A DNA stretch of 64,000 nucleotides from an uncultured Fibrobacteria bacterium (GCA_963716395.1 OY970309.1:768001-832000), one strand, 5' to 3'. Positions 1-64,000 are shown, counted from the stretch's first letter. Translations and numbers: made by a program. Notes: a model not told the origin generated them from the sequence alone.

Positions 1-609
1 TTTGTCGAAATTCTCAACCGGCATGATAACGAGATTACCGTGGAATCGTTCCAGGAAATGCTGCCCGAGATGATCGCGCGCCTCAACAGCGAACGCGGCA
101 GCATCGAAATGCGTTTTCCCTACTTCGTCGATAAGCGCGCGCCGGTGTCGGGCGTGCATAGCCTCATGGATTACGATGTGACCTTTATCGGAGAAACCAA
201 CCGCCGCGGCACCGAAATGACGCTGAAGGTCGTGGTACCCGTCACATCGCTCTGCCCGTGCTCCAAGGAAATTTCCGATTATGGGGCGCATAATCAGCGC
301 TCGCATGTCACCATCACGGCCCTCTTGGCCCCGGGCCCGCATTTTGTGTGGATCGAAGACCTGATCGACTTGGTCGAGTCGGTAGGTTCCTGCGAGTTGT
401 ACGGATTACTAAAGCGGCCCGACGAAAAATTCGTGACCGAACGCGCCTATGACAATCCCAAATTCGTCGAAGATATGGTGCGCGACGCCGCCCATCTGCT
501 GAACAAAGATGCGCGTATCGCTCATTACATCGTCGAATCGGAAAACTTCGAATCGATCCACAATCACTCGGCTTACGCCATGATCGAAAAAGACAAGCGC
601 AAAATCTGA
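1..609 (+). CDS. folE2: GTP cyclohydrolase I type 2 (FolE2), 5'-truncated by window edge
   Basis: Frame is open from base 1 (FVEILNRHD...). Motifs [40 protein letters not shown] and [10 protein letters not shown] are diagnostic. Confidence 0.95.
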
Positions 610-732
610 GGTCTTTCGGGAAGGCCCCGCGCGGGCGTTTCTACACCCTGTCGGCCCTGTCAATCCACGCGGCGCGACTCTCGATGCCCGGCCTCGTCCC
701 TCGGCCGGAATCCCGCCGGTATACGGGGTCGC

Positions 733-3405
733 TTATTTCTTGGCGACGGCGGTCTTGAAGCGCCGGTTATCCCACCACACCACGAAGGGGCAGGCCACCG
801 CGATGGTGGAATAGGTGCCCACGACGACGCCGATCACCATGGCAATGCTGAAATCGCGCACTTCGGAAGCGCCCATCACGGCCAGGATGAACACGGTGAA
901 AAACACGGTGACATGTGTGATCACGCTGCGGCTCAGGCACTGGTTGTTGGCACTGTTGACGCGCGTGGCGAAGCTCTCTTTGAGGCTGGCAATGGCCGTC
1001 AATTCGCGGATGCGGTCGAAAATAATGATGGAATCATTGAGGGAATAGCCGACGATGGTCAGAATGGCGGCCACGAAGTCCAGCGAGATGCCGCGCCCGA
1101 AGAGGGCGAACAGGCCCAAGGTGATGAAGCTGTCGTGGATGACGCCCAGCACCCCACCCAGGCCGAAACCCAGGCCGTTGCGTCCGAAACGGAACCAGAT
1201 GTATAACACGATCAGGACGAGTGCGGCGAAGATCGACCAGAAAGCCGAAAGACGCAGGTCTTTTCCCACCGACGGACCCACGGTGTCTTCGCTTTCAATG
1301 GTTCCGGTTCCAACCGCCTTTTGCACACGTTCTTTGGCGGTGGAATCGGTAGCCACCTTGGCCAGATAGACCAGAATGCTGTGGTCGCTGAGCGATCCCA
1401 CGGTTTGCACCTGGGGATCCTCGAGGCCCTGCGCCGACAGGTTTTTACGGATGCGCTCGAGATTGGGCTGGCTTTGAAAGCGCACCTGATACACATGGCC
1501 GCCGGTGAAATCGATGCCGAAGTTGAGCCCGCGCACGGCGATGGCCCCGAAGGCCAACAGCAGTACGGCCACCGACAGGCCCACATAATAGCGCGACCAG
1601 GGAATGACCTTGAGATCCACGGTGCGGAACCACTTGACGCCTTTGCCGATGCTGAGATGGGTCACGTCGCGGCGCACGAGCAGATAATCGAACACCAAGC
1701 GGGTGACCACGATGGCGGTATACATCGAGGCCGAAAGGCCGATCATCAAGGTGAGGCCGAAACCTTTGATGGGCCCGACGCCGATGTAATAGAGGATGGC
1801 GGCGGTGCCCAGCGTGGTGACGTTGGAGTCGAGAATGGCGCTGAAGGCCTTTTTGTACCCGATGTCGACGGCCGCACGCGGCGGTTTACCCAGTCGCAAT
1901 TCTTCGCGGATACGCTCGAAAATCAGCACGTTGGCATCGACCGCCATACCGATGGTGAGCGCGATACCTGCCAGTCCGGGCAGGGTCAAGGTGGCGTGAA
2001 AGGCCGAGAGTACGGCGAAAAGAATGATGACGTTCAGGAACAGCGCGAGATCGGCGATGAGACCGGCGCCCTTATAGTACACCACCATGAATATGGCCAC
2101 CAGCAATAGAGCCGCAATGGCGGCGAGAAAGCCTTTATGGATGTTTTCTTCACCCAGACTCGGGCCCACCGATCGCAGCTCGGCAATCTTCATGGGCGCC
2201 GGTAACGACCCGGCGCGCAAGGTCACCGCCAATTGCTTGGCTTCGGCGATGGAATTGATGCCGGTAATCGAAGCCCGGCCGTTGGGAATGCGGCCCTGGA
2301 TTTCAGGCGCCGAATACACCACCGAATCCAGCACGATGGCCAATTGCCGGTGGATGTTGGCTCCGGTCACGCGCGCGAATTCCTTGGGTCCGATGCCTTT
2401 GAAGGTCAGCTCGACTTCGAGTTCACCGGCCTTCATGCCCCCTTGCACATGCGAGAAGGTGGCGTCATCGATGGTGGAGCCGTCCATTTCCGGGCGCTTC
2501 TTCAGCATATAGAGACGCCGCACCCGCTGTCCGTTGTCGAGCTTTTCCACTTCGCGGCCCCACAGGAATTCGTAATGCGACGGAATCACCTGTTGCACTT
2601 CGGAGTCGGCCAGAATCTGTTTCATCTTTTCCACGTTCGGTTCGGCCACTCCGATATCGCGCCCCACCTGCACCAAGAGCGAGGTGAAAGGGCGGTTGTG
2701 GAAATAATTTTCGGCCAGAGCGGCGCCGCTGTCCTGGGAGGTGTCGCCTTTTTTACCCGTATCGGATTTCGCCAACGTCGTGTCCAGGGATTGCGTGGAA
2801 TCGCGATGGTGGGTGGTGTCGCTTTGCACCACCCGGCCGAATACGTTCTCGACCTGGTTCGTCGGTTTGACGGCGGTAACCGTCGAGGCCCCGGATTTTC
2901 CCGTGTTGCGCGCGGCCAGAAAAGCGTCGAGGCGATCGAGCACGGGTTTGAATTCCTGAGCCTCGGGCACGAGGTTGAATTCCAGGCGCGCGGTGGCGCC
3001 GATGAGTTTACGCGCGTCTTCGGCGTCCATGCCGGCCAGGTCGGCCACGATGCGGTTGTCGCCCGACTTGGTAATCACGGGCTCGCTCAACCCGTACTGG
3101 TCGACGCGGTTGCGGATGATTTCGAGGCAGCGATCGAGCACGTCGCGGCGCGCCGATTTGTCGAGCTTGGATTTGTCGATCTCAACGATGATATGGGTGC
3201 CTCCCGCCAAATCCAAGCCGAGGTTCAGGGCTTTGGAGGCGAGAGTGGGATGATCTTTCTTGTAAATTTCGCGCGCGCGTTTTTCGAGCGGCAGGTTGGG
3301 GTCGTTCTTCTTGCTGAACACGATCAAGGTGGGCACGAGGCTCCACCCGCACAAGAGCAGCACCACACACAACACGACGGTGCGGAGTCCGGTATCCCTT
3401 TTCAT
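733..3405 (-). CDS. secDF: Protein translocase SecD-SecF fusion
   Basis: SecD motifs LGLDLAGG, IIRNRVDQYG, LRAGSLPAP, GMAVDANVLIFERIREE; SecF motifs GIDFTGG, GYSLNDSIIIFDRIRE. Confidence 0.97.
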   Translation of the reverse strand: MKRDTGLRTVVLCVVLLLCGWSLVPTLIVFSKKNDPNLPLEKRAREIYKKDHPTLASKALNLGLDLAGGTHIIVEIDKSKLDKSARRDVLDRCLEIIRNRVDQYGLSEPVITKSGDNRIVADLAGMDAEDARKLIGATARLEFNLVPEAQEFKPVLDRLDAFLAARNTGKSGASTVTAVKPTNQVENVFGRVVQSDTTHHRDSTQSLDTTLAKSDTGKKGDTSQDSGAALAENYFHNRPFTSLLVQVGRDIGVAEPNVEKMKQILADSEVQQVIPSHYEFLWGREVEKLDNGQRVRRLYMLKKRPEMDGSTIDDATFSHVQGGMKAGELEVELTFKGIGPKEFARVTGANIHRQLAIVLDSVVYSAPEIQGRIPNGRASITGINSIAEAKQLAVTLRAGSLPAPMKIAELRSVGPSLGEENIHKGFLAAIAALLLVAIFMVVYYKGAGLIADLALFLNVIILFAVLSAFHATLTLPGLAGIALTIGMAVDANVLIFERIREELRLGKPPRAAVDIGYKKAFSAILDSNVTTLGTAAILYYIGVGPIKGFGLTLMIGLSASMYTAIVVTRLVFDYLLVRRDVTHLSIGKGVKWFRTVDLKVIPWSRYYVGLSVAVLLLAFGAIAVRGLNFGIDFTGGHVYQVRFQSQPNLERIRKNLSAQGLEDPQVQTVGSLSDHSILVYLAKVATDSTAKERVQKAVGTGTIESEDTVGPSVGKDLRLSAFWSIFAALVLIVLYIWFRFGRNGLGFGLGGVLGVIHDSFITLGLFALFGRGISLDFVAAILTIVGYSLNDSIIIFDRIRELTAIASLKESFATRVNSANNQCLSRSVITHVTVFFTVFILAVMGASEVRDFSIAMVIGVVVGTYSTIAVACPFVVWWDNRRFKTAVAKK

Positions 3406-3643
3406 GCGAGCATTAAATCCTTCACGGAAAAAACCTGGGGCGTTGTCCGGCAGCTAAAGTTTGATGCCGCAAGGACTTAGCAACCGATAAAATCGGCCGG
3501 CGGAATATAGCAACTGCGCCGCGCAATGGGGAATGCCAAAGCCGATCATTTTTGCCCGCGTGGCGCGATCCCTCTCCGCTTTTCCACGCAGTCACGCAAA
3601 CCTGGTCAGGCGCGAAGCCGCCGCACTTCGGGGTAGCGGATGT

Positions 3644-4342
3644 TCAGGATTTTTTGGCGGCGTAGGTTGCGAGCAGCAACTTGAATTCGGGGCGGCCACA
3701 GATACCGGCGAGATCCGGGTCACCGCTGGCCCAGTCCAAATCCGAGAACCCTTTGGCCAAAGCCATTTCCAAGGCCACCAGCGCTTTTTCGTCTTGGCCG
3801 GAGAGGGCGTAATAACAGGCCAAGTCGTAATGGGCCGCCGCGCATTCGGGATCCAGCAGCAACGCTTTCTTGGCCGCCGCTGCGCTTTCGTCAAAGCGGT
3901 TTTCCAGCTTGGCGATGGATCCCAACAACACATAGGCCGGCGCGAAGCCGGGATTGTATTCCAGCGATTTGCGGCAATGGGTCTTGGCTTCGCCCGTGCG
4001 TCCCAGGCTCTTATACAAACCGGCCAGGCAATAATGGGCTTCGAAGTTTTCGCAACCGGCTTCCAAAGCGCGGTTCAGGCAGGCACAGGCCTCTTCGTAC
4101 AGACAGGCGTCGGCGTATTCCAGGCCGCGGCGGAACCACCAGGCCCCTTCTTCGGGACTGGGGTCGGGTGTCTCCTCCTCCGACGCCTCTTTCCAGGAGC
4201 GCTCGACCAGGTTCAATGCCGCCGGAATTTTTCCCGACTTGAAGAGAAAATCCGAAAGCTCCTGGTATAAAAAGGCCGCGGGCTGGCCTTGCCACTTCTC
4301 CCGCAGCGTCTGAATTTCGCTCCGCATCGGGTCCGGCCGCAT
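3644..4342 (-). CDS. TPR-repeat protein with C-terminal TPR end-of-group-type segment
   Basis: Several TPR-like helices; ends AHYDLACYYAL..ALEMALAKGF..DPDL. Start set at ATG 4342 after a GAGGGGG RBS. Confidence 0.75.
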   Translation of the reverse strand: MRPDPMRSEIQTLREKWQGQPAAFLYQELSDFLFKSGKIPAALNLVERSWKEASEEETPDPSPEEGAWWFRRGLEYADACLYEEACACLNRALEAGCENFEAHYCLAGLYKSLGRTGEAKTHCRKSLEYNPGFAPAYVLLGSIAKLENRFDESAAAAKKALLLDPECAAAHYDLACYYALSGQDEKALVALEMALAKGFSDLDWASGDPDLAGICGRPEFKLLLATYAAKKS

Positions 4343-4591
4343 GGTTCCCCCTCTCAGGATGATAATAACTCCGCCCGGCCGGGTCGACGCGCCGCACTTT
4401 GCCTGCAACCGGCGAAATTTTCCCTTTGTCTGGGGTTTGAAGGCTAAAATCGCCATCTCTTGGACCCGTCGGGAGCTGTGGTTAAAAACCGGGCACCTTC
4501 CGGCATACCCCGAAAACACCACGGGCCTCCCCTTGTTTGTTTATTTGTTAGAACGTATATCAACAACACGAACGATAAGGAGGACTTTCCC

Positions 4592-4795
4592 ATGGCAAAT
4601 ATGGCGACCATACTCAAAAACGGGCCGGTAAAAATCGAAGGCGAGTTCCAGGTTTGCGATGCCGCCGGGCATCCCTTCAATTTGGGCGCGGGCAAACCCG
4701 TGTTTCTTTGCCGCTGCGGCCAAAGCTCCAATAAGCCCTTTTGCGACGGCACCCACGGCAAACAGGGATTTCAGTCCGAAGTCAAAGCGACCTGA
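4592..4795 (+). CDS. CDGSH iron-sulfur domain protein
   Basis: LCRCGQSSNKPFCDGTH motif; AGGAGG RBS before ATG 4592. Confidence 0.92.
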   Translation: MANMATILKNGPVKIEGEFQVCDAAGHPFNLGAGKPVFLCRCGQSSNKPFCDGTHGKQGFQSEVKAT

Positions 4796-4820
4796 ACCCG
4801 GTCGTGATTCCGACTCCTTA

Positions 4821-4849
4821 ACATTCCGGGACTTAGCCTTCCGGGATGT
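4821..4849. terminator. Possible hairpin terminator between convergent genes
   Basis: ACATTCCGGGA...TTCCGGGATGT forms an 11-bp stem including G:U pairs; no clear U-tract. Confidence 0.35.
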
Positions 4850-4864
4850 GGATGTATGCGCGGT

Positions 4865-6421
4865 TTATTCGGCCGCGAGGCTCACGGCGCGTACCGGAGC
4901 CGATCTGCGCCGTGACCGGAACAAAAGTAGCAGCGGAATGCAAATCAAAAAGAAAATGCCGACAAGAAAAAAGGCGTCGAGATAAGAGAGCAAGGCCGCC
5001 TGCCGAGTCACGGTGAAATTCATCAGACCCAGGGCCTTCTGTCGCGCCGAGGCCGGATCGGCCCCCTGCGCCAGAAAAGCCCCGGCCATACCGCGTAAAC
5101 GGGCCAACGTTGGGATGCTGTAAGCCGTAACATTGGCCGAAAGAATGCTTTTGTGAAAGGTGGTGCGCTGCTCGATGAAGGTGGCCATGAGGGCCACGCC
5201 GAAAGAGCCTCCCAGTTGGCGCACCATATTGGTGAAGCCCGTGCCTTGCGGAATGTCTTTGCCGTTCAGGTCGATCAGCGACAGTGTGGTGAGCGGAATG
5301 AAAATCAGCCCCAGCCCCAAGCCGCGTACCACCAGCGGCCAGAAGAAATCCGCTTCACCCGACTCGGCGCTCATGTGGGTGAACATGCGCGTGAATACGT
5401 AGAAGATGATGAAGCCGATGCCGCTGAGCAGCACCGGTGACGCGCGTTTTTGCAGGGCTTTGCCGATAATGGGCATCATCACGGCCGTGGCCAGGCTGCC
5501 GGGAACGAGGAGATATCCGGTTTCGGTGGCGGTGAATCCCAGGAAGTTCTGCGCGAAGACGGGAATTACAAACACCGAGGCGTACAGCCCGAAGCCGAGG
5601 ATAAAGTTGAACAGCGATCCCACCCCGAAGCTGCGGATGCGCAGCAAGCGCAAGTCGACGATAGGAAAAGGGTAGATCAGTTCGCGCCAGATAAACCCGA
5701 TCACACCCACCGCCGCCGCCGCCGTCAAGACCAGGATGAGACGCGAATCAAACCAGCCTTCGGCGTCGCCGCGTTCCAGTACCACCTGCAAAGCCCCCAC
5801 ACCCAGAATCAAAAGGCCGAGGCCCGCCCAATCCATGGCGCCGCGCGGGGGAAGCTCGTCGGGCTCTTTCACGTACAGCAACGTCAAAATGGTGGCGATG
5901 ATGCCCACCGGCACGTTCACGAAGAACACCCAATGCCAGGAGAGGTGATCGGTGATGGTGCCGCCCAACGCGGGCCCGATGGTGGGGCCGATGATCACGC
6001 CGAGGCCGTAGATGGCGTTGGCCAAGCCCAACTCTTCCTTGGGAAAGTTCTCGACGATGATGGCCTGCGAGGTCGAGAGCAGGCCGCCGCCGCCGATACC
6101 CTGGATAAAGCGGAAAGTGACCAGCATCCAGACATTGGTGGAGAGGCCGCACAGCACCGATGACACGGTGAACAGCACGATGGAGGCTACGAAGTAGTTG
6201 CGCCGGCCCAAACGCGCCGAGAGCCAGCCGGCCATGGCGATCATAACCACGTTGGCCGCCGCGTACGAGGTCACCACCCAACTGATATCTTCCAGCGTGG
6301 CGCCCAGGCTGCCCATCATCTGCAGCAGCGTCACGTTGACGATGGACGTGTCGATGAGTTGGAGCAACGCCGCCGACACCACGGTGACGATGACGATCCA
6401 TTTTTCCAGTCCGATCTTCAT
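4865..6421 (-). CDS. DHA2-family (EmrB/QacA) MFS multidrug efflux permease
   Basis: IDTSIVNV, SWVVTSY, RFIQGIGGG, GPTIGPALGG, WHWVFFVNVPVG, RQLGGSFG; many hydrophobic segments. Confidence 0.93.
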   Translation of the reverse strand: MKIGLEKWIVIVTVVSAALLQLIDTSIVNVTLLQMMGSLGATLEDISWVVTSYAAANVVMIAMAGWLSARLGRRNYFVASIVLFTVSSVLCGLSTNVWMLVTFRFIQGIGGGGLLSTSQAIIVENFPKEELGLANAIYGLGVIIGPTIGPALGGTITDHLSWHWVFFVNVPVGIIATILTLLYVKEPDELPPRGAMDWAGLGLLILGVGALQVVLERGDAEGWFDSRLILVLTAAAAVGVIGFIWRELIYPFPIVDLRLLRIRSFGVGSLFNFILGFGLYASVFVIPVFAQNFLGFTATETGYLLVPGSLATAVMMPIIGKALQKRASPVLLSGIGFIIFYVFTRMFTHMSAESGEADFFWPLVVRGLGLGLIFIPLTTLSLIDLNGKDIPQGTGFTNMVRQLGGSFGVALMATFIEQRTTFHKSILSANVTAYSIPTLARLRGMAGAFLAQGADPASARQKALGLMNFTVTRQAALLSYLDAFFLVGIFFLICIPLLLLFRSRRRSAPVRAVSLAAE

Positions 6422-6446
6422 GGTCGCAAGGCCGCCGCGCGCGAGG

Positions 6447-7520
6447 TTACGAGCCGCTCCGGGTGTCGATGGCCACCGATACCGACAGGCCGGGCCGCAA
6501 GGCCCAACGTTGTTCCTCCGCCGTGTCGAGCGTGATGCGCACCGGCACGCGCTGCACCACCTTGGTGAAATTTCCGCTGGCATTGTCGGGCGGCAGCAGG
6601 CTGAAGCGGGCCCCGGTGGCGTATTGAATGGCTTCGACGCGGCCATGGAGCTTGGCGTCGGGATAGGCGTCGACGTCCACCTCCACCGCTTGCCCGACCT
6701 TCACGTCTTGCAACTGTGTCTCCTTGAGGTTGGCCACCACCCATACCGGCGCCGCGTCGACAATGGCCATGACGGGCTGTCCCGGCGCCAGCAATTGCCC
6801 GGGTTCGAGATTCTTTTTGGCGATATGTCCCGTGGTGGGCGCGGTGACGACGGTGTAGGAAAGCTGCAATTTGGCGGCGTCCAAAGCCGCCTGCGCCGCA
6901 GCCAGGCGTGCATCGGCGGCTTTGACCTGGGCGTTGGCGCCCAGGGTGTTGAACACCGATCCCTTGGCCTGCTCGGCGGCGGCCCGGTAGGCGGCCTGAG
7001 CGGATCGGTAGGCGGCTTCGGCCGCATCCAACTGCGCCTTGCTCACGATATCCTGGCGGATCAAGGTGCGCATGCGATCCGCATCTTTTTTGGTCTTGTC
7101 GAGATTGGCTCTGGCCGCTTCGAGATCGGCCTCGGCCGCGGTCTTCTGGGCTTCGGCGACATGCGCGCCGGCGCCCGCCACGCCGCCTTTGGCCACGGCT
7201 TTGGCCGCCAGCAAATCGGCTTCGGCCTGTTGCTCTTTGATCTCCAACTCGTCGGGATCGATGGTGAATAACGTGTCGCCGGCCTGCACCGCCTGATCGT
7301 CGATCACATACACCTTTTCCACATAGCCGCCGACACGCGGCAGCACCGGCAGGATATGGCCTTCGATCTCGGCGTCGTCGGTGGTTTCATGCGTGTGGCG
7401 GTACCAAAGGGCGGGAATTCCCGCCGCCAGTCCGACGGCGAGGATGCCGAGCAGCACGAAATTGCGGATGCGGTTGCCTTTGGGGCGGGGAGCGGGTTTG
7501 TGTTCGTGCGAAGTGGTCAT
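6447..7520 (-). CDS. EmrA/HlyD-family membrane fusion protein
   Basis: ETTDDA, lipoyl/coiled-coil hairpin, WVVANLKETQL, FSLLPPDNASGNFTKVVQRVPVRI. Confidence 0.93.
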   Translation of the reverse strand: MTTSHEHKPAPRPKGNRIRNFVLLGILAVGLAAGIPALWYRHTHETTDDAEIEGHILPVLPRVGGYVEKVYVIDDQAVQAGDTLFTIDPDELEIKEQQAEADLLAAKAVAKGGVAGAGAHVAEAQKTAAEADLEAARANLDKTKKDADRMRTLIRQDIVSKAQLDAAEAAYRSAQAAYRAAAEQAKGSVFNTLGANAQVKAADARLAAAQAALDAAKLQLSYTVVTAPTTGHIAKKNLEPGQLLAPGQPVMAIVDAAPVWVVANLKETQLQDVKVGQAVEVDVDAYPDAKLHGRVEAIQYATGARFSLLPPDNASGNFTKVVQRVPVRITLDTAEEQRWALRPGLSVSVAIDTRSGS

Positions 7521-7536
7521 AGTCGGTTCCGAGTGG

Positions 7537-8868
7537 TTAAAAATCCGCCAGGCGGTTGGCGGCCCGGAAAAATTCCAGACGCGCCCGGTTGTAGGTGTAG
7601 ACGGCATCGATGGCGGCTTCATGCGCCAGGCTTACGCTGCCCTGCGCGGTGATGACTTCGAGGTTGCCCGATTCGCCGCTGCGGAAGCGCTCTTCGGCTA
7701 GGCGGGCCTCTTCGTCGGCGTAACGCGCGCGGTCGAGGGCATGCACGGCCTGATCGCGCGCCGACCGCATCCCCGCGGCCGCGGCGCGAATATCCTCTTC
7801 GACGCCCGTGCGCGCGTCCCGGCGTTCCAGATCGGCTTCATGCACCTTCTCGCGCTGCTCGCCGATGCGGGCCTCGCGTTGCCCGCCTTGCCAAAGGTTC
7901 CAATTCAACTGCAGCGCGATGGTTTCGGTCCACTTGGCGTTGGCGCTGAATTGCAAACCGCTGAGGCCGTAATCGCCATACAGATCCAGGGTCGGAAACC
8001 AATCATACTTGGCCGCACTCAGTTGGGCCCGGGCCGCTTCGGCATGCTGGTCGGCGGCCGCCACTTCGGGACGCGCCGCCACCGCGCCGGGCAACAGGTC
8101 GTCGACCGAATCCGCCGCCTGCGGCGTCTCCAGCGACAACGTGTCGGCCAGCACGGGATAGGCCGTCAGGGGCGCGCCCAGCACGCGCAGCAGGGTGTAA
8201 CGCGCCTGTTCTTCCTGGCCGGTGGCCGCGTCCAGCATGCTTTGGACCGAAGAGAGCTGGCCCTGGGCGCGCAACACGTCGACCTGGTTGGCCGCGCCCG
8301 CCCGCTTTTGCGCGCGGGTCAGGGTATCGAGGCGCTGGGCCATGGCCACTTCCAACGTGCGCGCCTGGATCAAAGCGCGGGCTCGTTCCAGCGACAAATA
8401 GGCGGCGGCCGCCATGGTCGCGGCGTCGTCGCGCGCCGCGCGCGCGTCCAAACCGCTCGACGCTTGATCGGCCTGTGCGGCGCGATAGCGTTCCCAGGCC
8501 GGGGCATTGAGCAGGGAAATGCGGCCGTTGAGGCGCGCATCTTCGGCGTTGAACGGGCCGACGAGATCAGGAAAACCTTGAAACGGCTGGCCCATCAAAG
8601 CGGGAAGGTCGAAGGAGCGCCGCACATCCGAGGCCGTAGCGCCGAATTGCGGCATCAACGCCCCGCGCGCCTCCTCGGTTTTTTCCGCCATGACCCGCGT
8701 CTGCGACAGGGCCAGGCGCGCTTTAAACGATCCCGTGCGCGCCGCTTCCATGGCCTGGCGCAAGCTGAGGCGCAAGGTGTCGGGTGCCGACGGAACCGGC
8801 GCGGCCGGTAATGCCGCAACGGCAAAAAAGCCGAAAAAGCTGCAAAGGCCCAGGCAAATAGTTTTCAT
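7537..8868 (-). CDS. TolC-family outer membrane efflux protein
   Basis: Signal peptide; OEP-type repeats (RPEV, AEERFRSG..NLEVITAQ); lies in an operon with EmrAB-like genes. Confidence 0.88.
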   Translation of the reverse strand: MKTICLGLCSFFGFFAVAALPAAPVPSAPDTLRLSLRQAMEAARTGSFKARLALSQTRVMAEKTEEARGALMPQFGATASDVRRSFDLPALMGQPFQGFPDLVGPFNAEDARLNGRISLLNAPAWERYRAAQADQASSGLDARAARDDAATMAAAAYLSLERARALIQARTLEVAMAQRLDTLTRAQKRAGAANQVDVLRAQGQLSSVQSMLDAATGQEEQARYTLLRVLGAPLTAYPVLADTLSLETPQAADSVDDLLPGAVAARPEVAAADQHAEAARAQLSAAKYDWFPTLDLYGDYGLSGLQFSANAKWTETIALQLNWNLWQGGQREARIGEQREKVHEADLERRDARTGVEEDIRAAAAGMRSARDQAVHALDRARYADEEARLAEERFRSGESGNLEVITAQGSVSLAHEAAIDAVYTYNRARLEFFRAANRLADF

Positions 8869-9524
8869 GCTTTTTTTCCCCGCACCGGCCGCACGGCCAG
8901 GCCTTGAATCGCGAAATCCGAAGCGGCCGCCAGCATTCCCGCCGCGGCGGGATGATCCCATTTGCCGACGCCCAGGTGGATTTGCAGCAACGCCTGTTGC
9001 GACAACCCCGAATGCAAAAGCCGCGCGATGCAGCGCGCGTCGGCGTCGGGGCGAAATTCGCCGCGGCGCTGCCCCTCGGTGATGACCCGTTCGGCCAGCC
9101 GCCACGACCGCATCAAGCCGTTGCGCACCCACAGGCGGAACAAGGCCGGCAATTCATGCGCGATTTCGCCCAGGAGCAATTTGTTGAAGCGGCCCCAATC
9201 CTTATGCGACCAGCGGTCCCAGGATCGGCGCAGCAAAAAGCGTAGGCGATCCGCGGCCGTGCCTTCGAATTCCTCCACGGCGGCTTCGGCCAGGGCCAGC
9301 ATGGTCGTCATTTTGTATTCCAGCGCGCGCTCCAATAAGTCTTCTTTGTTGCGAAAGTAATGGTAGATGGTGCCCTTGGATACGCCCGCGGCTTCGGCCA
9401 CTTCTTCGAGGCGCGTGGCGCGGTAGCCCCGGCGCCCGAACACCGACAAGGCCGCCTGGTACAGGGCCTCGGGCCGTTCCTCGGCCTTGCGTCTCCATTT
9501 GGGCTTGAGCGGGGCGGAAACCAT
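8865..9524 (-). CDS. TetR/AcrR family transcriptional regulator
   Basis: HTH GYRATRLEEVAEAAGVSKGTIYHYFRNKEDL; first gene of the efflux operon. Confidence 0.93.
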   Translation of the reverse strand: MVSAPLKPKWRRKAEERPEALYQAALSVFGRRGYRATRLEEVAEAAGVSKGTIYHYFRNKEDLLERALEYKMTTMLALAEAAVEEFEGTAADRLRFLLRRSWDRWSHKDWGRFNKLLLGEIAHELPALFRLWVRNGLMRSWRLAERVITEGQRRGEFRPDADARCIARLLHSGLSQQALLQIHLGVGKWDHPAAAGMLAAASDFAIQGLAVRPVRGKKA

Positions 9525-9539
9525 CTGTCCTCGTTCTGA

Positions 9540-9587
9540 AATAATTGACCGTGGAGTATTTTACTTTCTAGTCGATTATTTTGTCAA
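9540..9587 (-). promoter_or_regulatory. Sigma70 promoter of tetR-tolC-emrAB with an overlapping inverted-repeat operator
   Basis: Minus strand TTGACA (9587-9582), 18-nt spacer, TAAAAT (9563-9558). Inverted repeat AATAATTGAC (9540-9549) / GTCGATTATT (9571-9580) matches at 9 of 10 positions. Confidence 0.7.
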
Positions 9588-9664
9588 CCCGGACCGGCCG
9601 GGCGGCGCCTGCCTTCCGCAACCGGCCGGCCACGGCCGCCGTAACGGCGACCTATATTTGGGGT

Positions 9665-10771
9665 ATGTCGAGCATTTTCGGCCGGTTGTTCCAATTGTCG
9701 ACCTTCGGCGAAAGCCATGGGCCGGCCGTGGGCGTGGTCGTCGACGGCTGCCCCAGCGGCCTGCCGCTTGCCGCCGCGGAAATCCAGGCCGACCTCGACC
9801 GCCGGCGTCCGGGGCAAAGCAAGCTGACCACGCAACGCCGCGAAGCCGATACTGTGCGCATTCTTTCGGGGTGCTACCTGGGCCGCGCCACGGGATCGCC
9901 CATCGCCCTGCTGGTGGAAAACACCGACGCCCGCTCGCAGGATTACGACGCGATGGCCGAGTTGTACCGGCCTTCGCATGCCGACTTCACCTATGACCTG
10001 AAATACGGTTTCCGCGATCCGCGCGGGGGCGGGCGCGCCTCGGCGCGCGAAACCATCGGACGCGTGGCGGCCGGGGCCATTGCACGCAAACTCTTGCGCC
10101 AAGCCTGCGGCGCCGAAGTGCTGGCCTTCGTACAGCAGGTGGGCCGCGAAGAAACCGGCATCGATCCCGTGACCGTGACCCTGGATCAGGTCGAGGCCTC
10201 GCTGGCGCGCTGTCCCGATCCCGAAACTTCGGCGCGCATGGAAGCGGCCATCGCAGCCGCGCGCAAGGATCAGGACAGCCTGGGCGGCGTGGTGCAGCTC
10301 GTGATCAAAAATCCGCCGCCCGGCCTGGGCGAGCCGGTATTCCATCGGGTCGAGGCGGAACTGGCGCGCGCATTTCTGTCGCTGCCCGCCACCAAGGGGT
10401 TTGAAATCGGCAGCGGCTTCGCGGGCACGCGCCTGCGCGGCAGCGAACACAACGATTTGTTTGCGAACCGCGGCGGCCGCATCGGCACCGAGACCAACCG
10501 CTCGGGCGGCGTGCAGGGCGGCATCACCAACGGCGAACCGATTTTATGCCGCGTGGCCTTCAAACCCACGGCCACCATTTCGCGGCCGCAGCGCACCGTC
10601 GACAAACAGGGCCGCGAAGCCGTGCTCCAGGCCAAGGGGCGCCACGATCCCTGCGTGTTGCCGCGGGCCGTGGTTATGGTCGAGGCCATGGCGGCCTTGG
10701 TCCTGGCCGATTTGTTTTTGGAGCAGCGGGCCCGCGCCGGATTGTTCCCGCCGGACGGAAAAACCGAGTGA
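9665..10771 (+). CDS. aroC: Chorismate synthase
   Basis: [44 protein letters not shown]. Confidence 0.97.
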
Positions 10772-10810
10772 CCCGCCGCGACGCACCGCCGGGCGCGCGC
10801 GGGAGAAAAT

Positions 10811-11248
10811 TCATTTCGCTTTCGATTTGGCTTTTTTCTTCGCCGGCTTCGCGGGTTTCGCCGGCGGCAGCGGCATGAGAACGCTGCAACGATTGCCCTC
10901 GGTGTCCAGGAACGACACATAGCTTCCGACGCCGGGTATCGGCATGGGTTCGCCGAGAACTTGGCCGCCGGCGCCGGCGATTTTCTTCATGGCCCTTTTG
11001 ATATCGGCCACGGCGATGACGATGGACGGAACCGGCTGCGGTCCGTCGGCGCTCTTCGGGAAAAATCCCCCGTTGATCGCACCGGGTTTTTTCGGACCTT
11101 TTTTTCCGCTTTCGGTGGTCGTGGCCATCACGTAATTTCCCATCTCGGCGCCCATCTTTTCGGTGGCCCAACCGAAAACCGATTGGTAAAACTTCGCCAT
11201 GCGATCCCGATTGTCGAACGGCATTTCAAAATGAATGACCGGATCCAT
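10811..11248 (-). CDS. VOC/glyoxalase-bleomycin resistance family protein
   Basis: MDPVIHFE..FYQSVFGW..GAINGG..IPGVGSYVSFLDTEGN; GGAGG RBS; Lys/Ala-rich tail. Confidence 0.88.
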   Translation of the reverse strand: MDPVIHFEMPFDNRDRMAKFYQSVFGWATEKMGAEMGNYVMATTTESGKKGPKKPGAINGGFFPKSADGPQPVPSIVIAVADIKRAMKKIAGAGGQVLGEPMPIPGVGSYVSFLDTEGNRCSVLMPLPPAKPAKPAKKKAKSKAK

Positions 11249-11817
11249 TTTTCCCTCCAGGTATTTTGTTGTTCTCGTTGCATTCCATTCCGGCCGAAAC
11301 GTAGCTTCCGCAGGATGCGGAGGCCATGCGAACGCCCGGTTTTTGTGGACGCCCGCCCCCATTTTCCTTCAGCGACGAAAAGCGATCCTTCCGATTTTCT
11401 TATGCTCGGTTTTTCTGCCGTATTTATTTCCCATTCATAGCATGCGCGAAGCGCGACAGCATTTTATCAAGCACGGATGGTAAGACCTCTAGATCCGAAA
11501 TATCTTTTCCAAATTGCCGGGATGTTTGTACGGACGCATTCCTTGCTGAAGGACGATCATGGGCGCCGACAACGTCACTGAACGACTTTTGTAGCCTAAG
11601 AATTTCCAAACACTCATTGGCCGAAAAAAAGTGCGAAGAAAAATCGTGCAAAGCAGGCTTTCCCCGATTTAGCGGACACCGGGGCACCAACGCCATCCGC
11701 GATGCTTCGCCCCCTATTGGGCGCGGAGCGAATAGACACCCGAGAATGTGTTCAATATCCTTATATAATTCGCATATTTCAGCACTTTTTTAACGTCCCT
11801 TTTCAGAGGTGTGAAAC

Positions 11818-13008
11818 GTGACTGAAAATGAAAACTATCAGCGGTTTTTACCCCAAGACGGTTTCACAGGCACTTTGCTCGGCCGGGCCTGGATTCCGGC
11901 CTCCGCTTCCCAGAAAATCGCGGGGCCGAGTCCCGTTTGGATCACTCAGGAAGGGGTATTTGATCTCTCCCCCATTGCGCCCACCTGCGCGGAACTGCTC
12001 AACAACGGTTTTTCATCCAAAGTTGCCGATGCGTCCAAGCTGAAACGCCTCGGAAGCTATGCAGAGATCATGGCCAACACCATGACCCGTTCGCCCGCAA
12101 ACGGCCTCCCCCGATTTCTGTCACCCGTGGATATACAAGCCATCAAAGCCTGCGGCGTCACCTTTGCCGTCAGCATGTTGGAACGGGTCATTGAAGAACG
12201 CGCCGCGGGAGATGTCAAGAAAGCCGCCGAAATCAGAGGGAAGATCAAGGAGCGCATCGGAGCGGATATTTCCAGCGTCAAACCGGGATCGGCGAAAGCC
12301 GAGGAATTGAAAACGGCCTTGAAGTCGGAAGGACTGTGGTCGCAATATCTTGAAGTGGGCATCGGGCCTTATGTCGAGGTTTTCACCAAAGCCCAGCCCC
12401 TTTCGTCCGTGGGACCGGGCGCCGAAATCGGAATTCTCTCCGTTTCCTCATGGAACAATCCCGAACCTGAAACCGTTCTGCTGGTGAACGCCAAGGCGAA
12501 CGTGGTGGGCGCCACCCTGGGCAATGACGTCAATCTGCGAGACATCGAAGGACGCAGCGCCCTGCTGCTGGGCAAGGCCAAGGACAACAACGCCTCCTGT
12601 GCCATCGGCCCGTTCATCCGTCTCTTCGACGAAAGCTTCACCTTGGATCATGTGCGCAATCAGGACGTGGGGCTGACCATCGAAGGGGATGACGGGTTCA
12701 GGCTTTCCGAAACCAGTCCGATGAAGAAAATCAGCCGCGACGTGCTGGAATTGGTGTCTCAGACCATCAACGAAAATCACCAGTATCCGGACGGCATCGC
12801 CTTGTTCACAGGCACGTTGTTCGCGCCCACGCAGAACCGCGGCGGCGAGGGCAAGGGTTTCACCCACAAGCCGGGAGACGTCGTCGGCATCCATTCGAAA
12901 AAATTGGGCGTATTGCAAAACACGGTGACGCATTGCCACCGAGCTCCTGCGTGGGAATTCGGCATTTCCGCATTGATGAAAAACCTCGCGGACCGCGGGC
13001 TTTTGTAA
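11818..13008 (+). CDS. Fumarylacetoacetate hydrolase family protein, likely 2-keto-3-deoxy-pentonate dehydratase (XylX-like)
   Basis: KACGVTF, WNNPEPE, GATLGNDVNLRDIEGRSALLLGKAKDNNAS, YPDG..LFTGT. Confidence 0.85.
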   Translation: MTENENYQRFLPQDGFTGTLLGRAWIPASASQKIAGPSPVWITQEGVFDLSPIAPTCAELLNNGFSSKVADASKLKRLGSYAEIMANTMTRSPANGLPRFLSPVDIQAIKACGVTFAVSMLERVIEERAAGDVKKAAEIRGKIKERIGADISSVKPGSAKAEELKTALKSEGLWSQYLEVGIGPYVEVFTKAQPLSSVGPGAEIGILSVSSWNNPEPETVLLVNAKANVVGATLGNDVNLRDIEGRSALLLGKAKDNNASCAIGPFIRLFDESFTLDHVRNQDVGLTIEGDDGFRLSETSPMKKISRDVLELVSQTINENHQYPDGIALFTGTLFAPTQNRGGEGKGFTHKPGDVVGIHSKKLGVLQNTVTHCHRAPAWEFGISALMKNLADRGLL

Positions 13009-13045
13009 AAGCGATTACTATGAAAAACCGGAGAGGGTCGCCACC

Positions 13046-14620
13046 ATGATTCCATTGCAGCGGCAATCCTACGTGGGTGGCGACTGGGTGACTCCCGGCG
13101 GCAAATCTTTTCAGTCGCAAAATCCGCGCACCCGTGAAATCGTCGCTGCCTACACGAGTTGCGGAGCGGCGGAAGTGGAACACGCGCTGGCGTTGGCCCA
13201 AGAAGCCGCTGAAAAATACCGGCTACTCGCTAAAAATTCCGTCGCAAAATTCCTGCACGCCATCGCCGGCGAGATTGAAGCCCTAGGCGATCAATTATTG
13301 GAAACCGCCGACAGGGAAACAGGATTGGGCCTCCCGCGCCTAACCGGGGAACGCGCCCGGACGTGCGGACAGATACGCGCCTTCGCCCAACTGGTTGAAG
13401 ACGGCGAATGGGTGCAAGCCAGCATCGACACCGCGCAGCCGGACCGGCAGCCTGTGCCCAGGCCGGACATCCGCCGCATGTTGCGGCCGATAGGTCCCGT
13501 GGTGGTTTTTGGCGCCTCCAATTTTCCGTTCGCCTTCGGAACCGTCGGAGGTGACACCGCCTCGGCGCTGGCCGCGGGGAATCCGGTGGTCGTGAAAGGA
13601 CATTCCTTTCATCCGGCCACGTCGGAACTTTTTTGCCACGCCGTGGACGGGGCGATCAAGACCTGCGGCATGCCCAAGGGAATATTTTCGCTGTTGTTGG
13701 GAAACGGGCATGATCTCGGCGTCGCCTTGGTGAAGCATCCCTTCACCCGGGCTGTGGGTTTTACAGGATCCTTGCAGGGTGGGCGCACCTTCATGGACCT
13801 TGCGGCGAGCCGCGAAGTTCCCATTCCCGTTTACACCGAGATGGGAAGCATCAATCCCGTCTTCATCTGCGAAGACGCCTTGAAGACGAGGGCCGAATCC
13901 ATCGCCGCAGGGCTCAGCGCCTCGGCATGTCTGGGCACCGGTCAATTCTGCACTTCACCGGGCGTGGCGGTCACGTTGAAGAACCGGGAGTTCGAAGAAC
14001 TGCTGAAGCGGAAATTCGCAGAGAAGGCGCGCGGCGTTTTGCTGCACACCCGCATTGCCGGCGCGTTTTCAGACGCGCTTTCCAGAATGTCACAACGTTC
14101 CGATGTCGAGTGGCTCAACCCCGTTCCGGTGGGCGACGACATTCTTTTTCCCCCGAATGTTTTATTCAAAACCACCGCCGCGGTCTTTCTCGCCGATCCG
14201 GCGTTGTCGGAAGAGATCTTCGGGCCGGCGACCTTGCTCGTGGTCTGCGATGACGCGCATCAAATGACGGAGATCGCAAAAAAGACGGCGGGCAACCTGA
14301 CCGCCTCCATTCACGCGACGGAATCGGATGCCCAGGCCCCGGTGTTGTTGGGAATCCTGGAGCAGAAAGTCGGACGGGTTCTCTTCAACGGCTACCCCAC
14401 CGGCGTCGAAGTCGTTCCTTCCATGCAGCACGGCGGGCCTTATCCCGCGGCCTCCGTAGCTTCCTCCACCAGCGTGGGCGCCGATGCCATCACCCGCTTT
14501 GCGCGCTTCGTGGCGTATCAAAACGTACCCGATGCGCTTTTGCCGGACGCCGTGAAAAACGGAAACCCGTTTGGAATCCACCGCAAGGTCAACGGCAAGC
14601 TGACGCGGGACGCCGTGTGA
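13046..14620 (+). CDS. Alpha-ketoglutaric semialdehyde dehydrogenase (NADP-dependent ALDH)
   Basis: VVFGASNFPFAF, GGDTASALAAG, GFTGS, EMGSINP, GQFCTSPG, EEIFGP, MQHGGPYPA. Confidence 0.9.
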   Translation: MIPLQRQSYVGGDWVTPGGKSFQSQNPRTREIVAAYTSCGAAEVEHALALAQEAAEKYRLLAKNSVAKFLHAIAGEIEALGDQLLETADRETGLGLPRLTGERARTCGQIRAFAQLVEDGEWVQASIDTAQPDRQPVPRPDIRRMLRPIGPVVVFGASNFPFAFGTVGGDTASALAAGNPVVVKGHSFHPATSELFCHAVDGAIKTCGMPKGIFSLLLGNGHDLGVALVKHPFTRAVGFTGSLQGGRTFMDLAASREVPIPVYTEMGSINPVFICEDALKTRAESIAAGLSASACLGTGQFCTSPGVAVTLKNREFEELLKRKFAEKARGVLLHTRIAGAFSDALSRMSQRSDVEWLNPVPVGDDILFPPNVLFKTTAAVFLADPALSEEIFGPATLLVVCDDAHQMTEIAKKTAGNLTASIHATESDAQAPVLLGILEQKVGRVLFNGYPTGVEVVPSMQHGGPYPAASVASSTSVGADAITRFARFVAYQNVPDALLPDAVKNGNPFGIHRKVNGKLTRDAV

Positions 14621-14621
14621 C

Positions 14622-15572
14622 ATGAACGTCGTCATCACCGATTGCAACTTCGCCTCCTTTGCCGAAGAGCAAGGAATGTGCGGCCGCAATGGCCACCGGC
14701 TCGCCATCCTGCAATGCCAAACCCCTGAAGAAGTCATCGCCCATACCGCCGATGCCGACGCCTTGTTCGTGCAATACGCGCCCATCACCGACGCGGTGCT
14801 GGCAAATCTGAAGCGATGCCGGGTCATCGTCCGATACGGCATCGGACTCGACAACATCGATTTGGCGGCGGCGAAAAAACACGGGGTGCGCGTATGCAAT
14901 GTTCCGGATTACGGAAGCGACGAGGTCGCCGATCACGCCGCCGCCCTGACCTTGACCTTGCTGCGGCAAATTGCCTTTCTCGACGGTTCCATCCGGCGGG
15001 GCCATTGGCCCTCCGCCACGCCGACCCCCATGCGGTCGTGCCAGGGAATGACTTTCGGGATCGCCGGCGCGGGCCGAATAGGCCGGGCCGCGCTCGCACG
15101 CATGCGCGCCTTCGGATTCAAACTGGCGGCGTACGATCCCTATGTGGATGAAAAGACCCTCAAGGAAATCGGCGTGGAAAAATTTTCACTCGACGCATTG
15201 TTCGCGCAGGCCGACGTTCTTTCCCTGCATCTGCCGTTGAACAAGGAAACGCATCACTTCGTGGACGGCGCCCGGTTGCGGTCCATGCAGAACCACGCCA
15301 TTCTGATCAACACGTCCCGGGGCGGCCTCATCGACACGCGCGCGCTGGCCGCCGCCCTTGACCGCGGCGAAATCGGCCATGCGGGCATCGATGTTTTCGA
15401 GAACGAGCCTTTGGAGCCGGATCATCCGCTGCGAACCTGCAGAAATGCCGTGCTGACGCCGCACATCGCGTATTACAGCGCGGCCAGCATCGTGCGACTG
15501 CAACGATTCGCCGCCGAGGAAGTGGAACGGGCCTTGAACGGTCAACCCTTGCGTTGCGAATACGGCGGGTGA
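14622..15572 (+). CDS. D-2-hydroxyacid dehydrogenase (CtBP-like)
   Basis: RYGIGLDNID, NVPDYG..EVADH, GAGRIG, INTSRGG, DVFENEP, TPHIAYYS. Confidence 0.9.
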   Translation: MNVVITDCNFASFAEEQGMCGRNGHRLAILQCQTPEEVIAHTADADALFVQYAPITDAVLANLKRCRVIVRYGIGLDNIDLAAAKKHGVRVCNVPDYGSDEVADHAAALTLTLLRQIAFLDGSIRRGHWPSATPTPMRSCQGMTFGIAGAGRIGRAALARMRAFGFKLAAYDPYVDEKTLKEIGVEKFSLDALFAQADVLSLHLPLNKETHHFVDGARLRSMQNHAILINTSRGGLIDTRALAAALDRGEIGHAGIDVFENEPLEPDHPLRTCRNAVLTPHIAYYSAASIVRLQRFAAEEVERALNGQPLRCEYGG

Positions 15573-15575
15573 ATC

Positions 15576-16454
15576 ATGGCCGATGTGAAATGCGTCTGGG
15601 AAATTCCGGCGATCCTGGGTGAAGGTCCGTTATGGGTGGCTCGGGAGAACGCCGTGTACTGGGTGGATGTGGTCGGCAGGAAAGTGCATCGCCTTTCCCT
15701 TGCCGACGGCACGCGCAAGACCTGGTCATTCGACACGGAAGTGACGAGCCTGGCGGAGCGAAAGCAGGGAGGATTCGTCGGCACGACGCGGCATGGACTA
15801 GCCTTTTTCGATTTCACGTCCGACGAAGTGAAACCCCGAATCATCGCCTCATTCGAAACCAACATTCCCGGAAACCGGTTCAATGACGGCAAGGCGGATG
15901 TGCATGGCCGCTTCTGGACGGGAACTGTGGATGAGGCGAACTGGAGGGATGAAACCGGAAGTCTTTACCGGATGGATGGCGATCTGTCGATTAAAAAAAT
16001 CGAGGCCGGATACATCTGCTCGAATGGCCCCGCTTTCAGCGTAGATAACAAGACTTTTTATCACACGGAAACCATGAAGGGAACCGTTTACGCATACGAC
16101 TTCAACAGCGAAGGCGGGATCAGCAACAAACGTCCTTTTGTCCGGTTGCAGGATGGCGAAGGGGGACCGGACGGTATGACGGTGGACCGTGAAGATTGTC
16201 TCTGGGTCTGTCACTTTGGAGGCGCGCGGATCACGCGCTTCTCGCCAAAAGGCGAACTGTTGCAAACCGTTCCGATACCGGTTCCCAATGTGACCAGTTG
16301 CACCTTTGCCGGCCCGGAATTGGACACGCTTTACATCACCACGGCGCGTTACGGCCTGCGCGATGAAGATGTGAAAAAGTTTCCATTGGCCGGAAGCCTG
16401 TTCTCGTTCAAACCCGGCGTCAAAGGACTGCCAACACCGCTCTTTGCCGGATAA
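15576..16454 (+). CDS. SMP-30/gluconolactonase family sugar lactonase (XylC-like)
   Basis: LGEGPLW, NRFNDG, SNGPAFS, PDGMTVD, TSCTFAG..LYITTA. Confidence 0.92.
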   Translation: MADVKCVWEIPAILGEGPLWVARENAVYWVDVVGRKVHRLSLADGTRKTWSFDTEVTSLAERKQGGFVGTTRHGLAFFDFTSDEVKPRIIASFETNIPGNRFNDGKADVHGRFWTGTVDEANWRDETGSLYRMDGDLSIKKIEAGYICSNGPAFSVDNKTFYHTETMKGTVYAYDFNSEGGISNKRPFVRLQDGEGGPDGMTVDREDCLWVCHFGGARITRFSPKGELLQTVPIPVPNVTSCTFAGPELDTLYITTARYGLRDEDVKKFPLAGSLFSFKPGVKGLPTPLFAG

Positions 16455-16514
16455 GGTTTTCTTCCGTTCGCCCTTTAAAGTGGTCTTCCCCTAGTTTTGC
16501 ATCCCGCGGAAATT

Positions 16515-17552
16515 TCAATCCCGGTTGCGGATCGCGGCCAGACTGTCAGCGGCGGCCTGGCTCAAATCCTTGTCGCCGGCATTGAAATACGCGGCCACCA
16601 CGTTTTTGATCCCGGTTTTGCCCCGCCCATCGCCCAGGCGGTAGGCCGCCAGGAATTCTTCCAGCGCATGATCGTAGCGCCGCTGCCCGAAATAGATCAG
16701 ACCACGGCGCAAATGAAAATCGGCCTGATCGACGCCGGCGCGAATGCCGTCTTCGAGCGCCAGCAAGGCGAGAAAATCCTCGCCCTCGTGTTGGTGGATT
16801 TCGGCGATACGCAGGTAATAGTCGGCGCGCTTGGGCGCCAGCAGCAAGCCTTCTTCGTAAGCCCGCACCGCCTTCACGGTGTTGCTGTCGAGCTCGTAAA
16901 TCTGCCCGAGGTAGAAGTACGCATCGGCCGTAGGCCGTTCCATGCGCACCAGCGCCTCGTCCAGCACCTTTTCGGCCGCGGGGTAATCGCGAATGCTGGC
17001 GTCGGCTTCAGCCATCGACATATACAGGTCCGGCACCTCGGGGTCGATTTGCGCGGCGGCGTCGAAGTAGCGTAACGCATCGGTGACGTCGTCGACCCGG
17101 AGCGCGCATTCGCCCAGCATTTGCCGGGCGTGGAACGAGGTCTCTTCGAGGTGTTCGAGATGGGTGTAGGCCACCACGGCTTCGGGAATGGCGTCGAGCG
17201 TATAGTACACGTCGCCCAGCACCTGGTAGGCGCGCGAGAAGTTGGGCGCTTCTTCGAGGGAGCGGCGGTAGGCCACGATGGCTTTGGGGTAGGCATGCAC
17301 CTGCACCTGGCAATTGCCCAGGTTGAACCAGGCGAAGGAGCTTTGCAGGCCGTGCGCGTTGCGCGTGGCCTTCAGGTATTGCGCGGCGGCGGCAGAATAA
17401 TCGCCTTTGTCGTACAAGGCGTTGCCGAGCGTCAGCGGATCTTTAGGCGCCGCGTCGGGCGGTTTATCCACGCTTTGCGCCCCGGTCAGGCTCCAGGCCG
17501 AGAGCAGCAGCGCCGCGAGGGCCGGAAAACGGAAGGTGCGTGGGGTTCGCAT
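16515..17552 (-). CDS. Exported TPR-repeat protein (TtpD-like) of the TonB cluster
   Basis: Signal peptide followed by about 8 TPR-like repeats; last gene of the cluster. Confidence 0.8.
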   Translation of the reverse strand: MRTPRTFRFPALAALLLSAWSLTGAQSVDKPPDAAPKDPLTLGNALYDKGDYSAAAAQYLKATRNAHGLQSSFAWFNLGNCQVQVHAYPKAIVAYRRSLEEAPNFSRAYQVLGDVYYTLDAIPEAVVAYTHLEHLEETSFHARQMLGECALRVDDVTDALRYFDAAAQIDPEVPDLYMSMAEADASIRDYPAAEKVLDEALVRMERPTADAYFYLGQIYELDSNTVKAVRAYEEGLLLAPKRADYYLRIAEIHQHEGEDFLALLALEDGIRAGVDQADFHLRRGLIYFGQRRYDHALEEFLAAYRLGDGRGKTGIKNVVAAYFNAGDKDLSQAAADSLAAIRNRD

Positions 17553-17565
17553 GACGAAAAATCCG

Positions 17566-18318
17566 TTATTGATCGAAGTTGTAGCGGCGCCGCACTTTTT
17601 GCCGAACCGGCGTTTTCTGAATCATCGCCGGTTGAAAACGGAGCGTGCGCAAGGTGGCGATGGCCGAGGCCGCGAACCCGTAACCTTGGGGATCCTCTTT
17701 GAGCACGGAAATCTGTTCCGCAAACCCGGCTTCGTTGACCACGAACAGCAAATCGACGTAGCCGGTGACGCCTTCGCGTTCGGCGCGCGGGGGGTATTTC
17801 GGCTGCGGGTCCGGCCCCACGATGCGGGCGTCTTCGTCGGTTTGGCCGGGTTCATACACCATGGCCCCGAGCCCCGCGCCCTGGCCCCCGCCCGTGCCCG
17901 ATCCCAACAGGCCGCTGCGATCGCCGCCCGACACCAATTCCAGGCCCGCACCACCCACCGGGCTCAAGTCGATTTTAAGTCCGCCGCCCGGCAGCGAGGG
18001 CCGGTTCCGGGTCAGATTGGGCGGCCGCACCGACGCCACCTTGATTTCCTGGATTTCACGCTTCACGCTTTTTTCGACCGGCGGTTCGGCCAACACCAGT
18101 TGCCGCTCCACCACCTGCGGCTTCTTCTCGGCGCGCAGGGCGCGCTGGCGCAGCAGGGCTTGCATGAAGGGCACGGCCAGAAACAAGGCCAGGTTCACGG
18201 CCAGTGAAAGCAGAAAGAGCAGGGGCAGGGCCAGGACGTCGGAATTCCGGGCCGGCGAGACCTTGGCTTCCGGGCCGCCGTCACTCTTTGAGGGTGGAGA
18301 TGGAAACGCTTTTGACAT
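17566..18318 (-). CDS. tonB: TonB-family energy transducer
   Basis: N-terminal TM anchor; C-terminal PKYPPRAEREGVTGYVDLLFVV..G..FQPA domain. Confidence 0.88.
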   Translation of the reverse strand: MSKAFPSPPSKSDGGPEAKVSPARNSDVLALPLLFLLSLAVNLALFLAVPFMQALLRQRALRAEKKPQVVERQLVLAEPPVEKSVKREIQEIKVASVRPPNLTRNRPSLPGGGLKIDLSPVGGAGLELVSGGDRSGLLGSGTGGGQGAGLGAMVYEPGQTDEDARIVGPDPQPKYPPRAEREGVTGYVDLLFVVNEAGFAEQISVLKEDPQGYGFAASAIATLRTLRFQPAMIQKTPVRQKVRRRYNFDQ

Positions 18319-18697
18319 GGGCGAGATTGCAGGCGTCGAGCACGTCCACGGTTTTGGAGATGACGGCGTCGCGATCGGCCACGATGACCACGGCGCGATC
18401 CGGATCTTCGGAGACGTAATGCTTGAGCACGTCGACCAGCGCGGTGCGGCTCACCGGACTTTCGTTGATGTGGATGCCGCCGTCACGCGTGATGCCGATG
18501 AGCAGCGGCTGTTTGGGCAGGGTCTTCGAAGTCTTGGCCTTGGGCTTGGAGATGTCGATGCCGGTTTCCTGGGTGAAGCTGCTGGTCAACACGAAAAACA
18601 CCAGCAGAAAAAACAACATGTCGATCATGTTGATGAGGTTGATCTCCGCGGCGCGGCGCGGTTTGCGGCGGAGCCCGAATTCGTCGCCGTAATTCAT
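18281..18697 (-). CDS. exbD: Biopolymer transport protein ExbD
   Basis: EINLINMIDMLFFLLVFF with the conserved Asp; VVIVADRD..VDVLD. ATG 18697 overlaps the upstream stop. Confidence 0.92.
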   Translation of the reverse strand: MNYGDEFGLRRKPRRAAEINLINMIDMLFFLLVFFVLTSSFTQETGIDISKPKAKTSKTLPKQPLLIGITRDGGIHINESPVSRTALVDVLKHYVSEDPDRAVVIVADRDAVISKTVDVLDACNLAHVKSVSISTLKE

Positions 18698-19338
18698 GCG
18701 GACGCCTCGGACGAAAAGCGGCGGATCAGCACCGTGGCGCCGGCCACGCATTCGGCCTCGATGGCGTCGGCGCGGTTTTGCAGTTGATCGTGCAAAAGCA
18801 GCAGGGGAAAGGCCACCACCAGCCCGGCTTCGGTGACCATCAGGGCCTGGGCGATGCCGCCGGCCAGCATGGCGGGATTGCCCGCGCCGTACCGGGTGAT
18901 GGCGTGGAAAGTGGCCATGATGCCGTTCACGGTGCCGGTCAATCCCAGCAGCGGTGCGGCCGCAGCCAGCACGGCGATGCTGCCCAGATGGCGGTAGAGG
19001 CGGGTGCCGGCGCCCTGCAGCACCTCGCGCGTTTTGCGCACCATGGCCGCGCGCCCCTGGTCGCGCGTGGCCGCCAGGCCGGCCACCACTTCGGCGAACA
19101 GTCCCCGCAGCCGCGGATCGGAGAGGAGCTGCCGCTCCAGCGCGCCCGCTTCGGCTGCCGCTTCGGGCCCCTGTAACAAACGCGTTACTGCACAGCGCTG
19201 GCGCCGGAAATGCCACCAGCGTTCGAACACGAAGAACCAGCCGGCCTGGCCCACCAGGAAAATCGCCCCCATCACCCAACCGCCCTGGCGCAGGAGGTAG
19301 AGCACGTTTTCGGCCAGCGGAACGAGGCCCGAGACCAC
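18694..19338 (-). CDS. exbB: MotA/TolQ/ExbB proton channel protein (ExbB)
   Basis: GGWVM, APLLGLTGTVNGIMATF, AGGIAQALMVTEAGL; GTG start at 19338. Confidence 0.9.
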   Translation of the reverse strand: MVSGLVPLAENVLYLLRQGGWVMGAIFLVGQAGWFFVFERWWHFRRQRCAVTRLLQGPEAAAEAGALERQLLSDPRLRGLFAEVVAGLAATRDQGRAAMVRKTREVLQGAGTRLYRHLGSIAVLAAAAPLLGLTGTVNGIMATFHAITRYGAGNPAMLAGGIAQALMVTEAGLVVAFPLLLLHDQLQNRADAIEAECVAGATVLIRRFSSEASA

Positions 19339-19340
19339 GG

Positions 19341-20834
19341 TTATCCCCTCGGCCAGAGGGCGTTCAAGGCCTTCATGGCATGGAATTCGGCCGCGGCCAC
19401 GAGGTCGTCGACCCGGTTGGCGAGAAAATTGTGCCCCAGCAGGGTGGGAATGGCGATCAGCAGGCCGGTTTCGGTGGCGATTAGGGCTTCGCCGATGCCG
19501 CCCGCCAGCAGTTTGGGATCGTTGACGCCGTGCTGGGTGATGATTTGGAACATGGCGATCAGTCCCGACACTGTTCCCAAAAGGCCCAGCAGCGGGGCGG
19601 CGGCGGCCAGCACCGACAGCGTGGTGAGGTGGCGTTCCAGACGCGGCACTTCGTGCAGCATCAATTCGCGTACGGTTTTCTCGGCCTGATCGCGATCCAG
19701 AGTCGGCTTCAGCTCCGATACGGCGCCCAGTACGCGCAGCACCAGGCTGGCGGGTTTCTTGCCGCACAGTTCGCGCGCGCCCGACATGTCGCCCCGTTCG
19801 AGGCGGTTCAAGGCTTCGGCGCAGAGCGCGGTGCCGGCGCGGCTCCGCAAAAGTTGCAGTAGTTTCGTGAAGAACAAGCCGATCACGACGAAGGGGATGA
19901 GCAGCAACGGCCACATGAAGAAACCGCCGGTTTTGACCGCGGTCCAAAGACGCACCACGAAATTCTGTTGGGTCTCATGGGTGTAGGTCTTGACCGAATT
20001 TTGGGTCAGCAGCACGTCCACCGGCAACAGCACCGGTTTGCCCGGATCCCGCTCCAGCGATTGCATGGCGTCGGCCAAAACCTGCGAAGTCTGGGGCGGC
20101 AGATCTTCGCGCCAGTCGAAAGGCGTAAGCGCGGTATTGGGCGGATTGCGGAGCAGTAAGCCCACCTGTCCCGATTTATCATCGCGGTAGGCTTCGGTGA
20201 TGGTGCCAAGCCGCAGGAGCAACCCTTGGCCCGGAGTTCGGTTGGCGCGGGTGAAGCCCCGCTTTTCCAGCGTGATGGCGCGGGTCAGGGCCAGTTCCGA
20301 CCGTTCGAAATCCATCAGATCCGCCAGGATTTCTCCCGGTGCTTCGCGTTTGGTGTCGGCGCTTTGCAGCACCTGGTTCAAAGCCTGGATGCGCTCGGGA
20401 ATGCGGGCGGGAAATGACTGCTCCAAGGTGCCCGAAAGCTCGCGCGCCTTATCGTGCAGGGTCGACGCCAGCGAAAAAAATTGCACGCGCGCAGCCTCGT
20501 CCTGGGCTTCGGCCTCTTCGGCGTCTTGCAGCAGGTTCTGGATATCGGCGTGCAATTGATCGGCCGCCTGCATCTTCAGTTCCAGCTTCGACTTGAGATC
20601 GTCGTAATCCTGATTGAAGCGTTCGTGCGCCTCGACGTCAAGCTCTTTGTCTTGCCAGCGCTTGGCGATGACCTGATCGCGCGTTTGCTTAGCTTCGTCG
20701 AGCTCGGCCTTGAGCCCGGCGATTTTGTCGCTTTGATCGTTGACCGTGGCCACCTGTGCGCGCACAAGGCTCGGCAGGCCCGCGGCCAGCACCGCAATCC
20801 ACATTCCGGCGGCGGGAACTCCGAGGTGCTTCAT
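19341..20834 (-). CDS. TtpC-like ExbB paralog with a long periplasmic coiled-coil N-terminus
   Basis: Signal peptide, coiled coil, LPVDV motif, then APLLGLLGTVSGLIAMF..DPKLLAGGIGEALIATETGL. Confidence 0.85.
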   Translation of the reverse strand: MKHLGVPAAGMWIAVLAAGLPSLVRAQVATVNDQSDKIAGLKAELDEAKQTRDQVIAKRWQDKELDVEAHERFNQDYDDLKSKLELKMQAADQLHADIQNLLQDAEEAEAQDEAARVQFFSLASTLHDKARELSGTLEQSFPARIPERIQALNQVLQSADTKREAPGEILADLMDFERSELALTRAITLEKRGFTRANRTPGQGLLLRLGTITEAYRDDKSGQVGLLLRNPPNTALTPFDWREDLPPQTSQVLADAMQSLERDPGKPVLLPVDVLLTQNSVKTYTHETQQNFVVRLWTAVKTGGFFMWPLLLIPFVVIGLFFTKLLQLLRSRAGTALCAEALNRLERGDMSGARELCGKKPASLVLRVLGAVSELKPTLDRDQAEKTVRELMLHEVPRLERHLTTLSVLAAAAPLLGLLGTVSGLIAMFQIITQHGVNDPKLLAGGIGEALIATETGLLIAIPTLLGHNFLANRVDDLVAAAEFHAMKALNALWPRG

Positions 20835-21643
20835 GGCCGCACCGCCGCGCTTGCGGGAACCTCAACCGGCATCGGCACCAATTGGGGAGACACCTTGTTT
20901 TCAGCCACCTGAATGGCGGTCTGAATCCCGGTCTTGTCGTCTTCATTCAAACTATGGTCGCGCCAGACATAACCCGAATCGGATTTGGCCAGATAGGCCA
21001 GCTCTTTGCCGTCGCTCGACGCAAAGGCCAGCAGTACCGCACCCAGGCGCACATAGGTGCCCTCCCAATGTCCGCCGTCGGTGGCGGTGTACACGCCCGG
21101 GTACACTTCGGTGTCCTGTCCGAAATCGAGCGAGGCCTGCACCAGCGAAAACAGCCGCGCCAGGGTTTCGTCGACGGGGAGCGACTCTTCCTGATTGGCC
21201 TTGGCCAACTCCTGCCAGTCGGAAAGCCGCTTTTCCTTTTGATAGGGAAAGTCGCGGTTCAGCCACACCATCATGGTGTCGATCTCTTGGCCGATGGCCG
21301 CCCGGAATTGCTTCTGCTTGGCCTGAAAAGAGGCGGCCTGGCTCTTGTATCCCGCCGCGCGCCGTCGCTGCACCGCGGCTTCGCGTTTCAAGCTGTCGAT
21401 GCTGGCATCGGTGAGCTGCATTTGCTGCTTGAGCGCATCCATCCTTTCGGTTTTCCGCTTCTGGAATTCTGCGGCGCGGGCCAATTCGTCTTTGTGCATC
21501 TGCTGTTCGCGCTGGGTTTCGCGTTCGACCCGATCCAAATCGCGCTGCAGCGAACTCAGGGTTTCCTGCGCCCACGTTGCGCCCGCCAACCCCAGCACCA
21601 GCCAAAACCGCGCTGCGCTGGGAAATAACCGAAACCTGCCCAT
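20831..21643 (-). CDS. DUF3450/TtpB-like periplasmic coiled-coil protein
   Basis: Signal peptide, coiled coil, DFPYQKEKRL, YVRLGAVLLAFASSDG; position directly before the TtpC-like gene. Confidence 0.75.
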   Translation of the reverse strand: MGRFRLFPSAARFWLVLGLAGATWAQETLSSLQRDLDRVERETQREQQMHKDELARAAEFQKRKTERMDALKQQMQLTDASIDSLKREAAVQRRRAAGYKSQAASFQAKQKQFRAAIGQEIDTMMVWLNRDFPYQKEKRLSDWQELAKANQEESLPVDETLARLFSLVQASLDFGQDTEVYPGVYTATDGGHWEGTYVRLGAVLLAFASSDGKELAYLAKSDSGYVWRDHSLNEDDKTGIQTAIQVAENKVSPQLVPMPVEVPASAAVRP

Positions 21644-21735
21644 CGTTCGGAAGCCCCTTTGAAAATGAAAACGAAAATTCTTCGGAACCAATAACTTACA
21701 AAGGGCGTGCGGACCGCCTGAACCCTGCTTAACCC

Positions 21736-22071
21736 TTAATCGACTTGAACTTTAAATAGGGTTTGGCCGATGGTAAAACTGTCGCCGGCATTCAGAATGG
21801 CACTGGGCACGCGCTGAGAATTGACCATAATGCCGTTGGTCGATCCCAAATCCATCAGGGTCATGGTGCCGTCGCTGACCAAATCCACCGAGGCATGCGT
21901 GCGCGATATATGCGGATCGCCGATAAAAACGTCGCACATGGGATCGCGCCCGATGAAATTGATGCCCGACTTCAGCGGAAAGCGCTGCCCGTTCGCCACC
22001 AGATAGGGCATGTGACTGGTAGCGCCGGCGGGGGGAGGCAACCGTTCGGAGATTTTCCCAGAAGTTTGCAT
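21736..22071 (-). CDS. Stand-alone FHA domain protein (start uncertain)
   Basis: IGRDP.CD....HISRTHA....DLGSTNG..VN FHA motifs. Confidence 0.88.
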   Translation of the reverse strand: MQTSGKISERLPPPAGATSHMPYLVANGQRFPLKSGINFIGRDPMCDVFIGDPHISRTHASVDLVSDGTMTLMDLGSTNGIMVNSQRVPSAILNAGDSFTIGQTLFKVQVD

Positions 22072-22167
22072 TGCGGGCCTTTTCCGCCTCGGACTCGACA
22101 TCCGACTGCGATAAAAATACAATAAGCCTTATAATACCCCCTGACCGCGTTTCTTGCGACTGCCTCC

Positions 22168-23358
22168 ATGGCCGAACCTGAAAAACCGACTTTGCTTCTG
22201 GTGGAAGATTCCCGCGCGCTTTCCGGAATCATCGAAAAAAAACTCCAATCTTCGTATCAGGTGCAATGCGCCTATAACGGCGAAGACGCCATTCGCCTGC
22301 TCAAAAGCGGCGTGAATTACACGGCGGCCGTAATCGATCTGGTTCTTCCCAAGGCCGACGGCTTCGAAGTGATGCGCGTGCTGCGCGGCCTGGGGCAAAA
22401 AATCCCCATGGTGGTCATCACGGCGCGTCCGCGCCACGCCGTGGAAAAAGACGCAATGGCTCTGGGCGCCCTGGAGTTGTTCATCAAACCGCTCGACCTC
22501 GCGGTTTTGGAAAAGGTGTTGAATGACGCGGTGGCACAGCAGCGGCGCCTCAACGCGGGCGACGCCATGATCAATCCGGCCACGGGCAAGAAACTCCCCT
22601 TTCGGGCCGCCACCAAATGCTGTTACATCTGCGGCTACGAAAAGGTGCATGTCTTCCTTCCCATCCGCGAAGGGTTTTCCGAGGATTGGAGCCATGGCGC
22701 TTATCCCGTATACAAAGCCAAAGGCGGATATGACGCTTGGGATTTTCTCAAGTCGCACGTGATGGTCTGCCCCTATTGTTTTTTCGCCTCCGGCGATCCC
22801 GAAGACTTTGCGCCGGCGCCCGACGCGCCTTACCCGTACTCCGAAGAATCCAAGAAAATCCTGGCGCGCTCCATCACGGTACGCAAACGCCTGGTGCCCG
22901 AAGCCAAAGACGTGGACATGCGCTTCGACTCGCCTTTTCGCAAAAAAGATCGGGTCATGCAATCGCTGCTCCTGGCTAACAAATGCTGCAACGGGCTGAT
23001 TCTGGCGGGCAAAAAGGGATCCTATGGACAAGCGGGCATCTACTGCGCCTTGCTGGGAACCTTGATGCACCCCGACGGCGAGAACTATTACCGCGAAGCC
23101 TTTACCAGCTTCGAAAACCAGCTCAAGATCAAAGACAATTCGCGCCTGATCCGCATCAAGAACTATTACTTCTGCGTGGTGCTCAACATGCTCCTTTCCC
23201 GCACCGCCCTAGGGCGTCCCATCATGCAGGAAGTGGAAAACATGTACCAGGACAAGCGCCTCGAAGACCTGCAAGAGGAAGAGCGCGAGTGGCTGATGCG
23301 CATCACCCATGCCTGGAAGAACGGCATCGACTACACCAATCCCCGCGACATCACCTGA
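22168..23358 (+). CDS. Response-regulator receiver fused to a Zn-ribbon/helical DUF2225-like domain
   Basis: REC motifs LLVED, AVIDLVLP..DG, VITA, FIKP; then CYICG...VMVCPYCFFAS and a helical C-terminus. Confidence 0.75.
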   Translation: MAEPEKPTLLLVEDSRALSGIIEKKLQSSYQVQCAYNGEDAIRLLKSGVNYTAAVIDLVLPKADGFEVMRVLRGLGQKIPMVVITARPRHAVEKDAMALGALELFIKPLDLAVLEKVLNDAVAQQRRLNAGDAMINPATGKKLPFRAATKCCYICGYEKVHVFLPIREGFSEDWSHGAYPVYKAKGGYDAWDFLKSHVMVCPYCFFASGDPEDFAPAPDAPYPYSEESKKILARSITVRKRLVPEAKDVDMRFDSPFRKKDRVMQSLLLANKCCNGLILAGKKGSYGQAGIYCALLGTLMHPDGENYYREAFTSFENQLKIKDNSRLIRIKNYYFCVVLNMLLSRTALGRPIMQEVENMYQDKRLEDLQEEEREWLMRITHAWKNGIDYTNPRDIT

Positions 23359-23380
23359 AGGCGCCGGCGCCCCGGTCTCC

Positions 23381-24406
23381 ATGACCCCGACGGCGTGTAT
23401 CGTGGTGGCAGCGGGCGCCGAACTGGGCGGGGCCGAACGCAGTTTGCTCGAACTTTTGCCCGCCGGTGCCGCCTTGTTCCTGGTGCCGCGGGCCGGCGGC
23501 TTGTCGGAAGCCGTCGCCGCGCGGGGGCAGGCCTGGGAACTGTTCCCGCAACCTTCCGCATTGCGGGGCTGGACGCAGCGCGGGGGAATGCGACGCCGCG
23601 GGCCGGCACTGGCGCTCTGGCTTCTCACTTGGCCCGGCGACTGCCGGCGTCTGTGGCGCAGGCTGCGCGGCGCTTCCGAAGTGATCAGCCTGGGCGTCAA
23701 AAGCCATGCACGCTGCTTGCCCTTGGCGCCGCTGCTGCGCCGGCGCCTTGTGTTCGACGTGCGCGATTTCATCCGGCCGCGCGTTCTGCGCCGCGCCATC
23801 GCCGGGGCGGCCCGGGTTTGCGGCTGCCGCGTGCGCGCCAACAGCCGCGCCGTGGCGCGCGACTATCCCGGCGCCGAAGTGGTGTATCCGCGGGTGCTTT
23901 TGCCGCGATCCGTGGTGCCGAACCGTCGCGCCGGGCCTCCCTGGATTGTGGCGCATGCGGCGTACTTCGCCCCCTACAAAGGGCAGGATGTGTTTCTCGA
24001 TCTGGCCGCCGCCTGGCTGGCGCGCGGCGTCGACGCCGAATTTCGCATCTACGGCGAGGTGATTTATCCGGCCCCGGAATACGCGCGTTACGCCGAAGCA
24101 TTGCGCGCCCGCGCGGCGCGCGCAGACTTGCGGGGGCGCGTAAGGTTTTTCGGCGCGTGGCCGGACCTGCAACCGGCGCTGGAAGCAGCGCATCTGCTCT
24201 TGCATTGCACGCGCGAACCCGAGCCCTTCGGCCGGGTCGTGGCCGAGGCCCTGCAATGCGGCTGCGAAGCGGTGTGCCGGCGCGGCAGCGGGGTGTGCGA
24301 AGTGCACGAGGTCACCCGCGTGTTTCCCGGATGGATGGCGCCGCTGGCCGCCCTTCTGCCGGAAGATTACGTGCGGGTTACGGCACGGTCCAATCTTCCA
24401 GCTTAA
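23381..24406 (+). CDS. Glycosyltransferase family 4 (GT-B fold)
   Basis: LGGAERSL, PYKGQDVF, EPFGRVVAEAL. Confidence 0.85.
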   Translation: MTPTACIVVAAGAELGGAERSLLELLPAGAALFLVPRAGGLSEAVAARGQAWELFPQPSALRGWTQRGGMRRRGPALALWLLTWPGDCRRLWRRLRGASEVISLGVKSHARCLPLAPLLRRRLVFDVRDFIRPRVLRRAIAGAARVCGCRVRANSRAVARDYPGAEVVYPRVLLPRSVVPNRRAGPPWIVAHAAYFAPYKGQDVFLDLAAAWLARGVDAEFRIYGEVIYPAPEYARYAEALRARAARADLRGRVRFFGAWPDLQPALEAAHLLLHCTREPEPFGRVVAEALQCGCEAVCRRGSGVCEVHEVTRVFPGWMAPLAALLPEDYVRVTARSNLPA

Positions 24407-24486
24407 GTCCGCGTACCCGCGAGAATTCCCGGCGGTTGTGGGTCACCAGCGGCACCGCAAGCGCCAGGGCATGGGCCGCGATCAAT
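24378..24486 (-). pseudogene. C-terminal remnant of a VapC/PIN toxin
   Basis: Minus strand reads LIAAHALALAVPLVTHNRREFSRVRGLKLEDWTVP*, the typical VapC C-terminus; an in-frame TGA lies just upstream. Confidence 0.8.
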
Positions 24487-24534
24487 CCAACTCACGGTGA
24501 GACCCTTTGAAAATTTGCGCCCCGGGTGAGTAGC

Positions 24535-24555
24535 GGCCTGAGCCTGTCGAAGGCC
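24535..24555. repeat. Small REP-like palindromic element
   Basis: GGCCT-GAGCCTGTCGA-AGGCC hairpin resembling CTGAGCCTGTCGAAG-type extragenic repeats; single copy in this window. Confidence 0.35.
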
Positions 24556-24564
24556 GAGTGTTGA

Positions 24565-25761
24565 TCAGGCGCGGAAAAACGCCTTCTTGGTCAGCTTGGG
24601 ATTGCGCGCCGCCAACAGGCCCAGTTGCGCGAACCCCAGGGCGCGGGCCGGCAGCGTAAAGCCCCGGTTCACCATGCCGCGGAAAATGCCGTAGAACGCG
24701 GTCTGATGCGCGGGCGGCAGGCCCAGCACGAAATCGCGTATGCGCGCTTCTTTGCGGTGATTGCGCCCGAAACGATCCCAGCATTCCTGTTGGTATTGCC
24801 GCAAAAACGCCGGGGAAAGATCGCCCGCTTTGAAACCGGCGTCGATCCAACGCGCGGCGGTGTCGGCGGCCACGATCGAAGCCATGATGCCGCCGCCCGT
24901 CAGCGGATTGGTGTGATGCGCCGCGTCGCCCGACAGCAGAAAGCGATCGGCCACATAGTCTGTTAGGTTGCCGCTTACGGGCACGCAGCCGCCGTGCACT
25001 TCTTCCACCACCGCGTCGGGGAACAATTTGTTTTTGTACTCCAGGGAAAGGTCGTACATGTTTTTCGCCCCCAGCTTGGGCATGAGCTCGCCCGAGCCCA
25101 GATTCACGACCTTGGATTTGACCTTGGGAAACACCCAGATATAGCCCCGGTTGATGCTGTCGTAGCCCTGCCAAAAGGTGAGGTGGTGGGGATTCGCGTC
25201 TTCGGCTTTGATCCGCAACTCGATGGCCGTGCAGGTGTATGGCGGAAGTTGCCGGGTTTTCAGCCCGACCCAGCGGCCGCTCAGGGCTTCGGCGCCGTCG
25301 GCGCCCACCACCATGGCCGCCTCGACGGCATGGGATTGGCCGCCATATTCGATGGTGACACTGCGCGCGCCGTTCTGCGCCGGCCCGACGGCGCTGATGC
25401 GCGCGTCGACGCACAGTTCGGCGCCTTCGCGTTCGGCCTGATGCGCCAAATCCTGATCGAAGAGTTTGCGATCGAGCATCACACCGAGTTCTTTGTTCGC
25501 GTCATAGCGAATGTCGATGCCGCCCGGGCCGTGCAGAATGACGCCCGTGATACTGGTCTCCAGATAATCCGGATTCACCGGCATGAAATCGGCCAGCCGC
25601 TTTTGCGGGCCGGTGGCTTCGCCGCAGCGCACGGGCACGCCCACCACCGGCCGCTTTTCGCACAACAGCACGTGGTAGCCGCGCCGCGCCAGGTTGCGGG
25701 CGCAAATGCTGCCCGACGGACCGGCACCGATTACAACGACGTCATAGCGGGAGTTTTTCAA
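24565..25761 (-). CDS. Geranylgeranyl reductase family flavoprotein (DGGGPL reductase/MenJ-like)
   Basis: YDVVVIGAGPSG, EKRPVVGVPVRCGEA, GYIWVFPK, GDAAHHTNPLTGGGI; TTG start overlaps the ferredoxin stop region. Confidence 0.9.
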   Translation of the reverse strand: MKNSRYDVVVIGAGPSGSICARNLARRGYHVLLCEKRPVVGVPVRCGEATGPQKRLADFMPVNPDYLETSITGVILHGPGGIDIRYDANKELGVMLDRKLFDQDLAHQAEREGAELCVDARISAVGPAQNGARSVTIEYGGQSHAVEAAMVVGADGAEALSGRWVGLKTRQLPPYTCTAIELRIKAEDANPHHLTFWQGYDSINRGYIWVFPKVKSKVVNLGSGELMPKLGAKNMYDLSLEYKNKLFPDAVVEEVHGGCVPVSGNLTDYVADRFLLSGDAAHHTNPLTGGGIMASIVAADTAARWIDAGFKAGDLSPAFLRQYQQECWDRFGRNHRKEARIRDFVLGLPPAHQTAFYGIFRGMVNRGFTLPARALGFAQLGLLAARNPKLTKKAFFRA

Positions 25762-25975
25762 TGGCCAGGGCTCCCACCGGGCAGAAACGCACGCACAGCG
25801 TGCAATAGGTGCAATGTTCCTGGAACACCTGCAAATCCACCCCGTACATGTCCAGGGCCAAATCCGGGCAGGTGCCCACGCAGCCCGCGCAGGCAATGCA
25901 TTTCTGCCGATCGAGCAGCAGCACCTTGTTCGGTTTTTTGCGGGGGCGGGCCACCGGATGCGCGGGCGAAGTCAT
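25742..25975 (-). CDS. 2x[4Fe-4S] ferredoxin
   Basis: CIACAGCVGTCP and CTYCTLCVRFCPVGAL. Confidence 0.93.
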   Translation of the reverse strand: MTSPAHPVARPRKKPNKVLLLDRQKCIACAGCVGTCPDLALDMYGVDLQVFQEHCTYCTLCVRFCPVGALAIEKLPL

Positions 25976-26103
25976 GCGTCCAGCGCCCGGCGCACATTCG
26001 CGGGCAAGGCTCCATCCAACTCGGGATGGGTTTCCACCAGCCGCGAAATATCCATGTCCGCCTTGCCCTTGGCGACCGCTTGGAGAAAGGATTTTTCCGC
26101 CAT
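25972..26103 (-). CDS. Hypothetical 43-aa small protein (not in the ORF track)
   Basis: MAEKSFLQAVAKGKADMDISRLVETHPELDGALPANVRRALDA*; its TGA overlaps the ferredoxin ATG (ATGA). Confidence 0.5.
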   Translation of the reverse strand: MAEKSFLQAVAKGKADMDISRLVETHPELDGALPANVRRALDA

Positions 26104-26260
26104 CGTATGAGTTTCCAGATCTGTTGACCGTGGGCGCAAAGTTATAAATTCACCTCCCCGGGTTTGCGCCCCACAATGCGATACTTCAGCGGCTGTTCAG
26201 CGGGCGCTCCCTGTGACCCGCAGCACATAAACCTTCGTTTCGAGGGGCCATGTTTTTCCC

Positions 26261-26521
26261 ATGACCGCGAAACCTATTCGGTTTTCCAAACACGCCCTGG
26301 GTTATAAGGTTCGCCGAGGCTTCACCGTGGCCGAGGTCGAAGAAGCTATCCGCACTTGTCCGTGGGGCCATGCGGAACTTGGGCGCCTGGATTGCCGAAA
26401 GAATTTTCCCTACAAATCAAACTGGAATGACAGACTCTATGCCACCAAACAGGTGCGCCCCGTATTCGTCGAAGAGGCCGGGGAGATCGTGGTGGTCACC
26501 GTTTATACCTACTACTTTTGA
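26261..26521 (+). CDS. DUF4258-like putative toxin
   Basis: IRFSKHA..RRG..EVEEAI...IVVVTVYTYY pattern; directly upstream of a DUF2283-like gene. Confidence 0.7.
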   Translation: MTAKPIRFSKHALGYKVRRGFTVAEVEEAIRTCPWGHAELGRLDCRKNFPYKSNWNDRLYATKQVRPVFVEEAGEIVVVTVYTYYF

Positions 26522-26527
26522 GGTGGC

Positions 26528-26785
26528 ATGAAAATCAGCTATGACGCCGAAGCGGATGCATTAAGCATCATATTCAGCGAAACCACGGTTACCACCAAAC
26601 ATCTGGCCGATGGCATCGCAGCGGATTACGACGGCGCGGGTCGATTGGCCGGATTGGAAATCTTGGACGCGCAAAAACGATTCGGCGGGCGGGAAACCAT
26701 GCAGCAAGTGGTGCTGGAAGGTTTTGCTTCCGTGGGATTGCCGCTGACCGTCAGGGAAAATCCCCCGGAAAAGTACGGGGCGTAG
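26528..26785 (+). CDS. DUF2283-like putative antitoxin
   Basis: MKISYDAEADALSI...DYD..GRLAGLEILDA. Confidence 0.85.
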   Translation: MKISYDAEADALSIIFSETTVTTKHLADGIAADYDGAGRLAGLEILDAQKRFGGRETMQQVVLEGFASVGLPLTVRENPPEKYGA

Positions 26786-26838
26786 CGCTCCGGCCTCAAT
26801 CCACCATACCTGGGGCGAAGTAGATTTACTCCCCGCCC

Positions 26839-29460
26839 ATGACCGCGACATCCACAACCATCGCCTCCGCACTGCCCCGCATTCTGCCGTGCGTGAAAAA
26901 TCCCGGCCGCTACATCGGCGGCGAAGCCAATCAAATCGTGAAAGACCCGGCTGCGGTGCTGGCCTCCATCGCCTTGGTTTTTCCCGACGCCTATGAGCTC
27001 GGCATGTCGCATAACGGCACCAAGATCCTGTACCACCTGTTCAACCGTGAAGCCGACCTGGCGGCCGAACGCGCTTTCGCGCCCATGCCCGATATGGCCG
27101 AAGCCTTGCGGCAGGCGGGTTTGCCGCTGTACACCCTGGAATCGTACCGCTCCATCGCGGCCTTCACGGCCGTGGGTATCTCGCTGCAAACCGAACTCAA
27201 TTACACCAATGTCCCCTATGTCCTGGAACTGGGCGGACTCAAAACTTTTGCGCGCGACCGCGGAGAAGCCGACGCCTTTATCATCGGCGGCGGGCCGTGC
27301 ATGGCCAACCCCGAACCCGTGGCCGACTTCTTCGACCTCTTTGTCATCGGCGACGGCGAAGGGTTGGCGCCGCGCCTGCTGCGCCTTCTGGGACAAGGTC
27401 GCCGCGAAGGCAAAGCGAAAGAATCCATCCTGCGCGAGGCGGCGGCTTTGACCGGCGTGTACGTGCCGCGGTTTTTGGCCACCACGCGCAACGCCCGCGG
27501 CGAAATCGTGCCGGTGATCGAAGGCTCGCAGGGCCCATATCTCCGGGCCAAAAGCATTAAGCGGCATTGGGTCGAAAAGCTCGATCCCGCCGACACGCCG
27601 GTGCGCAACCTGGTGCCGCATACCCAGCTCGTGCATGATCGCTTTTCCGTGGAAGTGATGCGCGGCTGCACCCAGGGTTGCCGTTTTTGCCAGGCCGGTT
27701 ATTGGTATCGCCCCAACCGCGAACTGCCGGCCGACGACGTCATCGACCTGGCGCGGCAAGGCATGGCGGCCACGGGCGAACGCGAGCTCGGGTTGTTGTC
27801 GCTGTCGACGGCCGACTACCAACCCATCGAGCAGGTGCTCGACGCGCTCGTCGACCGCGAAGAATTCGACGGCGTGGATTTGTCGCTCCCGTCGCTGCGC
27901 GCCAACAGCTTCGGCCAGGGGCTGGCGCGCAAAGCCGCGGCCTTGACCGGCGGCAAAAGCAGCACCTTCGCGCCCGAGACCGGCTCGGAGCGCATCCGCC
28001 GCATGATCAACAAAACCATCAGCGACGACGACATGCGCGCCGCCGCTGAAGCCGTATTCCAAAGCGGTTTCCGCAACATCAAACTCTACACCATGATCGG
28101 CTTCCCCACCGAAACCCTGGAAGACATGGAAGCCTTCTGCGGGCTGATCCGCGACCTGTATGCCATCGCCCGCAAATACGGACCCCGCAACACCGTGCAC
28201 GCCAACATCGGCATTCTGGTGCCCAAACCGGTGACGCCCATGCAATGGGTCGCGTTCGTCGACTCCGCCACGGCCGAGAAACATATCCGTTACGTGCGCG
28301 AAGCCTTTCGCAAAACCCCGGGCGTGCGCATCACCTGGGCCGATTACGGCCTGGCCCGGGTCGAAAGCTTTTACTCGCGCGGCGACCGCAGCCTGTCGGC
28401 CCTCATCGACGCCGCCTACCGCCGCGGCCAGGTATTCGAGTCGTTCTCCGAGCATTTCGATTTCGCGGGCTGGGAAAAAATCTGGGAAGAGCACGGCTAT
28501 GATGCGGCCCGGTTCGAAGCCGCGCGCGCGCTGGACGAAGTGTTTCCCTGGGATTTCATCCATGCCGGCGCCAACAAAGGCTTTCTCAAAAACGAGTACA
28601 AGAAAATGTTCCAGGCCGACGCCGCGCCCGTACCCGACTGCAAATGGGGCGCGTGCCAGAAATGCGGCATTCCCGGCAACGGCCTCGACACGCAACTGTC
28701 GCCGAAACCGCAGCGTTACCCGGCCCCGAACCGGGATCCCGCCGCCATCGCGGCCTTGGCGGCCGAACGCCAGGCGCGCCGCGGAACTTCGTCTGCGTAT
28801 TTGCTTCTGTATGCGAAGACCGGGTTGGCGCGTTTCCTCGCGCATCAGAACACCTTGGATTTGTTCGTCAAAGCCTTTCGACGCCTGGGCGCGCCCCTGC
28901 GCTTGTCCTCAGGCTTCAACCCGCGCCCCTTGATCAAGAATACCGGCGCCTTGCCTCTGGGCTTGGCCGCGCGCAAAGAGCCGCTGGTGATCGAACTCGA
29001 CCGGGCCTTGCCCGGCGATCCCGAATCCTGGTGCGAACGGCTCACGGCCTGTATGCCGCAAGGCCTGGAAGTGACGGGGCTCGAAGCCTTGCCGGCGCCG
29101 CGCGTGCCCGTGGTTGAAAGCGTGCTCTACCGCCTGTCGCGCGCCTGGAGCGGCGGCGCGCCCGCTTTGGAAGCGGCCTGGGAGCGGTATCAGGCGGGCG
29201 AAGTGGCGGCGGGTTCGCATCGCGAAAAAATTCTCGACCTTTACGCCGAAGCCTTGGAGGTGTATTTGCAAGACGGCGATTTGTGCCTGCGCCTCAAAAC
29301 TCAGCCCAGCGGCTCCACCGTGAGCCCATTCGCCGCCTTCGGCCTTTTGCTCGACGTCGATGCCGAGGCGTTGCGTGGCGAACCGGTGGCGAAAGAAGAT
29401 TTCGCCGTGCGCGTAGGTTCGCATCGGTTAAGCGCCGTTCCGATGGCGGCGTCGCGGTGA
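26839..29460 (+). CDS. TIGR03960-type B12-binding radical SAM protein fused to a TIGR03936-type domain
   Basis: PGRYIGGE, FPDAYELGMS, EVMRGCTQGCRFC, TFAPETGSERIR, FPWD; C-terminal YAKTG.ARFLAH..FRR..GFNPRP. Confidence 0.9.
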   Translation: MTATSTTIASALPRILPCVKNPGRYIGGEANQIVKDPAAVLASIALVFPDAYELGMSHNGTKILYHLFNREADLAAERAFAPMPDMAEALRQAGLPLYTLESYRSIAAFTAVGISLQTELNYTNVPYVLELGGLKTFARDRGEADAFIIGGGPCMANPEPVADFFDLFVIGDGEGLAPRLLRLLGQGRREGKAKESILREAAALTGVYVPRFLATTRNARGEIVPVIEGSQGPYLRAKSIKRHWVEKLDPADTPVRNLVPHTQLVHDRFSVEVMRGCTQGCRFCQAGYWYRPNRELPADDVIDLARQGMAATGERELGLLSLSTADYQPIEQVLDALVDREEFDGVDLSLPSLRANSFGQGLARKAAALTGGKSSTFAPETGSERIRRMINKTISDDDMRAAAEAVFQSGFRNIKLYTMIGFPTETLEDMEAFCGLIRDLYAIARKYGPRNTVHANIGILVPKPVTPMQWVAFVDSATAEKHIRYVREAFRKTPGVRITWADYGLARVESFYSRGDRSLSALIDAAYRRGQVFESFSEHFDFAGWEKIWEEHGYDAARFEAARALDEVFPWDFIHAGANKGFLKNEYKKMFQADAAPVPDCKWGACQKCGIPGNGLDTQLSPKPQRYPAPNRDPAAIAALAAERQARRGTSSAYLLLYAKTGLARFLAHQNTLDLFVKAFRRLGAPLRLSSGFNPRPLIKNTGALPLGLAARKEPLVIELDRALPGDPESWCERLTACMPQGLEVTGLEALPAPRVPVVESVLYRLSRAWSGGAPALEAAWERYQAGEVAAGSHREKILDLYAEALEVYLQDGDLCLRLKTQPSGSTVSPFAAFGLLLDVDAEALRGEPVAKEDFAVRVGSHRLSAVPMAASR

Positions 29461-29771
29461 ATTTTCCGACCGATGGCGCAGGTGTGGACGCCGCCCTGGC
29501 GCGCCTGGATTCCCTGATCGACCAGACCGCGGATGCGGAAAAGCTGCGCGCGGGCCTGGGCATGCGCTTGGCGCTATCGATGGCGCGGGAAATGCGCGCC
29601 GGCAAACCCCTCGGCAGCGGCACGGCGGACCTGGTTGCGGAATGGGCCGAGCGTTTCGGCAGCGAAACCGTGGATGCGGCCGTGGCCATTGCGCGCGCGT
29701 TTCTGACCCAGCCGAGCGAATTAGCCAAGGAATTCGCCGCGCGCTTGGGGATGGAGCCTCCGCCCGCGTGA
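29457..29771 (+). CDS. Hypothetical helical protein
   Basis: GTG start overlaps the radical SAM stop and its own stop overlaps the ppx start; fills the operon gap exactly. Confidence 0.6.
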   Translation: MNFPTDGAGVDAALARLDSLIDQTADAEKLRAGLGMRLALSMAREMRAGKPLGSGTADLVAEWAERFGSETVDAAVAIARAFLTQPSELAKEFAARLGMEPPPA

Positions 29772-30643
29772 GCCTGCGCGCCGTGATCGACATCGGCACC
29801 AACTCGGCCTTGCTTCTCATCGGCCGCATAAACGGCGCAAAATTGATCCCCGTCGCGCAACGCATCGCCACCCCGCGCATAGGCCGGGGCGTGGCGGCTA
29901 CGGGGCGCATCGACCCCGCCGCGTTTGCGGATTTGACGGCTGTGTTGGCCGGGTTTCAGGCCGAGATTCGATCGCAGGACGCGGACTTAGCGGCAGTGGC
30001 CGCCACCGAAGCCTTTCGCCGCGCCGCGAACGGCGCGGAATTGCTCGACGCCTTGTCCCGACAATTGGGCGTGCCTTGCCGCATTCTGAGCGGCGAAGCG
30101 GAAGCGCGGCTTGCTTATCAGGGCGTGCGTTCGCTGTATTCCGATCCCGATTTGTGGGTGCTTGACATCGGCGGCGGCAGCACCGAAGTGAATGCCGGAT
30201 CGTGGGGCCGATCTCTGCCCGTCGGCGCGGTGAATATGACCGAACGATTCGCATCGGATTCCGATGCCGCCCTGCAAGCCGCGGCCGAAGCCTTTTCCGT
30301 TTTGCCTAAGCCTTCGCCCGGCGCGGCTTTGGTGGCCGTGGGCGGCACGGCCTCGGCCCTGGCCCTGCTCGAACAGGGCTTGTCGACGTTCGACGCCGAA
30401 CGCGTGGAAGGCTTCACCGCCACTGTGGACAGGGTGCGGCGTTGGCGGCGCGAATTGTATGTGATGTCGGTTGCAGATCGAAATAAATTGCCGGGACTCG
30501 AAACCGGCCGGGGCGAAATCCTTCCCGCGGGCCTCACGCTTTGCGAAGCCTTTCTGGAGCATACGGGCTTCGCCGCGTTGCGCGTTTCGGATCGCGGCTT
30601 GCGCTACGGCCTGCTTTGGGAAAGCGGGAAGGCAACGCCATGA
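29768..30643 (+). CDS. ppx: Ppx/GppA family exopolyphosphatase
   Basis: AVIDIGTNS, ATEAFRRA.NG, LSGEAEARL, LDIGGGSTE, SDRGLRYG. Confidence 0.92.
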   Translation: MSLRAVIDIGTNSALLLIGRINGAKLIPVAQRIATPRIGRGVAATGRIDPAAFADLTAVLAGFQAEIRSQDADLAAVAATEAFRRAANGAELLDALSRQLGVPCRILSGEAEARLAYQGVRSLYSDPDLWVLDIGGGSTEVNAGSWGRSLPVGAVNMTERFASDSDAALQAAAEAFSVLPKPSPGAALVAVGGTASALALLEQGLSTFDAERVEGFTATVDRVRRWRRELYVMSVADRNKLPGLETGRGEILPAGLTLCEAFLEHTGFAALRVSDRGLRYGLLWESGKATP

Positions 30644-31413
30644 GGCTCAACCGCTATCTGGCCTGGTGCGGCCTGGGCAGCCGCCGCGCCGTGGAGCAGT
30701 TGATTCGCGCGGGCCGCGTGCGGGTGAACGGCGAAGACGCGGATTTGGCACAGGCCGTGGTTGATGGCGACCGCGTCGAAGTGGATGAGAAACCCGTATA
30801 CCCGCCATCCGAGCCGGTGTACGGCATGCTGAACAAGCCCGTCGGGGTGTTGTGTTCGCGCGGCGACACGCATGGACGCACCACGGTCTATCACCTCCTG
30901 CCCAAAGATTGGCGCGCCCTGCATTCGGTGGGCCGCCTCGATCGCGACAGCCGGGGTTTGCTGCTCTTCACCAATGACGGCGCGCTGACGCAGGGCTTGA
31001 CCCATCCCCGCCACGGCGTGCTGCGCACCTATGCCGTGCGCACCGCCGCGCCGCTGTCGGAAGACGATCAGCGTCGCCTGCGGCAAGGCGTTGAAGTGGA
31101 ACCCGGAGTGATTTTTCAATGCGCCACCCTGCGCCTCGGGAACGAAGGCTTTGAACTCGGTTTGCGCGAAGGGAAAAAGCGCGAAATCCGGCGGCTGTTG
31201 GCGTCGCTGGGACACAGGGTGGTAGACTTGAGACGAATCGCGTTTGGCGGAGTCGAACTTGGAAATTTGCCGGAGGGGGCTTCGCGCCTCCTGTCCCGCG
31301 ACGAGGTGGAAATTTTGCGTCAGGCCGCCGCCCTGGACGCCGCTGCTGCTGTTGTTGTGGCCGGCGCTGCCCGGCCGCGGCGCCGACCGGTCGGACGCAA
31401 CCGGCACCGTTAG
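30640..31413 (+). CDS. RsuA/RluB-family rRNA pseudouridine synthase
   Basis: S4 domain MRLNRYLA..GSRR; LNKP, VGRLDRDSRGLLLFTNDG, EGKKREIRRL. Confidence 0.93.
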   Translation: MRLNRYLAWCGLGSRRAVEQLIRAGRVRVNGEDADLAQAVVDGDRVEVDEKPVYPPSEPVYGMLNKPVGVLCSRGDTHGRTTVYHLLPKDWRALHSVGRLDRDSRGLLLFTNDGALTQGLTHPRHGVLRTYAVRTAAPLSEDDQRRLRQGVEVEPGVIFQCATLRLGNEGFELGLREGKKREIRRLLASLGHRVVDLRRIAFGGVELGNLPEGASRLLSRDEVEILRQAAALDAAAAVVVAGAARPRRRPVGRNRHR

Positions 31414-32752
31414 CGCACCCGTCTTTCTCGCCCTTCCTGAAACCGGCGTGTTACGTCACGCCCAGATGCGCCTGAGCGGCGACATGCTGTATTACAACAC
31501 CCAGGCCCTTCCCACCGGCGCCGATTCGGGCGATACGGCGGCTTCCCCGATGCTCCATTATCAGGGCAACCTGGCCTTCGGGTTCGAAAACCGCGCCGAA
31601 CTTTCGTTTCAATACGGCCGGGGATTTTCCCTGGGCCTCAAGGCCTTGCTGCTGGAAGAGGACGCCTATCTGCCCGACGTGGTGTTCGGCATCCGCAACC
31701 TGTTCGAAAGCCAGGAAGCCTATCTGTATGGCTTGCCCGATTCGCTGAACAAAAGCATGCGCGGAGAAACCTTTTTCGGCGCGGCCAAGCATCTGAGCCC
31801 GAACACCCGGCTGACCTTGGGCGCGTCGCTGCTCAACGGCGCCAATAAAAGCCCGGTGGGATTTTACGGCGGGTTGGAATGGAGTCTGGGCGCGGACGCC
31901 GTGGCTTCGTATGAAGTTTTCGAACGCTTTTCCGATTTCCATCAATTGCTGGGCCTGTCCTGGCGGATGCAGAATCTGTTTTCGCTGACCGTGGCGCTGT
32001 CTGAAGTGCAATCGTGGTTGCGCCAAAACGGCGAGTGGGGTTTTTATTTCTCGCCCGCCCAACCCCAAACCAACGGCTACGACAGTCCCGGTATTCGGGT
32101 CTCGCTATCGGTGTTCGCCTTCATGCCCAAAATCGATCACCGCACCTTCGCCGAACGCCTCGCCGATCTCGAAGAAAAAAACCGCACGCAGGCCCGGCAA
32201 TTGGAGGCGTTGAACGACAACCTGGCCACCCTGAAATCGGAACAGGAGGTGACGCGCCACGCGATGTATCAATTGGCCAACGGCAACCGCGGTCTGGCGC
32301 TCGAAGGCCCCGAAGCCGAATTTCGGGTGCTGGTCGATTTGTACCAAAGCGAAAACGTGGATCCCGCCGCCGTGCGCGCGCAGGTGAACAAGTTGTTGGC
32401 CTATCAGGATAAGGCCCACGCCGTGCTGAATCAAGCCGCGCGCGACACTTCGGCGACCGACGAAAAACGGGTGGCGGCCCTCCTGGCCATCGCTACCAGC
32501 CGCGACAGCACCTATGCCCCGTTGCTCGTGTCGCTGTGCCGGGACCACAGCCCCCGCATCCGCCGCGAAGCGATCACGGCCCTGGCCCAGGTGCAACCGC
32601 GCCTGCTGGCCACCGCCGTGACGCCCTTGCTGAAAGACCCCGACGACGCGGTGGCCCTGACGGCACGCATGGCCTTGCAGATGGCAAAGCCCGCCGCCGA
32701 TTCGGCCCGGGTCGACTCCTCCGCGGCAGCGCCGTCGCAGCCGCCCCGATAG
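31244..32752 (+). CDS. Exported protein: predicted beta-barrel, coiled coil and HEAT-like repeats (start uncertain)
   Basis: Hydrophobic signal-like segment PLLLLLWPALPGRGA; amphipathic beta strands (SLGLKALLLEE..PDVVFGI); coiled coil; D.SPRIRREAITAL / LLKDPDDAV repeats. Confidence 0.65.
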   Translation: MAESNLEICRRGLRASCPATRWKFCVRPPPWTPLLLLLWPALPGRGADRSDATGTVSAPVFLALPETGVLRHAQMRLSGDMLYYNTQALPTGADSGDTAASPMLHYQGNLAFGFENRAELSFQYGRGFSLGLKALLLEEDAYLPDVVFGIRNLFESQEAYLYGLPDSLNKSMRGETFFGAAKHLSPNTRLTLGASLLNGANKSPVGFYGGLEWSLGADAVASYEVFERFSDFHQLLGLSWRMQNLFSLTVALSEVQSWLRQNGEWGFYFSPAQPQTNGYDSPGIRVSLSVFAFMPKIDHRTFAERLADLEEKNRTQARQLEALNDNLATLKSEQEVTRHAMYQLANGNRGLALEGPEAEFRVLVDLYQSENVDPAAVRAQVNKLLAYQDKAHAVLNQAARDTSATDEKRVAALLAIATSRDSTYAPLLVSLCRDHSPRIRREAITALAQVQPRLLATAVTPLLKDPDDAVALTARMALQMAKPAADSARVDSSAAAPSQPPR

Positions 32753-32845
32753 ACCCCACCCCGGGAGCGAACCGGGCCCGTGAAAGTTCTGGCTCCGCAG
32801 CCTGCGGACCCTGGGCGAAGGGGGTGGTGCGAACGGAACAAACCC

Positions 32846-35305
32846 TTAGAAGCCAGCCCCCAGGGATAGGAGCATGTTGGCGTAGGCGCTGTAACCCGCG
32901 CCGCCCGGGCCCCAGCCCGCATGCAGGGAGAATTGGGTGATCAAGTCGCCGATGGCATCCTTATAGCGCAGGCCGCCCCCGATGCGCTGGTAGAATTTCT
33001 GTGCCATGGGAAGATCCTCGCGCCACAGGCACGGGCCCGCGTAAAAGCCCTGGCCCAAGCTGCTGTAGGCTTCGATGCGACTGAAGAATACGGCATTGTC
33101 GTCGGCCGTGCTTTGGTTCACGATTTCACCGATGACCCCGGAGTATTGATTCACCAACTGGTTGATCTCCTGATCGCGCAGGAGCAGGCGGAAGCTGCCG
33201 GTGTCGGCCAGCACCAAAGCCTGATGCACGTGGCCCGTGAACTCGGCCTCGACCCAGGAAATCAGCGAATGGGAAAAGGCCCATTCGCCTTCGATGCGGC
33301 CGTAGACGCCGCCCGTGGCGATATTCGCAGCGGGCAGGCGCAAGGTGAAGCCGAGATCCGTCCACAAGCGCCGGCCTTTAGCCTCTTGATCGCGCCCCAT
33401 GAGGTTGCCGCCGAAAAAGATAAAGGGATATTCGCGGTCCGATTGGGCCGAGAGGCTCAGCACCTGGCCGAGATTGGGCGAGTACAAGCCGATGCGACCC
33501 GTACCGAAATCGGCGGTCACCGTCCAGGCCGTCATATCGCTTTGCACGCGGTTCTCCAGAAACCAGCGCACCTTGCGCGGCGGCGGATCGGCGCGAAAGG
33601 CCACCCATTGTTCGGCCGTCTGACCGCCCAAGTCCGTGGCCGTTATGCGCGCGGGATAAATTCCGGGGCGGCCGGCTGTGAAGGACAGCTGGCGCCCGTC
33701 CCATTGGATCGGACTGCCCGGAGGCACTTCGGCGTGCAGCGTCACCGGCTCGCCCTGCGGGTCGACGGCCACGGGCCGGTAGCGCAGCGGCGGATCGCCG
33801 GCGCGGGAACGCCAGGCAGCGAGTTCGGTCACGAATTGCGGCGGTTGGGCCTGGCGCACCGGCAGGTAAATGCGGTGCACCAGAAGCGACCCCTGCACTT
33901 CGAAATGAAAATCGAGCTCCTGCGTGCCCGCCTGCATGGGGCGCAAATGCAACACGCCCCCGGCGAAGGCGGTGCTGTCGGAACCTTCGACCTGCTGCAG
34001 TACCACACCCTGCGCGGCCCAGGCCGCGGCGGTGGCGCCGGCTTTCCAAGTGTAGGACCGGCCCTGGAGCAACGTGTCCCAGGGCAGGTCGACCCGGATT
34101 TGCCCGGACCAGGGGATCTCGTCGGGGGTGATCACCTGCACGGCATACTGGAAATCCCGGCGCGACCCCAACGGGTCCTGCACGGCCAGGGAAAATGTCT
34201 GGCGCGACCCGGCCAAAGTGCTGTCGGGCGTCCAATCCAACTCCAGGCTGTCGGGGTCGAAGCGCATGCCGGGCGCCAGGGCCGTGGGCCAGACGCGCAG
34301 CAAGTAACTCGCGTGATCCGGGTCGACGGGTTCGGGGCGAAAGCGCCAGGGCTGGCCGATCACCGCCACCGGCTTAGGCGTGGCGGCCAACAGGGGCGGA
34401 CGGTTGAAATGCAGGCGCAGCGAAAACCCCAAGGTGTCGCGGCCGCCCTTGGCATCGCGCGCTTCGGCCGTCAGGCGAAAGCGGCCGCCTACGGTGGGCG
34501 TGCCCTGCAGTTCGTGCCGGGCCGCGTCCCAGGTGAGCCCCGCCGGCAGATCCCCCTGCAGACGGTAGGTCAGGTCGGTTGCGGGCGCGGTGGGATCGAT
34601 GGCCCAGACCTGATAGAAAAAAGGTTGGCCCACAAACAAAAGCGAATCGGGCGGAGGCGAAACGATGCGCGGTCCGCCCCGTTCGGCCACGCGCCGCACG
34701 CTCGTGAACCGCAACTGATCGAGCAGGGCGGCGGGCGCCAGCAAGGTGAGGTACCCGTCATGGAATTCGACCGTGAGCTGGTTGCGCAGCGGCGCGCCGC
34801 CGAAGGTGTCTTCGAACACCTTGATCAATTCCGCGCCGAGCTTGAAGGCCTTGCGCTCGCGGGGGCCCGTCACCAGGGCGGCGCGCTGTTCCCACGACGC
34901 GCTGCGGGTCTGGCCCTGCACGCGCACGACGGGCGCGGCGCGCAATTTTTCCAGGGCGTTCTCCGCCTGCAAGGTGTTCCACACGTCGCCATCTACCAGC
35001 ACGGCTTTGTTTTGGAAACGCATGATATCGCCCTGGCCGAGGCCGGCGCTGAGATCATGCACCAAAAATACGGGTTGGCCGACGGCCTTGAAGCGCGCGG
35101 CCAGGCGCGCCCCCACCGCCGAGTCCGAAAGGGTGAGCAAACCGTAATAGTTGAGCGCTTCATTGCCGTTGTCGGCCCGCGCCGGGAGAAACAAAAAGCC
35201 CAGGGCGACGATCAAACTGCCCCAGGAAAAAACGCGGGACCCGCTACGCCGCAGGAAGCGATGCCGCCGCCCGAGCGCGCAGCGATCTTTTTGCTCTGTG
35301 ATCAT
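32846..35305 (-). CDS. Putative Ig-domain (He_PIG/cadherin-like) repeat outer-membrane surface protein
   Basis: Signal-like segment; LPAGLTWD..ELQGTPT, PGMRFD..LDWTP and D-P-x-G repeats; beta-rich C-terminal region ending in LSLGAGF. Confidence 0.75.
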   Translation of the reverse strand: MITEQKDRCALGRRHRFLRRSGSRVFSWGSLIVALGFLFLPARADNGNEALNYYGLLTLSDSAVGARLAARFKAVGQPVFLVHDLSAGLGQGDIMRFQNKAVLVDGDVWNTLQAENALEKLRAAPVVRVQGQTRSASWEQRAALVTGPRERKAFKLGAELIKVFEDTFGGAPLRNQLTVEFHDGYLTLLAPAALLDQLRFTSVRRVAERGGPRIVSPPPDSLLFVGQPFFYQVWAIDPTAPATDLTYRLQGDLPAGLTWDAARHELQGTPTVGGRFRLTAEARDAKGGRDTLGFSLRLHFNRPPLLAATPKPVAVIGQPWRFRPEPVDPDHASYLLRVWPTALAPGMRFDPDSLELDWTPDSTLAGSRQTFSLAVQDPLGSRRDFQYAVQVITPDEIPWSGQIRVDLPWDTLLQGRSYTWKAGATAAAWAAQGVVLQQVEGSDSTAFAGGVLHLRPMQAGTQELDFHFEVQGSLLVHRIYLPVRQAQPPQFVTELAAWRSRAGDPPLRYRPVAVDPQGEPVTLHAEVPPGSPIQWDGRQLSFTAGRPGIYPARITATDLGGQTAEQWVAFRADPPPRKVRWFLENRVQSDMTAWTVTADFGTGRIGLYSPNLGQVLSLSAQSDREYPFIFFGGNLMGRDQEAKGRRLWTDLGFTLRLPAANIATGGVYGRIEGEWAFSHSLISWVEAEFTGHVHQALVLADTGSFRLLLRDQEINQLVNQYSGVIGEIVNQSTADDNAVFFSRIEAYSSLGQGFYAGPCLWREDLPMAQKFYQRIGGGLRYKDAIGDLITQFSLHAGWGPGGAGYSAYANMLLSLGAGF

Positions 35306-35330
35306 TGCGCTTGGCACTTTGCCTTCCTCT

Positions 35331-35882
35331 TCAATATCCCCGCGTGCGTTTGGTCCATTGGCGAAAGGCGGCTTCCATAGCCTTGGACTCCGGGCTCGAA
35401 CCGTAGTCGACGGTGTCGGCGCCCACGAACCATTCGCCTTCATCCTGGCTCCACAAAACGCGGCCGCGGCGAAAACTGTGCGTATGGCCCTGGCCCTGCA
35501 CGCGCAAGGCGACAAAGCTGGCGGCGTCGGGCAAATGCCGCAGGATGAGCAGATTGCTGTCGGCTTGGGCGGCTTCGATGTAAATCGTATCGCCCAGACG
35601 CGTGAACAGGGCCTTGGCGTCACCCAGTCCGAAGGCCGCCCGGTAGGGTTGCACCGCCGCGCTGTCGTCGGAAGCATGCGAAAGGATGTGCACGGCCTCT
35701 TGCGACCAGTACAAATCGGTTTTGGCCGTAACGGTTTTGGCCTTGTCGAGATTGACCAGCGGCACCATGAAGATGATGCGCAACAGCAACAACACCGTGA
35801 TGATGGTGAGAATGTCCTCGAAGCTGATGGCCTCGCCCAGGGCCGCGCTGTTGTCCAGGGTTCGCCGCCGCCGTCGCATCAC
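35331..35882 (-). CDS. MotB/ExbD-like single-TM protein with an unrecognised periplasmic domain
   Basis: Basic N-terminus, ISFEDILTIITVLLLL with Asp at the start of the TM helix; start overlaps the stop of the MotA-like gene. Confidence 0.65.
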   Translation of the reverse strand: MMRRRRRTLDNSAALGEAISFEDILTIITVLLLLRIIFMVPLVNLDKAKTVTAKTDLYWSQEAVHILSHASDDSAAVQPYRAAFGLGDAKALFTRLGDTIYIEAAQADSNLLILRHLPDAASFVALRVQGQGHTHSFRRGRVLWSQDEGEWFVGADTVDYGSSPESKAMEAAFRQWTKRTRGY

Positions 35883-36973
35883 GCTTCCCCCGGCGCCGGC
35901 GGCGCCGCCGCCTGCTGCTTGGCGGCCAGAAAGGTCCGGTATTGCTTTTCATAATCCCCCAGTTCGCCCACGCGTTTGCCCACCTGCGCCTGAATGCGCG
36001 CGATTTGATCCAACTGCGTCGCCGAGTTGCGCAAGGCCTCGGTGAGCTTGCTCAGGTGGGTTTCAATCGCCTGCTGCGCATGCATCAGCGAGTGCTCCAT
36101 TTTTTCCCGGCGATCCTCCAAAGCATGCAATTGCGCCTCGGCGCCGTAATGCTTGCGAATCCACGGCTGCAGGCGCGTCAGATTCCAGTCGTTGATATGC
36201 GAGTTCACCATGTCGAAACCGTTGAGCACGCGTTCGAGCAGTTGCACGGTTACGAATTCGATGAAGATGGAAAGCGCCGTGGCGATGAGGGTGTTCAGAA
36301 TGGCGTATTGGTCGCCGTCGATGGCCTTGGCGATGTCGGCGATGAATTTGAACTCTCCCTGGCTGTCCGACAGGCCGAGTACCGCGCGTTTCATGGGGGG
36401 AAAGGTGAGGATGAGTCCGATTAAAGTGCCCAGGAAACCCAGCTTGAGCGTGGTGCGGTTAAGCGAGATATGCCAGGACAGGGCGCGGCTGTCGCCCAGC
36501 GAGCGGCGCTCCCAGGCGCTGTCGAGCAAGGCGTCGGAGCCTTCGACTTCGCCGCGCAGACCGAGTTCGATCCAGCGCAGCAGAAGATCGCGCAAATGCC
36601 CGCCGGATGTATGCTCCAGCAGGGTTTGCCGCAGCGCTTCCAGGTCGGGCTCGTCGCCGGCCGCGCGCAGCACTTCGATCACTTTTTCGGTGCCGGCCAC
36701 GCCCGGCAACAGGCGCCGGATCTGCGCCAGCGCCAGCAGTTGGCCGAACACGAAGATGCCGTAAATGAGGGCGAGAAAGAAAAAGAGAAAGCGGTCTTGC
36801 AGCCAATTCCCCTGAATCATGTACCATCCCCCGGCCGTGGCCGCGGCCACCAGCGGCAGGGGAAAGCTGGCGCAGATGCGCGCCGTTTTGCGAATGCGGC
36901 GTAAAGCCCGCTGCGCCTGCTCCAGCGGGTTTTCAGACAGTTGGAAAGACGGGGAGACCGGCGGTGCGTTCAT
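35879..36973 (-). CDS. MotA/TolQ/ExbB-family (ZorA-like) ion channel protein with a C-terminal coiled-coil tail
   Basis: Two N-terminal TM segments, cytoplasmic helices, LKLGFLGTLIGLILTF and AILNTLIATALSIFI, then about 90 aa of heptad-like tail. Confidence 0.75.
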   Translation of the reverse strand: MNAPPVSPSFQLSENPLEQAQRALRRIRKTARICASFPLPLVAAATAGGWYMIQGNWLQDRFLFFFLALIYGIFVFGQLLALAQIRRLLPGVAGTEKVIEVLRAAGDEPDLEALRQTLLEHTSGGHLRDLLLRWIELGLRGEVEGSDALLDSAWERRSLGDSRALSWHISLNRTTLKLGFLGTLIGLILTFPPMKRAVLGLSDSQGEFKFIADIAKAIDGDQYAILNTLIATALSIFIEFVTVQLLERVLNGFDMVNSHINDWNLTRLQPWIRKHYGAEAQLHALEDRREKMEHSLMHAQQAIETHLSKLTEALRNSATQLDQIARIQAQVGKRVGELGDYEKQYRTFLAAKQQAAAPPAPGEA

Positions 36974-38103
36974 GGTTTCACTCCGGGCCGGCGCAGAAGG
37001 GGATTGTCCCAATCGATGCGCACGGCGGCGTTGAGGTGGACGTCTTCTTTGTTGCGGAAGGCCAATTCCAAATGCAGTACGGTAAAGCGCACGGCGCTGG
37101 GGAAGGATTTTGGAACCGGGATACCGAAGTCGGCGGGAAAGAAATCGGCCTGCACCTGGGTGTAGATCGCGCCGCCGATGAGAAAGCCGAAGCCGAAGGG
37201 GCCGAAGGGCGATGCCAGGTCGGCCAATCCGATTTCCTGCACCGGAGTGCGGTAGGCGTCGCCATCGAAATGGATGGAGTAACGCAGCGCCGCGAATTTC
37301 AGATGCAGGGCCTGGGACAAATTGCCCGGCAGCGTGACGCCCTTCTCCCATTGACGCACCAGCACGCCGGATGTGCGTGTGAGCGCCGCATGCGACGCAT
37401 CGATGTCCATCCAGTAAAACTCGGGAAAGGGCCGGTCGGCGAGATCGACCTCCCACTTCACACCCGGCACGCCTACGGCCGCATGCCACCACCAATATCC
37501 CGGGCCCCAGGCTCCCGCATTTCCGGTGTCGGCCGGATCGAGAAGCTGCTGCGACAGGCCGCCGCCGTATTGGCTGCGGTGCACGCCGACTTCGAAAGAC
37601 GTCCACCGGATGGGCCGATCCCGCCAAACAAAATCCACCCGGCGATCGAACTCGGGACCGGCGCCTTTGACCAAGGTCACCGCGCTCTGAAAATCCAGAC
37701 TGACGCCGGTCGGCCATTGCAGCCAGTCAAAGGCGCTGTCCCGGCGATCCCACAGGCCACGCCATACATTGGTTTCGGATGGCCGGGGCGTTCCCATGGG
37801 CTCCTCGCGGCGGACGGTGCCCCCCAACAAGGCCAGCGCAAAGCCGGGTAATTCCTGAATCTCCGTACCGGCGCGCAACAGCACCAACTGGGGATGCGCC
37901 GTGTCTTTGGCGGGACGGCGCACCAGCACCTGGTAATTTCCCGGCGGGGGATTGCCGGCGGCATCGGCAGCGCGCCAGAAGGCGCGCACCTGCGCGGTGT
38001 CCCGGATTTCGAACAGCGAGAGCGAGTCGGCGGCTGAGGCGGCGGCGACAAGCAACCCCGTCAGTCCTACCACGCAGCACGTGCGGACGCGGAAGAAAAT
38101 CAT
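36970..38103 (-). CDS. Exported beta-rich hypothetical protein, possibly an outer-membrane barrel
   Basis: Signal peptide ending AASA-AD; Trp/Phe/Gly-rich alternating strands; stop overlaps the next start. Confidence 0.6.
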   Translation of the reverse strand: MIFFRVRTCCVVGLTGLLVAAASAADSLSLFEIRDTAQVRAFWRAADAAGNPPPGNYQVLVRRPAKDTAHPQLVLLRAGTEIQELPGFALALLGGTVRREEPMGTPRPSETNVWRGLWDRRDSAFDWLQWPTGVSLDFQSAVTLVKGAGPEFDRRVDFVWRDRPIRWTSFEVGVHRSQYGGGLSQQLLDPADTGNAGAWGPGYWWWHAAVGVPGVKWEVDLADRPFPEFYWMDIDASHAALTRTSGVLVRQWEKGVTLPGNLSQALHLKFAALRYSIHFDGDAYRTPVQEIGLADLASPFGPFGFGFLIGGAIYTQVQADFFPADFGIPVPKSFPSAVRFTVLHLELAFRNKEDVHLNAAVRIDWDNPLLRRPGVKP

Positions 38104-38362
38104 GTTGATGCGATGGTTCTCAGCGGCCGGCCACCGCAGCGATGATCATAATATAGGCGGACTCCCGATTGCCCGGTGGCAGGACCACCGCGGCCGTACC
38201 GGTTGCCAACCGCGGCGTGCGGAACGAAAACCGATGGCTGACGTAACGCCGACCCGAAGGGTAGCTTTTCCCTTCGGCCCGCCTGCGGTCCGCATCGGGC
38301 GGACGGCAGGGGATTGGTTTCCTAACCTGTCGTGGAATGTCCGAGGCCGAAGGGGAAATGCG

Positions 38363-39355
38363 ATGGAACTGCGAAATTTGACCGTGGGGGTCGGAGCGGC
38401 GCTGGTCGACCTGCTGATTGAAGAGGACGACGCCTTTGTCGGCCGTCTCGGATCGGCCAAGGGCGGCATGACCTTGGTGAAGGCGGAGGCCATTCGCGCC
38501 GCCCTGGCGCAAACCGAAGCCGAGCCCACCATGGTTCCGGGTGGTTCGGCCTGCAACACCTTGGTCGGCCTGGGACGCCTGGGAGCCCGCGCGCGTCTGA
38601 TCGGGCGGTTGGGGCGCGACGCGCTGGGCGACGCCTTTCACGCCGGCCTGACTCAGGCCGGTGTCGAGGCCCGCCTGCGGATTTCCCCGGATGCGGGCAC
38701 GGGGCACGTGCTGTCCGTGGTCACCCCCGATGCGCAGCGCACCATGTTCACCCACCTGGGGGCCTCGTCGCAACTGCATCCGGACGACCTGGAAGAATCC
38801 GACATGCGCGACGCCGACTGGGCGTACCTCGAGGGCTACCTACTGTTCAATTTTCCCGTGGTCGAACGCGTGTTGGAGTTGGCGGGCCGCCATCGCGTGC
38901 GCGTGGCCCTGGACCTCAGCTCGTTCGAAGTGGTCGAAGCCTGTCGGGCCCGCATCGACGCGCTCCTGGCCCAGCGGCGCATCGACCTCGTTATCGCCAA
39001 CGAAGACGAGTCGCGCGCCTACACCGGATTGGGCGAATCCGACGCGCTGGCTTTTCTGGCCGAGCGCGCCAATCTGGCCGTGGTCAAATGCGGCAAACAC
39101 GGCGCCTTGGCCGCGCGCGGATCCGAGCGCGCCGACGTCGCCGCGCACGGCGTCACCGCCGTCGACACCACCGGTGCGGGCGATTTGTGGGCCGCGGGAT
39201 TTTTGTTCGGCTGGCAGCATGGGCTCGGTTTGGAAAGTTCCGCGCGCCTGGGATGCAAACTCGGCGCCGAAGTCGTGCAGGTGACGGGCGCGGCGATTCC
39301 CGCGGACGGCTGGCGGCGCGTGCACGCTTACCGCGACGAATTGATGCGGGAATAG
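38363..39355 (+). CDS. PfkB-family sugar/adenosine kinase
   Basis: GAALVD, KGGMTL, PGGSACNT, TPDAQRTM, ANEDE, DTTGAGD. Confidence 0.92.
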   Translation: MELRNLTVGVGAALVDLLIEEDDAFVGRLGSAKGGMTLVKAEAIRAALAQTEAEPTMVPGGSACNTLVGLGRLGARARLIGRLGRDALGDAFHAGLTQAGVEARLRISPDAGTGHVLSVVTPDAQRTMFTHLGASSQLHPDDLEESDMRDADWAYLEGYLLFNFPVVERVLELAGRHRVRVALDLSSFEVVEACRARIDALLAQRRIDLVIANEDESRAYTGLGESDALAFLAERANLAVVKCGKHGALAARGSERADVAAHGVTAVDTTGAGDLWAAGFLFGWQHGLGLESSARLGCKLGAEVVQVTGAAIPADGWRRVHAYRDELMRE

Positions 39356-39377
39356 AGGTGAAAATAAGCGCGAAGGT

Positions 39378-40370
39378 TTACGGTTGCCGCGGTGCGGCGG
39401 CGGCCTTGCGCAAGCGGTCGTTTACCGCGCGCCCCAAACCCCTCTCCGGCAGCAGACGCGCATAAATGCGAACGCAGCCGGCAGCGTCGAGCCGGTGCAG
39501 CGCCGCGAAAAGCTCGGCGGCCGCGGCGCGCAGGTCGCCGGCCGGCGAGAGGTTTTCCACGCGGACGAATCCCGCGGGCGGATGGGGACCGAACCACAAC
39601 AAACCGCAGGACGACGCCGAAGCCGGAACCGCCGATGCATTTTCCGGCCACAGCGAAAGCGGCGTGCGGGGCGCATAATGCCAGGGCATTTGGCCCGGTG
39701 CCGAGGCCGGCGCATCACTTGGGTGACTCGGTTCGGCTGGCGGCAAAGGTCGGCGGCCCAGGGTCTCCGCCAAATCTTCGGCCACGACGCCCCCGGCGCG
39801 CAGCAGCACAGGTTCGCCGGCGGCATTCCAACCCAGGACCGTCGATTCGACACCTACGGCGCAGGGCCCGCCGTCGAGCACGCAGTCGACGCCGTCGCCC
39901 AGGGCCGCCGCGACATGCGCGGCCGTGGTCGGACTCAGGCCGCCGAAAGGATTGGCACTGGGTGCGGCCAAGGGGCCCGCGGCCCGCAACAGCGCCAGAG
40001 CCGCGGGATGCGCGGGCATGCGCAATGCCACGGTGGGCAAGCCCGCGGTGGCGAGATCGGGCACCGCCGGACGCTTGGGAAGCACCAAGGTCAATGGTCC
40101 CGGCCAGAAGCGCGCCATCAACGCTTCGGCGTCGGGCGGAAGGCGCGCGCACAGATCGTCGACCCGCGCGCGCTCGGCGACGTGCACGATGAGCGGATCG
40201 AAAAAGGGCCGGCGTTTGACTTCGAAGATGCGGGCCAGGGCGATTGGATTGAAAGCGCTGCCGGCCAGACCATATACGGTTTCGGTGGGCATGCCCACCA
40301 CGCCGCCGCGCCGCAAGGCTGCGGCCGCGCGGTCCAGGTTCTCCGGCGAGGGATCGAGAATGGGAATCAA
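39378..40370 (-). CDS. sua5: L-threonylcarbamoyladenylate synthase (Sua5/TsaC2)
   Basis: PTETVYGL, PLIVH, FWPGPLT, AAPSAN, GVEST, APGQ..HYAP and RAVNDRL Sua5 tail; TTG start inferred. Confidence 0.93.
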   Translation of the reverse strand: MIPILDPSPENLDRAAAALRRGGVVGMPTETVYGLAGSAFNPIALARIFEVKRRPFFDPLIVHVAERARVDDLCARLPPDAEALMARFWPGPLTLVLPKRPAVPDLATAGLPTVALRMPAHPAALALLRAAGPLAAPSANPFGGLSPTTAAHVAAALGDGVDCVLDGGPCAVGVESTVLGWNAAGEPVLLRAGGVVAEDLAETLGRRPLPPAEPSHPSDAPASAPGQMPWHYAPRTPLSLWPENASAVPASASSCGLLWFGPHPPAGFVRVENLSPAGDLRAAAAELFAALHRLDAAGCVRIYARLLPERGLGRAVNDRLRKAAAAPRQP

Positions 40371-40402
40371 AACCGGGTCGGGTGGGCGCCGTCCGCCCTG
40401 CG

Positions 40403-41113
40403 TCAGGGCTCGGTGGTCGCCGCCATGCGTTCCGCCTCGTGGACGGCGCCGGGTTGTTCGGCCGTGACATGGGCGCCGGTCCACTCCGCCGGTTCCTCGG
40501 CGGTCTGACGCCCCTTCGACTTTTGGAAGCGGGTGCGGAATACATCGTCCCAAAAACGCGTGGTCACCCCGTAATTGCGGTCGGGAAATTGGTGGTGGAT
40601 GCGGTGGTAGGCTTTGAGCTTGCGCATCCAAACGCTGCGGATATCCCAGTGATGGTGGCTGTGATGCACCAGCGAATACCACACGTATCCGGCCAACCAT
40701 CCGGCCAATCCGGCGGAAAAACGGGGAACGCGCAGCACTTCGGCGACCACGTACCACAGGCCGAACACCGAAATCGTGGTCATGAACCAGGGCATGGCGA
40801 TAAGCGCCAAGGCATCTTCGTGGTGCATGCGGTGGCCGTCGCCGAAAATGCCGTCGGGCTGATGGTAGACCCAACGGTGCACGATGTATTCAGTCAGGCC
40901 CCAGAGAAAGTATCCCAGCGCCAAAGCGGCCAACGCGAACAACGGACGCTCATGCTTGGCGAAAAGGTCCCACGCCAGGAAAAACAACGCGCTGGAAGAG
41001 TCGGCGATAAAAGTGAACCAGTAATTTTTGACGCCCAAGGCGAAATTTTCCAATAGCCACTTGCGCGCATTCGCGCTCAGCAAACTTTGAGTCAGCAAAC
41101 TTTTGCTTTCCAT
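40403..41113 (-). CDS. Fatty acid hydroxylase/sterol desaturase family protein
   Basis: His boxes EYIVHRWVYH, HRMHH, HHSHH, HRIHH; NYGVTTRFWD.VF.T. Confidence 0.9.
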   Translation of the reverse strand: MESKSLLTQSLLSANARKWLLENFALGVKNYWFTFIADSSSALFFLAWDLFAKHERPLFALAALALGYFLWGLTEYIVHRWVYHQPDGIFGDGHRMHHEDALALIAMPWFMTTISVFGLWYVVAEVLRVPRFSAGLAGWLAGYVWYSLVHHSHHHWDIRSVWMRKLKAYHRIHHQFPDRNYGVTTRFWDDVFRTRFQKSKGRQTAEEPAEWTGAHVTAEQPGAVHEAERMAATTEP

Positions 41114-41291
41114 CACTTCGATGCCCTTTTCAGCATGGCGGGGCAAAAAATACTAAAAGGACAGAGAGTGACATTCTCGGACAATCCTATTCGCGGCCAA
41201 AACGCGGATGTGCCAGGCTGGCAATAAGTTTTTAAAAAGCTATCAAACGGGGGGCCGCAATCGGTGCGGCGAACAAAACAATTTCAAAGCC

Positions 41292-41603
41292 TCAGATAAA
41301 CAATTTGGCAATACGCGCCGCAATGGTTTGCACGGTTTTGTCGTCCAACTGATAATTCCCGCTTTGCACCAAAGACTTCAGGCGTTCGACCTTCATCGAT
41401 TGTTCGTTTTGATACGCGTTGCCACCCTGCGTTGAAGTCGCGCCCTGGGTGTATTGCACCGCGGTTTGCGTCAGGTCGACCTGATCCTGATTGTGCTCAA
41501 CCGGCTCTTGCTGGATTTTGGCATCCTTATTCGGATCTCTTTCCAGCAACGCTCGCTGGCTGACCAGCCGCGCCACTTGCGAAACGATTTGCGGAGAATC
41601 CAT
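41292..41603 (-). CDS. flgM: Flagellar anti-sigma28 factor FlgM
   Basis: DQVDLT...KVERLKSLVQSGNYQLDD..IA.RI C-terminal FlgM signature; sigma28 promoter upstream. Confidence 0.85.
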   Translation of the reverse strand: MDSPQIVSQVARLVSQRALLERDPNKDAKIQQEPVEHNQDQVDLTQTAVQYTQGATSTQGGNAYQNEQSMKVERLKSLVQSGNYQLDDKTVQTIAARIAKLFI

Positions 41604-41664
41604 GACACACCATCCTACTGAAAGCCCTCCGGCTGAACCTCCCCATCTTGGGCCTTCATCAAAT

Positions 41665-41692
41665 TTATCGGGTGGGATGCCAGGTTACTTTA
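41665..41692 (-). promoter_or_regulatory. Sigma28 (FliA)-type promoter of flgM
   Basis: Minus strand TAAA-N16-CCCGATAA versus consensus TAAA-N15/16-GCCGATAA. Confidence 0.72.
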
Positions 41693-41754
41693 ACCTTGAC
41701 TCCTGGAAATCCTGCAAATTTCGGCTACGCTTTGAAAAAGTTCAATCAAAAACC

Positions 41755-44700
41755 TCAAATCGAAGCCACAACCGAAACCGGAATTCGGGCGTCGGCGTAA
41801 TACCGTTGCAAATCCTCCCGGGAAAAGCCCTTTCCCTTTGGAATGGCCAAGCCGGCCTGGAGAAGGCGCACGGCCAAATCCACACGCCCTTTTTCATGCC
41901 AATAGCCGCCCAGGAATTCCAGGGCTTTGATCTTCAACATGGCGAAGTCCACGGGAATGAAGGCCGGCCCCGATTCGACGGCGAGCAGCGCTTCAAAGTC
42001 GGCCCGGGCTTGTTCGCGCCGGTTCAAGGCGTGCAGCAATTGGGCGCGCACCAGCCGCGCTTCGGGTAACTTCCAGGTTTCTTCCCCGGATTGTTCCAGC
42101 AGCCGCAGGCCTTCGGCGTAACGCCGCAACCGGGCCAGGGCCACCGCGCTTTTGACCGGAACCGCGGCGGCGATATGGGGATTGGAATCGGTGCGCGCGG
42201 CCGCCGCGCGGGCGTCGGCGAAATGCCGCAGCGCAGCTTCGGGGTCATCGAGATCGAGACAGGCCATGGCCAAGGTGTAATGGGTGACGGCCGTGACGTC
42301 GCGACCGTCGCGGAGTTGGGTTTCCAGAATCGCGCGGTTGCGCGCTTGCTTGGCGCGCGCTTGCGCGGCGTCGCTGTAACCCGTGTGCAGAATGCGGATC
42401 GTCCGATATTCCACCGGCAATCCGACCTTTTCCAGGGCGGGTAGAATCTGTTCATGCACGGGCGCGGTGAAGCGCAACTCCGGCCGGTTGGGGAACAGGC
42501 GAATCTGGTGGAACACCGTGCCGGTGGCGCCGCCGTCGCCGGTGTTCTGCACCAGAAATCCGTAAGCCCGATCGGCCGGCCGCTCGGCCAGCGCGCGCAG
42601 GGCGGCCTTGTCTTCGGGCCGCAGCCGGTCGTCGGCGTCGAGCCAGAGAATCCATTCGCCGCTGGCGGCATCCAGCGACAGATTGCGCGCCCGGCTGAAA
42701 TCATGCTGCCATTGCGTGCGCAACACCGTGGCCCCGCGGCCTTCGGCCCAGGCGTCGGTGCCGTCGCCCGAGCCGGTGTCGACCACAATCACCTCTTCGG
42801 CCAGGCCTTCGGCGTCGGCCAGGCACAGGGGCAGGTTCGCCATTTCGTTTTTCACGATCATGCACAAACTGAGCCGCGGCTTTTTCGCGGCCGAGCGGGT
42901 GGGAGCTTCGAGCCAAGTCGCAAACGCAGCCGCGGGAAAGGCCGCGCGGGCCCCGGCCAACGCCGCGGCATATTCTTCGCGCCGGCCCAGTTCGATCAGC
43001 AGATCCAGGCGATCGCGATGCACGGCCTCCAAGGCGCCGGCGTTCAACTCCGCCGCGCGGGCAAAACACTCAGCAGCCTCCTCGCGTTCACCCTTCCGGC
43101 GCAGCAATTGACCCAGAAAATGCCAGGCTTCCACCACTTGCGGATAGGCTTGGTTCAGGCGGCGCAAGGTAGCGATGGCTTCGCCTTCCGCGCCGCGCCC
43201 GGCCTGCAGGCGCGCCCCATGCCAAAGCGAAAAAATGCGCACGGTGTCAAATTGCGAAGCCGTGGCCGAAAAAATCAAAGGCATTTCGGCTACGGCGGCG
43301 AAAGCTTTTTCCGCCGCTTCCGGCTGCCCCATTTCCAGCAGGCATTCGGCCTCGTAATAGGCCGGTTCGATTTTTTCCGGCTGCAAGTCGCGGCTGCGCC
43401 GGAACCACGCCAGCGCTTCGGAGTAACGCCCCAGTTTCTGGTGGCCCCGGCCGATGCAGGCCGGCAGTTCGGAATACACGTCGGAGTTGATCTCGCGGCC
43501 ACCCGGAATCTCAAAGGCGCGTGTATAGGCGGCGATGCCCTGCTCCCATTCCCCCAAAATGAAATGCGAATCCCCCACGCTCATGGCCAACGACGGCTCC
43601 TGCGCCACGCGCGCGTCTTCGCGCGCCAGGATTTCCAGGTTGCGCCGCGCCTTTTTCTGCTTGAGCTCCGGATCTTCGTACCCGGTATGGTGGAGGGAGG
43701 TGGCGGTGTAAAAGCAATGCAGGCCCATTTCGGCCAGGGCATGCAGCACCTGTTCATGCACCCGGTAGCGGAAACGCAAGCGCGGGTGGTTGGGGAACAT
43801 GCGCATTTGCATGAAGCGCCCGCCCAAAGGCAGCCCGGCCTGGGTATTGATGACTTGAAACCCGAAGGCGCGGTCGAGCGGCGCGGTTTTCAGCCTGCGG
43901 AAGTTCTCGTATTGATCCGCGGGAATGCGGTCGTCGGCGTCGAGCCACAGCACCCATGCGCAGTGGGCCTGGTCGATGGCCTGGTTACGGGCCAGGCTGA
44001 AATCATTTTGCCATACCGTTTGAAACCACCGCACGCCCAATTCCTGCAACAGGTCCTGGGTGCCGTCGTCCGACCCGGTGTCGTTGACCACGATTTCATC
44101 GGCGATGGGGCGAAAACTTTCGATGGCCGCACGGATATTGCCGGCCTCGTTCTTGACAATCATCACCACCGACAAGGTGCCCGGCGGATAGGGGCTTGGC
44201 AGCGGCGCGCGGATGGTGCCGAAGCGCTTGTGCAAGGGCTCGGGCGCGGTGATTTTTTTGGGCGGCGCGGAAGGTTCGGGTTGTTCCCCAGCGGCCTCGG
44301 GCCGTCCCCGTCGGTAAGCTGCGTAGGCTTCGGCCAACGCCCGATCCTCGGGGTGGCGCGCCAGCCGGGCTTCGGCATAGGCGCGCAGGGTTTCGGCGTC
44401 GCCCCGATCGCGGAAGAACTCGAAAGGAAACAGCGAATCCACCGGCAGCGGGTCGAGGCCTTCGCGCAGCAAGGTCCGCAAACAGGCATCGGCCGACTCC
44501 GCCTTCGCCGCTCCGTGCACCTGCGTGTCCAGCAGCGCGGCATAACCCAACGCGTTGCGCCGCACCGAGGCGTTGTCGGCGGCCAACAGGCCCACGCCGG
44601 CGGGCCGGTGGGCGATGGAGAGGAAAATCGTAAGGGCGCCTTTGAATCGCCCGCGACCCAAGGCGCGCTTGGCATTGCGGAGGGCGGGCAAAAGGTGCTC

Positions 44701-45534
44701 CGGCTCCCAACTGTCGGCCAAAGCGTCCCAGCGTTCCGCCCCGGCCGCGTCGCCCAGGCGTTCGCAGCATTCGGCGATCAGGCAGGGGAAACGCCGAAGA
44801 TACGGGTGTTCGGGCGGATCGTGCGGCGATTCGCCCAGGCGCTCACGGAAAATGCGCAGGGCTTCGGCCGGAGCGCCGGTCTGGCACAAGGCGTTGCCGA
44901 GGGCCATGGCCACGGCCGGGTCGCCGGGATGATCGGTCATCTCGCGGCGCAACAAATCCAGGTTGCGGCACGCCTTGGCGGCGCGCTGTTCCGGGGTGGC
45001 ATAGCCGGTATGCACCACTTCGAGATCCGTCTCGCGCACGGGTAGGTGCAGACGCGCGCAGGCCGTGCCCAGTTGTTCGTGGATGCGGCCTTCGAAGACC
45101 AGACCGCGCCGGTTGGGAAACAGTCGGATTTGCCGGAAGACGTCGCCGCCGCCGTCTTCGCGCGGGCTGCGCACCACCAGCCGCCAAGCTGCCGCAGGCG
45201 CACACAGCAGTTCGCGAAGGCCCGCCGCGGTTTCCGGCGGCAGGCGGTCGTCGGCATCGAGCCATAGAATGAAATCGCCGCGGCATTGCGCCAAGGCGGC
45301 ATTGCGGGCCGCCGCGAAATCATCGTTCCAGCAAAAGTCATGCACCTCCGCGCCGTGCGATCGCGCCACCTCGGCCGTGCCGTCGCGGCTGCCGGTGTCG
45401 ACCACCACGGATTGGATCAAACCGGGAATTTTGGCGGCGTCGTCGAGCAAGGCGGGCAGCCGCGCGGCTTCGTCGCGCGCAATCACGGCCAGCGACAGGC
45501 TGGGCGTGAGGGCGGAATCGGATGCTCGGCTCAC
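41755..45534 (-). CDS. Giant glycosyltransferase with three tandem GT2-TPR modules
   Basis: Three copies of LS(L/V)xxI(A/V)(R/K)(D/N)E..DTGS..DF..ARN..WLDADDR..HEQ..HTGY, each followed by TPR-like helices. Confidence 0.9.
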   Translation of the reverse strand: MSRASDSALTPSLSLAVIARDEAARLPALLDDAAKIPGLIQSVVVDTGSRDGTAEVARSHGAEVHDFCWNDDFAAARNAALAQCRGDFILWLDADDRLPPETAAGLRELLCAPAAAWRLVVRSPREDGGGDVFRQIRLFPNRRGLVFEGRIHEQLGTACARLHLPVRETDLEVVHTGYATPEQRAAKACRNLDLLRREMTDHPGDPAVAMALGNALCQTGAPAEALRIFRERLGESPHDPPEHPYLRRFPCLIAECCERLGDAAGAERWDALADSWEPEHLLPALRNAKRALGRGRFKGALTIFLSIAHRPAGVGLLAADNASVRRNALGYAALLDTQVHGAAKAESADACLRTLLREGLDPLPVDSLFPFEFFRDRGDAETLRAYAEARLARHPEDRALAEAYAAYRRGRPEAAGEQPEPSAPPKKITAPEPLHKRFGTIRAPLPSPYPPGTLSVVMIVKNEAGNIRAAIESFRPIADEIVVNDTGSDDGTQDLLQELGVRWFQTVWQNDFSLARNQAIDQAHCAWVLWLDADDRIPADQYENFRRLKTAPLDRAFGFQVINTQAGLPLGGRFMQMRMFPNHPRLRFRYRVHEQVLHALAEMGLHCFYTATSLHHTGYEDPELKQKKARRNLEILAREDARVAQEPSLAMSVGDSHFILGEWEQGIAAYTRAFEIPGGREINSDVYSELPACIGRGHQKLGRYSEALAWFRRSRDLQPEKIEPAYYEAECLLEMGQPEAAEKAFAAVAEMPLIFSATASQFDTVRIFSLWHGARLQAGRGAEGEAIATLRRLNQAYPQVVEAWHFLGQLLRRKGEREEAAECFARAAELNAGALEAVHRDRLDLLIELGRREEYAAALAGARAAFPAAAFATWLEAPTRSAAKKPRLSLCMIVKNEMANLPLCLADAEGLAEEVIVVDTGSGDGTDAWAEGRGATVLRTQWQHDFSRARNLSLDAASGEWILWLDADDRLRPEDKAALRALAERPADRAYGFLVQNTGDGGATGTVFHQIRLFPNRPELRFTAPVHEQILPALEKVGLPVEYRTIRILHTGYSDAAQARAKQARNRAILETQLRDGRDVTAVTHYTLAMACLDLDDPEAALRHFADARAAAARTDSNPHIAAAVPVKSAVALARLRRYAEGLRLLEQSGEETWKLPEARLVRAQLLHALNRREQARADFEALLAVESGPAFIPVDFAMLKIKALEFLGGYWHEKGRVDLAVRLLQAGLAIPKGKGFSREDLQRYYADARIPVSVVASI

Positions 45535-45579
45535 GAAATCCCTTTCCGATTCGCTTCCGCGCCGCGGCGCGGGCTGGGG

Positions 45580-48500
45580 TCAAACCGCCCCGCTCAAAAT
45601 TTGCCGCACCTCGTGGAATTCGGGGTGGCGGTGGAGCGACTGCTCCAAAGCCGGACGCACGTCGCTTTCGCGCCGCACGGCGCGCGCCGACTCCCACAGG
45701 TTGAGGAGAATGTCCTGATCCTGCGGGTTCAAACGCGCGGCCTGTTCGAACAGACGAAACGAGTCGTCGAAGCGGTTCTGGGCAAAGGCGATGATACCCA
45801 AACCGTTCAGGGCCTGGGGATTTTCCGGGCGCTTTTCCACGGCGTCGAGAAAGCTGCGCAAGGCTTCGGCCGGCCGCCCCGCCTTCATATCGGACTCGGC
45901 TTTTTCCAGCAGCGCGGCGCCGGCTTCCAGTTCGTCAAAGGCGCGCGCGGCATACAAGGCTTCTCCCTCGCCTTCCAGATGGCGCTGCATGCGGCGGGCC
46001 AGGACGTGATCCGGCTGCGCGCGCAGCGCGGCCTCAAGCCGGCGCGCCAGCGCCTCTTTGTTCCGCGTGGCCAAAGCCGCGTCAAAGGCATTGGCCAGGG
46101 CGTCGTCCCAGTCGGGCCAGAGATCCAAGCTGCGTTCAAAACAGCGCCAGGCCTCATCGGCGCGGCCCAGTTGAAAGGCCGCCACGCCGCGGTTGTTCCA
46201 GGCGCGGAAATCGCCGGGATGCGCCTCCGCCTGCGGGGCGCACTGCGTTTCGGCTTCGGCCGATTTTCCGGCGCGCAGCGCCGCTTCGGCGCGGGAATTA
46301 ACGTCCCAGGAAAGAAACAATGCGTCCCAATCCGGCGCCGGCTGCGTGAGCGTGCGCCGCAGTTGTTCGGCGGCCGCAGGATATTCGCTGTGCGGCCGCG
46401 CTCCGGCGGCGGTTTCAAGCACCGACTGCGCTTCGGACGGCCGCCGGAGCCGAATCAAGGTTTCGGCCAGGTTCAAGGAGAAATTGGCTTCGCCCGGATC
46501 TTGAGCCGCAGCCTGGCGGAAGTAATCCAGCGCCTCCTCGAAGCGGTTGAAGCCGGCGGCGATGACGCCCATGAAATTGTGGCAGGCGCCCGCATCGCGG
46601 CCGCTTTGCAATTGCGTTTCGATGCGGTTCAGGGCTTCGTCGAAGCGCCCGCCGCGAATCAGCTCTTCCACCGCGGAGCGCCAATCGCCGGGAGCGGCGG
46701 CCACGGGCGTCCACGAAGTCTGCGGCGTCACGGCAAACGCCGAATTGGCGGGAAAACGTTGGCGCAAAGCGGCTTTTTCCGATTCCGACACTTCGCCGTT
46801 CAAGGCCCGCAAGGCGTCCAATACATTCATGCCGGTGTCCTTGTCTTCGGGCCGGCGAATCAGGGAGCGGATGGAAAGCAGGGCCGAGTCGCGATATTCG
46901 CCCTGATGGAAGCACAACGCGCCCAGGGCGCTCAGCACTTCGGCCTGGCCGGGATCGGCGTCGGCGGCGCGGAGAAATGACCGGCGGGCCGCATCGAGGT
47001 CGCCGCGCGCATAGGCGGCATGGCCTTCGGCGATCCAGCCTTCCACCTCGGCCGAAGCGGCGAAACGCAATTGCACGTCGCCCACGGCCGTGGCGCCGTG
47101 TTGCCATTTGGCCGTGAACTTGCGCTCGTTTTCTTGCATGAGCGCGGTCCAGTCCGCGTCCTCCTGACCGAACGACACGCTGCCGTAGTGGTGGATGTAG
47201 CTGTCGTGCGCGATGCAGGTGCGGTAGCCGAGATAGCGCGCGCGCAGGCAATAGTCGTCGTCTTCGAAATTGCCTTTGCCGAAGCGCTCGTCGAAGGGCC
47301 CGATCTTTTCGCAGGCGGCGCGCGGGATCAGCAGGCACACGCCTTTGAGCCAATCGTAATCGGCGCTGGCCAGATCGCGTTCGCGCTGCCATTCCGCGGC
47401 GAAGGTTTCCATCTCGGGCCGGGAGCGGTAAGGGACGCCTTCGACGGCCTGGGCGCCGGCGATGCGGTTGCAGCGCGGTCCCACGATGCCGATGGAGGGA
47501 TCGGTTTCACACAGGCGCACCAAATGCTCCAGCGTTCCGGGAAACAGCACGGTATCGTTGTTGAGAATGAGCACATAGTCGCCCTGCGCGGCGCGCAGGC
47601 CCTGGTTCCAACCCGCGGCCACGCCCCGGTTATCCTCGTTGCGGATGCAGCGCGCGCCCGGCACCGACTGAAAATATTCCCAGGTGCCATCGCGGCTGCC
47701 GTTATCGATCAGAATCAGTTCGTAGGACTGGCGCACATTCCGTCGGATCGATTCCACGCATTGGCGCGTGTATTCGACTTGGTTGAAACCGAGCAGAATG
47801 ATGGAAACGCGGGCGTCGAGGCGGTGGGACTGCGCCCGCGGGCGGGCGTCGAGCTGCCACCAGCCCACGCGCGGGCCGCCGTCGGCGCGGCCGGGAAAAC
47901 CGTGGTAGGGCCGCACGGCGGTGACGTCATATCCCGCCAACCGCAACGCGGCAGTGACGCCTTCCGACGTCACGTCGACGGGCGTTTCGAAACCGCGCGG
48001 ATGACGCGGCCGGCCCAGGGCCTGGTTCGCATTGAGAATGGCCACCAGGCACCGCAGTCGGTTCAACTGGCCGCGCAGATTGCGCAGGCGCTGCGGCAGG
48101 GCGTCGACCAGATCGGGTGACACGCGCAGGACGAGCAAATCCTGGCGGGCCAGGGCGATTTTCTCTCCGCGCAAATCCACGCCTTCGCCCGGCCCTGCGA
48201 CGGGAACGGGTGCCACCGCCGAGCCCGCGAAACCGACATTTTCGGCCTCTTGCAAATGATCGCGCAGGGTTTCGGGATAGTGCAGAAACAATCCTCCCGC
48301 GTTCGGGTCGAATGGAATTTCGGCCGTCGAGGCGGTTTGCAATTCGGCGCGCAGCGTCAACGCCGGGGCACCGGCCGGCGCGGCCGACGTCGTGAGCCGC
48401 AGACGCGCCACGCGCACCAGCTCGGGTTCGGTCAGATGGTCTTCCAGCCACGATCGCCGGCAGGCCAGGGCCAGCAGAGAGTCGGCGACCAGCCGTGATC

Positions 48501-49782
48501 CGTTTTCGGCCGCACACACGTCGAGCGAGAACGCGCCGGAAAAATCATCCTGTTTTTCCAGCCATTGGTTGAGCAGGGTCGATGAACACAGGCCCGCATC
48601 GAGCAGCAACAGGTGGGTATGGCGCGCCATGTGCGCGGCCAGACGCAGCCCTTGGCCCAGGGGCAAATCCGGCCCCACATCGAGCTTGCGCACTTGATCT
48701 CCGCCCGGCGGCAAAAAGCCGGTCTGCGCCGACCGATTGAGCACGATGACGTCGGCCTGGCCGCGCATGGGCAGCGAGTCGAGGGTTTCGCGCATCAGGC
48801 CTTCGGTGTCTCCGGCGGGCGGAAGCACCACCACGTGGGTCCAATGCGGAGGGCGGGTTGTTGCGTCGGTCGCCATGGCGGCCTCCTGGGTTGGGGTCGA
48901 AAAATGTGCGTGCGCGGCCGGCGAGGGCCGGAACCACTGCATGTCCCACAGCATTTCGGGGCCGGGAACTTTGTCGTCTCCGCCGTAATGGCGGGACAGC
49001 TTGCGGAACAAGGCGTCGGTGGATTCCTGCACCAACCGATCGGTGTCTCCCCGGGGTTCGGTGCGAAAACTTTTCTGCCCTTCGTGAAAAACGAAGGCGT
49101 CGCGGGCCACGACCAGCCGCAGGCCCTTGCGCCGCAGCCGCCACGACAGTTCCAAATCGTCGTTGCCCAGAAACAGGTTTTCATCCATGCCGCCCAGCGC
49201 GGCGTACTCTTCACGGCGCAGCATGAGGCAAAAACCGATGAGCAACTTGGTTTCGATCAGGGCGCCGGCATGTTCGCGGCGCAAGACAGCGGCGACGGCT
49301 TCGGCCCGATCGAGGGCCGTGGCGCCGCCCACCGCGGCGAGTTCGCCGGCCGATGCGGGCCAATGGTGATCGAGGCGCTGGCGGCCGGCCACATAATTGG
49401 AAACCGGGCCCGCCGCTCCCACCTGGGAATCGGCGAACGCAGCCGCCATGCTTTCGCAGGCGTGGCGGGTCAACAGGGCGTCGGGATTGAGGAAAATCAG
49501 AAACTCGCCACGCGCCAATCGGGCGCCTTGGTTGCAGGCGCGCGCAAACCCGAGGTTCTCGAGGTTGTACACGGCGCGCACGCCCTCAAGGCCGCGCAAC
49601 AGGTCGGTGGTGCCGTCACGCGAGGCATTGTCGACCACGATGAGTTCGGCACAATCGAGAGCGTCGTTGAAGGCGCGCCGGAAAGCCTCGCTACAGGCGG
49701 GGAGGTTTTCGCGGCTGTTGTAGGCGACGACGACGACGGAAAAACGGGGCACGGGAAGACTAGGCTGCGACCTGGAGCTCAT
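45580..49782 (-). CDS. Multidomain GT2 glycosyltransferase with C-terminal TPR repeats
   Basis: FSVVVVAYNS..VDNAS..LNPD and VSIILLGFNQ..IDNGS..LNNDT..FEDDDYC GT2 domains, a divergent middle region and a TPR tail. Confidence 0.88.
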   Translation of the reverse strand: MSSRSQPSLPVPRFSVVVVAYNSRENLPACSEAFRRAFNDALDCAELIVVDNASRDGTTDLLRGLEGVRAVYNLENLGFARACNQGARLARGEFLIFLNPDALLTRHACESMAAAFADSQVGAAGPVSNYVAGRQRLDHHWPASAGELAAVGGATALDRAEAVAAVLRREHAGALIETKLLIGFCLMLRREEYAALGGMDENLFLGNDDLELSWRLRRKGLRLVVARDAFVFHEGQKSFRTEPRGDTDRLVQESTDALFRKLSRHYGGDDKVPGPEMLWDMQWFRPSPAAHAHFSTPTQEAAMATDATTRPPHWTHVVVLPPAGDTEGLMRETLDSLPMRGQADVIVLNRSAQTGFLPPGGDQVRKLDVGPDLPLGQGLRLAAHMARHTHLLLLDAGLCSSTLLNQWLEKQDDFSGAFSLDVCAAENGSRLVADSLLALACRRSWLEDHLTEPELVRVARLRLTTSAAPAGAPALTLRAELQTASTAEIPFDPNAGGLFLHYPETLRDHLQEAENVGFAGSAVAPVPVAGPGEGVDLRGEKIALARQDLLVLRVSPDLVDALPQRLRNLRGQLNRLRCLVAILNANQALGRPRHPRGFETPVDVTSEGVTAALRLAGYDVTAVRPYHGFPGRADGGPRVGWWQLDARPRAQSHRLDARVSIILLGFNQVEYTRQCVESIRRNVRQSYELILIDNGSRDGTWEYFQSVPGARCIRNEDNRGVAAGWNQGLRAAQGDYVLILNNDTVLFPGTLEHLVRLCETDPSIGIVGPRCNRIAGAQAVEGVPYRSRPEMETFAAEWQRERDLASADYDWLKGVCLLIPRAACEKIGPFDERFGKGNFEDDDYCLRARYLGYRTCIAHDSYIHHYGSVSFGQEDADWTALMQENERKFTAKWQHGATAVGDVQLRFAASAEVEGWIAEGHAAYARGDLDAARRSFLRAADADPGQAEVLSALGALCFHQGEYRDSALLSIRSLIRRPEDKDTGMNVLDALRALNGEVSESEKAALRQRFPANSAFAVTPQTSWTPVAAAPGDWRSAVEELIRGGRFDEALNRIETQLQSGRDAGACHNFMGVIAAGFNRFEEALDYFRQAAAQDPGEANFSLNLAETLIRLRRPSEAQSVLETAAGARPHSEYPAAAEQLRRTLTQPAPDWDALFLSWDVNSRAEAALRAGKSAEAETQCAPQAEAHPGDFRAWNNRGVAAFQLGRADEAWRCFERSLDLWPDWDDALANAFDAALATRNKEALARRLEAALRAQPDHVLARRMQRHLEGEGEALYAARAFDELEAGAALLEKAESDMKAGRPAEALRSFLDAVEKRPENPQALNGLGIIAFAQNRFDDSFRLFEQAARLNPQDQDILLNLWESARAVRRESDVRPALEQSLHRHPEFHEVRQILSGAV

Positions 49783-50128
49783 GTTTCACCAGGGCCAGGA
49801 TTTTTTCCGCCATTTCCGCACTGATCGAATCCATGTCGCTGTCTTTGACATTGGATGCTTGATTCTGCTTGATCAAGGCGCGCCGGGCGCCGGCGATGGA
49901 ATAGCCGTCTTCCTTGAGCATGCGAAAAATGGTGCGCAGGCGATCGATTTGCTCGTCACCGTAACGCCGTTGTTTCCCCAAAGTGCGGGTGGGAATGAGA
50001 AAATCCGCGAATTCCTTTTCCCAATACCGGATGGTATGGGTGGGCACGCCGATGATTTTAGCGGCATCGCGAATACTGACGAGCGGGTCTTCTCTCTTGT
50101 CGATGACTTCCAGGGTTTCTGCCAACAT
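49760..50128 (-). CDS. MerR-family HTH transcriptional regulator
   Basis: SIRDAAKIIGVPTHTIRYWEKEF..P.RT..QRRY..GYSIAGAR; AGGAG RBS. Confidence 0.9.
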   Translation of the reverse strand: MLAETLEVIDKREDPLVSIRDAAKIIGVPTHTIRYWEKEFADFLIPTRTLGKQRRYGDEQIDRLRTIFRMLKEDGYSIAGARRALIKQNQASNVKDSDMDSISAEMAEKILALVKHELQVAA

Positions 50129-50183
50129 GGTTCTCTCCTTTTGCGCTCCGGTCTTGGGCGGGTTTGAACGCGTCGGCCTAGAA

Positions 50184-50200
50184 AGCAATTCCGGTACCAA
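50184..50200 (-). promoter_or_regulatory. Sigma54 (RpoN) -24/-12 promoter upstream of the MerR-family gene
   Basis: Minus strand TTGGTACCGGAATTGCT has exact GG-N10-GC spacing; palindrome TTTTCAAA-N6-TTTGAAAA at 50213-50234 lies just upstream. Confidence 0.72.
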
Positions 50201-50352
50201 AGTTTCGACCCGTTTTCAAAGCTCGTTTTGAAAAATTTTCGAGGTTTCGGGTCAAGCTTGGCTTCAGCCGGCCCAGCAAATTTTTCCCCGTTTACCGGGA
50301 AGGCGGCAAAAAACTTCAAGCGGAAGGTCAGATATTCTCCGACCCGGTTCTT

Positions 50353-51483
50353 TTAGAGCAACGATTTCAGGGCCGCGAGAAAAGCGCGGTTCTGAGCGGC
50401 CGTTCCCACGGTGACCCGGCACCAATCCGGCAGTCCGAAGCTGCGTAGCGCGCGGGTAATCACGCCTTGTTTCATCAGGTCTTCGCAAAATTCCACCGCG
50501 GGGCGGGGCGTTTGCCAGCAAATGAAATTGGCCTGTGTGGGCAAAAATTTAAGGCCCAGTTTTTTCAGCCCCGCTTCCAATTGCGCCTTGCCGCGACGGT
50601 TCACCGCCAATGATTTCCGCACAAACGCGCGATCGCGCAGCGCCGTTACGGCCGCGGTTTGCACCAGCAGGTTCACATTGAACGGGGTTTTGACGCGCAG
50701 GGTTTCGCGCACCAGCGCGGCATCGCCCAAGCCGTAACCCAGGCGCAGGCCGGCCATGCCGTACAGTTTGCTGAAAGTGCGCACGATGACCAGGTTCGGA
50801 TAAGTTCGCCGCAATTCCAGGCTACGGGGAAAATCGCGCGCCGTGGCGTATTCGGAATAGGCTTCGTCGACCACCACCAGGCAACCGCGCGGTGTCTGGC
50901 GCAGCAAGGCTTCCAGCTCGGCATGGGTGAAATAGGTGCCGGTGGGATTGTTCGGGTTGCACAGGAACAGCATTTTCGGCTTGCCCCGCAAGGCTTGGGC
51001 GAAGCCGGCGAGATCGTAACGCAAGCCGCGCAAAGGCACCTTGAGAATTTCCGCAGCGAGCACGCGTCCGGAAAATTCGTACTCGGAAAAGGTGTTTTCG
51101 GAAATCACCGTCTTTTCCCCCGGACGCAAAAAGGCCAGCGCCAGCATGAGCAGCACTTCGTCGGAACCGTTGCCCACCATGACCTGTTCGGGTTCGAGTT
51201 GGAAATGGGCGGCGATGGCTTTTTTCACGGCGCGGCTGGAACCGTCGGGATATAGCGACACCTTGGGCAGCGCCTGCGCGAGGGCGCGCAGCACCTTGGG
51301 GTTGGCGCCCAGGGGGTTTTCGTTGGATCCCAATTTCACGATACGCGGCGGGTGGTATTGCGCGGCCACTTCGTCGATGGAACGCCCCGGCACATAGGGC
51401 TTGAGCGCCTGGATGCAGGCGCGGGCCAGTTTCAGTGTTTCGGCTGCGGAGTAAGGAGCGCGGCGCGCCGCGGAATTCGGCAT
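50353..51483 (-). CDS. hisC: Histidinol-phosphate aminotransferase
   Basis: KLGSNENPLG, YPD, GNGSDE, CNPNNPTG, DEAY, RTFSKLYGMAGLRLGY. Confidence 0.95.
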   Translation of the reverse strand: MPNSAARRAPYSAAETLKLARACIQALKPYVPGRSIDEVAAQYHPPRIVKLGSNENPLGANPKVLRALAQALPKVSLYPDGSSRAVKKAIAAHFQLEPEQVMVGNGSDEVLLMLALAFLRPGEKTVISENTFSEYEFSGRVLAAEILKVPLRGLRYDLAGFAQALRGKPKMLFLCNPNNPTGTYFTHAELEALLRQTPRGCLVVVDEAYSEYATARDFPRSLELRRTYPNLVIVRTFSKLYGMAGLRLGYGLGDAALVRETLRVKTPFNVNLLVQTAAVTALRDRAFVRKSLAVNRRGKAQLEAGLKKLGLKFLPTQANFICWQTPRPAVEFCEDLMKQGVITRALRSFGLPDWCRVTVGTAAQNRAFLAALKSLL

Positions 51484-51613
51484 TGGGGTCAAGGTAATTT
51501 CTGCGCCCGCACCTTGTTGCAACCCTCTGCGGCCCGTTCTACCTTGCTCTTCCACCCCGCATCCTTGGGGTTACCCCGGGGACGCGACGGGCGGGAGCGG
51601 ACGGAAACTCAAG

Positions 51614-53542
51614 ATGGCAAAAATCTCGTTGACCTTGCCCGACGGCAAAACCCTGGAAGCCGAAGCCGGCGCGCCGTTGGCGGAAGCGGTGAAATCCATC
51701 GGCATGGGATTGTACCGCGATTCCCTCGCGGCGCTATGGAACGGCGCCGAAGTCGATCTTTCCTTTCGACCCGAGGCGTCGGGATCGCTGCGGGTGATTA
51801 CCTCCAAAAGCCCCGAGGCCCTGGAAATCATCCGCCATTCGACCGCGCATCTCATGGCCATGGCCGTCACCGAATTGTTTCCCGGCACCCTGCTCACCAT
51901 CGGCCCCGTCATCGACACCGGCTTTTACTACGACTTCGATTCGCAACATGTGTTCACGCCCGAGGATTTCGCGGCCATCGAAAAGCGCATGGCCGAATTG
52001 GCGGCCCGTGACATTCCCGTGGAGCGCTATGAAATGCCGCGCTCCGAAGCCATCGCTTATTTCAAGGATCCGCAGCATGCCGAACCGTACAAGGTCGAAT
52101 TGCTCCAAGGCTGGGATTATCAAAGCGTGAGCTTTTACCGCCAGGGTTCGTTTTCGGATTTGTGCCGCGGGCCGCATGTGCCTTCCACCGGCAAGCTGCG
52201 GTTTTTCAAGCTGCTGTCGGTGGCCGGCGCCTATTGGCGCGGCGACGTGAAGCGCCCCATGCTGCAGCGCATTTACGCCACGGCTTTTCAGACCAAGGAG
52301 CAGCTCGACACCCACCTCTTTCAAATCGAAGAGGCCAAGCGGCGCGATCACCGCAAGCTGGGCCGCGAACTCGATTACTTCCACTTCGACGAAAACACCC
52401 CGGGCATGGTCTTCTGGCATGCCCGCGGCTGGCGGCTGTACCAGAACCTGATGAATTACATTCGGACCAAGCTCGACGCCCGCGGCTATGTCGAAGTGCG
52501 CACCCCCGAAGTGGTGGATATCGGCATGTTCACCAAGTCGGGCCATGTGGGGAATTATTCCCACAACATGTTCTTCACCGAAAGTGAAAACCGCAAATAC
52601 GTGCTCAAGCCCATGAATTGTCCGTGCCATATCGCGGTCTTCAATCAGGGCCTGAAAAGTTTTCGCGACCTGCCCCTGCGCATCGCCGAGTTCGGCAAAT
52701 GTCACCGCAACGAACTGGCCGGAACCATGCACGGGCTCATGCGCGTGCGCGGTTTCACGCAAGACGACGCCCACATCTTCTGCACGCCCGAGCAAATCTC
52801 CGCCGAGGTGGCGGACTTTTGCCGCCTGCTGCAAGAGGTATACGCCGATTTCGGGTTCCGCGACATTCTGGTCAAACTCGCCGATCGCCCCCCGCAGCGC
52901 GTCGGCGACGACGCCACCTGGGACTTGGCCGAAGAAGCCTTGCGGGCTGCCTGCCGCGCCGCGGACATGCAGTACGAACTGAATCCGGGCGAAGGCGCTT
53001 TTTACGGACCCAAACTCGAATTCACCTTGCGCGACAGCATCGGCCGCGAATGGCAATGCGGCACCATTCAGGTCGATTTCAATTTGCCCAAATTTCTCGG
53101 CGCCGAATACGTGGGATCGGATTCGGCCCGCCATACCCCGGCCATGTTGCATCGTGCCATTCTCGGATCGCTGGAGCGCTTTATCGGCATTCTGATCGAG
53201 CATTTCGCCGGCGACTTGCCTTTTTGGATCAATCCCCAGCAGGTTCGCATCTTGCCGGTGTCGGAGAAATTCACCGCTGCCTGCCAAGACATTCAGGTCA
53301 AAATCCACGATGCAGGCTTTGACTGCGCGGTGGACGTTCGCAATGAAAAAATCGGATTTAAAATCCGCGAAGGCGAAAAAGACAAGGTTCCCTACCTGCT
53401 CGTCGTGGGTGAAAAAGAAGTGTCGTCCGGCACGGTTTCGGTGCGCCAACGCAAAACCGGCGATCTGGGCAGCTTTAGTTTAGACGGAATGCTGGAAAAA
53501 TTTAGATTGGATGCAGCCGGTAAAGGTCGAAAAAAGCCTTAG
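51614..53542 (+). CDS. thrS: Threonine-tRNA ligase
   Basis: RHSTAHL, DLCRGPH, RDHRKLG, KPMNCP, GLMRVRGFTQDDAH, GAFYGPK. Confidence 0.98.
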   Translation: MAKISLTLPDGKTLEAEAGAPLAEAVKSIGMGLYRDSLAALWNGAEVDLSFRPEASGSLRVITSKSPEALEIIRHSTAHLMAMAVTELFPGTLLTIGPVIDTGFYYDFDSQHVFTPEDFAAIEKRMAELAARDIPVERYEMPRSEAIAYFKDPQHAEPYKVELLQGWDYQSVSFYRQGSFSDLCRGPHVPSTGKLRFFKLLSVAGAYWRGDVKRPMLQRIYATAFQTKEQLDTHLFQIEEAKRRDHRKLGRELDYFHFDENTPGMVFWHARGWRLYQNLMNYIRTKLDARGYVEVRTPEVVDIGMFTKSGHVGNYSHNMFFTESENRKYVLKPMNCPCHIAVFNQGLKSFRDLPLRIAEFGKCHRNELAGTMHGLMRVRGFTQDDAHIFCTPEQISAEVADFCRLLQEVYADFGFRDILVKLADRPPQRVGDDATWDLAEEALRAACRAADMQYELNPGEGAFYGPKLEFTLRDSIGREWQCGTIQVDFNLPKFLGAEYVGSDSARHTPAMLHRAILGSLERFIGILIEHFAGDLPFWINPQQVRILPVSEKFTAACQDIQVKIHDAGFDCAVDVRNEKIGFKIREGEKDKVPYLLVVGEKEVSSGTVSVRQRKTGDLGSFSLDGMLEKFRLDAAGKGRKKP

Positions 53543-53601
53543 TCGCAAGTTTTCGGGAGCGCCGGCAACCAAGCGAAAGCCCCCGCCAAGAAAGGATCAG
53601 A

Positions 53602-54243
53602 TTGCTAAAACGACGTCCCTTTTATAGTCCCCCCAAAGAAACCATCCGCATCAACGAACACATCCGCGTTCCCGAAATCCGTGTGATAGATCATGATGGC
53701 AGCCAACTCGGTATTTTGGCGGTTGCGCAGGCCATGGAAAAAGCCCGCGAGCGCGGACTCGATCTCGTCGAAGTGGCGCCCAACGCGGCTCCACCCGTTT
53801 GCCGCATCATGGATTTCGGCAAATACAAATATGAGATCTCCAAAAAACAGAAGGCTTCCAAGGCCAAACAGCACGTCATCAAGGTGAAAGAGATCAAATT
53901 CCATCCGAAAACGGGTGAAAATGATTACAATTACCGCCTCGTTCAGGCGAGAGAATTCCTGGACAAAGGGTACAAGGTCAAAGCCACCGTGGTGTTCCGC
54001 GGCCGCGAAATGGCCCACCTCGATTACGGATCGCGCTGGCTGAAAAAGATGGGCGTGGATCTGGCGGGTGTGGCTGCGGCCGAAAATAATTCGGTGGTGG
54101 AAGGACGCAACGTCACCATGATCTTTGCCCCGGTGAAAACCGCTGGCAAGGTCAAGAAAGCTGAAGCCAAGCCGGCTGCGCAAGAAACGCCGACGACGCT
54201 GCCCGTCTCCCCCGCGCCAACGCCGGTGGCGGCGCAAAGCTAA
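53602..54243 (+). CDS. infC: Translation initiation factor IF-3 (non-AUG start, Pro/Ala-rich tail)
   Basis: INEHIR..EIRVI, LDLVEVAPNA.PPVCRIMDFGKYKY, FRGREM; TTG start after AAGGA. Confidence 0.96.
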   Translation: MLKRRPFYSPPKETIRINEHIRVPEIRVIDHDGSQLGILAVAQAMEKARERGLDLVEVAPNAAPPVCRIMDFGKYKYEISKKQKASKAKQHVIKVKEIKFHPKTGENDYNYRLVQAREFLDKGYKVKATVVFRGREMAHLDYGSRWLKKMGVDLAGVAAAENNSVVEGRNVTMIFAPVKTAGKVKKAEAKPAAQETPTTLPVSPAPTPVAAQS

Positions 54244-54258
54244 GCGGCGCAAAGCTAA
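54229..54258 (+). repeat. Perfect 15-bp tandem duplication spanning the infC stop codon
   Basis: GCGGCGCAAAGCTAA occurs twice (54229-54243 and 54244-54258). Confidence 0.9.
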
Positions 54259-54283
54259 GAGGTCGCGGAGAAATGAGGAACAA

Positions 54284-54478
54284 ATGCCGAAGATGAAAAC
54301 ACATAGCGGAGCCAAGAAGCGCTTTCGGGTCACGGCTTCGGGCCGCGTGAAGTACCGCGGGTCCAATTTGAACCACATCAATGCGAAAAAAAAGCCGGAG
54401 CGCAAGAACCGCATCGGCGGTCCGCATTATGTCGACCCTTCGATGGAAGCCAACATCAAACGCATGTTGCTGCAGTAA
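54284..54478 (+). CDS. rpmI: 50S ribosomal protein L35
   Basis: MPKMKTHSGAKKRF; located between infC and rplT. Confidence 0.97.
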   Translation: MPKMKTHSGAKKRFRVTASGRVKYRGSNLNHINAKKKPERKNRIGGPHYVDPSMEANIKRMLLQ

Positions 54479-54498
54479 TCCGCGCAGGAGATTGAATC

Positions 54499-54849
54499 AT
54501 GCCCAGAAGCACCCACCGCGTCCCGGCCCGGGCCCGACGCAAAAAAGTTCTCAAAGCCGCCAAAGGCTATTACGGCCGCCGCAAATCCAATTTCAAACTG
54601 GCCAAAGAGGCCGTGGATCACGCCGGGCAATATGCCTACGCCCATCGTAAGGATCGCAAGGCCTGGTTCCGCTCGCTGTGGACGGTGCGCATCAACGCGG
54701 CCGCACGCGAACTCGGAATGACGTATTCGCGTTTCATCGCGGGGTTGAAAAAGGCGCAAGTCGCATTGGATCGCAAGATTCTCGCGGACCTGGCCGTGTT
54801 CGACGGCAACGCCTTTGCCAAATTGGTGGAGATGGCCAAAGCGGCGTAA
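54499..54849 (+). CDS. rplT: 50S ribosomal protein L20
   Basis: [32 protein letters not shown]. Confidence 0.98.
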
Positions 54850-54855
54850 GCCGGC

Positions 54856-55890
54856 ATGGATTCCACCGCCCCCCTGGATGCGCTGAAATCGCGGCTGCTG
54901 GCCGATGTAAAAACGGTATCGGCCGCTCCCGATATCCTCGCCGTCGACGCGCTTAAAACCAAATACCTCGGCAAAAAAGGCGAGATTTACGGCTTGCTTC
55001 GCGCCATGGGCAGCATGCCCGCCGAAACCCGCCCCGCCTTCGGCAAGGCGGTGAACGAACTGCGCGATTTGGCCGAGCAGAACTTCGCCGGGCTCGAAGC
55101 CGAGGCCGCAAACCGCGACATCGAAGCGCAGTTGGCTCAAAGCGCCGCCGACCCCACCTTGCCCGGCCTGCGCACCGAACTGGGTCATTTGCATCCCTTG
55201 ACCCAGGTACGTGAAGACACCATCGACTTTTTCCGCGGGCTGGGGTTCGAACTGGCCGAAGGACCCGAAGTCGATCACGAGTGGTACAACTTCGAGGCCC
55301 TCAACATTCCGCCCGAACATCCGGCGCGCGACATGCACGACACTTTTTATGTCGACGACGGCGTGGTGCTGCGCACCCACACCTCCAATGTGCAGGTGCA
55401 TTATCTGCTCGGCCGCCGCGAGCCGCCGGTGCGCATGCTGGCCCCGGGATTCGTGTACCGCGTCGACAACGACGCCACGCATTCGCCCATGTTCCAACAG
55501 GTCGAGGCGCTGGTGGTCGACGAAGGCATTTCCTTCGCCCATCTCAAGGGCACCTTGTACCTGTGGGCCCGGCACGTGTTCGGGGCCGACACGCGCCTGC
55601 GCTTCCGGCCCAGCTATTTCCCCTTTACCGAACCCTCGGCCGAAATGGATGTGTCGTGCATTTTCTGCGGTGGCAAGGGCTGCCGCGTTTGCAAGCAGAC
55701 GGGCTGGATTGAAATCGGCGGCTGCGGCAGCGTCGACCCGGCTGTGTTCGCGCAGGTGGGTTGGGACGCCGAGCGTTACACCGGCTTCGCCTTCGGTTTC
55801 GGCATCGATCGCATCGCCATGCTGAAATACGGCATTCCTAATATCGCGCTGCTCACGCGCAACGAAGCGCGCTTTCTCCGGCAATTCTGA
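54856..55890 (+). CDS. pheS: Phenylalanine-tRNA ligase alpha subunit
   Basis: HPARDMHDTFY, LRTHTS, RFRPSYFPFTEPS, GFAFGFGIDR. Confidence 0.98.
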   Translation: MDSTAPLDALKSRLLADVKTVSAAPDILAVDALKTKYLGKKGEIYGLLRAMGSMPAETRPAFGKAVNELRDLAEQNFAGLEAEAANRDIEAQLAQSAADPTLPGLRTELGHLHPLTQVREDTIDFFRGLGFELAEGPEVDHEWYNFEALNIPPEHPARDMHDTFYVDDGVVLRTHTSNVQVHYLLGRREPPVRMLAPGFVYRVDNDATHSPMFQQVEALVVDEGISFAHLKGTLYLWARHVFGADTRLRFRPSYFPFTEPSAEMDVSCIFCGGKGCRVCKQTGWIEIGGCGSVDPAVFAQVGWDAERYTGFAFGFGIDRIAMLKYGIPNIALLTRNEARFLRQF

Positions 55891-55903
55891 AGGCCGAGGC
55901 GGC

Positions 55904-58330
55904 ATGCTCATCAGTTTGCATTGGCTGCGCCGCTACGTCGATCTCGACGCGCCGGCACACGATATCGCGGCGGCACTGACCGCGCTGGGTTTCGAGGTCG
56001 AAGCCTGGCACGAACGCGGCGCCGGCGTGCGCGGCGTGGTGGCGACCGAAGTACGCCGCTGCGAAGCGCATCCCGAAGCCGACCGCTTGCGCCTGTGCCG
56101 CGTATTCGACGGGGTCGAAGAATTTTCCGTAGTCTGCGGCGCGCCCAATGTGGCCGCGGGCCAGAAGGTTTTGTTCGCACGCGTGGGCGCCGAATTGCCG
56201 GGCGGAATCATCATCAAACCCGCCAAATTGCGCGGCCGTGAATCGTTCGGTATGCTTTGCGCCGAAGACGAACTGGGCCTGGGCCCGGCGCATGACGGCA
56301 TCGTGGTGCTACCGCCCGACACCCGGCCGGGGACGCCCCTGGCCGAAATTCCCGGGCTCTGCGACGCGACCTTCGAGATCAACGTCACGCCCAACCGTCC
56401 CGACGCCTTGGGCCACCTGGGCGTGGCGCGCGAGTTGGCCGCCCGCTTTGCGAAACCGCTGCGTTACCCCGATTTGGCGGTAGCCGAAACCGGAAAGCCC
56501 ATCGCCGAGCGGGTGGATCTGCGGGTCGAAGACGAAAGCGCCTGCCCGCACTATGTGGGGCGGGTGATCGAAGACGTGCACGTGGGGCCCAGTCCCGACT
56601 GGCTGGTGCAGGCCCTGGCGTCGGTGGGCAAGAAGTCGATCAACAACGTGGTCGATCTCACCAATTTCGCCTTGCTCGAGTGGGGCCAGCCGACGCATGC
56701 CTTCGACCTGGATCGATTGCAAGGGCGCCGCATCGTGGTGCGCCGCGCCCGCGACGGCGAGACCCTGACTACGCTCGACGGCGTATCGCGCCGCTGCGAC
56801 GCCCGCGACCTCGTCGTCGCCGACGCGGAAAATCCCCAGGTGCTGGCCGGTGTCATGGGCGGCGAAAGCAGCGGTGTCACGGAAAACACGCGCCAGGTAT
56901 TTCTCGAAACCGCGTACTTCGAACCCCGCACGGTGCGCGGCCAGGCGCGGCGGCATGCACTGCACAGCGATTCGTCGTACCGCTTCGAACGCGGCGTCGA
57001 TCCCCTGGCCACAGCGCGCGTATGCGACACCTTGGCGGCCCGGATCGCCGAAGTGTGTGGAGGCCGCGTGGCCCCAGGCCGGGTCGAAGCCCGGGCGCCG
57101 GGCCATCCCGTCGGGCCGCGCGCGGTTTCCCTGCGGCCGGCGCGCGTGGAAAAACTGTTGGGCCTCGCCTTTCCGGCGGACCGCATCACCGCGCTGCTGG
57201 CCAGCATCGAAATCCGCGGCGTCGACCGCGGCGCCGAGACCCTGCGCTTCGAGGTGCCGGGCTTTCGCGGCGACCTGGAACGCGAAGTCGATTTGATCGA
57301 AGAAGTGGCGCGACTCTCCGACTACAACTCGCTGCCCGCGCTGCTGCCGAGCTTTCCCTTGCGGCCGGCCCCGCTGCCGGCCGGCGAAGAAACGGCCGCG
57401 GCCCTGCGCCGCGCCTTGCGCGATCTCGGCTGCTGCGAAGCCGTAACCTTGCGGTTTACCTCGCCGCGCGCCCTGGAGCGCCTGCGGCTGACGGCCGATG
57501 ATCCCCGCCGCGACGCCGTGGCCTTGCGCAACCCGATCTCGGAAGAATGGAGCCTCTTGCCGACCACGCCCTTGCCGGCCTTGCTGCAGGCCCTGGAGCA
57601 TAATCAAAACACGCAGGAGCGCGATCTGGGCCTGTTCGAAATCGGCCGCGCCTTTTTCCGCCGCGCCAAAACCGGCGCGCGCGATGCGGGAGTGCGCGAA
57701 GAGGCGGTCTTGGGCCTGGCCTTGATGGGTCGATGGGATGGCGTCGGAGACGGAACCTCTTCCGGAACCACTTCCCCGGTGGAGTTCGCGCGCCTCAAAG
57801 GCTTGGTCGAAAACCTGCTCGATCTTCTGCGCGTGACCGCGCGCTGGCAATACGGCGCCCAGGCGGGATTTTTGCATCCCCGGGAATCGGCCGCCCTGTA
57901 CGCGCCGGCGGCGGACCGGCCCTTCGCCGAACTCGGCCTTTTGCATCCCAAGGTACAGGCCGATTACGGCTTGCGCCAGCCCGTGGCCGTGGCCGAAATC
58001 CGCCTCGAGGCTTTGGGCCCGCGCCGGCCCCGGCAATTCGCGCCCTACAGCCTGCATACCGCCGTGGTGCGCGACCTCAACGTGGTGGTGGCCGAAGCGG
58101 TGCGCCACGCCGACGTATTATCGGCGTTACCGCCGGACCGGCCCCAGCTCGAAACGGTGCGCCTCAACAGCGTGTACCGCGGCCAGGGTTTGCCCGCCGG
58201 CCACAAGGCGCTGCATTATAGCTTCCTCTACCGCCATTCCGACCGGTCGCTGACCGACGAAGAAGTCAACGCGCTGCACGAACGCCTGAAGGCGGAATTG
58301 TTGAAAAACCCGGCGATTCAGATCAAGTAG
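55904..58330 (+). CDS. pheT: Phenylalanine-tRNA ligase beta subunit
   Basis: VCGAPNV, TPNRPD, INNVVD, RFERGVD, DLIEEVAR, FDX-ACB C-terminus. Confidence 0.97.
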   Translation: MLISLHWLRRYVDLDAPAHDIAAALTALGFEVEAWHERGAGVRGVVATEVRRCEAHPEADRLRLCRVFDGVEEFSVVCGAPNVAAGQKVLFARVGAELPGGIIIKPAKLRGRESFGMLCAEDELGLGPAHDGIVVLPPDTRPGTPLAEIPGLCDATFEINVTPNRPDALGHLGVARELAARFAKPLRYPDLAVAETGKPIAERVDLRVEDESACPHYVGRVIEDVHVGPSPDWLVQALASVGKKSINNVVDLTNFALLEWGQPTHAFDLDRLQGRRIVVRRARDGETLTTLDGVSRRCDARDLVVADAENPQVLAGVMGGESSGVTENTRQVFLETAYFEPRTVRGQARRHALHSDSSYRFERGVDPLATARVCDTLAARIAEVCGGRVAPGRVEARAPGHPVGPRAVSLRPARVEKLLGLAFPADRITALLASIEIRGVDRGAETLRFEVPGFRGDLEREVDLIEEVARLSDYNSLPALLPSFPLRPAPLPAGEETAAALRRALRDLGCCEAVTLRFTSPRALERLRLTADDPRRDAVALRNPISEEWSLLPTTPLPALLQALEHNQNTQERDLGLFEIGRAFFRRAKTGARDAGVREEAVLGLALMGRWDGVGDGTSSGTTSPVEFARLKGLVENLLDLLRVTARWQYGAQAGFLHPRESAALYAPAADRPFAELGLLHPKVQADYGLRQPVAVAEIRLEALGPRRPRQFAPYSLHTAVVRDLNVVVAEAVRHADVLSALPPDRPQLETVRLNSVYRGQGLPAGHKALHYSFLYRHSDRSLTDEEVNALHERLKAELLKNPAIQIK

Positions 58331-58448
58331 CCCAAATGCGGGAATAGCGGGCTTCCTAATTTATTTTCCGGGGGTCGGCTCCAGGACAATCGCGGGGTGT
58401 GTTTTCCCATACCGCCCGCGCGGGTGGGGCATTAGAATAGGAGAGGTC

Positions 58449-58718
58449 ATGGAAACGGGTGAATTCGAAGCACTGGCGGGTAAGGTGGATCAGGCCGTGG
58501 GCTTGATCGAGGATTTGAAACGCGAACGCGATGCCCTGAAAACCGAATTGCATAGCGCGCTGGAGCGCGCCGGCCATCTGGAAAAAGAATTGACCGAACG
58601 GCATGAAGAAACCGAAGGCCTGCGGCGCGAGCTGGGGCAGAAATCCGAAAACATCTCGCTGGCGGGAGAGCGCATCCGCGGCTTGGTTTCGCGCCTGGAA
58701 GCGGCGCTCGCCCCATGA
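58449..58718 (+). CDS. zapB: ZapB-like coiled-coil cell division protein
   Basis: Short pure coiled coil (L..KV.QAV..I..LK.E) between pheT and zapA. Confidence 0.7.
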   Translation: METGEFEALAGKVDQAVGLIEDLKRERDALKTELHSALERAGHLEKELTERHEETEGLRRELGQKSENISLAGERIRGLVSRLEAALAP

Positions 58719-59017
58719 CCCTGCAAGCCCTCAAGGTGAGCATCGGCGGCGAAGCCATTTCGCTGCGCTCGGATCAACCGCAGCGGGTGGTGGAGCAGGT
58801 GGCGGATTATCTCAACGGTAAGATCGAAGCCGCGGGTCGCGGGTCGCTCAGCGGAGACAAGTTCAGTTTGCTGGCTTTGGCCGCGCTCACCGTGGCCGGA
58901 GAAGTCTTTGAACTGCAATCGCGATTGGAGGAACACGATCAGTCCCAGCGCCGAATGCTGGCACAGGCCAAAAGCCTGACCGATACGCTGGATCGCGCCT
59001 TGGCGCCCCTGCGTTGA
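58715..59017 (+). CDS. zapA: Cell division protein ZapA
   Basis: VSIGG..ISL, VADYLNGKI, ALAALTVA.E. Confidence 0.88.
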   Translation: MTLQALKVSIGGEAISLRSDQPQRVVEQVADYLNGKIEAAGRGSLSGDKFSLLALAALTVAGEVFELQSRLEEHDQSQRRMLAQAKSLTDTLDRALAPLR

Positions 59018-59031
59018 AGCCGGTAAAAAAG

Positions 59032-59204
59032 GGCCCTGTCGCTCGCGTCATGCGTCTCGACTTTACAAACCTTGAAATGAACAGATTGAGTCTTCCGGTT
59101 GTCTAGCGCATGCCCCCCCGTCGGGGAAGCGCGAACCAGCCGGGGCTTATCAACCCTTTTCAAACGCAAGGTCCGAGACTTATGCGCGGTAAGCCGGCAG
59201 GGCC
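59032..59204 (+). ncRNA. ssrS: 6S RNA
   Basis: Directly after zapA, about 173 nt. Closing stem GGCCCTGTCG/CGGCAGGGCC, inner GTCTCG/CGAGAC and CCTTG/CAAGG pairings, A/U-rich central bubble, followed by a T-run. Confidence 0.85.
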
Positions 59205-59306
59205 TTTTTATGCCGGAGCCACCACACGCGTCGGGTTCCGATCGTCGCCTAAGGGGATGCGGCGGAAGTTACCGAATCCTTTGGCCGCGGGAAAGGGGAA
59301 CTGCAC

Positions 59307-59906
59307 GTGAGCGGCAAGAGAAAAGACGCGGGGCGCTCCCCGTCTTCGGTGGCCGCCAATTGGGGCTCGCGGCGCATTCGCCGCGCTTTGATTGCGGCTG
59401 CCCTAATTTTTTTCGGCATCATGGGCTTGGATCGCTTTGATCCGCCCGCGGCGTATCGTTGGATTCCTGGACCCTTGTTGTTCTTCGCGCAGATGAGCGG
59501 GCTTTTCCCCTACGCCGACCGCCACATCATCGATTATCGCGCCGAAGCGTGGCTATGCGGCGAACAGCGTTTCGCGCCCGCGGATGAAACGCCCTACTTC
59601 CCGGTACTGGCCGGAACCAAGGAGAGCCGCTTCCACCGCACCTTGTACTTCTACCATAACCATCGTCCCACCATGCGCGCGCTCGACGACTATCTGACCC
59701 GTCACTTCGCGCAGGGCAAGGAATTCGCCGGCCAACCCGTGGGCGGCGTGCGTTTTCTCCTGGTCGACGCGCCCATCCCCCATCCCGGCGAGACGGTCGA
59801 GCGGTTTCGGCGTCCTCCGCTGGACAGCATTCCGCCCGCAGAATTGCACGTGCTCTATTACACCCCCCTGGAGATGCGCATCGGCCGCTGCGGAGAAGCC
59901 CCGTGA
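59307..59906 (+). CDS. Membrane-anchored hypothetical protein, partner of the HTTM protein
   Basis: N-terminal TM segment, QMSGLFP; stop overlaps the HTTM gene start. Confidence 0.6.
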   Translation: MSGKRKDAGRSPSSVAANWGSRRIRRALIAAALIFFGIMGLDRFDPPAAYRWIPGPLLFFAQMSGLFPYADRHIIDYRAEAWLCGEQRFAPADETPYFPVLAGTKESRFHRTLYFYHNHRPTMRALDDYLTRHFAQGKEFAGQPVGGVRFLLVDAPIPHPGETVERFRRPPLDSIPPAELHVLYYTPLEMRIGRCGEAP

Positions 59907-60805
59907 CGGCAAGCTGGAAGCGAATCTTCTTCGCACCCCAGCCCGTAGAAAGACTGGCCTTTTTCCGCATCGGCATTCCCCTGGCCGTGCTCGGGTTTTT
60001 AATGCTGCGCCTCATCCACGCCGATACCTGGCTGGGATCCAACGGCTTCTGGGTGCCGCGCATCGAGGGCCGCGACTGGCGCCAGCCTTTCTACCTGCCG
60101 CCCATGCCGGTCTGGTTGTCGTGGGTGTTCGCCGCAGTCACCATTTTGTCGGCGCTGGCCGCCGCCGCCGGCTACCGCACACGCACCGCGCTGATCACTT
60201 TTCTCGCCTGCCTGGTATACGCTTCGTTGGCCGACCGCATGGAGGCGTTCACCGTGAACAAACTCGGCACGGCCTTGATCACGGGCCTGGTGTTCACTCC
60301 CTGTGGCGCGGCTTATGGGTGGGACGCCTGGCGCGCCGCCCGTCGCGGACAAAGGCTTCCGGATCGGGTCACCTGGGGCAACGTGCGCTACTTCCAATGC
60401 CTGCTGGTCATCTTGTATTGCCTGTCGGGCATATCCAAATTACAGGGCGATTGGCTGACCTATCCCTATGTGCTGTGGACGCACATGCAGGATTCGTATC
60501 AAACCTTTCTGACGCCTTGGGTGGCCAACCATATTCCCACCGCGGCCTGGCCCTGGCTTTCCAAGGGCGTGCTGACCTTGGAAACCTTGGCCCCGCTGTG
60601 GTTTTCCTGGCCCAAAACAAGAATGCCCGCCTTGATCGCGGCCTTGGGCATGCATGCCTTCATCGGTCTTTGTTTCGGTCCCGTCCTGTGGTTTGCCCTG
60701 CTGATGATGGCGCTTGTGCTGGGGAGCTTCGCGCCGCTACCATGGCTGGCGGCGGCATTCCGGCGTCTGAGATTGGCTGCGGCCGGGCCGGCAGCTAGGT
60801 TCTAG
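59903..60805 (+). CDS. HTTM-domain membrane protein (VKGC/SdpB-like)
   Basis: LAFFRI, GYRTR, PCG..Y.WD, Y..SGISKLQGDWL, LE..AP, MHAFI; multiple TM segments. Confidence 0.8.
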   Translation: MTASWKRIFFAPQPVERLAFFRIGIPLAVLGFLMLRLIHADTWLGSNGFWVPRIEGRDWRQPFYLPPMPVWLSWVFAAVTILSALAAAAGYRTRTALITFLACLVYASLADRMEAFTVNKLGTALITGLVFTPCGAAYGWDAWRAARRGQRLPDRVTWGNVRYFQCLLVILYCLSGISKLQGDWLTYPYVLWTHMQDSYQTFLTPWVANHIPTAAWPWLSKGVLTLETLAPLWFSWPKTRMPALIAALGMHAFIGLCFGPVLWFALLMMALVLGSFAPLPWLAAAFRRLRLAAAGPAARF

Positions 60806-60839
60806 TTTTCCCCAAGTTGATTTCGGCAAGGAAGACGGC

Positions 60840-61742
60840 ATGGCGATTTTGATCGATGGCAAAAAAACCGCGCGGGAAATCCGCGCCGAGCTCAAGACCC
60901 GGGTGGAAGCGCTGCGTAACCGGGGCGTGACTCCGGGGTTGAGTGTGACCTTGGTGGGCTATAACGCCGCCAGCCAGGTGTACGTAGCGGCCAAAGACGC
61001 GGCGGCCCGCGAAGTTGGCATGCAGGCGGTCACGCATAAATTGCCGGCCTCGATTTCCGCATCCGAATTGCGCGATCACCTATTGCGCCAGAACGCCGAC
61101 GCGGCCGTGCACGGCATTCTGCTGCAATTGCCCCTGCCGCGACACCTGCCGGAAGAAAATCTCCTCAACCTCATCGCGCCGGAAAAAGACGTCGATGGCT
61201 TTCATCCCATGAATCTGGGCAATCTCATGCTGGGGCGCCCGGGCTTCAAGCCTTGCACGCCGTGGGGCGTGCAGGTGTTGCTGCGGCGCTACGGCCTCGA
61301 AACGCGCGGCCGCCATGTCGTGATCGTGGGGCGGTCCAACATCGTGGGCAAACCCCTGGCCAACCTTCTGCTGCAAAAAGCCGAGGGCGCCGACGCTACG
61401 GTCACGGTGTGCCACAGCGCCACGCCCGACCTGGCCCGGTTCACGCGCCAGGCCGACATTCTGGTGGCGGCCATGGGCCGGCCCGAATGTATCGACGCCG
61501 ACATGGTGGCCGAAGGGGCCGCGGTCATCGACGTGGGCGTGAACCGCGTCCCCGACGCCTCTGCGCCCAAGGGCTATCGCCTGTGCGGCGACGTGCATTT
61601 CGAAAGCGTGGCGGCCAAAGCCGCGGCCATCACCCCGGTTCCGGGCGGGGTCGGGCCCATGACCATCGCCATGCTCCTGAGCAACACGTTGCGCGCCGCC
61701 GAAGCCGCGGCCGGAATCCAAAATCCGGATCCGGAATTCTGA
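60840..61742 (+). CDS. folD: Methylenetetrahydrofolate dehydrogenase/cyclohydrolase
   Basis: IDGK, HGILLQLPLP, KDVDGFHP, PCTP.G, GRSNIVGKP, ITPVPGGVGPMT. Confidence 0.98.
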   Translation: MAILIDGKKTAREIRAELKTRVEALRNRGVTPGLSVTLVGYNAASQVYVAAKDAAAREVGMQAVTHKLPASISASELRDHLLRQNADAAVHGILLQLPLPRHLPEENLLNLIAPEKDVDGFHPMNLGNLMLGRPGFKPCTPWGVQVLLRRYGLETRGRHVVIVGRSNIVGKPLANLLLQKAEGADATVTVCHSATPDLARFTRQADILVAAMGRPECIDADMVAEGAAVIDVGVNRVPDASAPKGYRLCGDVHFESVAAKAAAITPVPGGVGPMTIAMLLSNTLRAAEAAAGIQNPDPEF

Positions 61743-61792
61743 AGATCGTCCGCCTCGGGCGGACCGCCGGGAAAAGTCGGGGAAACGATACC

Positions 61793-62935
61793 TTGATCAC
61801 CCTATTGCGTCCGCAACCCGCGGACCACTCCGCGGCCGAGGCGCCGCACACCGAAGGCGTCAAGTACGCCGGATCAAAGCGCAAACTTCTGCCCCATATT
61901 CTGCGGCTGGCGCGGCAAACCGGAGCCCGCAGCGTATTCGACGGATTTTCGGGCACCACCCGGGTATCGCAGGCCTTGGCCCAAAGCGGATTCCGCGTGA
62001 TCGCCAACGACGCCGCCATCTGGTCGCGCGTGTTCGGAACCTGCTACCTGATGAACGCACGCCCGGCCCCTTCCTATCAATCCTTGTTCGATCATCTCAA
62101 CGCCTTGCCGGGCCGGGACGGATGGTTCACCGAGCATTACGGCGGCGATCCCCGGGACGGCCGCTCGGCTGGAGCCGATGGTTTGAAGAAGCCCTGGCAG
62201 CGGCACAACACGCGCAAACTCGACGCCATACGCGAAGAGCTCGAAACCCTGGCTATGGACGAAATCGAAAAATCCGTGGCGCTCACCGCTTTGATGCTGG
62301 CCATGGATGCGGTGGACAGTACCTTGGGCCATTTCGCCGCCTATCTTGAGGTCTGGGCGCCACGCTCCTACCGCACCATGAAACTCGAACTGCCGCGCCT
62401 GTTTCCGCGCGCGGACGATCACCGGGTTTTGCAGCAGGACGTGTTTGACGCGCAAGCGAACCTCGCCGTCGATTTGGCGTATTTCGATCCGCCCTACGGG
62501 TCGAACAACGAAAAGATGCCCTCGTCGCGCATCCGCTATGCCGCGTATTATCACCTGTGGACCTCGATTTGCCGCTTCGACAAACCTGCCTTGTTCGGAA
62601 AAGCCGGGCGCCGGCGCGATTCGGCCGATCTGTCCGCCGCTTCGGTGTTCGAAGATTTTCGGAAAAACGAACAGGGGCGCTTCGTGGCCACGGCCGCGGT
62701 GGAAAAGCTGCTGCAAACCGCCCCGGCCCGGCATATTTTGCTGTCATACAGCTCCGGCGGCAGGACGACCGCCGAAGAATTGCTGGCCGCCCTCACGGCG
62801 GCCGGAAAGCTGGTGGAAAGCGTCGAAATCGATTACAAAGAGCATGTGATGGCGGGTATGAAATGGACTTCGGAATGGTTGCGCGCCGCGAAGGCCCCGC
62901 ATAAAGAATTCTTATTTTTAATCGACAAATCGTGA
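61793..62935 (+). CDS. DNA adenine methyltransferase (D12/FokI-like class), orphan; start uncertain
   Basis: KYAGSKRKLL, FDGFSGTTRVS, YFDPPY, YAAYYHLW, LSYS. Confidence 0.85.
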   Translation: MITLLRPQPADHSAAEAPHTEGVKYAGSKRKLLPHILRLARQTGARSVFDGFSGTTRVSQALAQSGFRVIANDAAIWSRVFGTCYLMNARPAPSYQSLFDHLNALPGRDGWFTEHYGGDPRDGRSAGADGLKKPWQRHNTRKLDAIREELETLAMDEIEKSVALTALMLAMDAVDSTLGHFAAYLEVWAPRSYRTMKLELPRLFPRADDHRVLQQDVFDAQANLAVDLAYFDPPYGSNNEKMPSSRIRYAAYYHLWTSICRFDKPALFGKAGRRRDSADLSAASVFEDFRKNEQGRFVATAAVEKLLQTAPARHILLSYSSGGRTTAEELLAALTAAGKLVESVEIDYKEHVMAGMKWTSEWLRAAKAPHKEFLFLIDKS

Positions 62936-63822
62936 TCTCGCAAAAAACCGATCTCTCCTTATTGGCGGAAGAGTATCTCCGCTACGCTTCCGAACGCGTA
63001 AACCAGGCGTTGGATCGGTATTTGCCGAAAGAGCAAAGCGTACCGGTGGAATTGCACAAAGCCGAGCGCTATTCGGTCTTCGCCGGCGGCAAACGCCTGC
63101 GGCCCGCGCTTTGTCTGGCCGCTTTCGAAGCCTGCGGCGGCACCGGCGACGCGGCGCTGCCCGCGGCCTGCGCCCTGGAAATGACGCATACCTTTTCGCT
63201 CATCCACGACGACTTGCCCTGCATGGACGACGACGACTTTCGCCGCGGACGGCCCACCAGCCACAAAGTATTCGGCGAAGCCGTGGCCGTGCTGGCCGGC
63301 GACGCCCTGCTGGTACAGGCTTTCGAACTCGTGGCGGGCAGCGGCAACGCCGCCTGCGTCGCCACCTTGGCCGAGGCGCTGGGATCAAACGGCATGCTGG
63401 GCGGCCAGGTCGTCGACATTTTGAGCGAAGGCCGGCCCGTGGATTTGCCCACGGTCGACTACATCCACCGCCATAAAACCGCGGCGCTTTTGGCCGGCGC
63501 GCTGGTGATGGGCGCGCAAATGGCCGGCGCCGCCCCCGAGGTCGTCGAGGGATTGCGTGCCATCGGCCTGCAAGTCGGCCTGGCCTTTCAAATCATCGAT
63601 GATTGTCTGGATTTGGAGCAAACCACCGAAACCCTGGGCAAAGACGCAAAATCGGATTTGGCCAACGGCAAGGCGACCTATCCTTCCATCCTCGGGCTGG
63701 AAGCCTCGAAACGCCGGGCCTCCGAACTCATCGAAGCGGCCGTGGCCGATTTGCATCTTCTGCCCATCGACGGCGCCGTGCTCGAAGCACTGGGCCGGTA
63801 TATTTTCACCCGGGTACATTGA
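62932..63822 (+). CDS. ispA: Farnesyl/geranylgeranyl diphosphate synthase
   Basis: GGKRLRP, SLIHDDLPCMDDDDFRRG, AGDAL, HKTA, FQIIDD, KATYP. Confidence 0.95.
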   Translation: MISQKTDLSLLAEEYLRYASERVNQALDRYLPKEQSVPVELHKAERYSVFAGGKRLRPALCLAAFEACGGTGDAALPAACALEMTHTFSLIHDDLPCMDDDDFRRGRPTSHKVFGEAVAVLAGDALLVQAFELVAGSGNAACVATLAEALGSNGMLGGQVVDILSEGRPVDLPTVDYIHRHKTAALLAGALVMGAQMAGAAPEVVEGLRAIGLQVGLAFQIIDDCLDLEQTTETLGKDAKSDLANGKATYPSILGLEASKRRASELIEAAVADLHLLPIDGAVLEALGRYIFTRVH

Positions 63823-63855
63823 CCCTTACCCGACCCATCGTCGCCGGAAACACGC

Positions 63856-64000
63856 ATGCTGGAAAACATTCACTCGCCCGCGGATCTCAAAACGCTCAGC
63901 CTCGACGAGCTGAAGCAATTGGCGCGTGAAATGCGCGACACCGTGGTGCGCCAGGTGGCGGCCAAGGGCGGGCATTTGGCCAGCAATCTGGGCGCGGTGG
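63856..64000 (+). CDS. dxs: 1-deoxy-D-xylulose-5-phosphate synthase, 3'-truncated by window edge
   Basis: MLENIHSPADLKTLSLDELKQLAREMR..GGHLASNLGAV; follows ispA. Confidence 0.93.
   Translation, partial: MLENIHSPADLKTLSLDELKQLAREMRDTVVRQVAAKGGHLASNLGAV

Follow-up and report, generated by a model that had tools for sequence, protein, structure and literature searches.

The window analysed here, a stretch of DNA of 64,000 nucleotides from a host of the phylum Fibrobacterota, carries at positions 32846-38103 a cassette of four co-oriented minus-strand ORFs. Gene 1 (36970..38103, minus strand; 377 aa) encodes a putative outer-membrane barrel, as judged from its translation, alignment and strand periodicity, while gene 2 (35879..36973, minus strand; 364 aa) encodes an apparently divergent A subunit of the MotA/TolQ/ExbB family with a cytoplasmic tail. 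Gene 3 (35331..35882, minus strand), the putative B subunit, has 183 codons when read from a GTG and 182 from the next ATG, and gene 4 (32846..35305, minus strand; 819 aa) comprises a signal peptide, an N-terminal domain (N-domain), four Ig/cadherin-like domains and a barrel. Genes 1 and 2 share a 4-nt ATGA overlap (36970-36973) and genes 2 and 3 a 4-nt GTGA overlap (35879-35882), and 25 bp separate gene 3 from the ATG of gene 4 at 35305; translation could also begin at an in-frame GTG at 35317, which lies directly after a purine-rich RBS-like stretch and would reduce this gap to 13 bp. The ORFs and all three junctions agree with the initial annotation of the locus, and the motifs that it quoted (LGFLGTLIGL among them) were found in the translations.

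The initial annotation treated the four genes as one operon, and their order is indeed conserved at nearly every informative locus. Among loci with enough flanking DNA, drawn from genome and metagenome collections that overlap and include related, non-independent sequences, the order was kept for gene 3 at 49/49 genome and 39/39 metagenome loci, for the gene-4 N-domain at 46/46 and 30/30, for the gene-4 barrel at 40/40 and 24/24, and for gene 1 at 49/50 and 32/33. Gene 1 was not found in genome G051 (91% complete), nor upstream at locus L136. The four-gene arrangement is not a product of chance. Within the phylum, gene 2 was found in 52 of 251 genomes, and the gene-4 N-domain in 51, the same set minus G036, whose gene-2 match reaches within ~30 bases of a contig end. 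The trees of the cassette genes correlate (Spearman 0.64-0.87), although shared ancestry alone gives such values. A profile search of 1.84 billion representatives returned 72 matches, 51 of them at E<=1e-10 and 44 at E<=1e-30, and full-length outsiders appeared only at ~1e-5 or worse. A named homologue is CHISP_2195 of Chitinispirillum alkaliphilum, a cultured species.

The motor subunits

Hydropathy places four hydrophobic segments in gene 2 (~aa 30-55, 58-85, 174-195 and 222-245). The PF01618 profile stays under its cut-off for the window protein (P0002, E=0.19), reaches 24.1 bits against a cut-off of 22.9 for the homologue P0109 and matches 18/46 family members at E<=0.01, while hhalign relates gene 2 to the canonical paralogues of its own host genome at E=3.5e-4. 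In the pore-lining core delimited by the alignments (aa 172-248, 36230..36460, minus strand), R173, K177, G179, F180, G182, T183, T228 and E239 are invariant (46/46), and K177, T183, T228 and E239 are also unchanged in 77/77 members of a second set. By register, T183 and T228 match the T148/T181 threonine ring described for ExbB (PMC12215075), the register of T183 coming from hhalign and that of T228 having been set by eye. Equivalents of the ExbB prolines P141/P190 named in the same source were absent from the 46 sequences, in which position 176 is L (41) or M (5) and position 237 is L, F, I, V, M or A. Judged by sequence, gene 2 is a remote relative of the MotA/TolQ/ExbB superfamily, and the core recognised in the initial annotation is corroborated by profiles, by hhalign and by both invariant pore threonines. 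The alignments also delimit a putative cytoplasmic helical tail (aa 263-352, 35918..36187, minus strand), which we infer to be a coiled coil and which ends in a conserved R..EL..YE.QYR-type motif; measured between the conserved W263 motif and the YE.QYR-type motif at the C-terminus, its length is ~70-89 aa in most of 127 homologues and at most 226, and some homologues carry an internal duplication within the tail.

Gene 3, numbered here from the ATG, starts with a basic N-terminus and a single TM helix, after which a conserved P40-L-V-N-L-D linker leads to the periplasmic domain. The aspartate of its SFEDIL motif had been taken as the motor acid; our alignments point to the neighbouring residue instead. 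Position 22, the canonical MotB-register site, is acidic in only 43/63 diverse homologues (D31, E12; otherwise S14, N4, T1, A1), so that 20/63 B subunits lack an acid there, whereas position 21 is acidic in 63/63 (E55, D8); in a closer set of homologues the corresponding counts are 79/86 and 86/86. The TM carboxylate is therefore predicted to be chiefly E21, with a putative role as ion carrier. In the AlphaFold2 model of gene 3 (mean pLDDT 87.5), the periplasmic domain (aa 55-182, 35334..35717, minus strand) contains two helices, a meander sheet of seven strands and, at the C-terminus, a further helix, an order of secondary structure that is not Rossmann-like, and its closest structure is TipC2 (Z 7.5, rmsd 3.7 over 111 residues), a similarity in the range of common arrangements. 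None of 63 gene-3 members matched PF02472 (ExbD/TolR) at E<=0.05, the OmpA/MotB Pfam profiles or the vWA Pfam profile; the window protein had no match in Pfam or NCBIfam, no sequence relatives were found in the PDB, and a search of the whole host genome gave eight PF02472 matches, none at the cassette. These searches uphold the earlier impression that gene 3 carries no recognisable OmpA-like or ExbD domain, and the pair stands apart from canonical ExbBD, TolQR and MotAB, in keeping with the proposal of an undescribed, TonB/TolA-free motor pair linked to two outer-membrane proteins.

The outer-membrane proteins and the predicted contact

Behind its signal peptide, gene 4 begins with a conserved N-domain (aa 48-206, 34688..35164, minus strand), the slowest-evolving part of the cassette and the predicted binder of gene 3, whose two halves show median identities of 57% and 42%; the gene-4 barrel reaches only 35% and the barrel of gene 1 18%. 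Profiles and the model together assign four Ig/cadherin-like domains to the stalk (aa 209-573, 33587..34681, minus strand), which matches PF05345 (E=2.2e-13) and the cadherin-like domains of SraP (profile E=4.8e-12; structure Z 12.0, rmsd 9.8 over 175 residues). Stalk length falls into two classes among 68 homologues, 270-299 aa with three Ig domains (15/68) and 360-419 aa with four (53/68). The barrel (aa 577-819, 32849..33577, minus strand) is modelled with 12 strands, a long loop that includes a helix, and a terminal Phe; its best structural match is the autotransporter barrel of BrkA (Z 12.6, rmsd 4.8 over 198 residues), followed at Z 11.1-11.6 by FapF, KdgM and intimin-type barrels, including the structure 5g26, which we take to be of the intimin type. 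These results substantiate the description of gene 4 as an exported, beta-rich protein with Ig-like repeats. In model numbering, only ~6 residues lie between the last Ig strand (520-530) and the first barrel strand (537-545), a comparably short junction occurs in 51/53 four-Ig homologues, and a pore-threading alpha-helical linker before strand 1 was not seen in the model. Because the gene-4 model lacks this autotransporter helix, the stalk probably faces the periplasm rather than the surface. The restricted stalk lengths, the stronger conservation of the N-domain relative to the barrels and the fusion in the gene-2 homologue P0260 described below also speak for this placement. The initial annotation had suggested a surface adhesin or a barrel as the partner of the motor: barrels are predicted for both proteins, and the Ig part fits a stalk that extends through the periplasm to the motor better than an adhesin at the surface.

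Gene 1 is predicted to be a second outer-membrane beta-barrel. It has a Sec-type signal peptide (~aa 1-24), a small N-terminal domain (~aa 25-100) and, judging from strand periodicity, ~12-14 amphipathic strands and a single long loop that is conserved, in line with its earlier description as exported and beta-rich. No match was found for it in Pfam, NCBIfam, PADLOC or PDB sequences, and the nearest named clusters in the ESM Atlas are outer-membrane barrels at 0.82-0.83, which serves as a lead only. Genomes G167 and G212, both of one genus, each carry a second adjacent pair of genes 1 and 4 with no motor genes between them.

In the AlphaFold2 monomer the gene-4 N-domain appears as low-confidence blocks (pLDDT 40-63). 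When the complex was predicted with ESMFold2, it docked on one face of the gene-3 sheet with a score of 0.67, against 0.21 for the best control; this mark was reached by 116/157 solved complexes and 2/215 mismatched pairs, counts that apply only roughly here. The docking runs share at least 73% of contacts, partner pLDDT is at least 82, and recall of a solved complex is unlikely because gene 3 has no sequence relative in the PDB. Among the lowest-error contacts are the near-invariant residues F151, Y159, S144 and E147 of gene 3 and R141, L118 and G88 in gene-4 numbering, a choice of conserved contacts made after the fact. The predicted interface as a whole was not more conserved than the remainder of its domain, either in gene 3 (0.53 vs 0.52, p=0.47) or in the N-domain (0.57 vs 0.62, p=0.84), and no residue pair stood out in inter-protein covariation (top z 4.0-4.6, Neff 45). 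In the gene-2 homologue P0260 the first half of the gene-4 N-domain is inserted into the periplasmic TM1-TM2 loop (hhalign E=2.6e-7; HMM E=1.3e-11), a fusion known from a single sequence without genomic context, the nearest genome relatives of which lack the insert. Overall, the gene-4 N-domain is predicted to bind the gene-3 sheet face.

Proposed mechanism and alternative readings

Our preferred reading, which we hold to be probable, is that the cassette encodes a machine specific to Fibrobacterota, in which a 5:2-type motor works without TonB and couples directly to a stalk anchored in the outer membrane. By analogy with the family, gene 2 would supply the ring and gene 3 a dimer at its centre, with 5:2 stoichiometry and rotation, and ions would move by way of the T183/T228 threonines and the membrane acid of gene 3, mainly E21. 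The modelled 12-strand barrel of gene 4 would sit in the outer membrane with its three or four Ig domains spanning the periplasm, so that the stalk, hanging from the outer membrane, would replace the usual inner-membrane transducer (TonB/TolA), its tip held by one face of the gene-3 sheet in the predicted complex. Gene order suggests that the gene-1 barrel and gene 4 form a separable outer-membrane module and that one motor probably serves extra pairs in trans. Given the stalk-motor contact and the pairing of the two barrels, the motor would do mechanical work on the two-barrel module, and the gene-2 tail, by analogy with GldL, may hold the ring against a cytoplasmic partner. The cassette itself contains no TonB/TolA, flagellar or ZorC/D/E ORF, as had been stated before; the host genome has five TonB_C matches, all beside canonical ExbBD/TolQR clusters of their own, and TonB acting in trans is conceivable.

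As for the task at the surface, we tentatively suggest that the motor energises the way a surface ligand or a lipoprotein adhesin is handled, be it for adhesion, for release or for surface movement; this is favoured over gated import through the barrels, which we rate as a slightly weaker possibility. Adhesion and gliding, both named in the initial annotation, may thus still be the function. A hint of a surface ligand comes from six loci of one clade (L097, L102-L105 and L145), where lipoproteins that carry acidic double-disulfide repeats come after gene 4, and a fibro-slime domain was also present in 2/4 of those scanned; the window cassette has no such gene. A bolder version, speculative although it deserves consideration, turns the Ton system around: through a new B fold, a 5:2 rotary motor with a glutamate ion carrier would directly grip and drive a periplasm-spanning Ig shaft owned by an outer-membrane barrel, and one such motor, with interchangeable two-barrel modules, would move or release surface adhesins, possibly as a Fibrobacterota machine, so far unrecognised, for surface motility or polymer capture.

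The same predicted contact between genes 3 and 4 is compatible with an inward sensor, in which the stalk takes the place of the peptidoglycan anchor and holds the gene-3 dimer at the outer membrane. A surface change (contact, phage or membrane spacing) would then activate the motor, so that the gene-2 ring turns together with its helical tail, which has a conserved tip, and recruits an unlinked cytoplasmic effector. An anchored B dimer and a rotating A tail are described as recruiting effectors in ZorAB (PMC11946911), and one of 46 gene-2 members touches the PADLOC ZorA model weakly (E=0.0036). However, PADLOC gave no match for the four window proteins, and the gene-2 tail varies from ~70 to 226 aa, whereas truncations of ZorA abolished function according to the same source. 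Across the loci, the cassette is mostly single-copy and stably placed among lineage-specific housekeeping genes, with no recurrent effector or regulator in the flanks and no match in phage or plasmid collections. Defence islands, in contrast, are typically not stably placed single-copy loci. We therefore consider the sensor unlikely, and phage sensing of the Zorya kind, one of the functions initially suggested, is disfavoured. Gene 4 as an autotransporter-like surface adhesin, with gene 1 as helper barrel and a motor that acts via an unlinked TonB-like protein or just shares the operon, would fit the autotransporter translocators among the barrel matches, the resemblance of the Ig domains to SraP, the TonB_C proteins of the host and the reported ability of Ton and Tol motors to cross-complement (PMC12215075). 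We judge it improbable, since the model has no pore-threading helix and the junction is very short across homologues, each TonB_C protein has its own motor cluster, and the N-domain is the most conserved part, is fused into a motor-subunit periplasmic loop and, in the predicted complex, sits on gene 3.

An envelope tether or spacer, linking the two membranes at a distance set by the Ig domains as a Tol-Pal-like stabiliser, with an ion flow that only cycles the tether on and off or has ceased, would account for the fixed stalk length, the housekeeping-like neighbourhoods, the loss of the canonical prolines and the invariant K177/E239, which could lock the pore; TolB_N was, besides, not found in the cassette-bearing genomes G004 and G010. 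Yet the threonine ring and the acid in the membrane are conserved without exception, 199/251 genomes have no gene-2 match, the host also has a TolB match adjoining a TolQ/TolR-like cluster, and neither two long-loop barrels nor extra motor-less pairs are obviously needed for a tether, which we regard as improbable to the same degree. The least credible reading, to which we assign very little weight, is a diverged conventional motor, either a flagellar stator paralogue, as the four TM segments and MotB-like register around the carboxylate might suggest, or a replacement for missing GldLM powering the SprA translocon. The host does have SprA and no GldL or GldM over the cut-off, although nothing passed the cut-off in five genomes or at the cassette and the control genomes likewise stayed under it. 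Against this, SprA occurs in 242/251 genomes of the phylum, FliG in 124/251 and the cassette in 52/251; within the host genus the cassette is present in 7/9 other genomes and FliG in 0/9; and at ~1.561 Mb the host encodes a canonical MotA elsewhere in its genome, with a MotB-like ORF after it.

Comparison with known motors

The cassette shares with ExbB-ExbD-TonB and TolQ-TolR-TolA a PF01618-type A subunit, a two-threonine ring and a single-pass B subunit with a membrane acid, and the presumed delivery of inner-membrane energy to outer-membrane proteins; as with TonB-dependent receptors, several outer-membrane modules apparently share one motor in some cassette genomes. It differs in that the operon lacks TonB/TolA, gene 3 matches no ExbD profile and gene 2 has no P141/P190-equivalent prolines, in the four hydrophobic segments and tail of gene 2, and in an outer-membrane-anchored connector predicted to bind the B subunit directly. 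Its gene-4 barrel has 12 modelled strands, whereas TonB-dependent transporters are 22-strand plugged barrels. With MotA-MotB/PomA-PomB it shares a four-TM A subunit and MotB-like spacing around the carboxylate, but the 63 B subunits have no OmpA-like match, the C-terminal tail is long, and the cassette occurs in aflagellate genomes. ZorA-ZorB likewise combines a 5:2-type core with a helical cytoplasmic tail, described as residues 223-729 of ZorA (PMC11946911), whereas the cassette has a much shorter tail, no peptidoglycan-binding match, no ZorC/D/E, two predicted outer-membrane barrels and a stable chromosomal context.

In GldL-GldM, the motor of type IX secretion and gliding, the central dimer is reported to carry force across the periplasm via a multi-domain shaft of ~18 nm, and the cytoplasmic tail of the GldL pentamer is proposed as an anchor (PMC9389320). 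On our reading, a trans-periplasm multi-domain shaft and an A-subunit tail are common to the cassette and GldL-GldM (PorL-PorM); however, GldLM is not homologous to MotAB while gene 2 is, the shaft belongs to GldM in one case and to the outer-membrane barrel in the other, and the cassette has no GldK/N ring genes and no co-occurrence with SprA. A precedent for a non-ExbD B subunit is found in the TPH-vWA motor partners, with a TolQ-like ring, a non-ExbD periplasmic domain on the central dimer and proposed direct force transfer (PMC12204202), whereas gene 3 has a meander sheet instead of a vWA fold, stands alone where TPH-vWA forms a heterologous pair, and is encoded alongside an Ig-stalked outer-membrane partner. 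The Agl-Glt machinery of Myxococcus, for which a lipoprotein adhesin, CglB, is described, resembles the cassette in a TolQR-type motor linked to a platform of outer-membrane barrels, which in Agl-Glt carries the lipoprotein adhesin, but it uses the ExbD/TolR-like AglQ/S and the TonB-like GltG, counterparts of which the cassette lacks.

If correct, our reading would add to this motor family a new outer-membrane-anchored connector architecture and a new B-subunit domain, with energy delivered to the cell surface without a TonB-type connector, and it points to an energised surface function in Fibrobacterota lineages. For Ton, Tol, Agl and Gld there is still debate over how 5:2 motors transmit force through the periplasm, one reason being that the connectors are flexible or embedded in very large machines. 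The cassette is self-contained with four genes, its connector is folded, and its predicted motor-stalk interface can be mutated, so that rotation versus pulling could be tested on it directly.

Gene order and distribution of the cassette

The four minus-strand open reading frames between positions 32846 and 38103 of the window, with the junctions described in the initial annotation, were borne out by ORF calls and translations, and the G+C content of the region is that of the remaining window. The cassette is a real, conserved system built on a known motor core, and it apparently has not been described so far. The window corresponds to G000:C1:768001-832000, in a genome of 3.75 Mb on a single contig.

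A pattern scan of one genome per species (185,579 species) returned 52 loci, 45 with Fibrobacterota names in their titles, three titled only 'bacterium' and four titled Bifidobacterium or Bifidobacteriales. We take the last four titles as mislabels, because three of these loci were in the gene-2 tree and are placed there among Fibrobacteria sequences. The gene-2 homologues bearing names come from Fibrobacteria and Chitinispirillum, which points to a Fibrobacterota as the host. Within the phylum set, gene 2 is present in 52 of 251 genomes and nine of 21 families, including 24/28 genomes of family f1, 10/10 of f4, 7/46 of f15 and 2/113 of the largest family, f5, which may be that of the gut Fibrobacteraceae. 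The gene-4 N-domain occurs in 51 of the 251 genomes and matches the gene-2 set bar one genome, whose gene-2 match reaches the contig end. These tallies take in G025, a genome flagged as unpublished that also gives one sequence to alignment A4, and no conclusion rests on it. Moreover, the gene-2 family was compact in a profile search of 1.84 billion representatives (44 matches at E<=1e-30, 51 at 1e-10 and 72 in total), with MotA-like proteins outside it scoring only near 1e-5. The phage and plasmid collections gave no match to the cassette.

The four-gene synteny is kept in related genomes, in line with the arrangement proposed for this locus. Where a locus had enough neighbouring sequence to be counted, the gene after gene 2 was gene 3 in 49/49 cases from genomes and 39/39 from metagenomes, the gene-4 N-domain stands in order in 46/46 and 30/30, the gene-4 barrel in 40/40 and 24/24, and gene 1 lies ahead of gene 2 in 49/50 and 32/33. 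At the two exceptions (L086 and L136) a divergent unrelated gene sits upstream; a search of the rest of genome G051 gave no gene 1. The flanks, as labelled from their sequences, are lineage-specific housekeeping genes, such as one resembling sugar kinases that lies upstream at 26 loci, and the flank survey found no fifth gene common to all loci. Promoter and terminator scans of the locus remained at chance level. An apparent frameshift, which may be an assembly error or a sign of decay, splits one cassette gene at L075, L095, L106/L147, L115, L117, L129 and L150.

The motor subunits

Gene 2 has four hydrophobic segments by hydropathy and is a remote PF01618 member by profile comparisons: its own match to the family is at E=0.19, 18 of 46 members reach E<=0.01, and comparison with the seven canonical paralogues of its own genome gives E=3.5e-4. 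Residues T183 and T228 are invariant and correspond to the ring of threonines that PMC12215075 describes in ExbB and TolQ, the register of T228 being set by eye. The two conserved prolines of ExbB and TolQ are missing, and the invariant Lys177 and Glu239 adjoin their positions. Most tails are 70-89 aa long; internal duplication often brings them to 120-149 aa, the longest has 226 aa, and the tip is conserved. Just outside the family are two other sets of MotA-like proteins with tails, most of which score no higher than the Pfam cut-off (P0296, P0297, P0299, P0303 and P0309; P0298, P0300, P0305 and P0307).

The motor aspartate assigned to gene 3 in the initial annotation held in part, since D22 falls in the canonical register when aligned to the MotB-like ORF of the same genome, but the residue that is always acidic is at position 21 (63/63 sequences, vs 43/63 at position 22). 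In the clade with Ser/Thr at position 22, Gly220 of gene 2 is replaced by Glu in 14 of 15 sequences, a co-change that may represent a single event. Genes 2 and 3 would presumably form a 5:2, ion-driven assembly.

In the AlphaFold2 model of gene 3 (mean pLDDT 87.5), a single long TM helix is followed by a periplasmic domain predicted with confidence, in which a seven-strand meander lies between two helices and a C-terminal helix. The failure to recognise an OmpA-like or ExbD periplasmic domain by inspection was repeated with Pfam, which gave no convincing family match among 63 members. Foldseek returned no match at E<=0.001 and the ESM Atlas no usable match. By VIA-align the best match was TipC2, at Z 7.5 with an rmsd of 3.7 over 111 residues, and polo boxes scored around Z 6, a likeness that may reflect only a common arrangement; ExbD, TolR, OmpA-like and vWA chains were not among the best 50 matches, which does not prove the fold to be new. 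Genes 1, 2 and 3 had no useful match when PDB sequences were searched with profiles, and a weak SH2-domain match for gene 3 (E=0.35) was unsupported by the fold searches.

Outer-membrane parts and their proposed coupling to the motor

Genes 1 and 4 had been read as exported and beta-rich proteins, the latter with Ig-like repeats, and both descriptions agree with our results. Gene 1 begins with a signal peptide and a small N-domain, ahead of about 12-14 amphipathic strands as judged from alignment and strand periodicity, and its ESM Atlas neighbours are outer-membrane barrels, with scores good for a lead only. In the gene-4 model, a low-confidence N-domain and four Ig/cadherin-like domains precede a barrel of 12 strands; PF05345 and SraP matches were found in addition. 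No homology was detectable between the two barrels. A resemblance of the gene-1 N-domain to the first half of the gene-4 N-domain, plausible by eye, was rejected at E=0.04 and a probability of 1.3% (E=0.35 for the whole proteins).

Barrel termini face the periplasm. In the gene-4 model about six residues and no helix separate the last Ig strand from barrel strand 1, which makes it hard for the stalk to pass through the pore and would place it in the periplasm. Among the 53 four-Ig homologues the junction is about as short in 51 and about 12 residues longer in the other two; the offsets counted for the 15 three-Ig homologues could not be interpreted, though the sequences listed look alike. Across 68 loci the stalk has three or four domains only, a number that suits a ruler of periplasmic width; the GldM shaft has four domains and measures 18 nm, according to PMC9389320.

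The gene-4 N-domain is the slowest-evolving part of the cassette. Whole-protein fold searches barely probed it, and its second half may have its elements in a POTRA-like order, as read from low-confidence secondary structure. In the gene-2 homologue P0260, the first half of this domain sits between TM1 and TM2, an arrangement seen in none of the other proteins and loci scanned; a genome placement for the fusion was sought and not found. Complex prediction with two gene-3 copies (residues 36-182) and the gene-4 N-domain scored 0.67, vs 0.21 for the best control. Of 157 solved complexes 116 met this mark, as did 2 of 215 mismatched pairs; these counts are only roughly valid for this complex. The runs had at least 73% of contacts in common, with partner pLDDT of at least 82, and the modelled contact lies nearly all on one gene-3 copy, on one sheet face. 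Near-invariant residues of both partners are among the most confident contacts; conservation of the interface as a whole was not enriched over the remainder of the domains, and covariation between the subunits was uninformative and underpowered. The model supports binding of gene 3 to the gene-4 N-domain without demonstrating it. Altogether, we lean towards a motor of genes 2 and 3 coupled outward to the outer-membrane-anchored gene-4 stalk, without a TonB-type connector; the direction of force and the task it serves are what we infer.

The surface parts also occur apart from the motor. Genomes G167 and G212 carry the full cassette and an extra abutting gene-1/gene-4 pair with intact N-domain and without motor genes (L165:5771-9834 and L166:5758-9923), and the two proteins might form a two-barrel module. 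A convergent DUF6174 lipoprotein-like gene was observed after these pairs. At L127 and L148 (9995-11737), gene 4 is directly followed by a second paralogue with three Ig-like domains and a barrel, lacking the N-domain. In one clade of six loci (L097, L102, L103, L104, L105 and L145), lipoproteins with acidic double-disulfide repeats lie directly 3' of gene 4 (L102:10927-12453, L104:11198-12961 and L145:9882-12238); a fibro-slime domain was found in two of the four scanned, and fibro-slime/PA14 in some. Fibro-slime proteins have a proposed role in cellulose attachment in F. succinogenes, according to PMC4668043. Eight loci of genus g1 (L074, L078, L080, L081, L082, L094, L118 and L129) have a co-oriented exported protein of ~360 aa after gene 4, which is not at that place in the window. 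The convergent neighbour here (31244-32752, plus strand) encodes a predicted exported protein of unusual architecture, whose N-terminal part is beta-rich and barrel-like, ahead of a coiled coil and C-terminal HEAT repeats (PF13646, E=1.2e-8); at related loci it was not seen next to the cassette.

Comparison with known motor systems

A flagellar stator is contradicted by the other genomes of the genus, where the cassette occurs in seven of nine and FliG in none. An obligatory T9SS motor is at odds with the distribution of SprA (here G000:C1:2020817-2021665), which is nearly universal in Fibrobacterota (242/251 genomes, against 52/251 for the cassette). GldL and GldM were not found over the cut-off in five genomes, in searches where no control genome passed it either. 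The relation to Zorya raised in the initial annotation was not upheld by PADLOC, by the ZorA profile results or by the flanks (ZorAB as described in PMC11946911). Nor is the cassette a canonical Ton/Tol unit; the genome has five clusters of that kind, each with a TonB_C match of its own. The window also contains a canonical Ton-type operon (16515-21691, minus strand), in which two coiled-coil-like proteins are encoded upstream, the second with a C-terminal ExbB domain, and a second ExbB, ExbD, TonB and a TPR protein follow. Two of the seven PF01618 matches of the genome come from this operon. PilM did not tell cassette-bearing from cassette-less genomes among the five tested.

No published description of the cassette was found by titles and abstract starts, subscription papers and bioRxiv supplements being outside the scope. 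In a classification of MotAB relatives from 205 genomes (PMC12505986), the Fibrobacteres entry among the matches listed is F. succinogenes S85. The Agl/Glt core homologues of Fibrobacter, as noted in PMC3169522, are a different system. The nearest conceptual precedent is that of the vWA-bearing B subunits, which PMC12204202 proposes to pass force directly, with Hallerella as the Fibrobacteria example.
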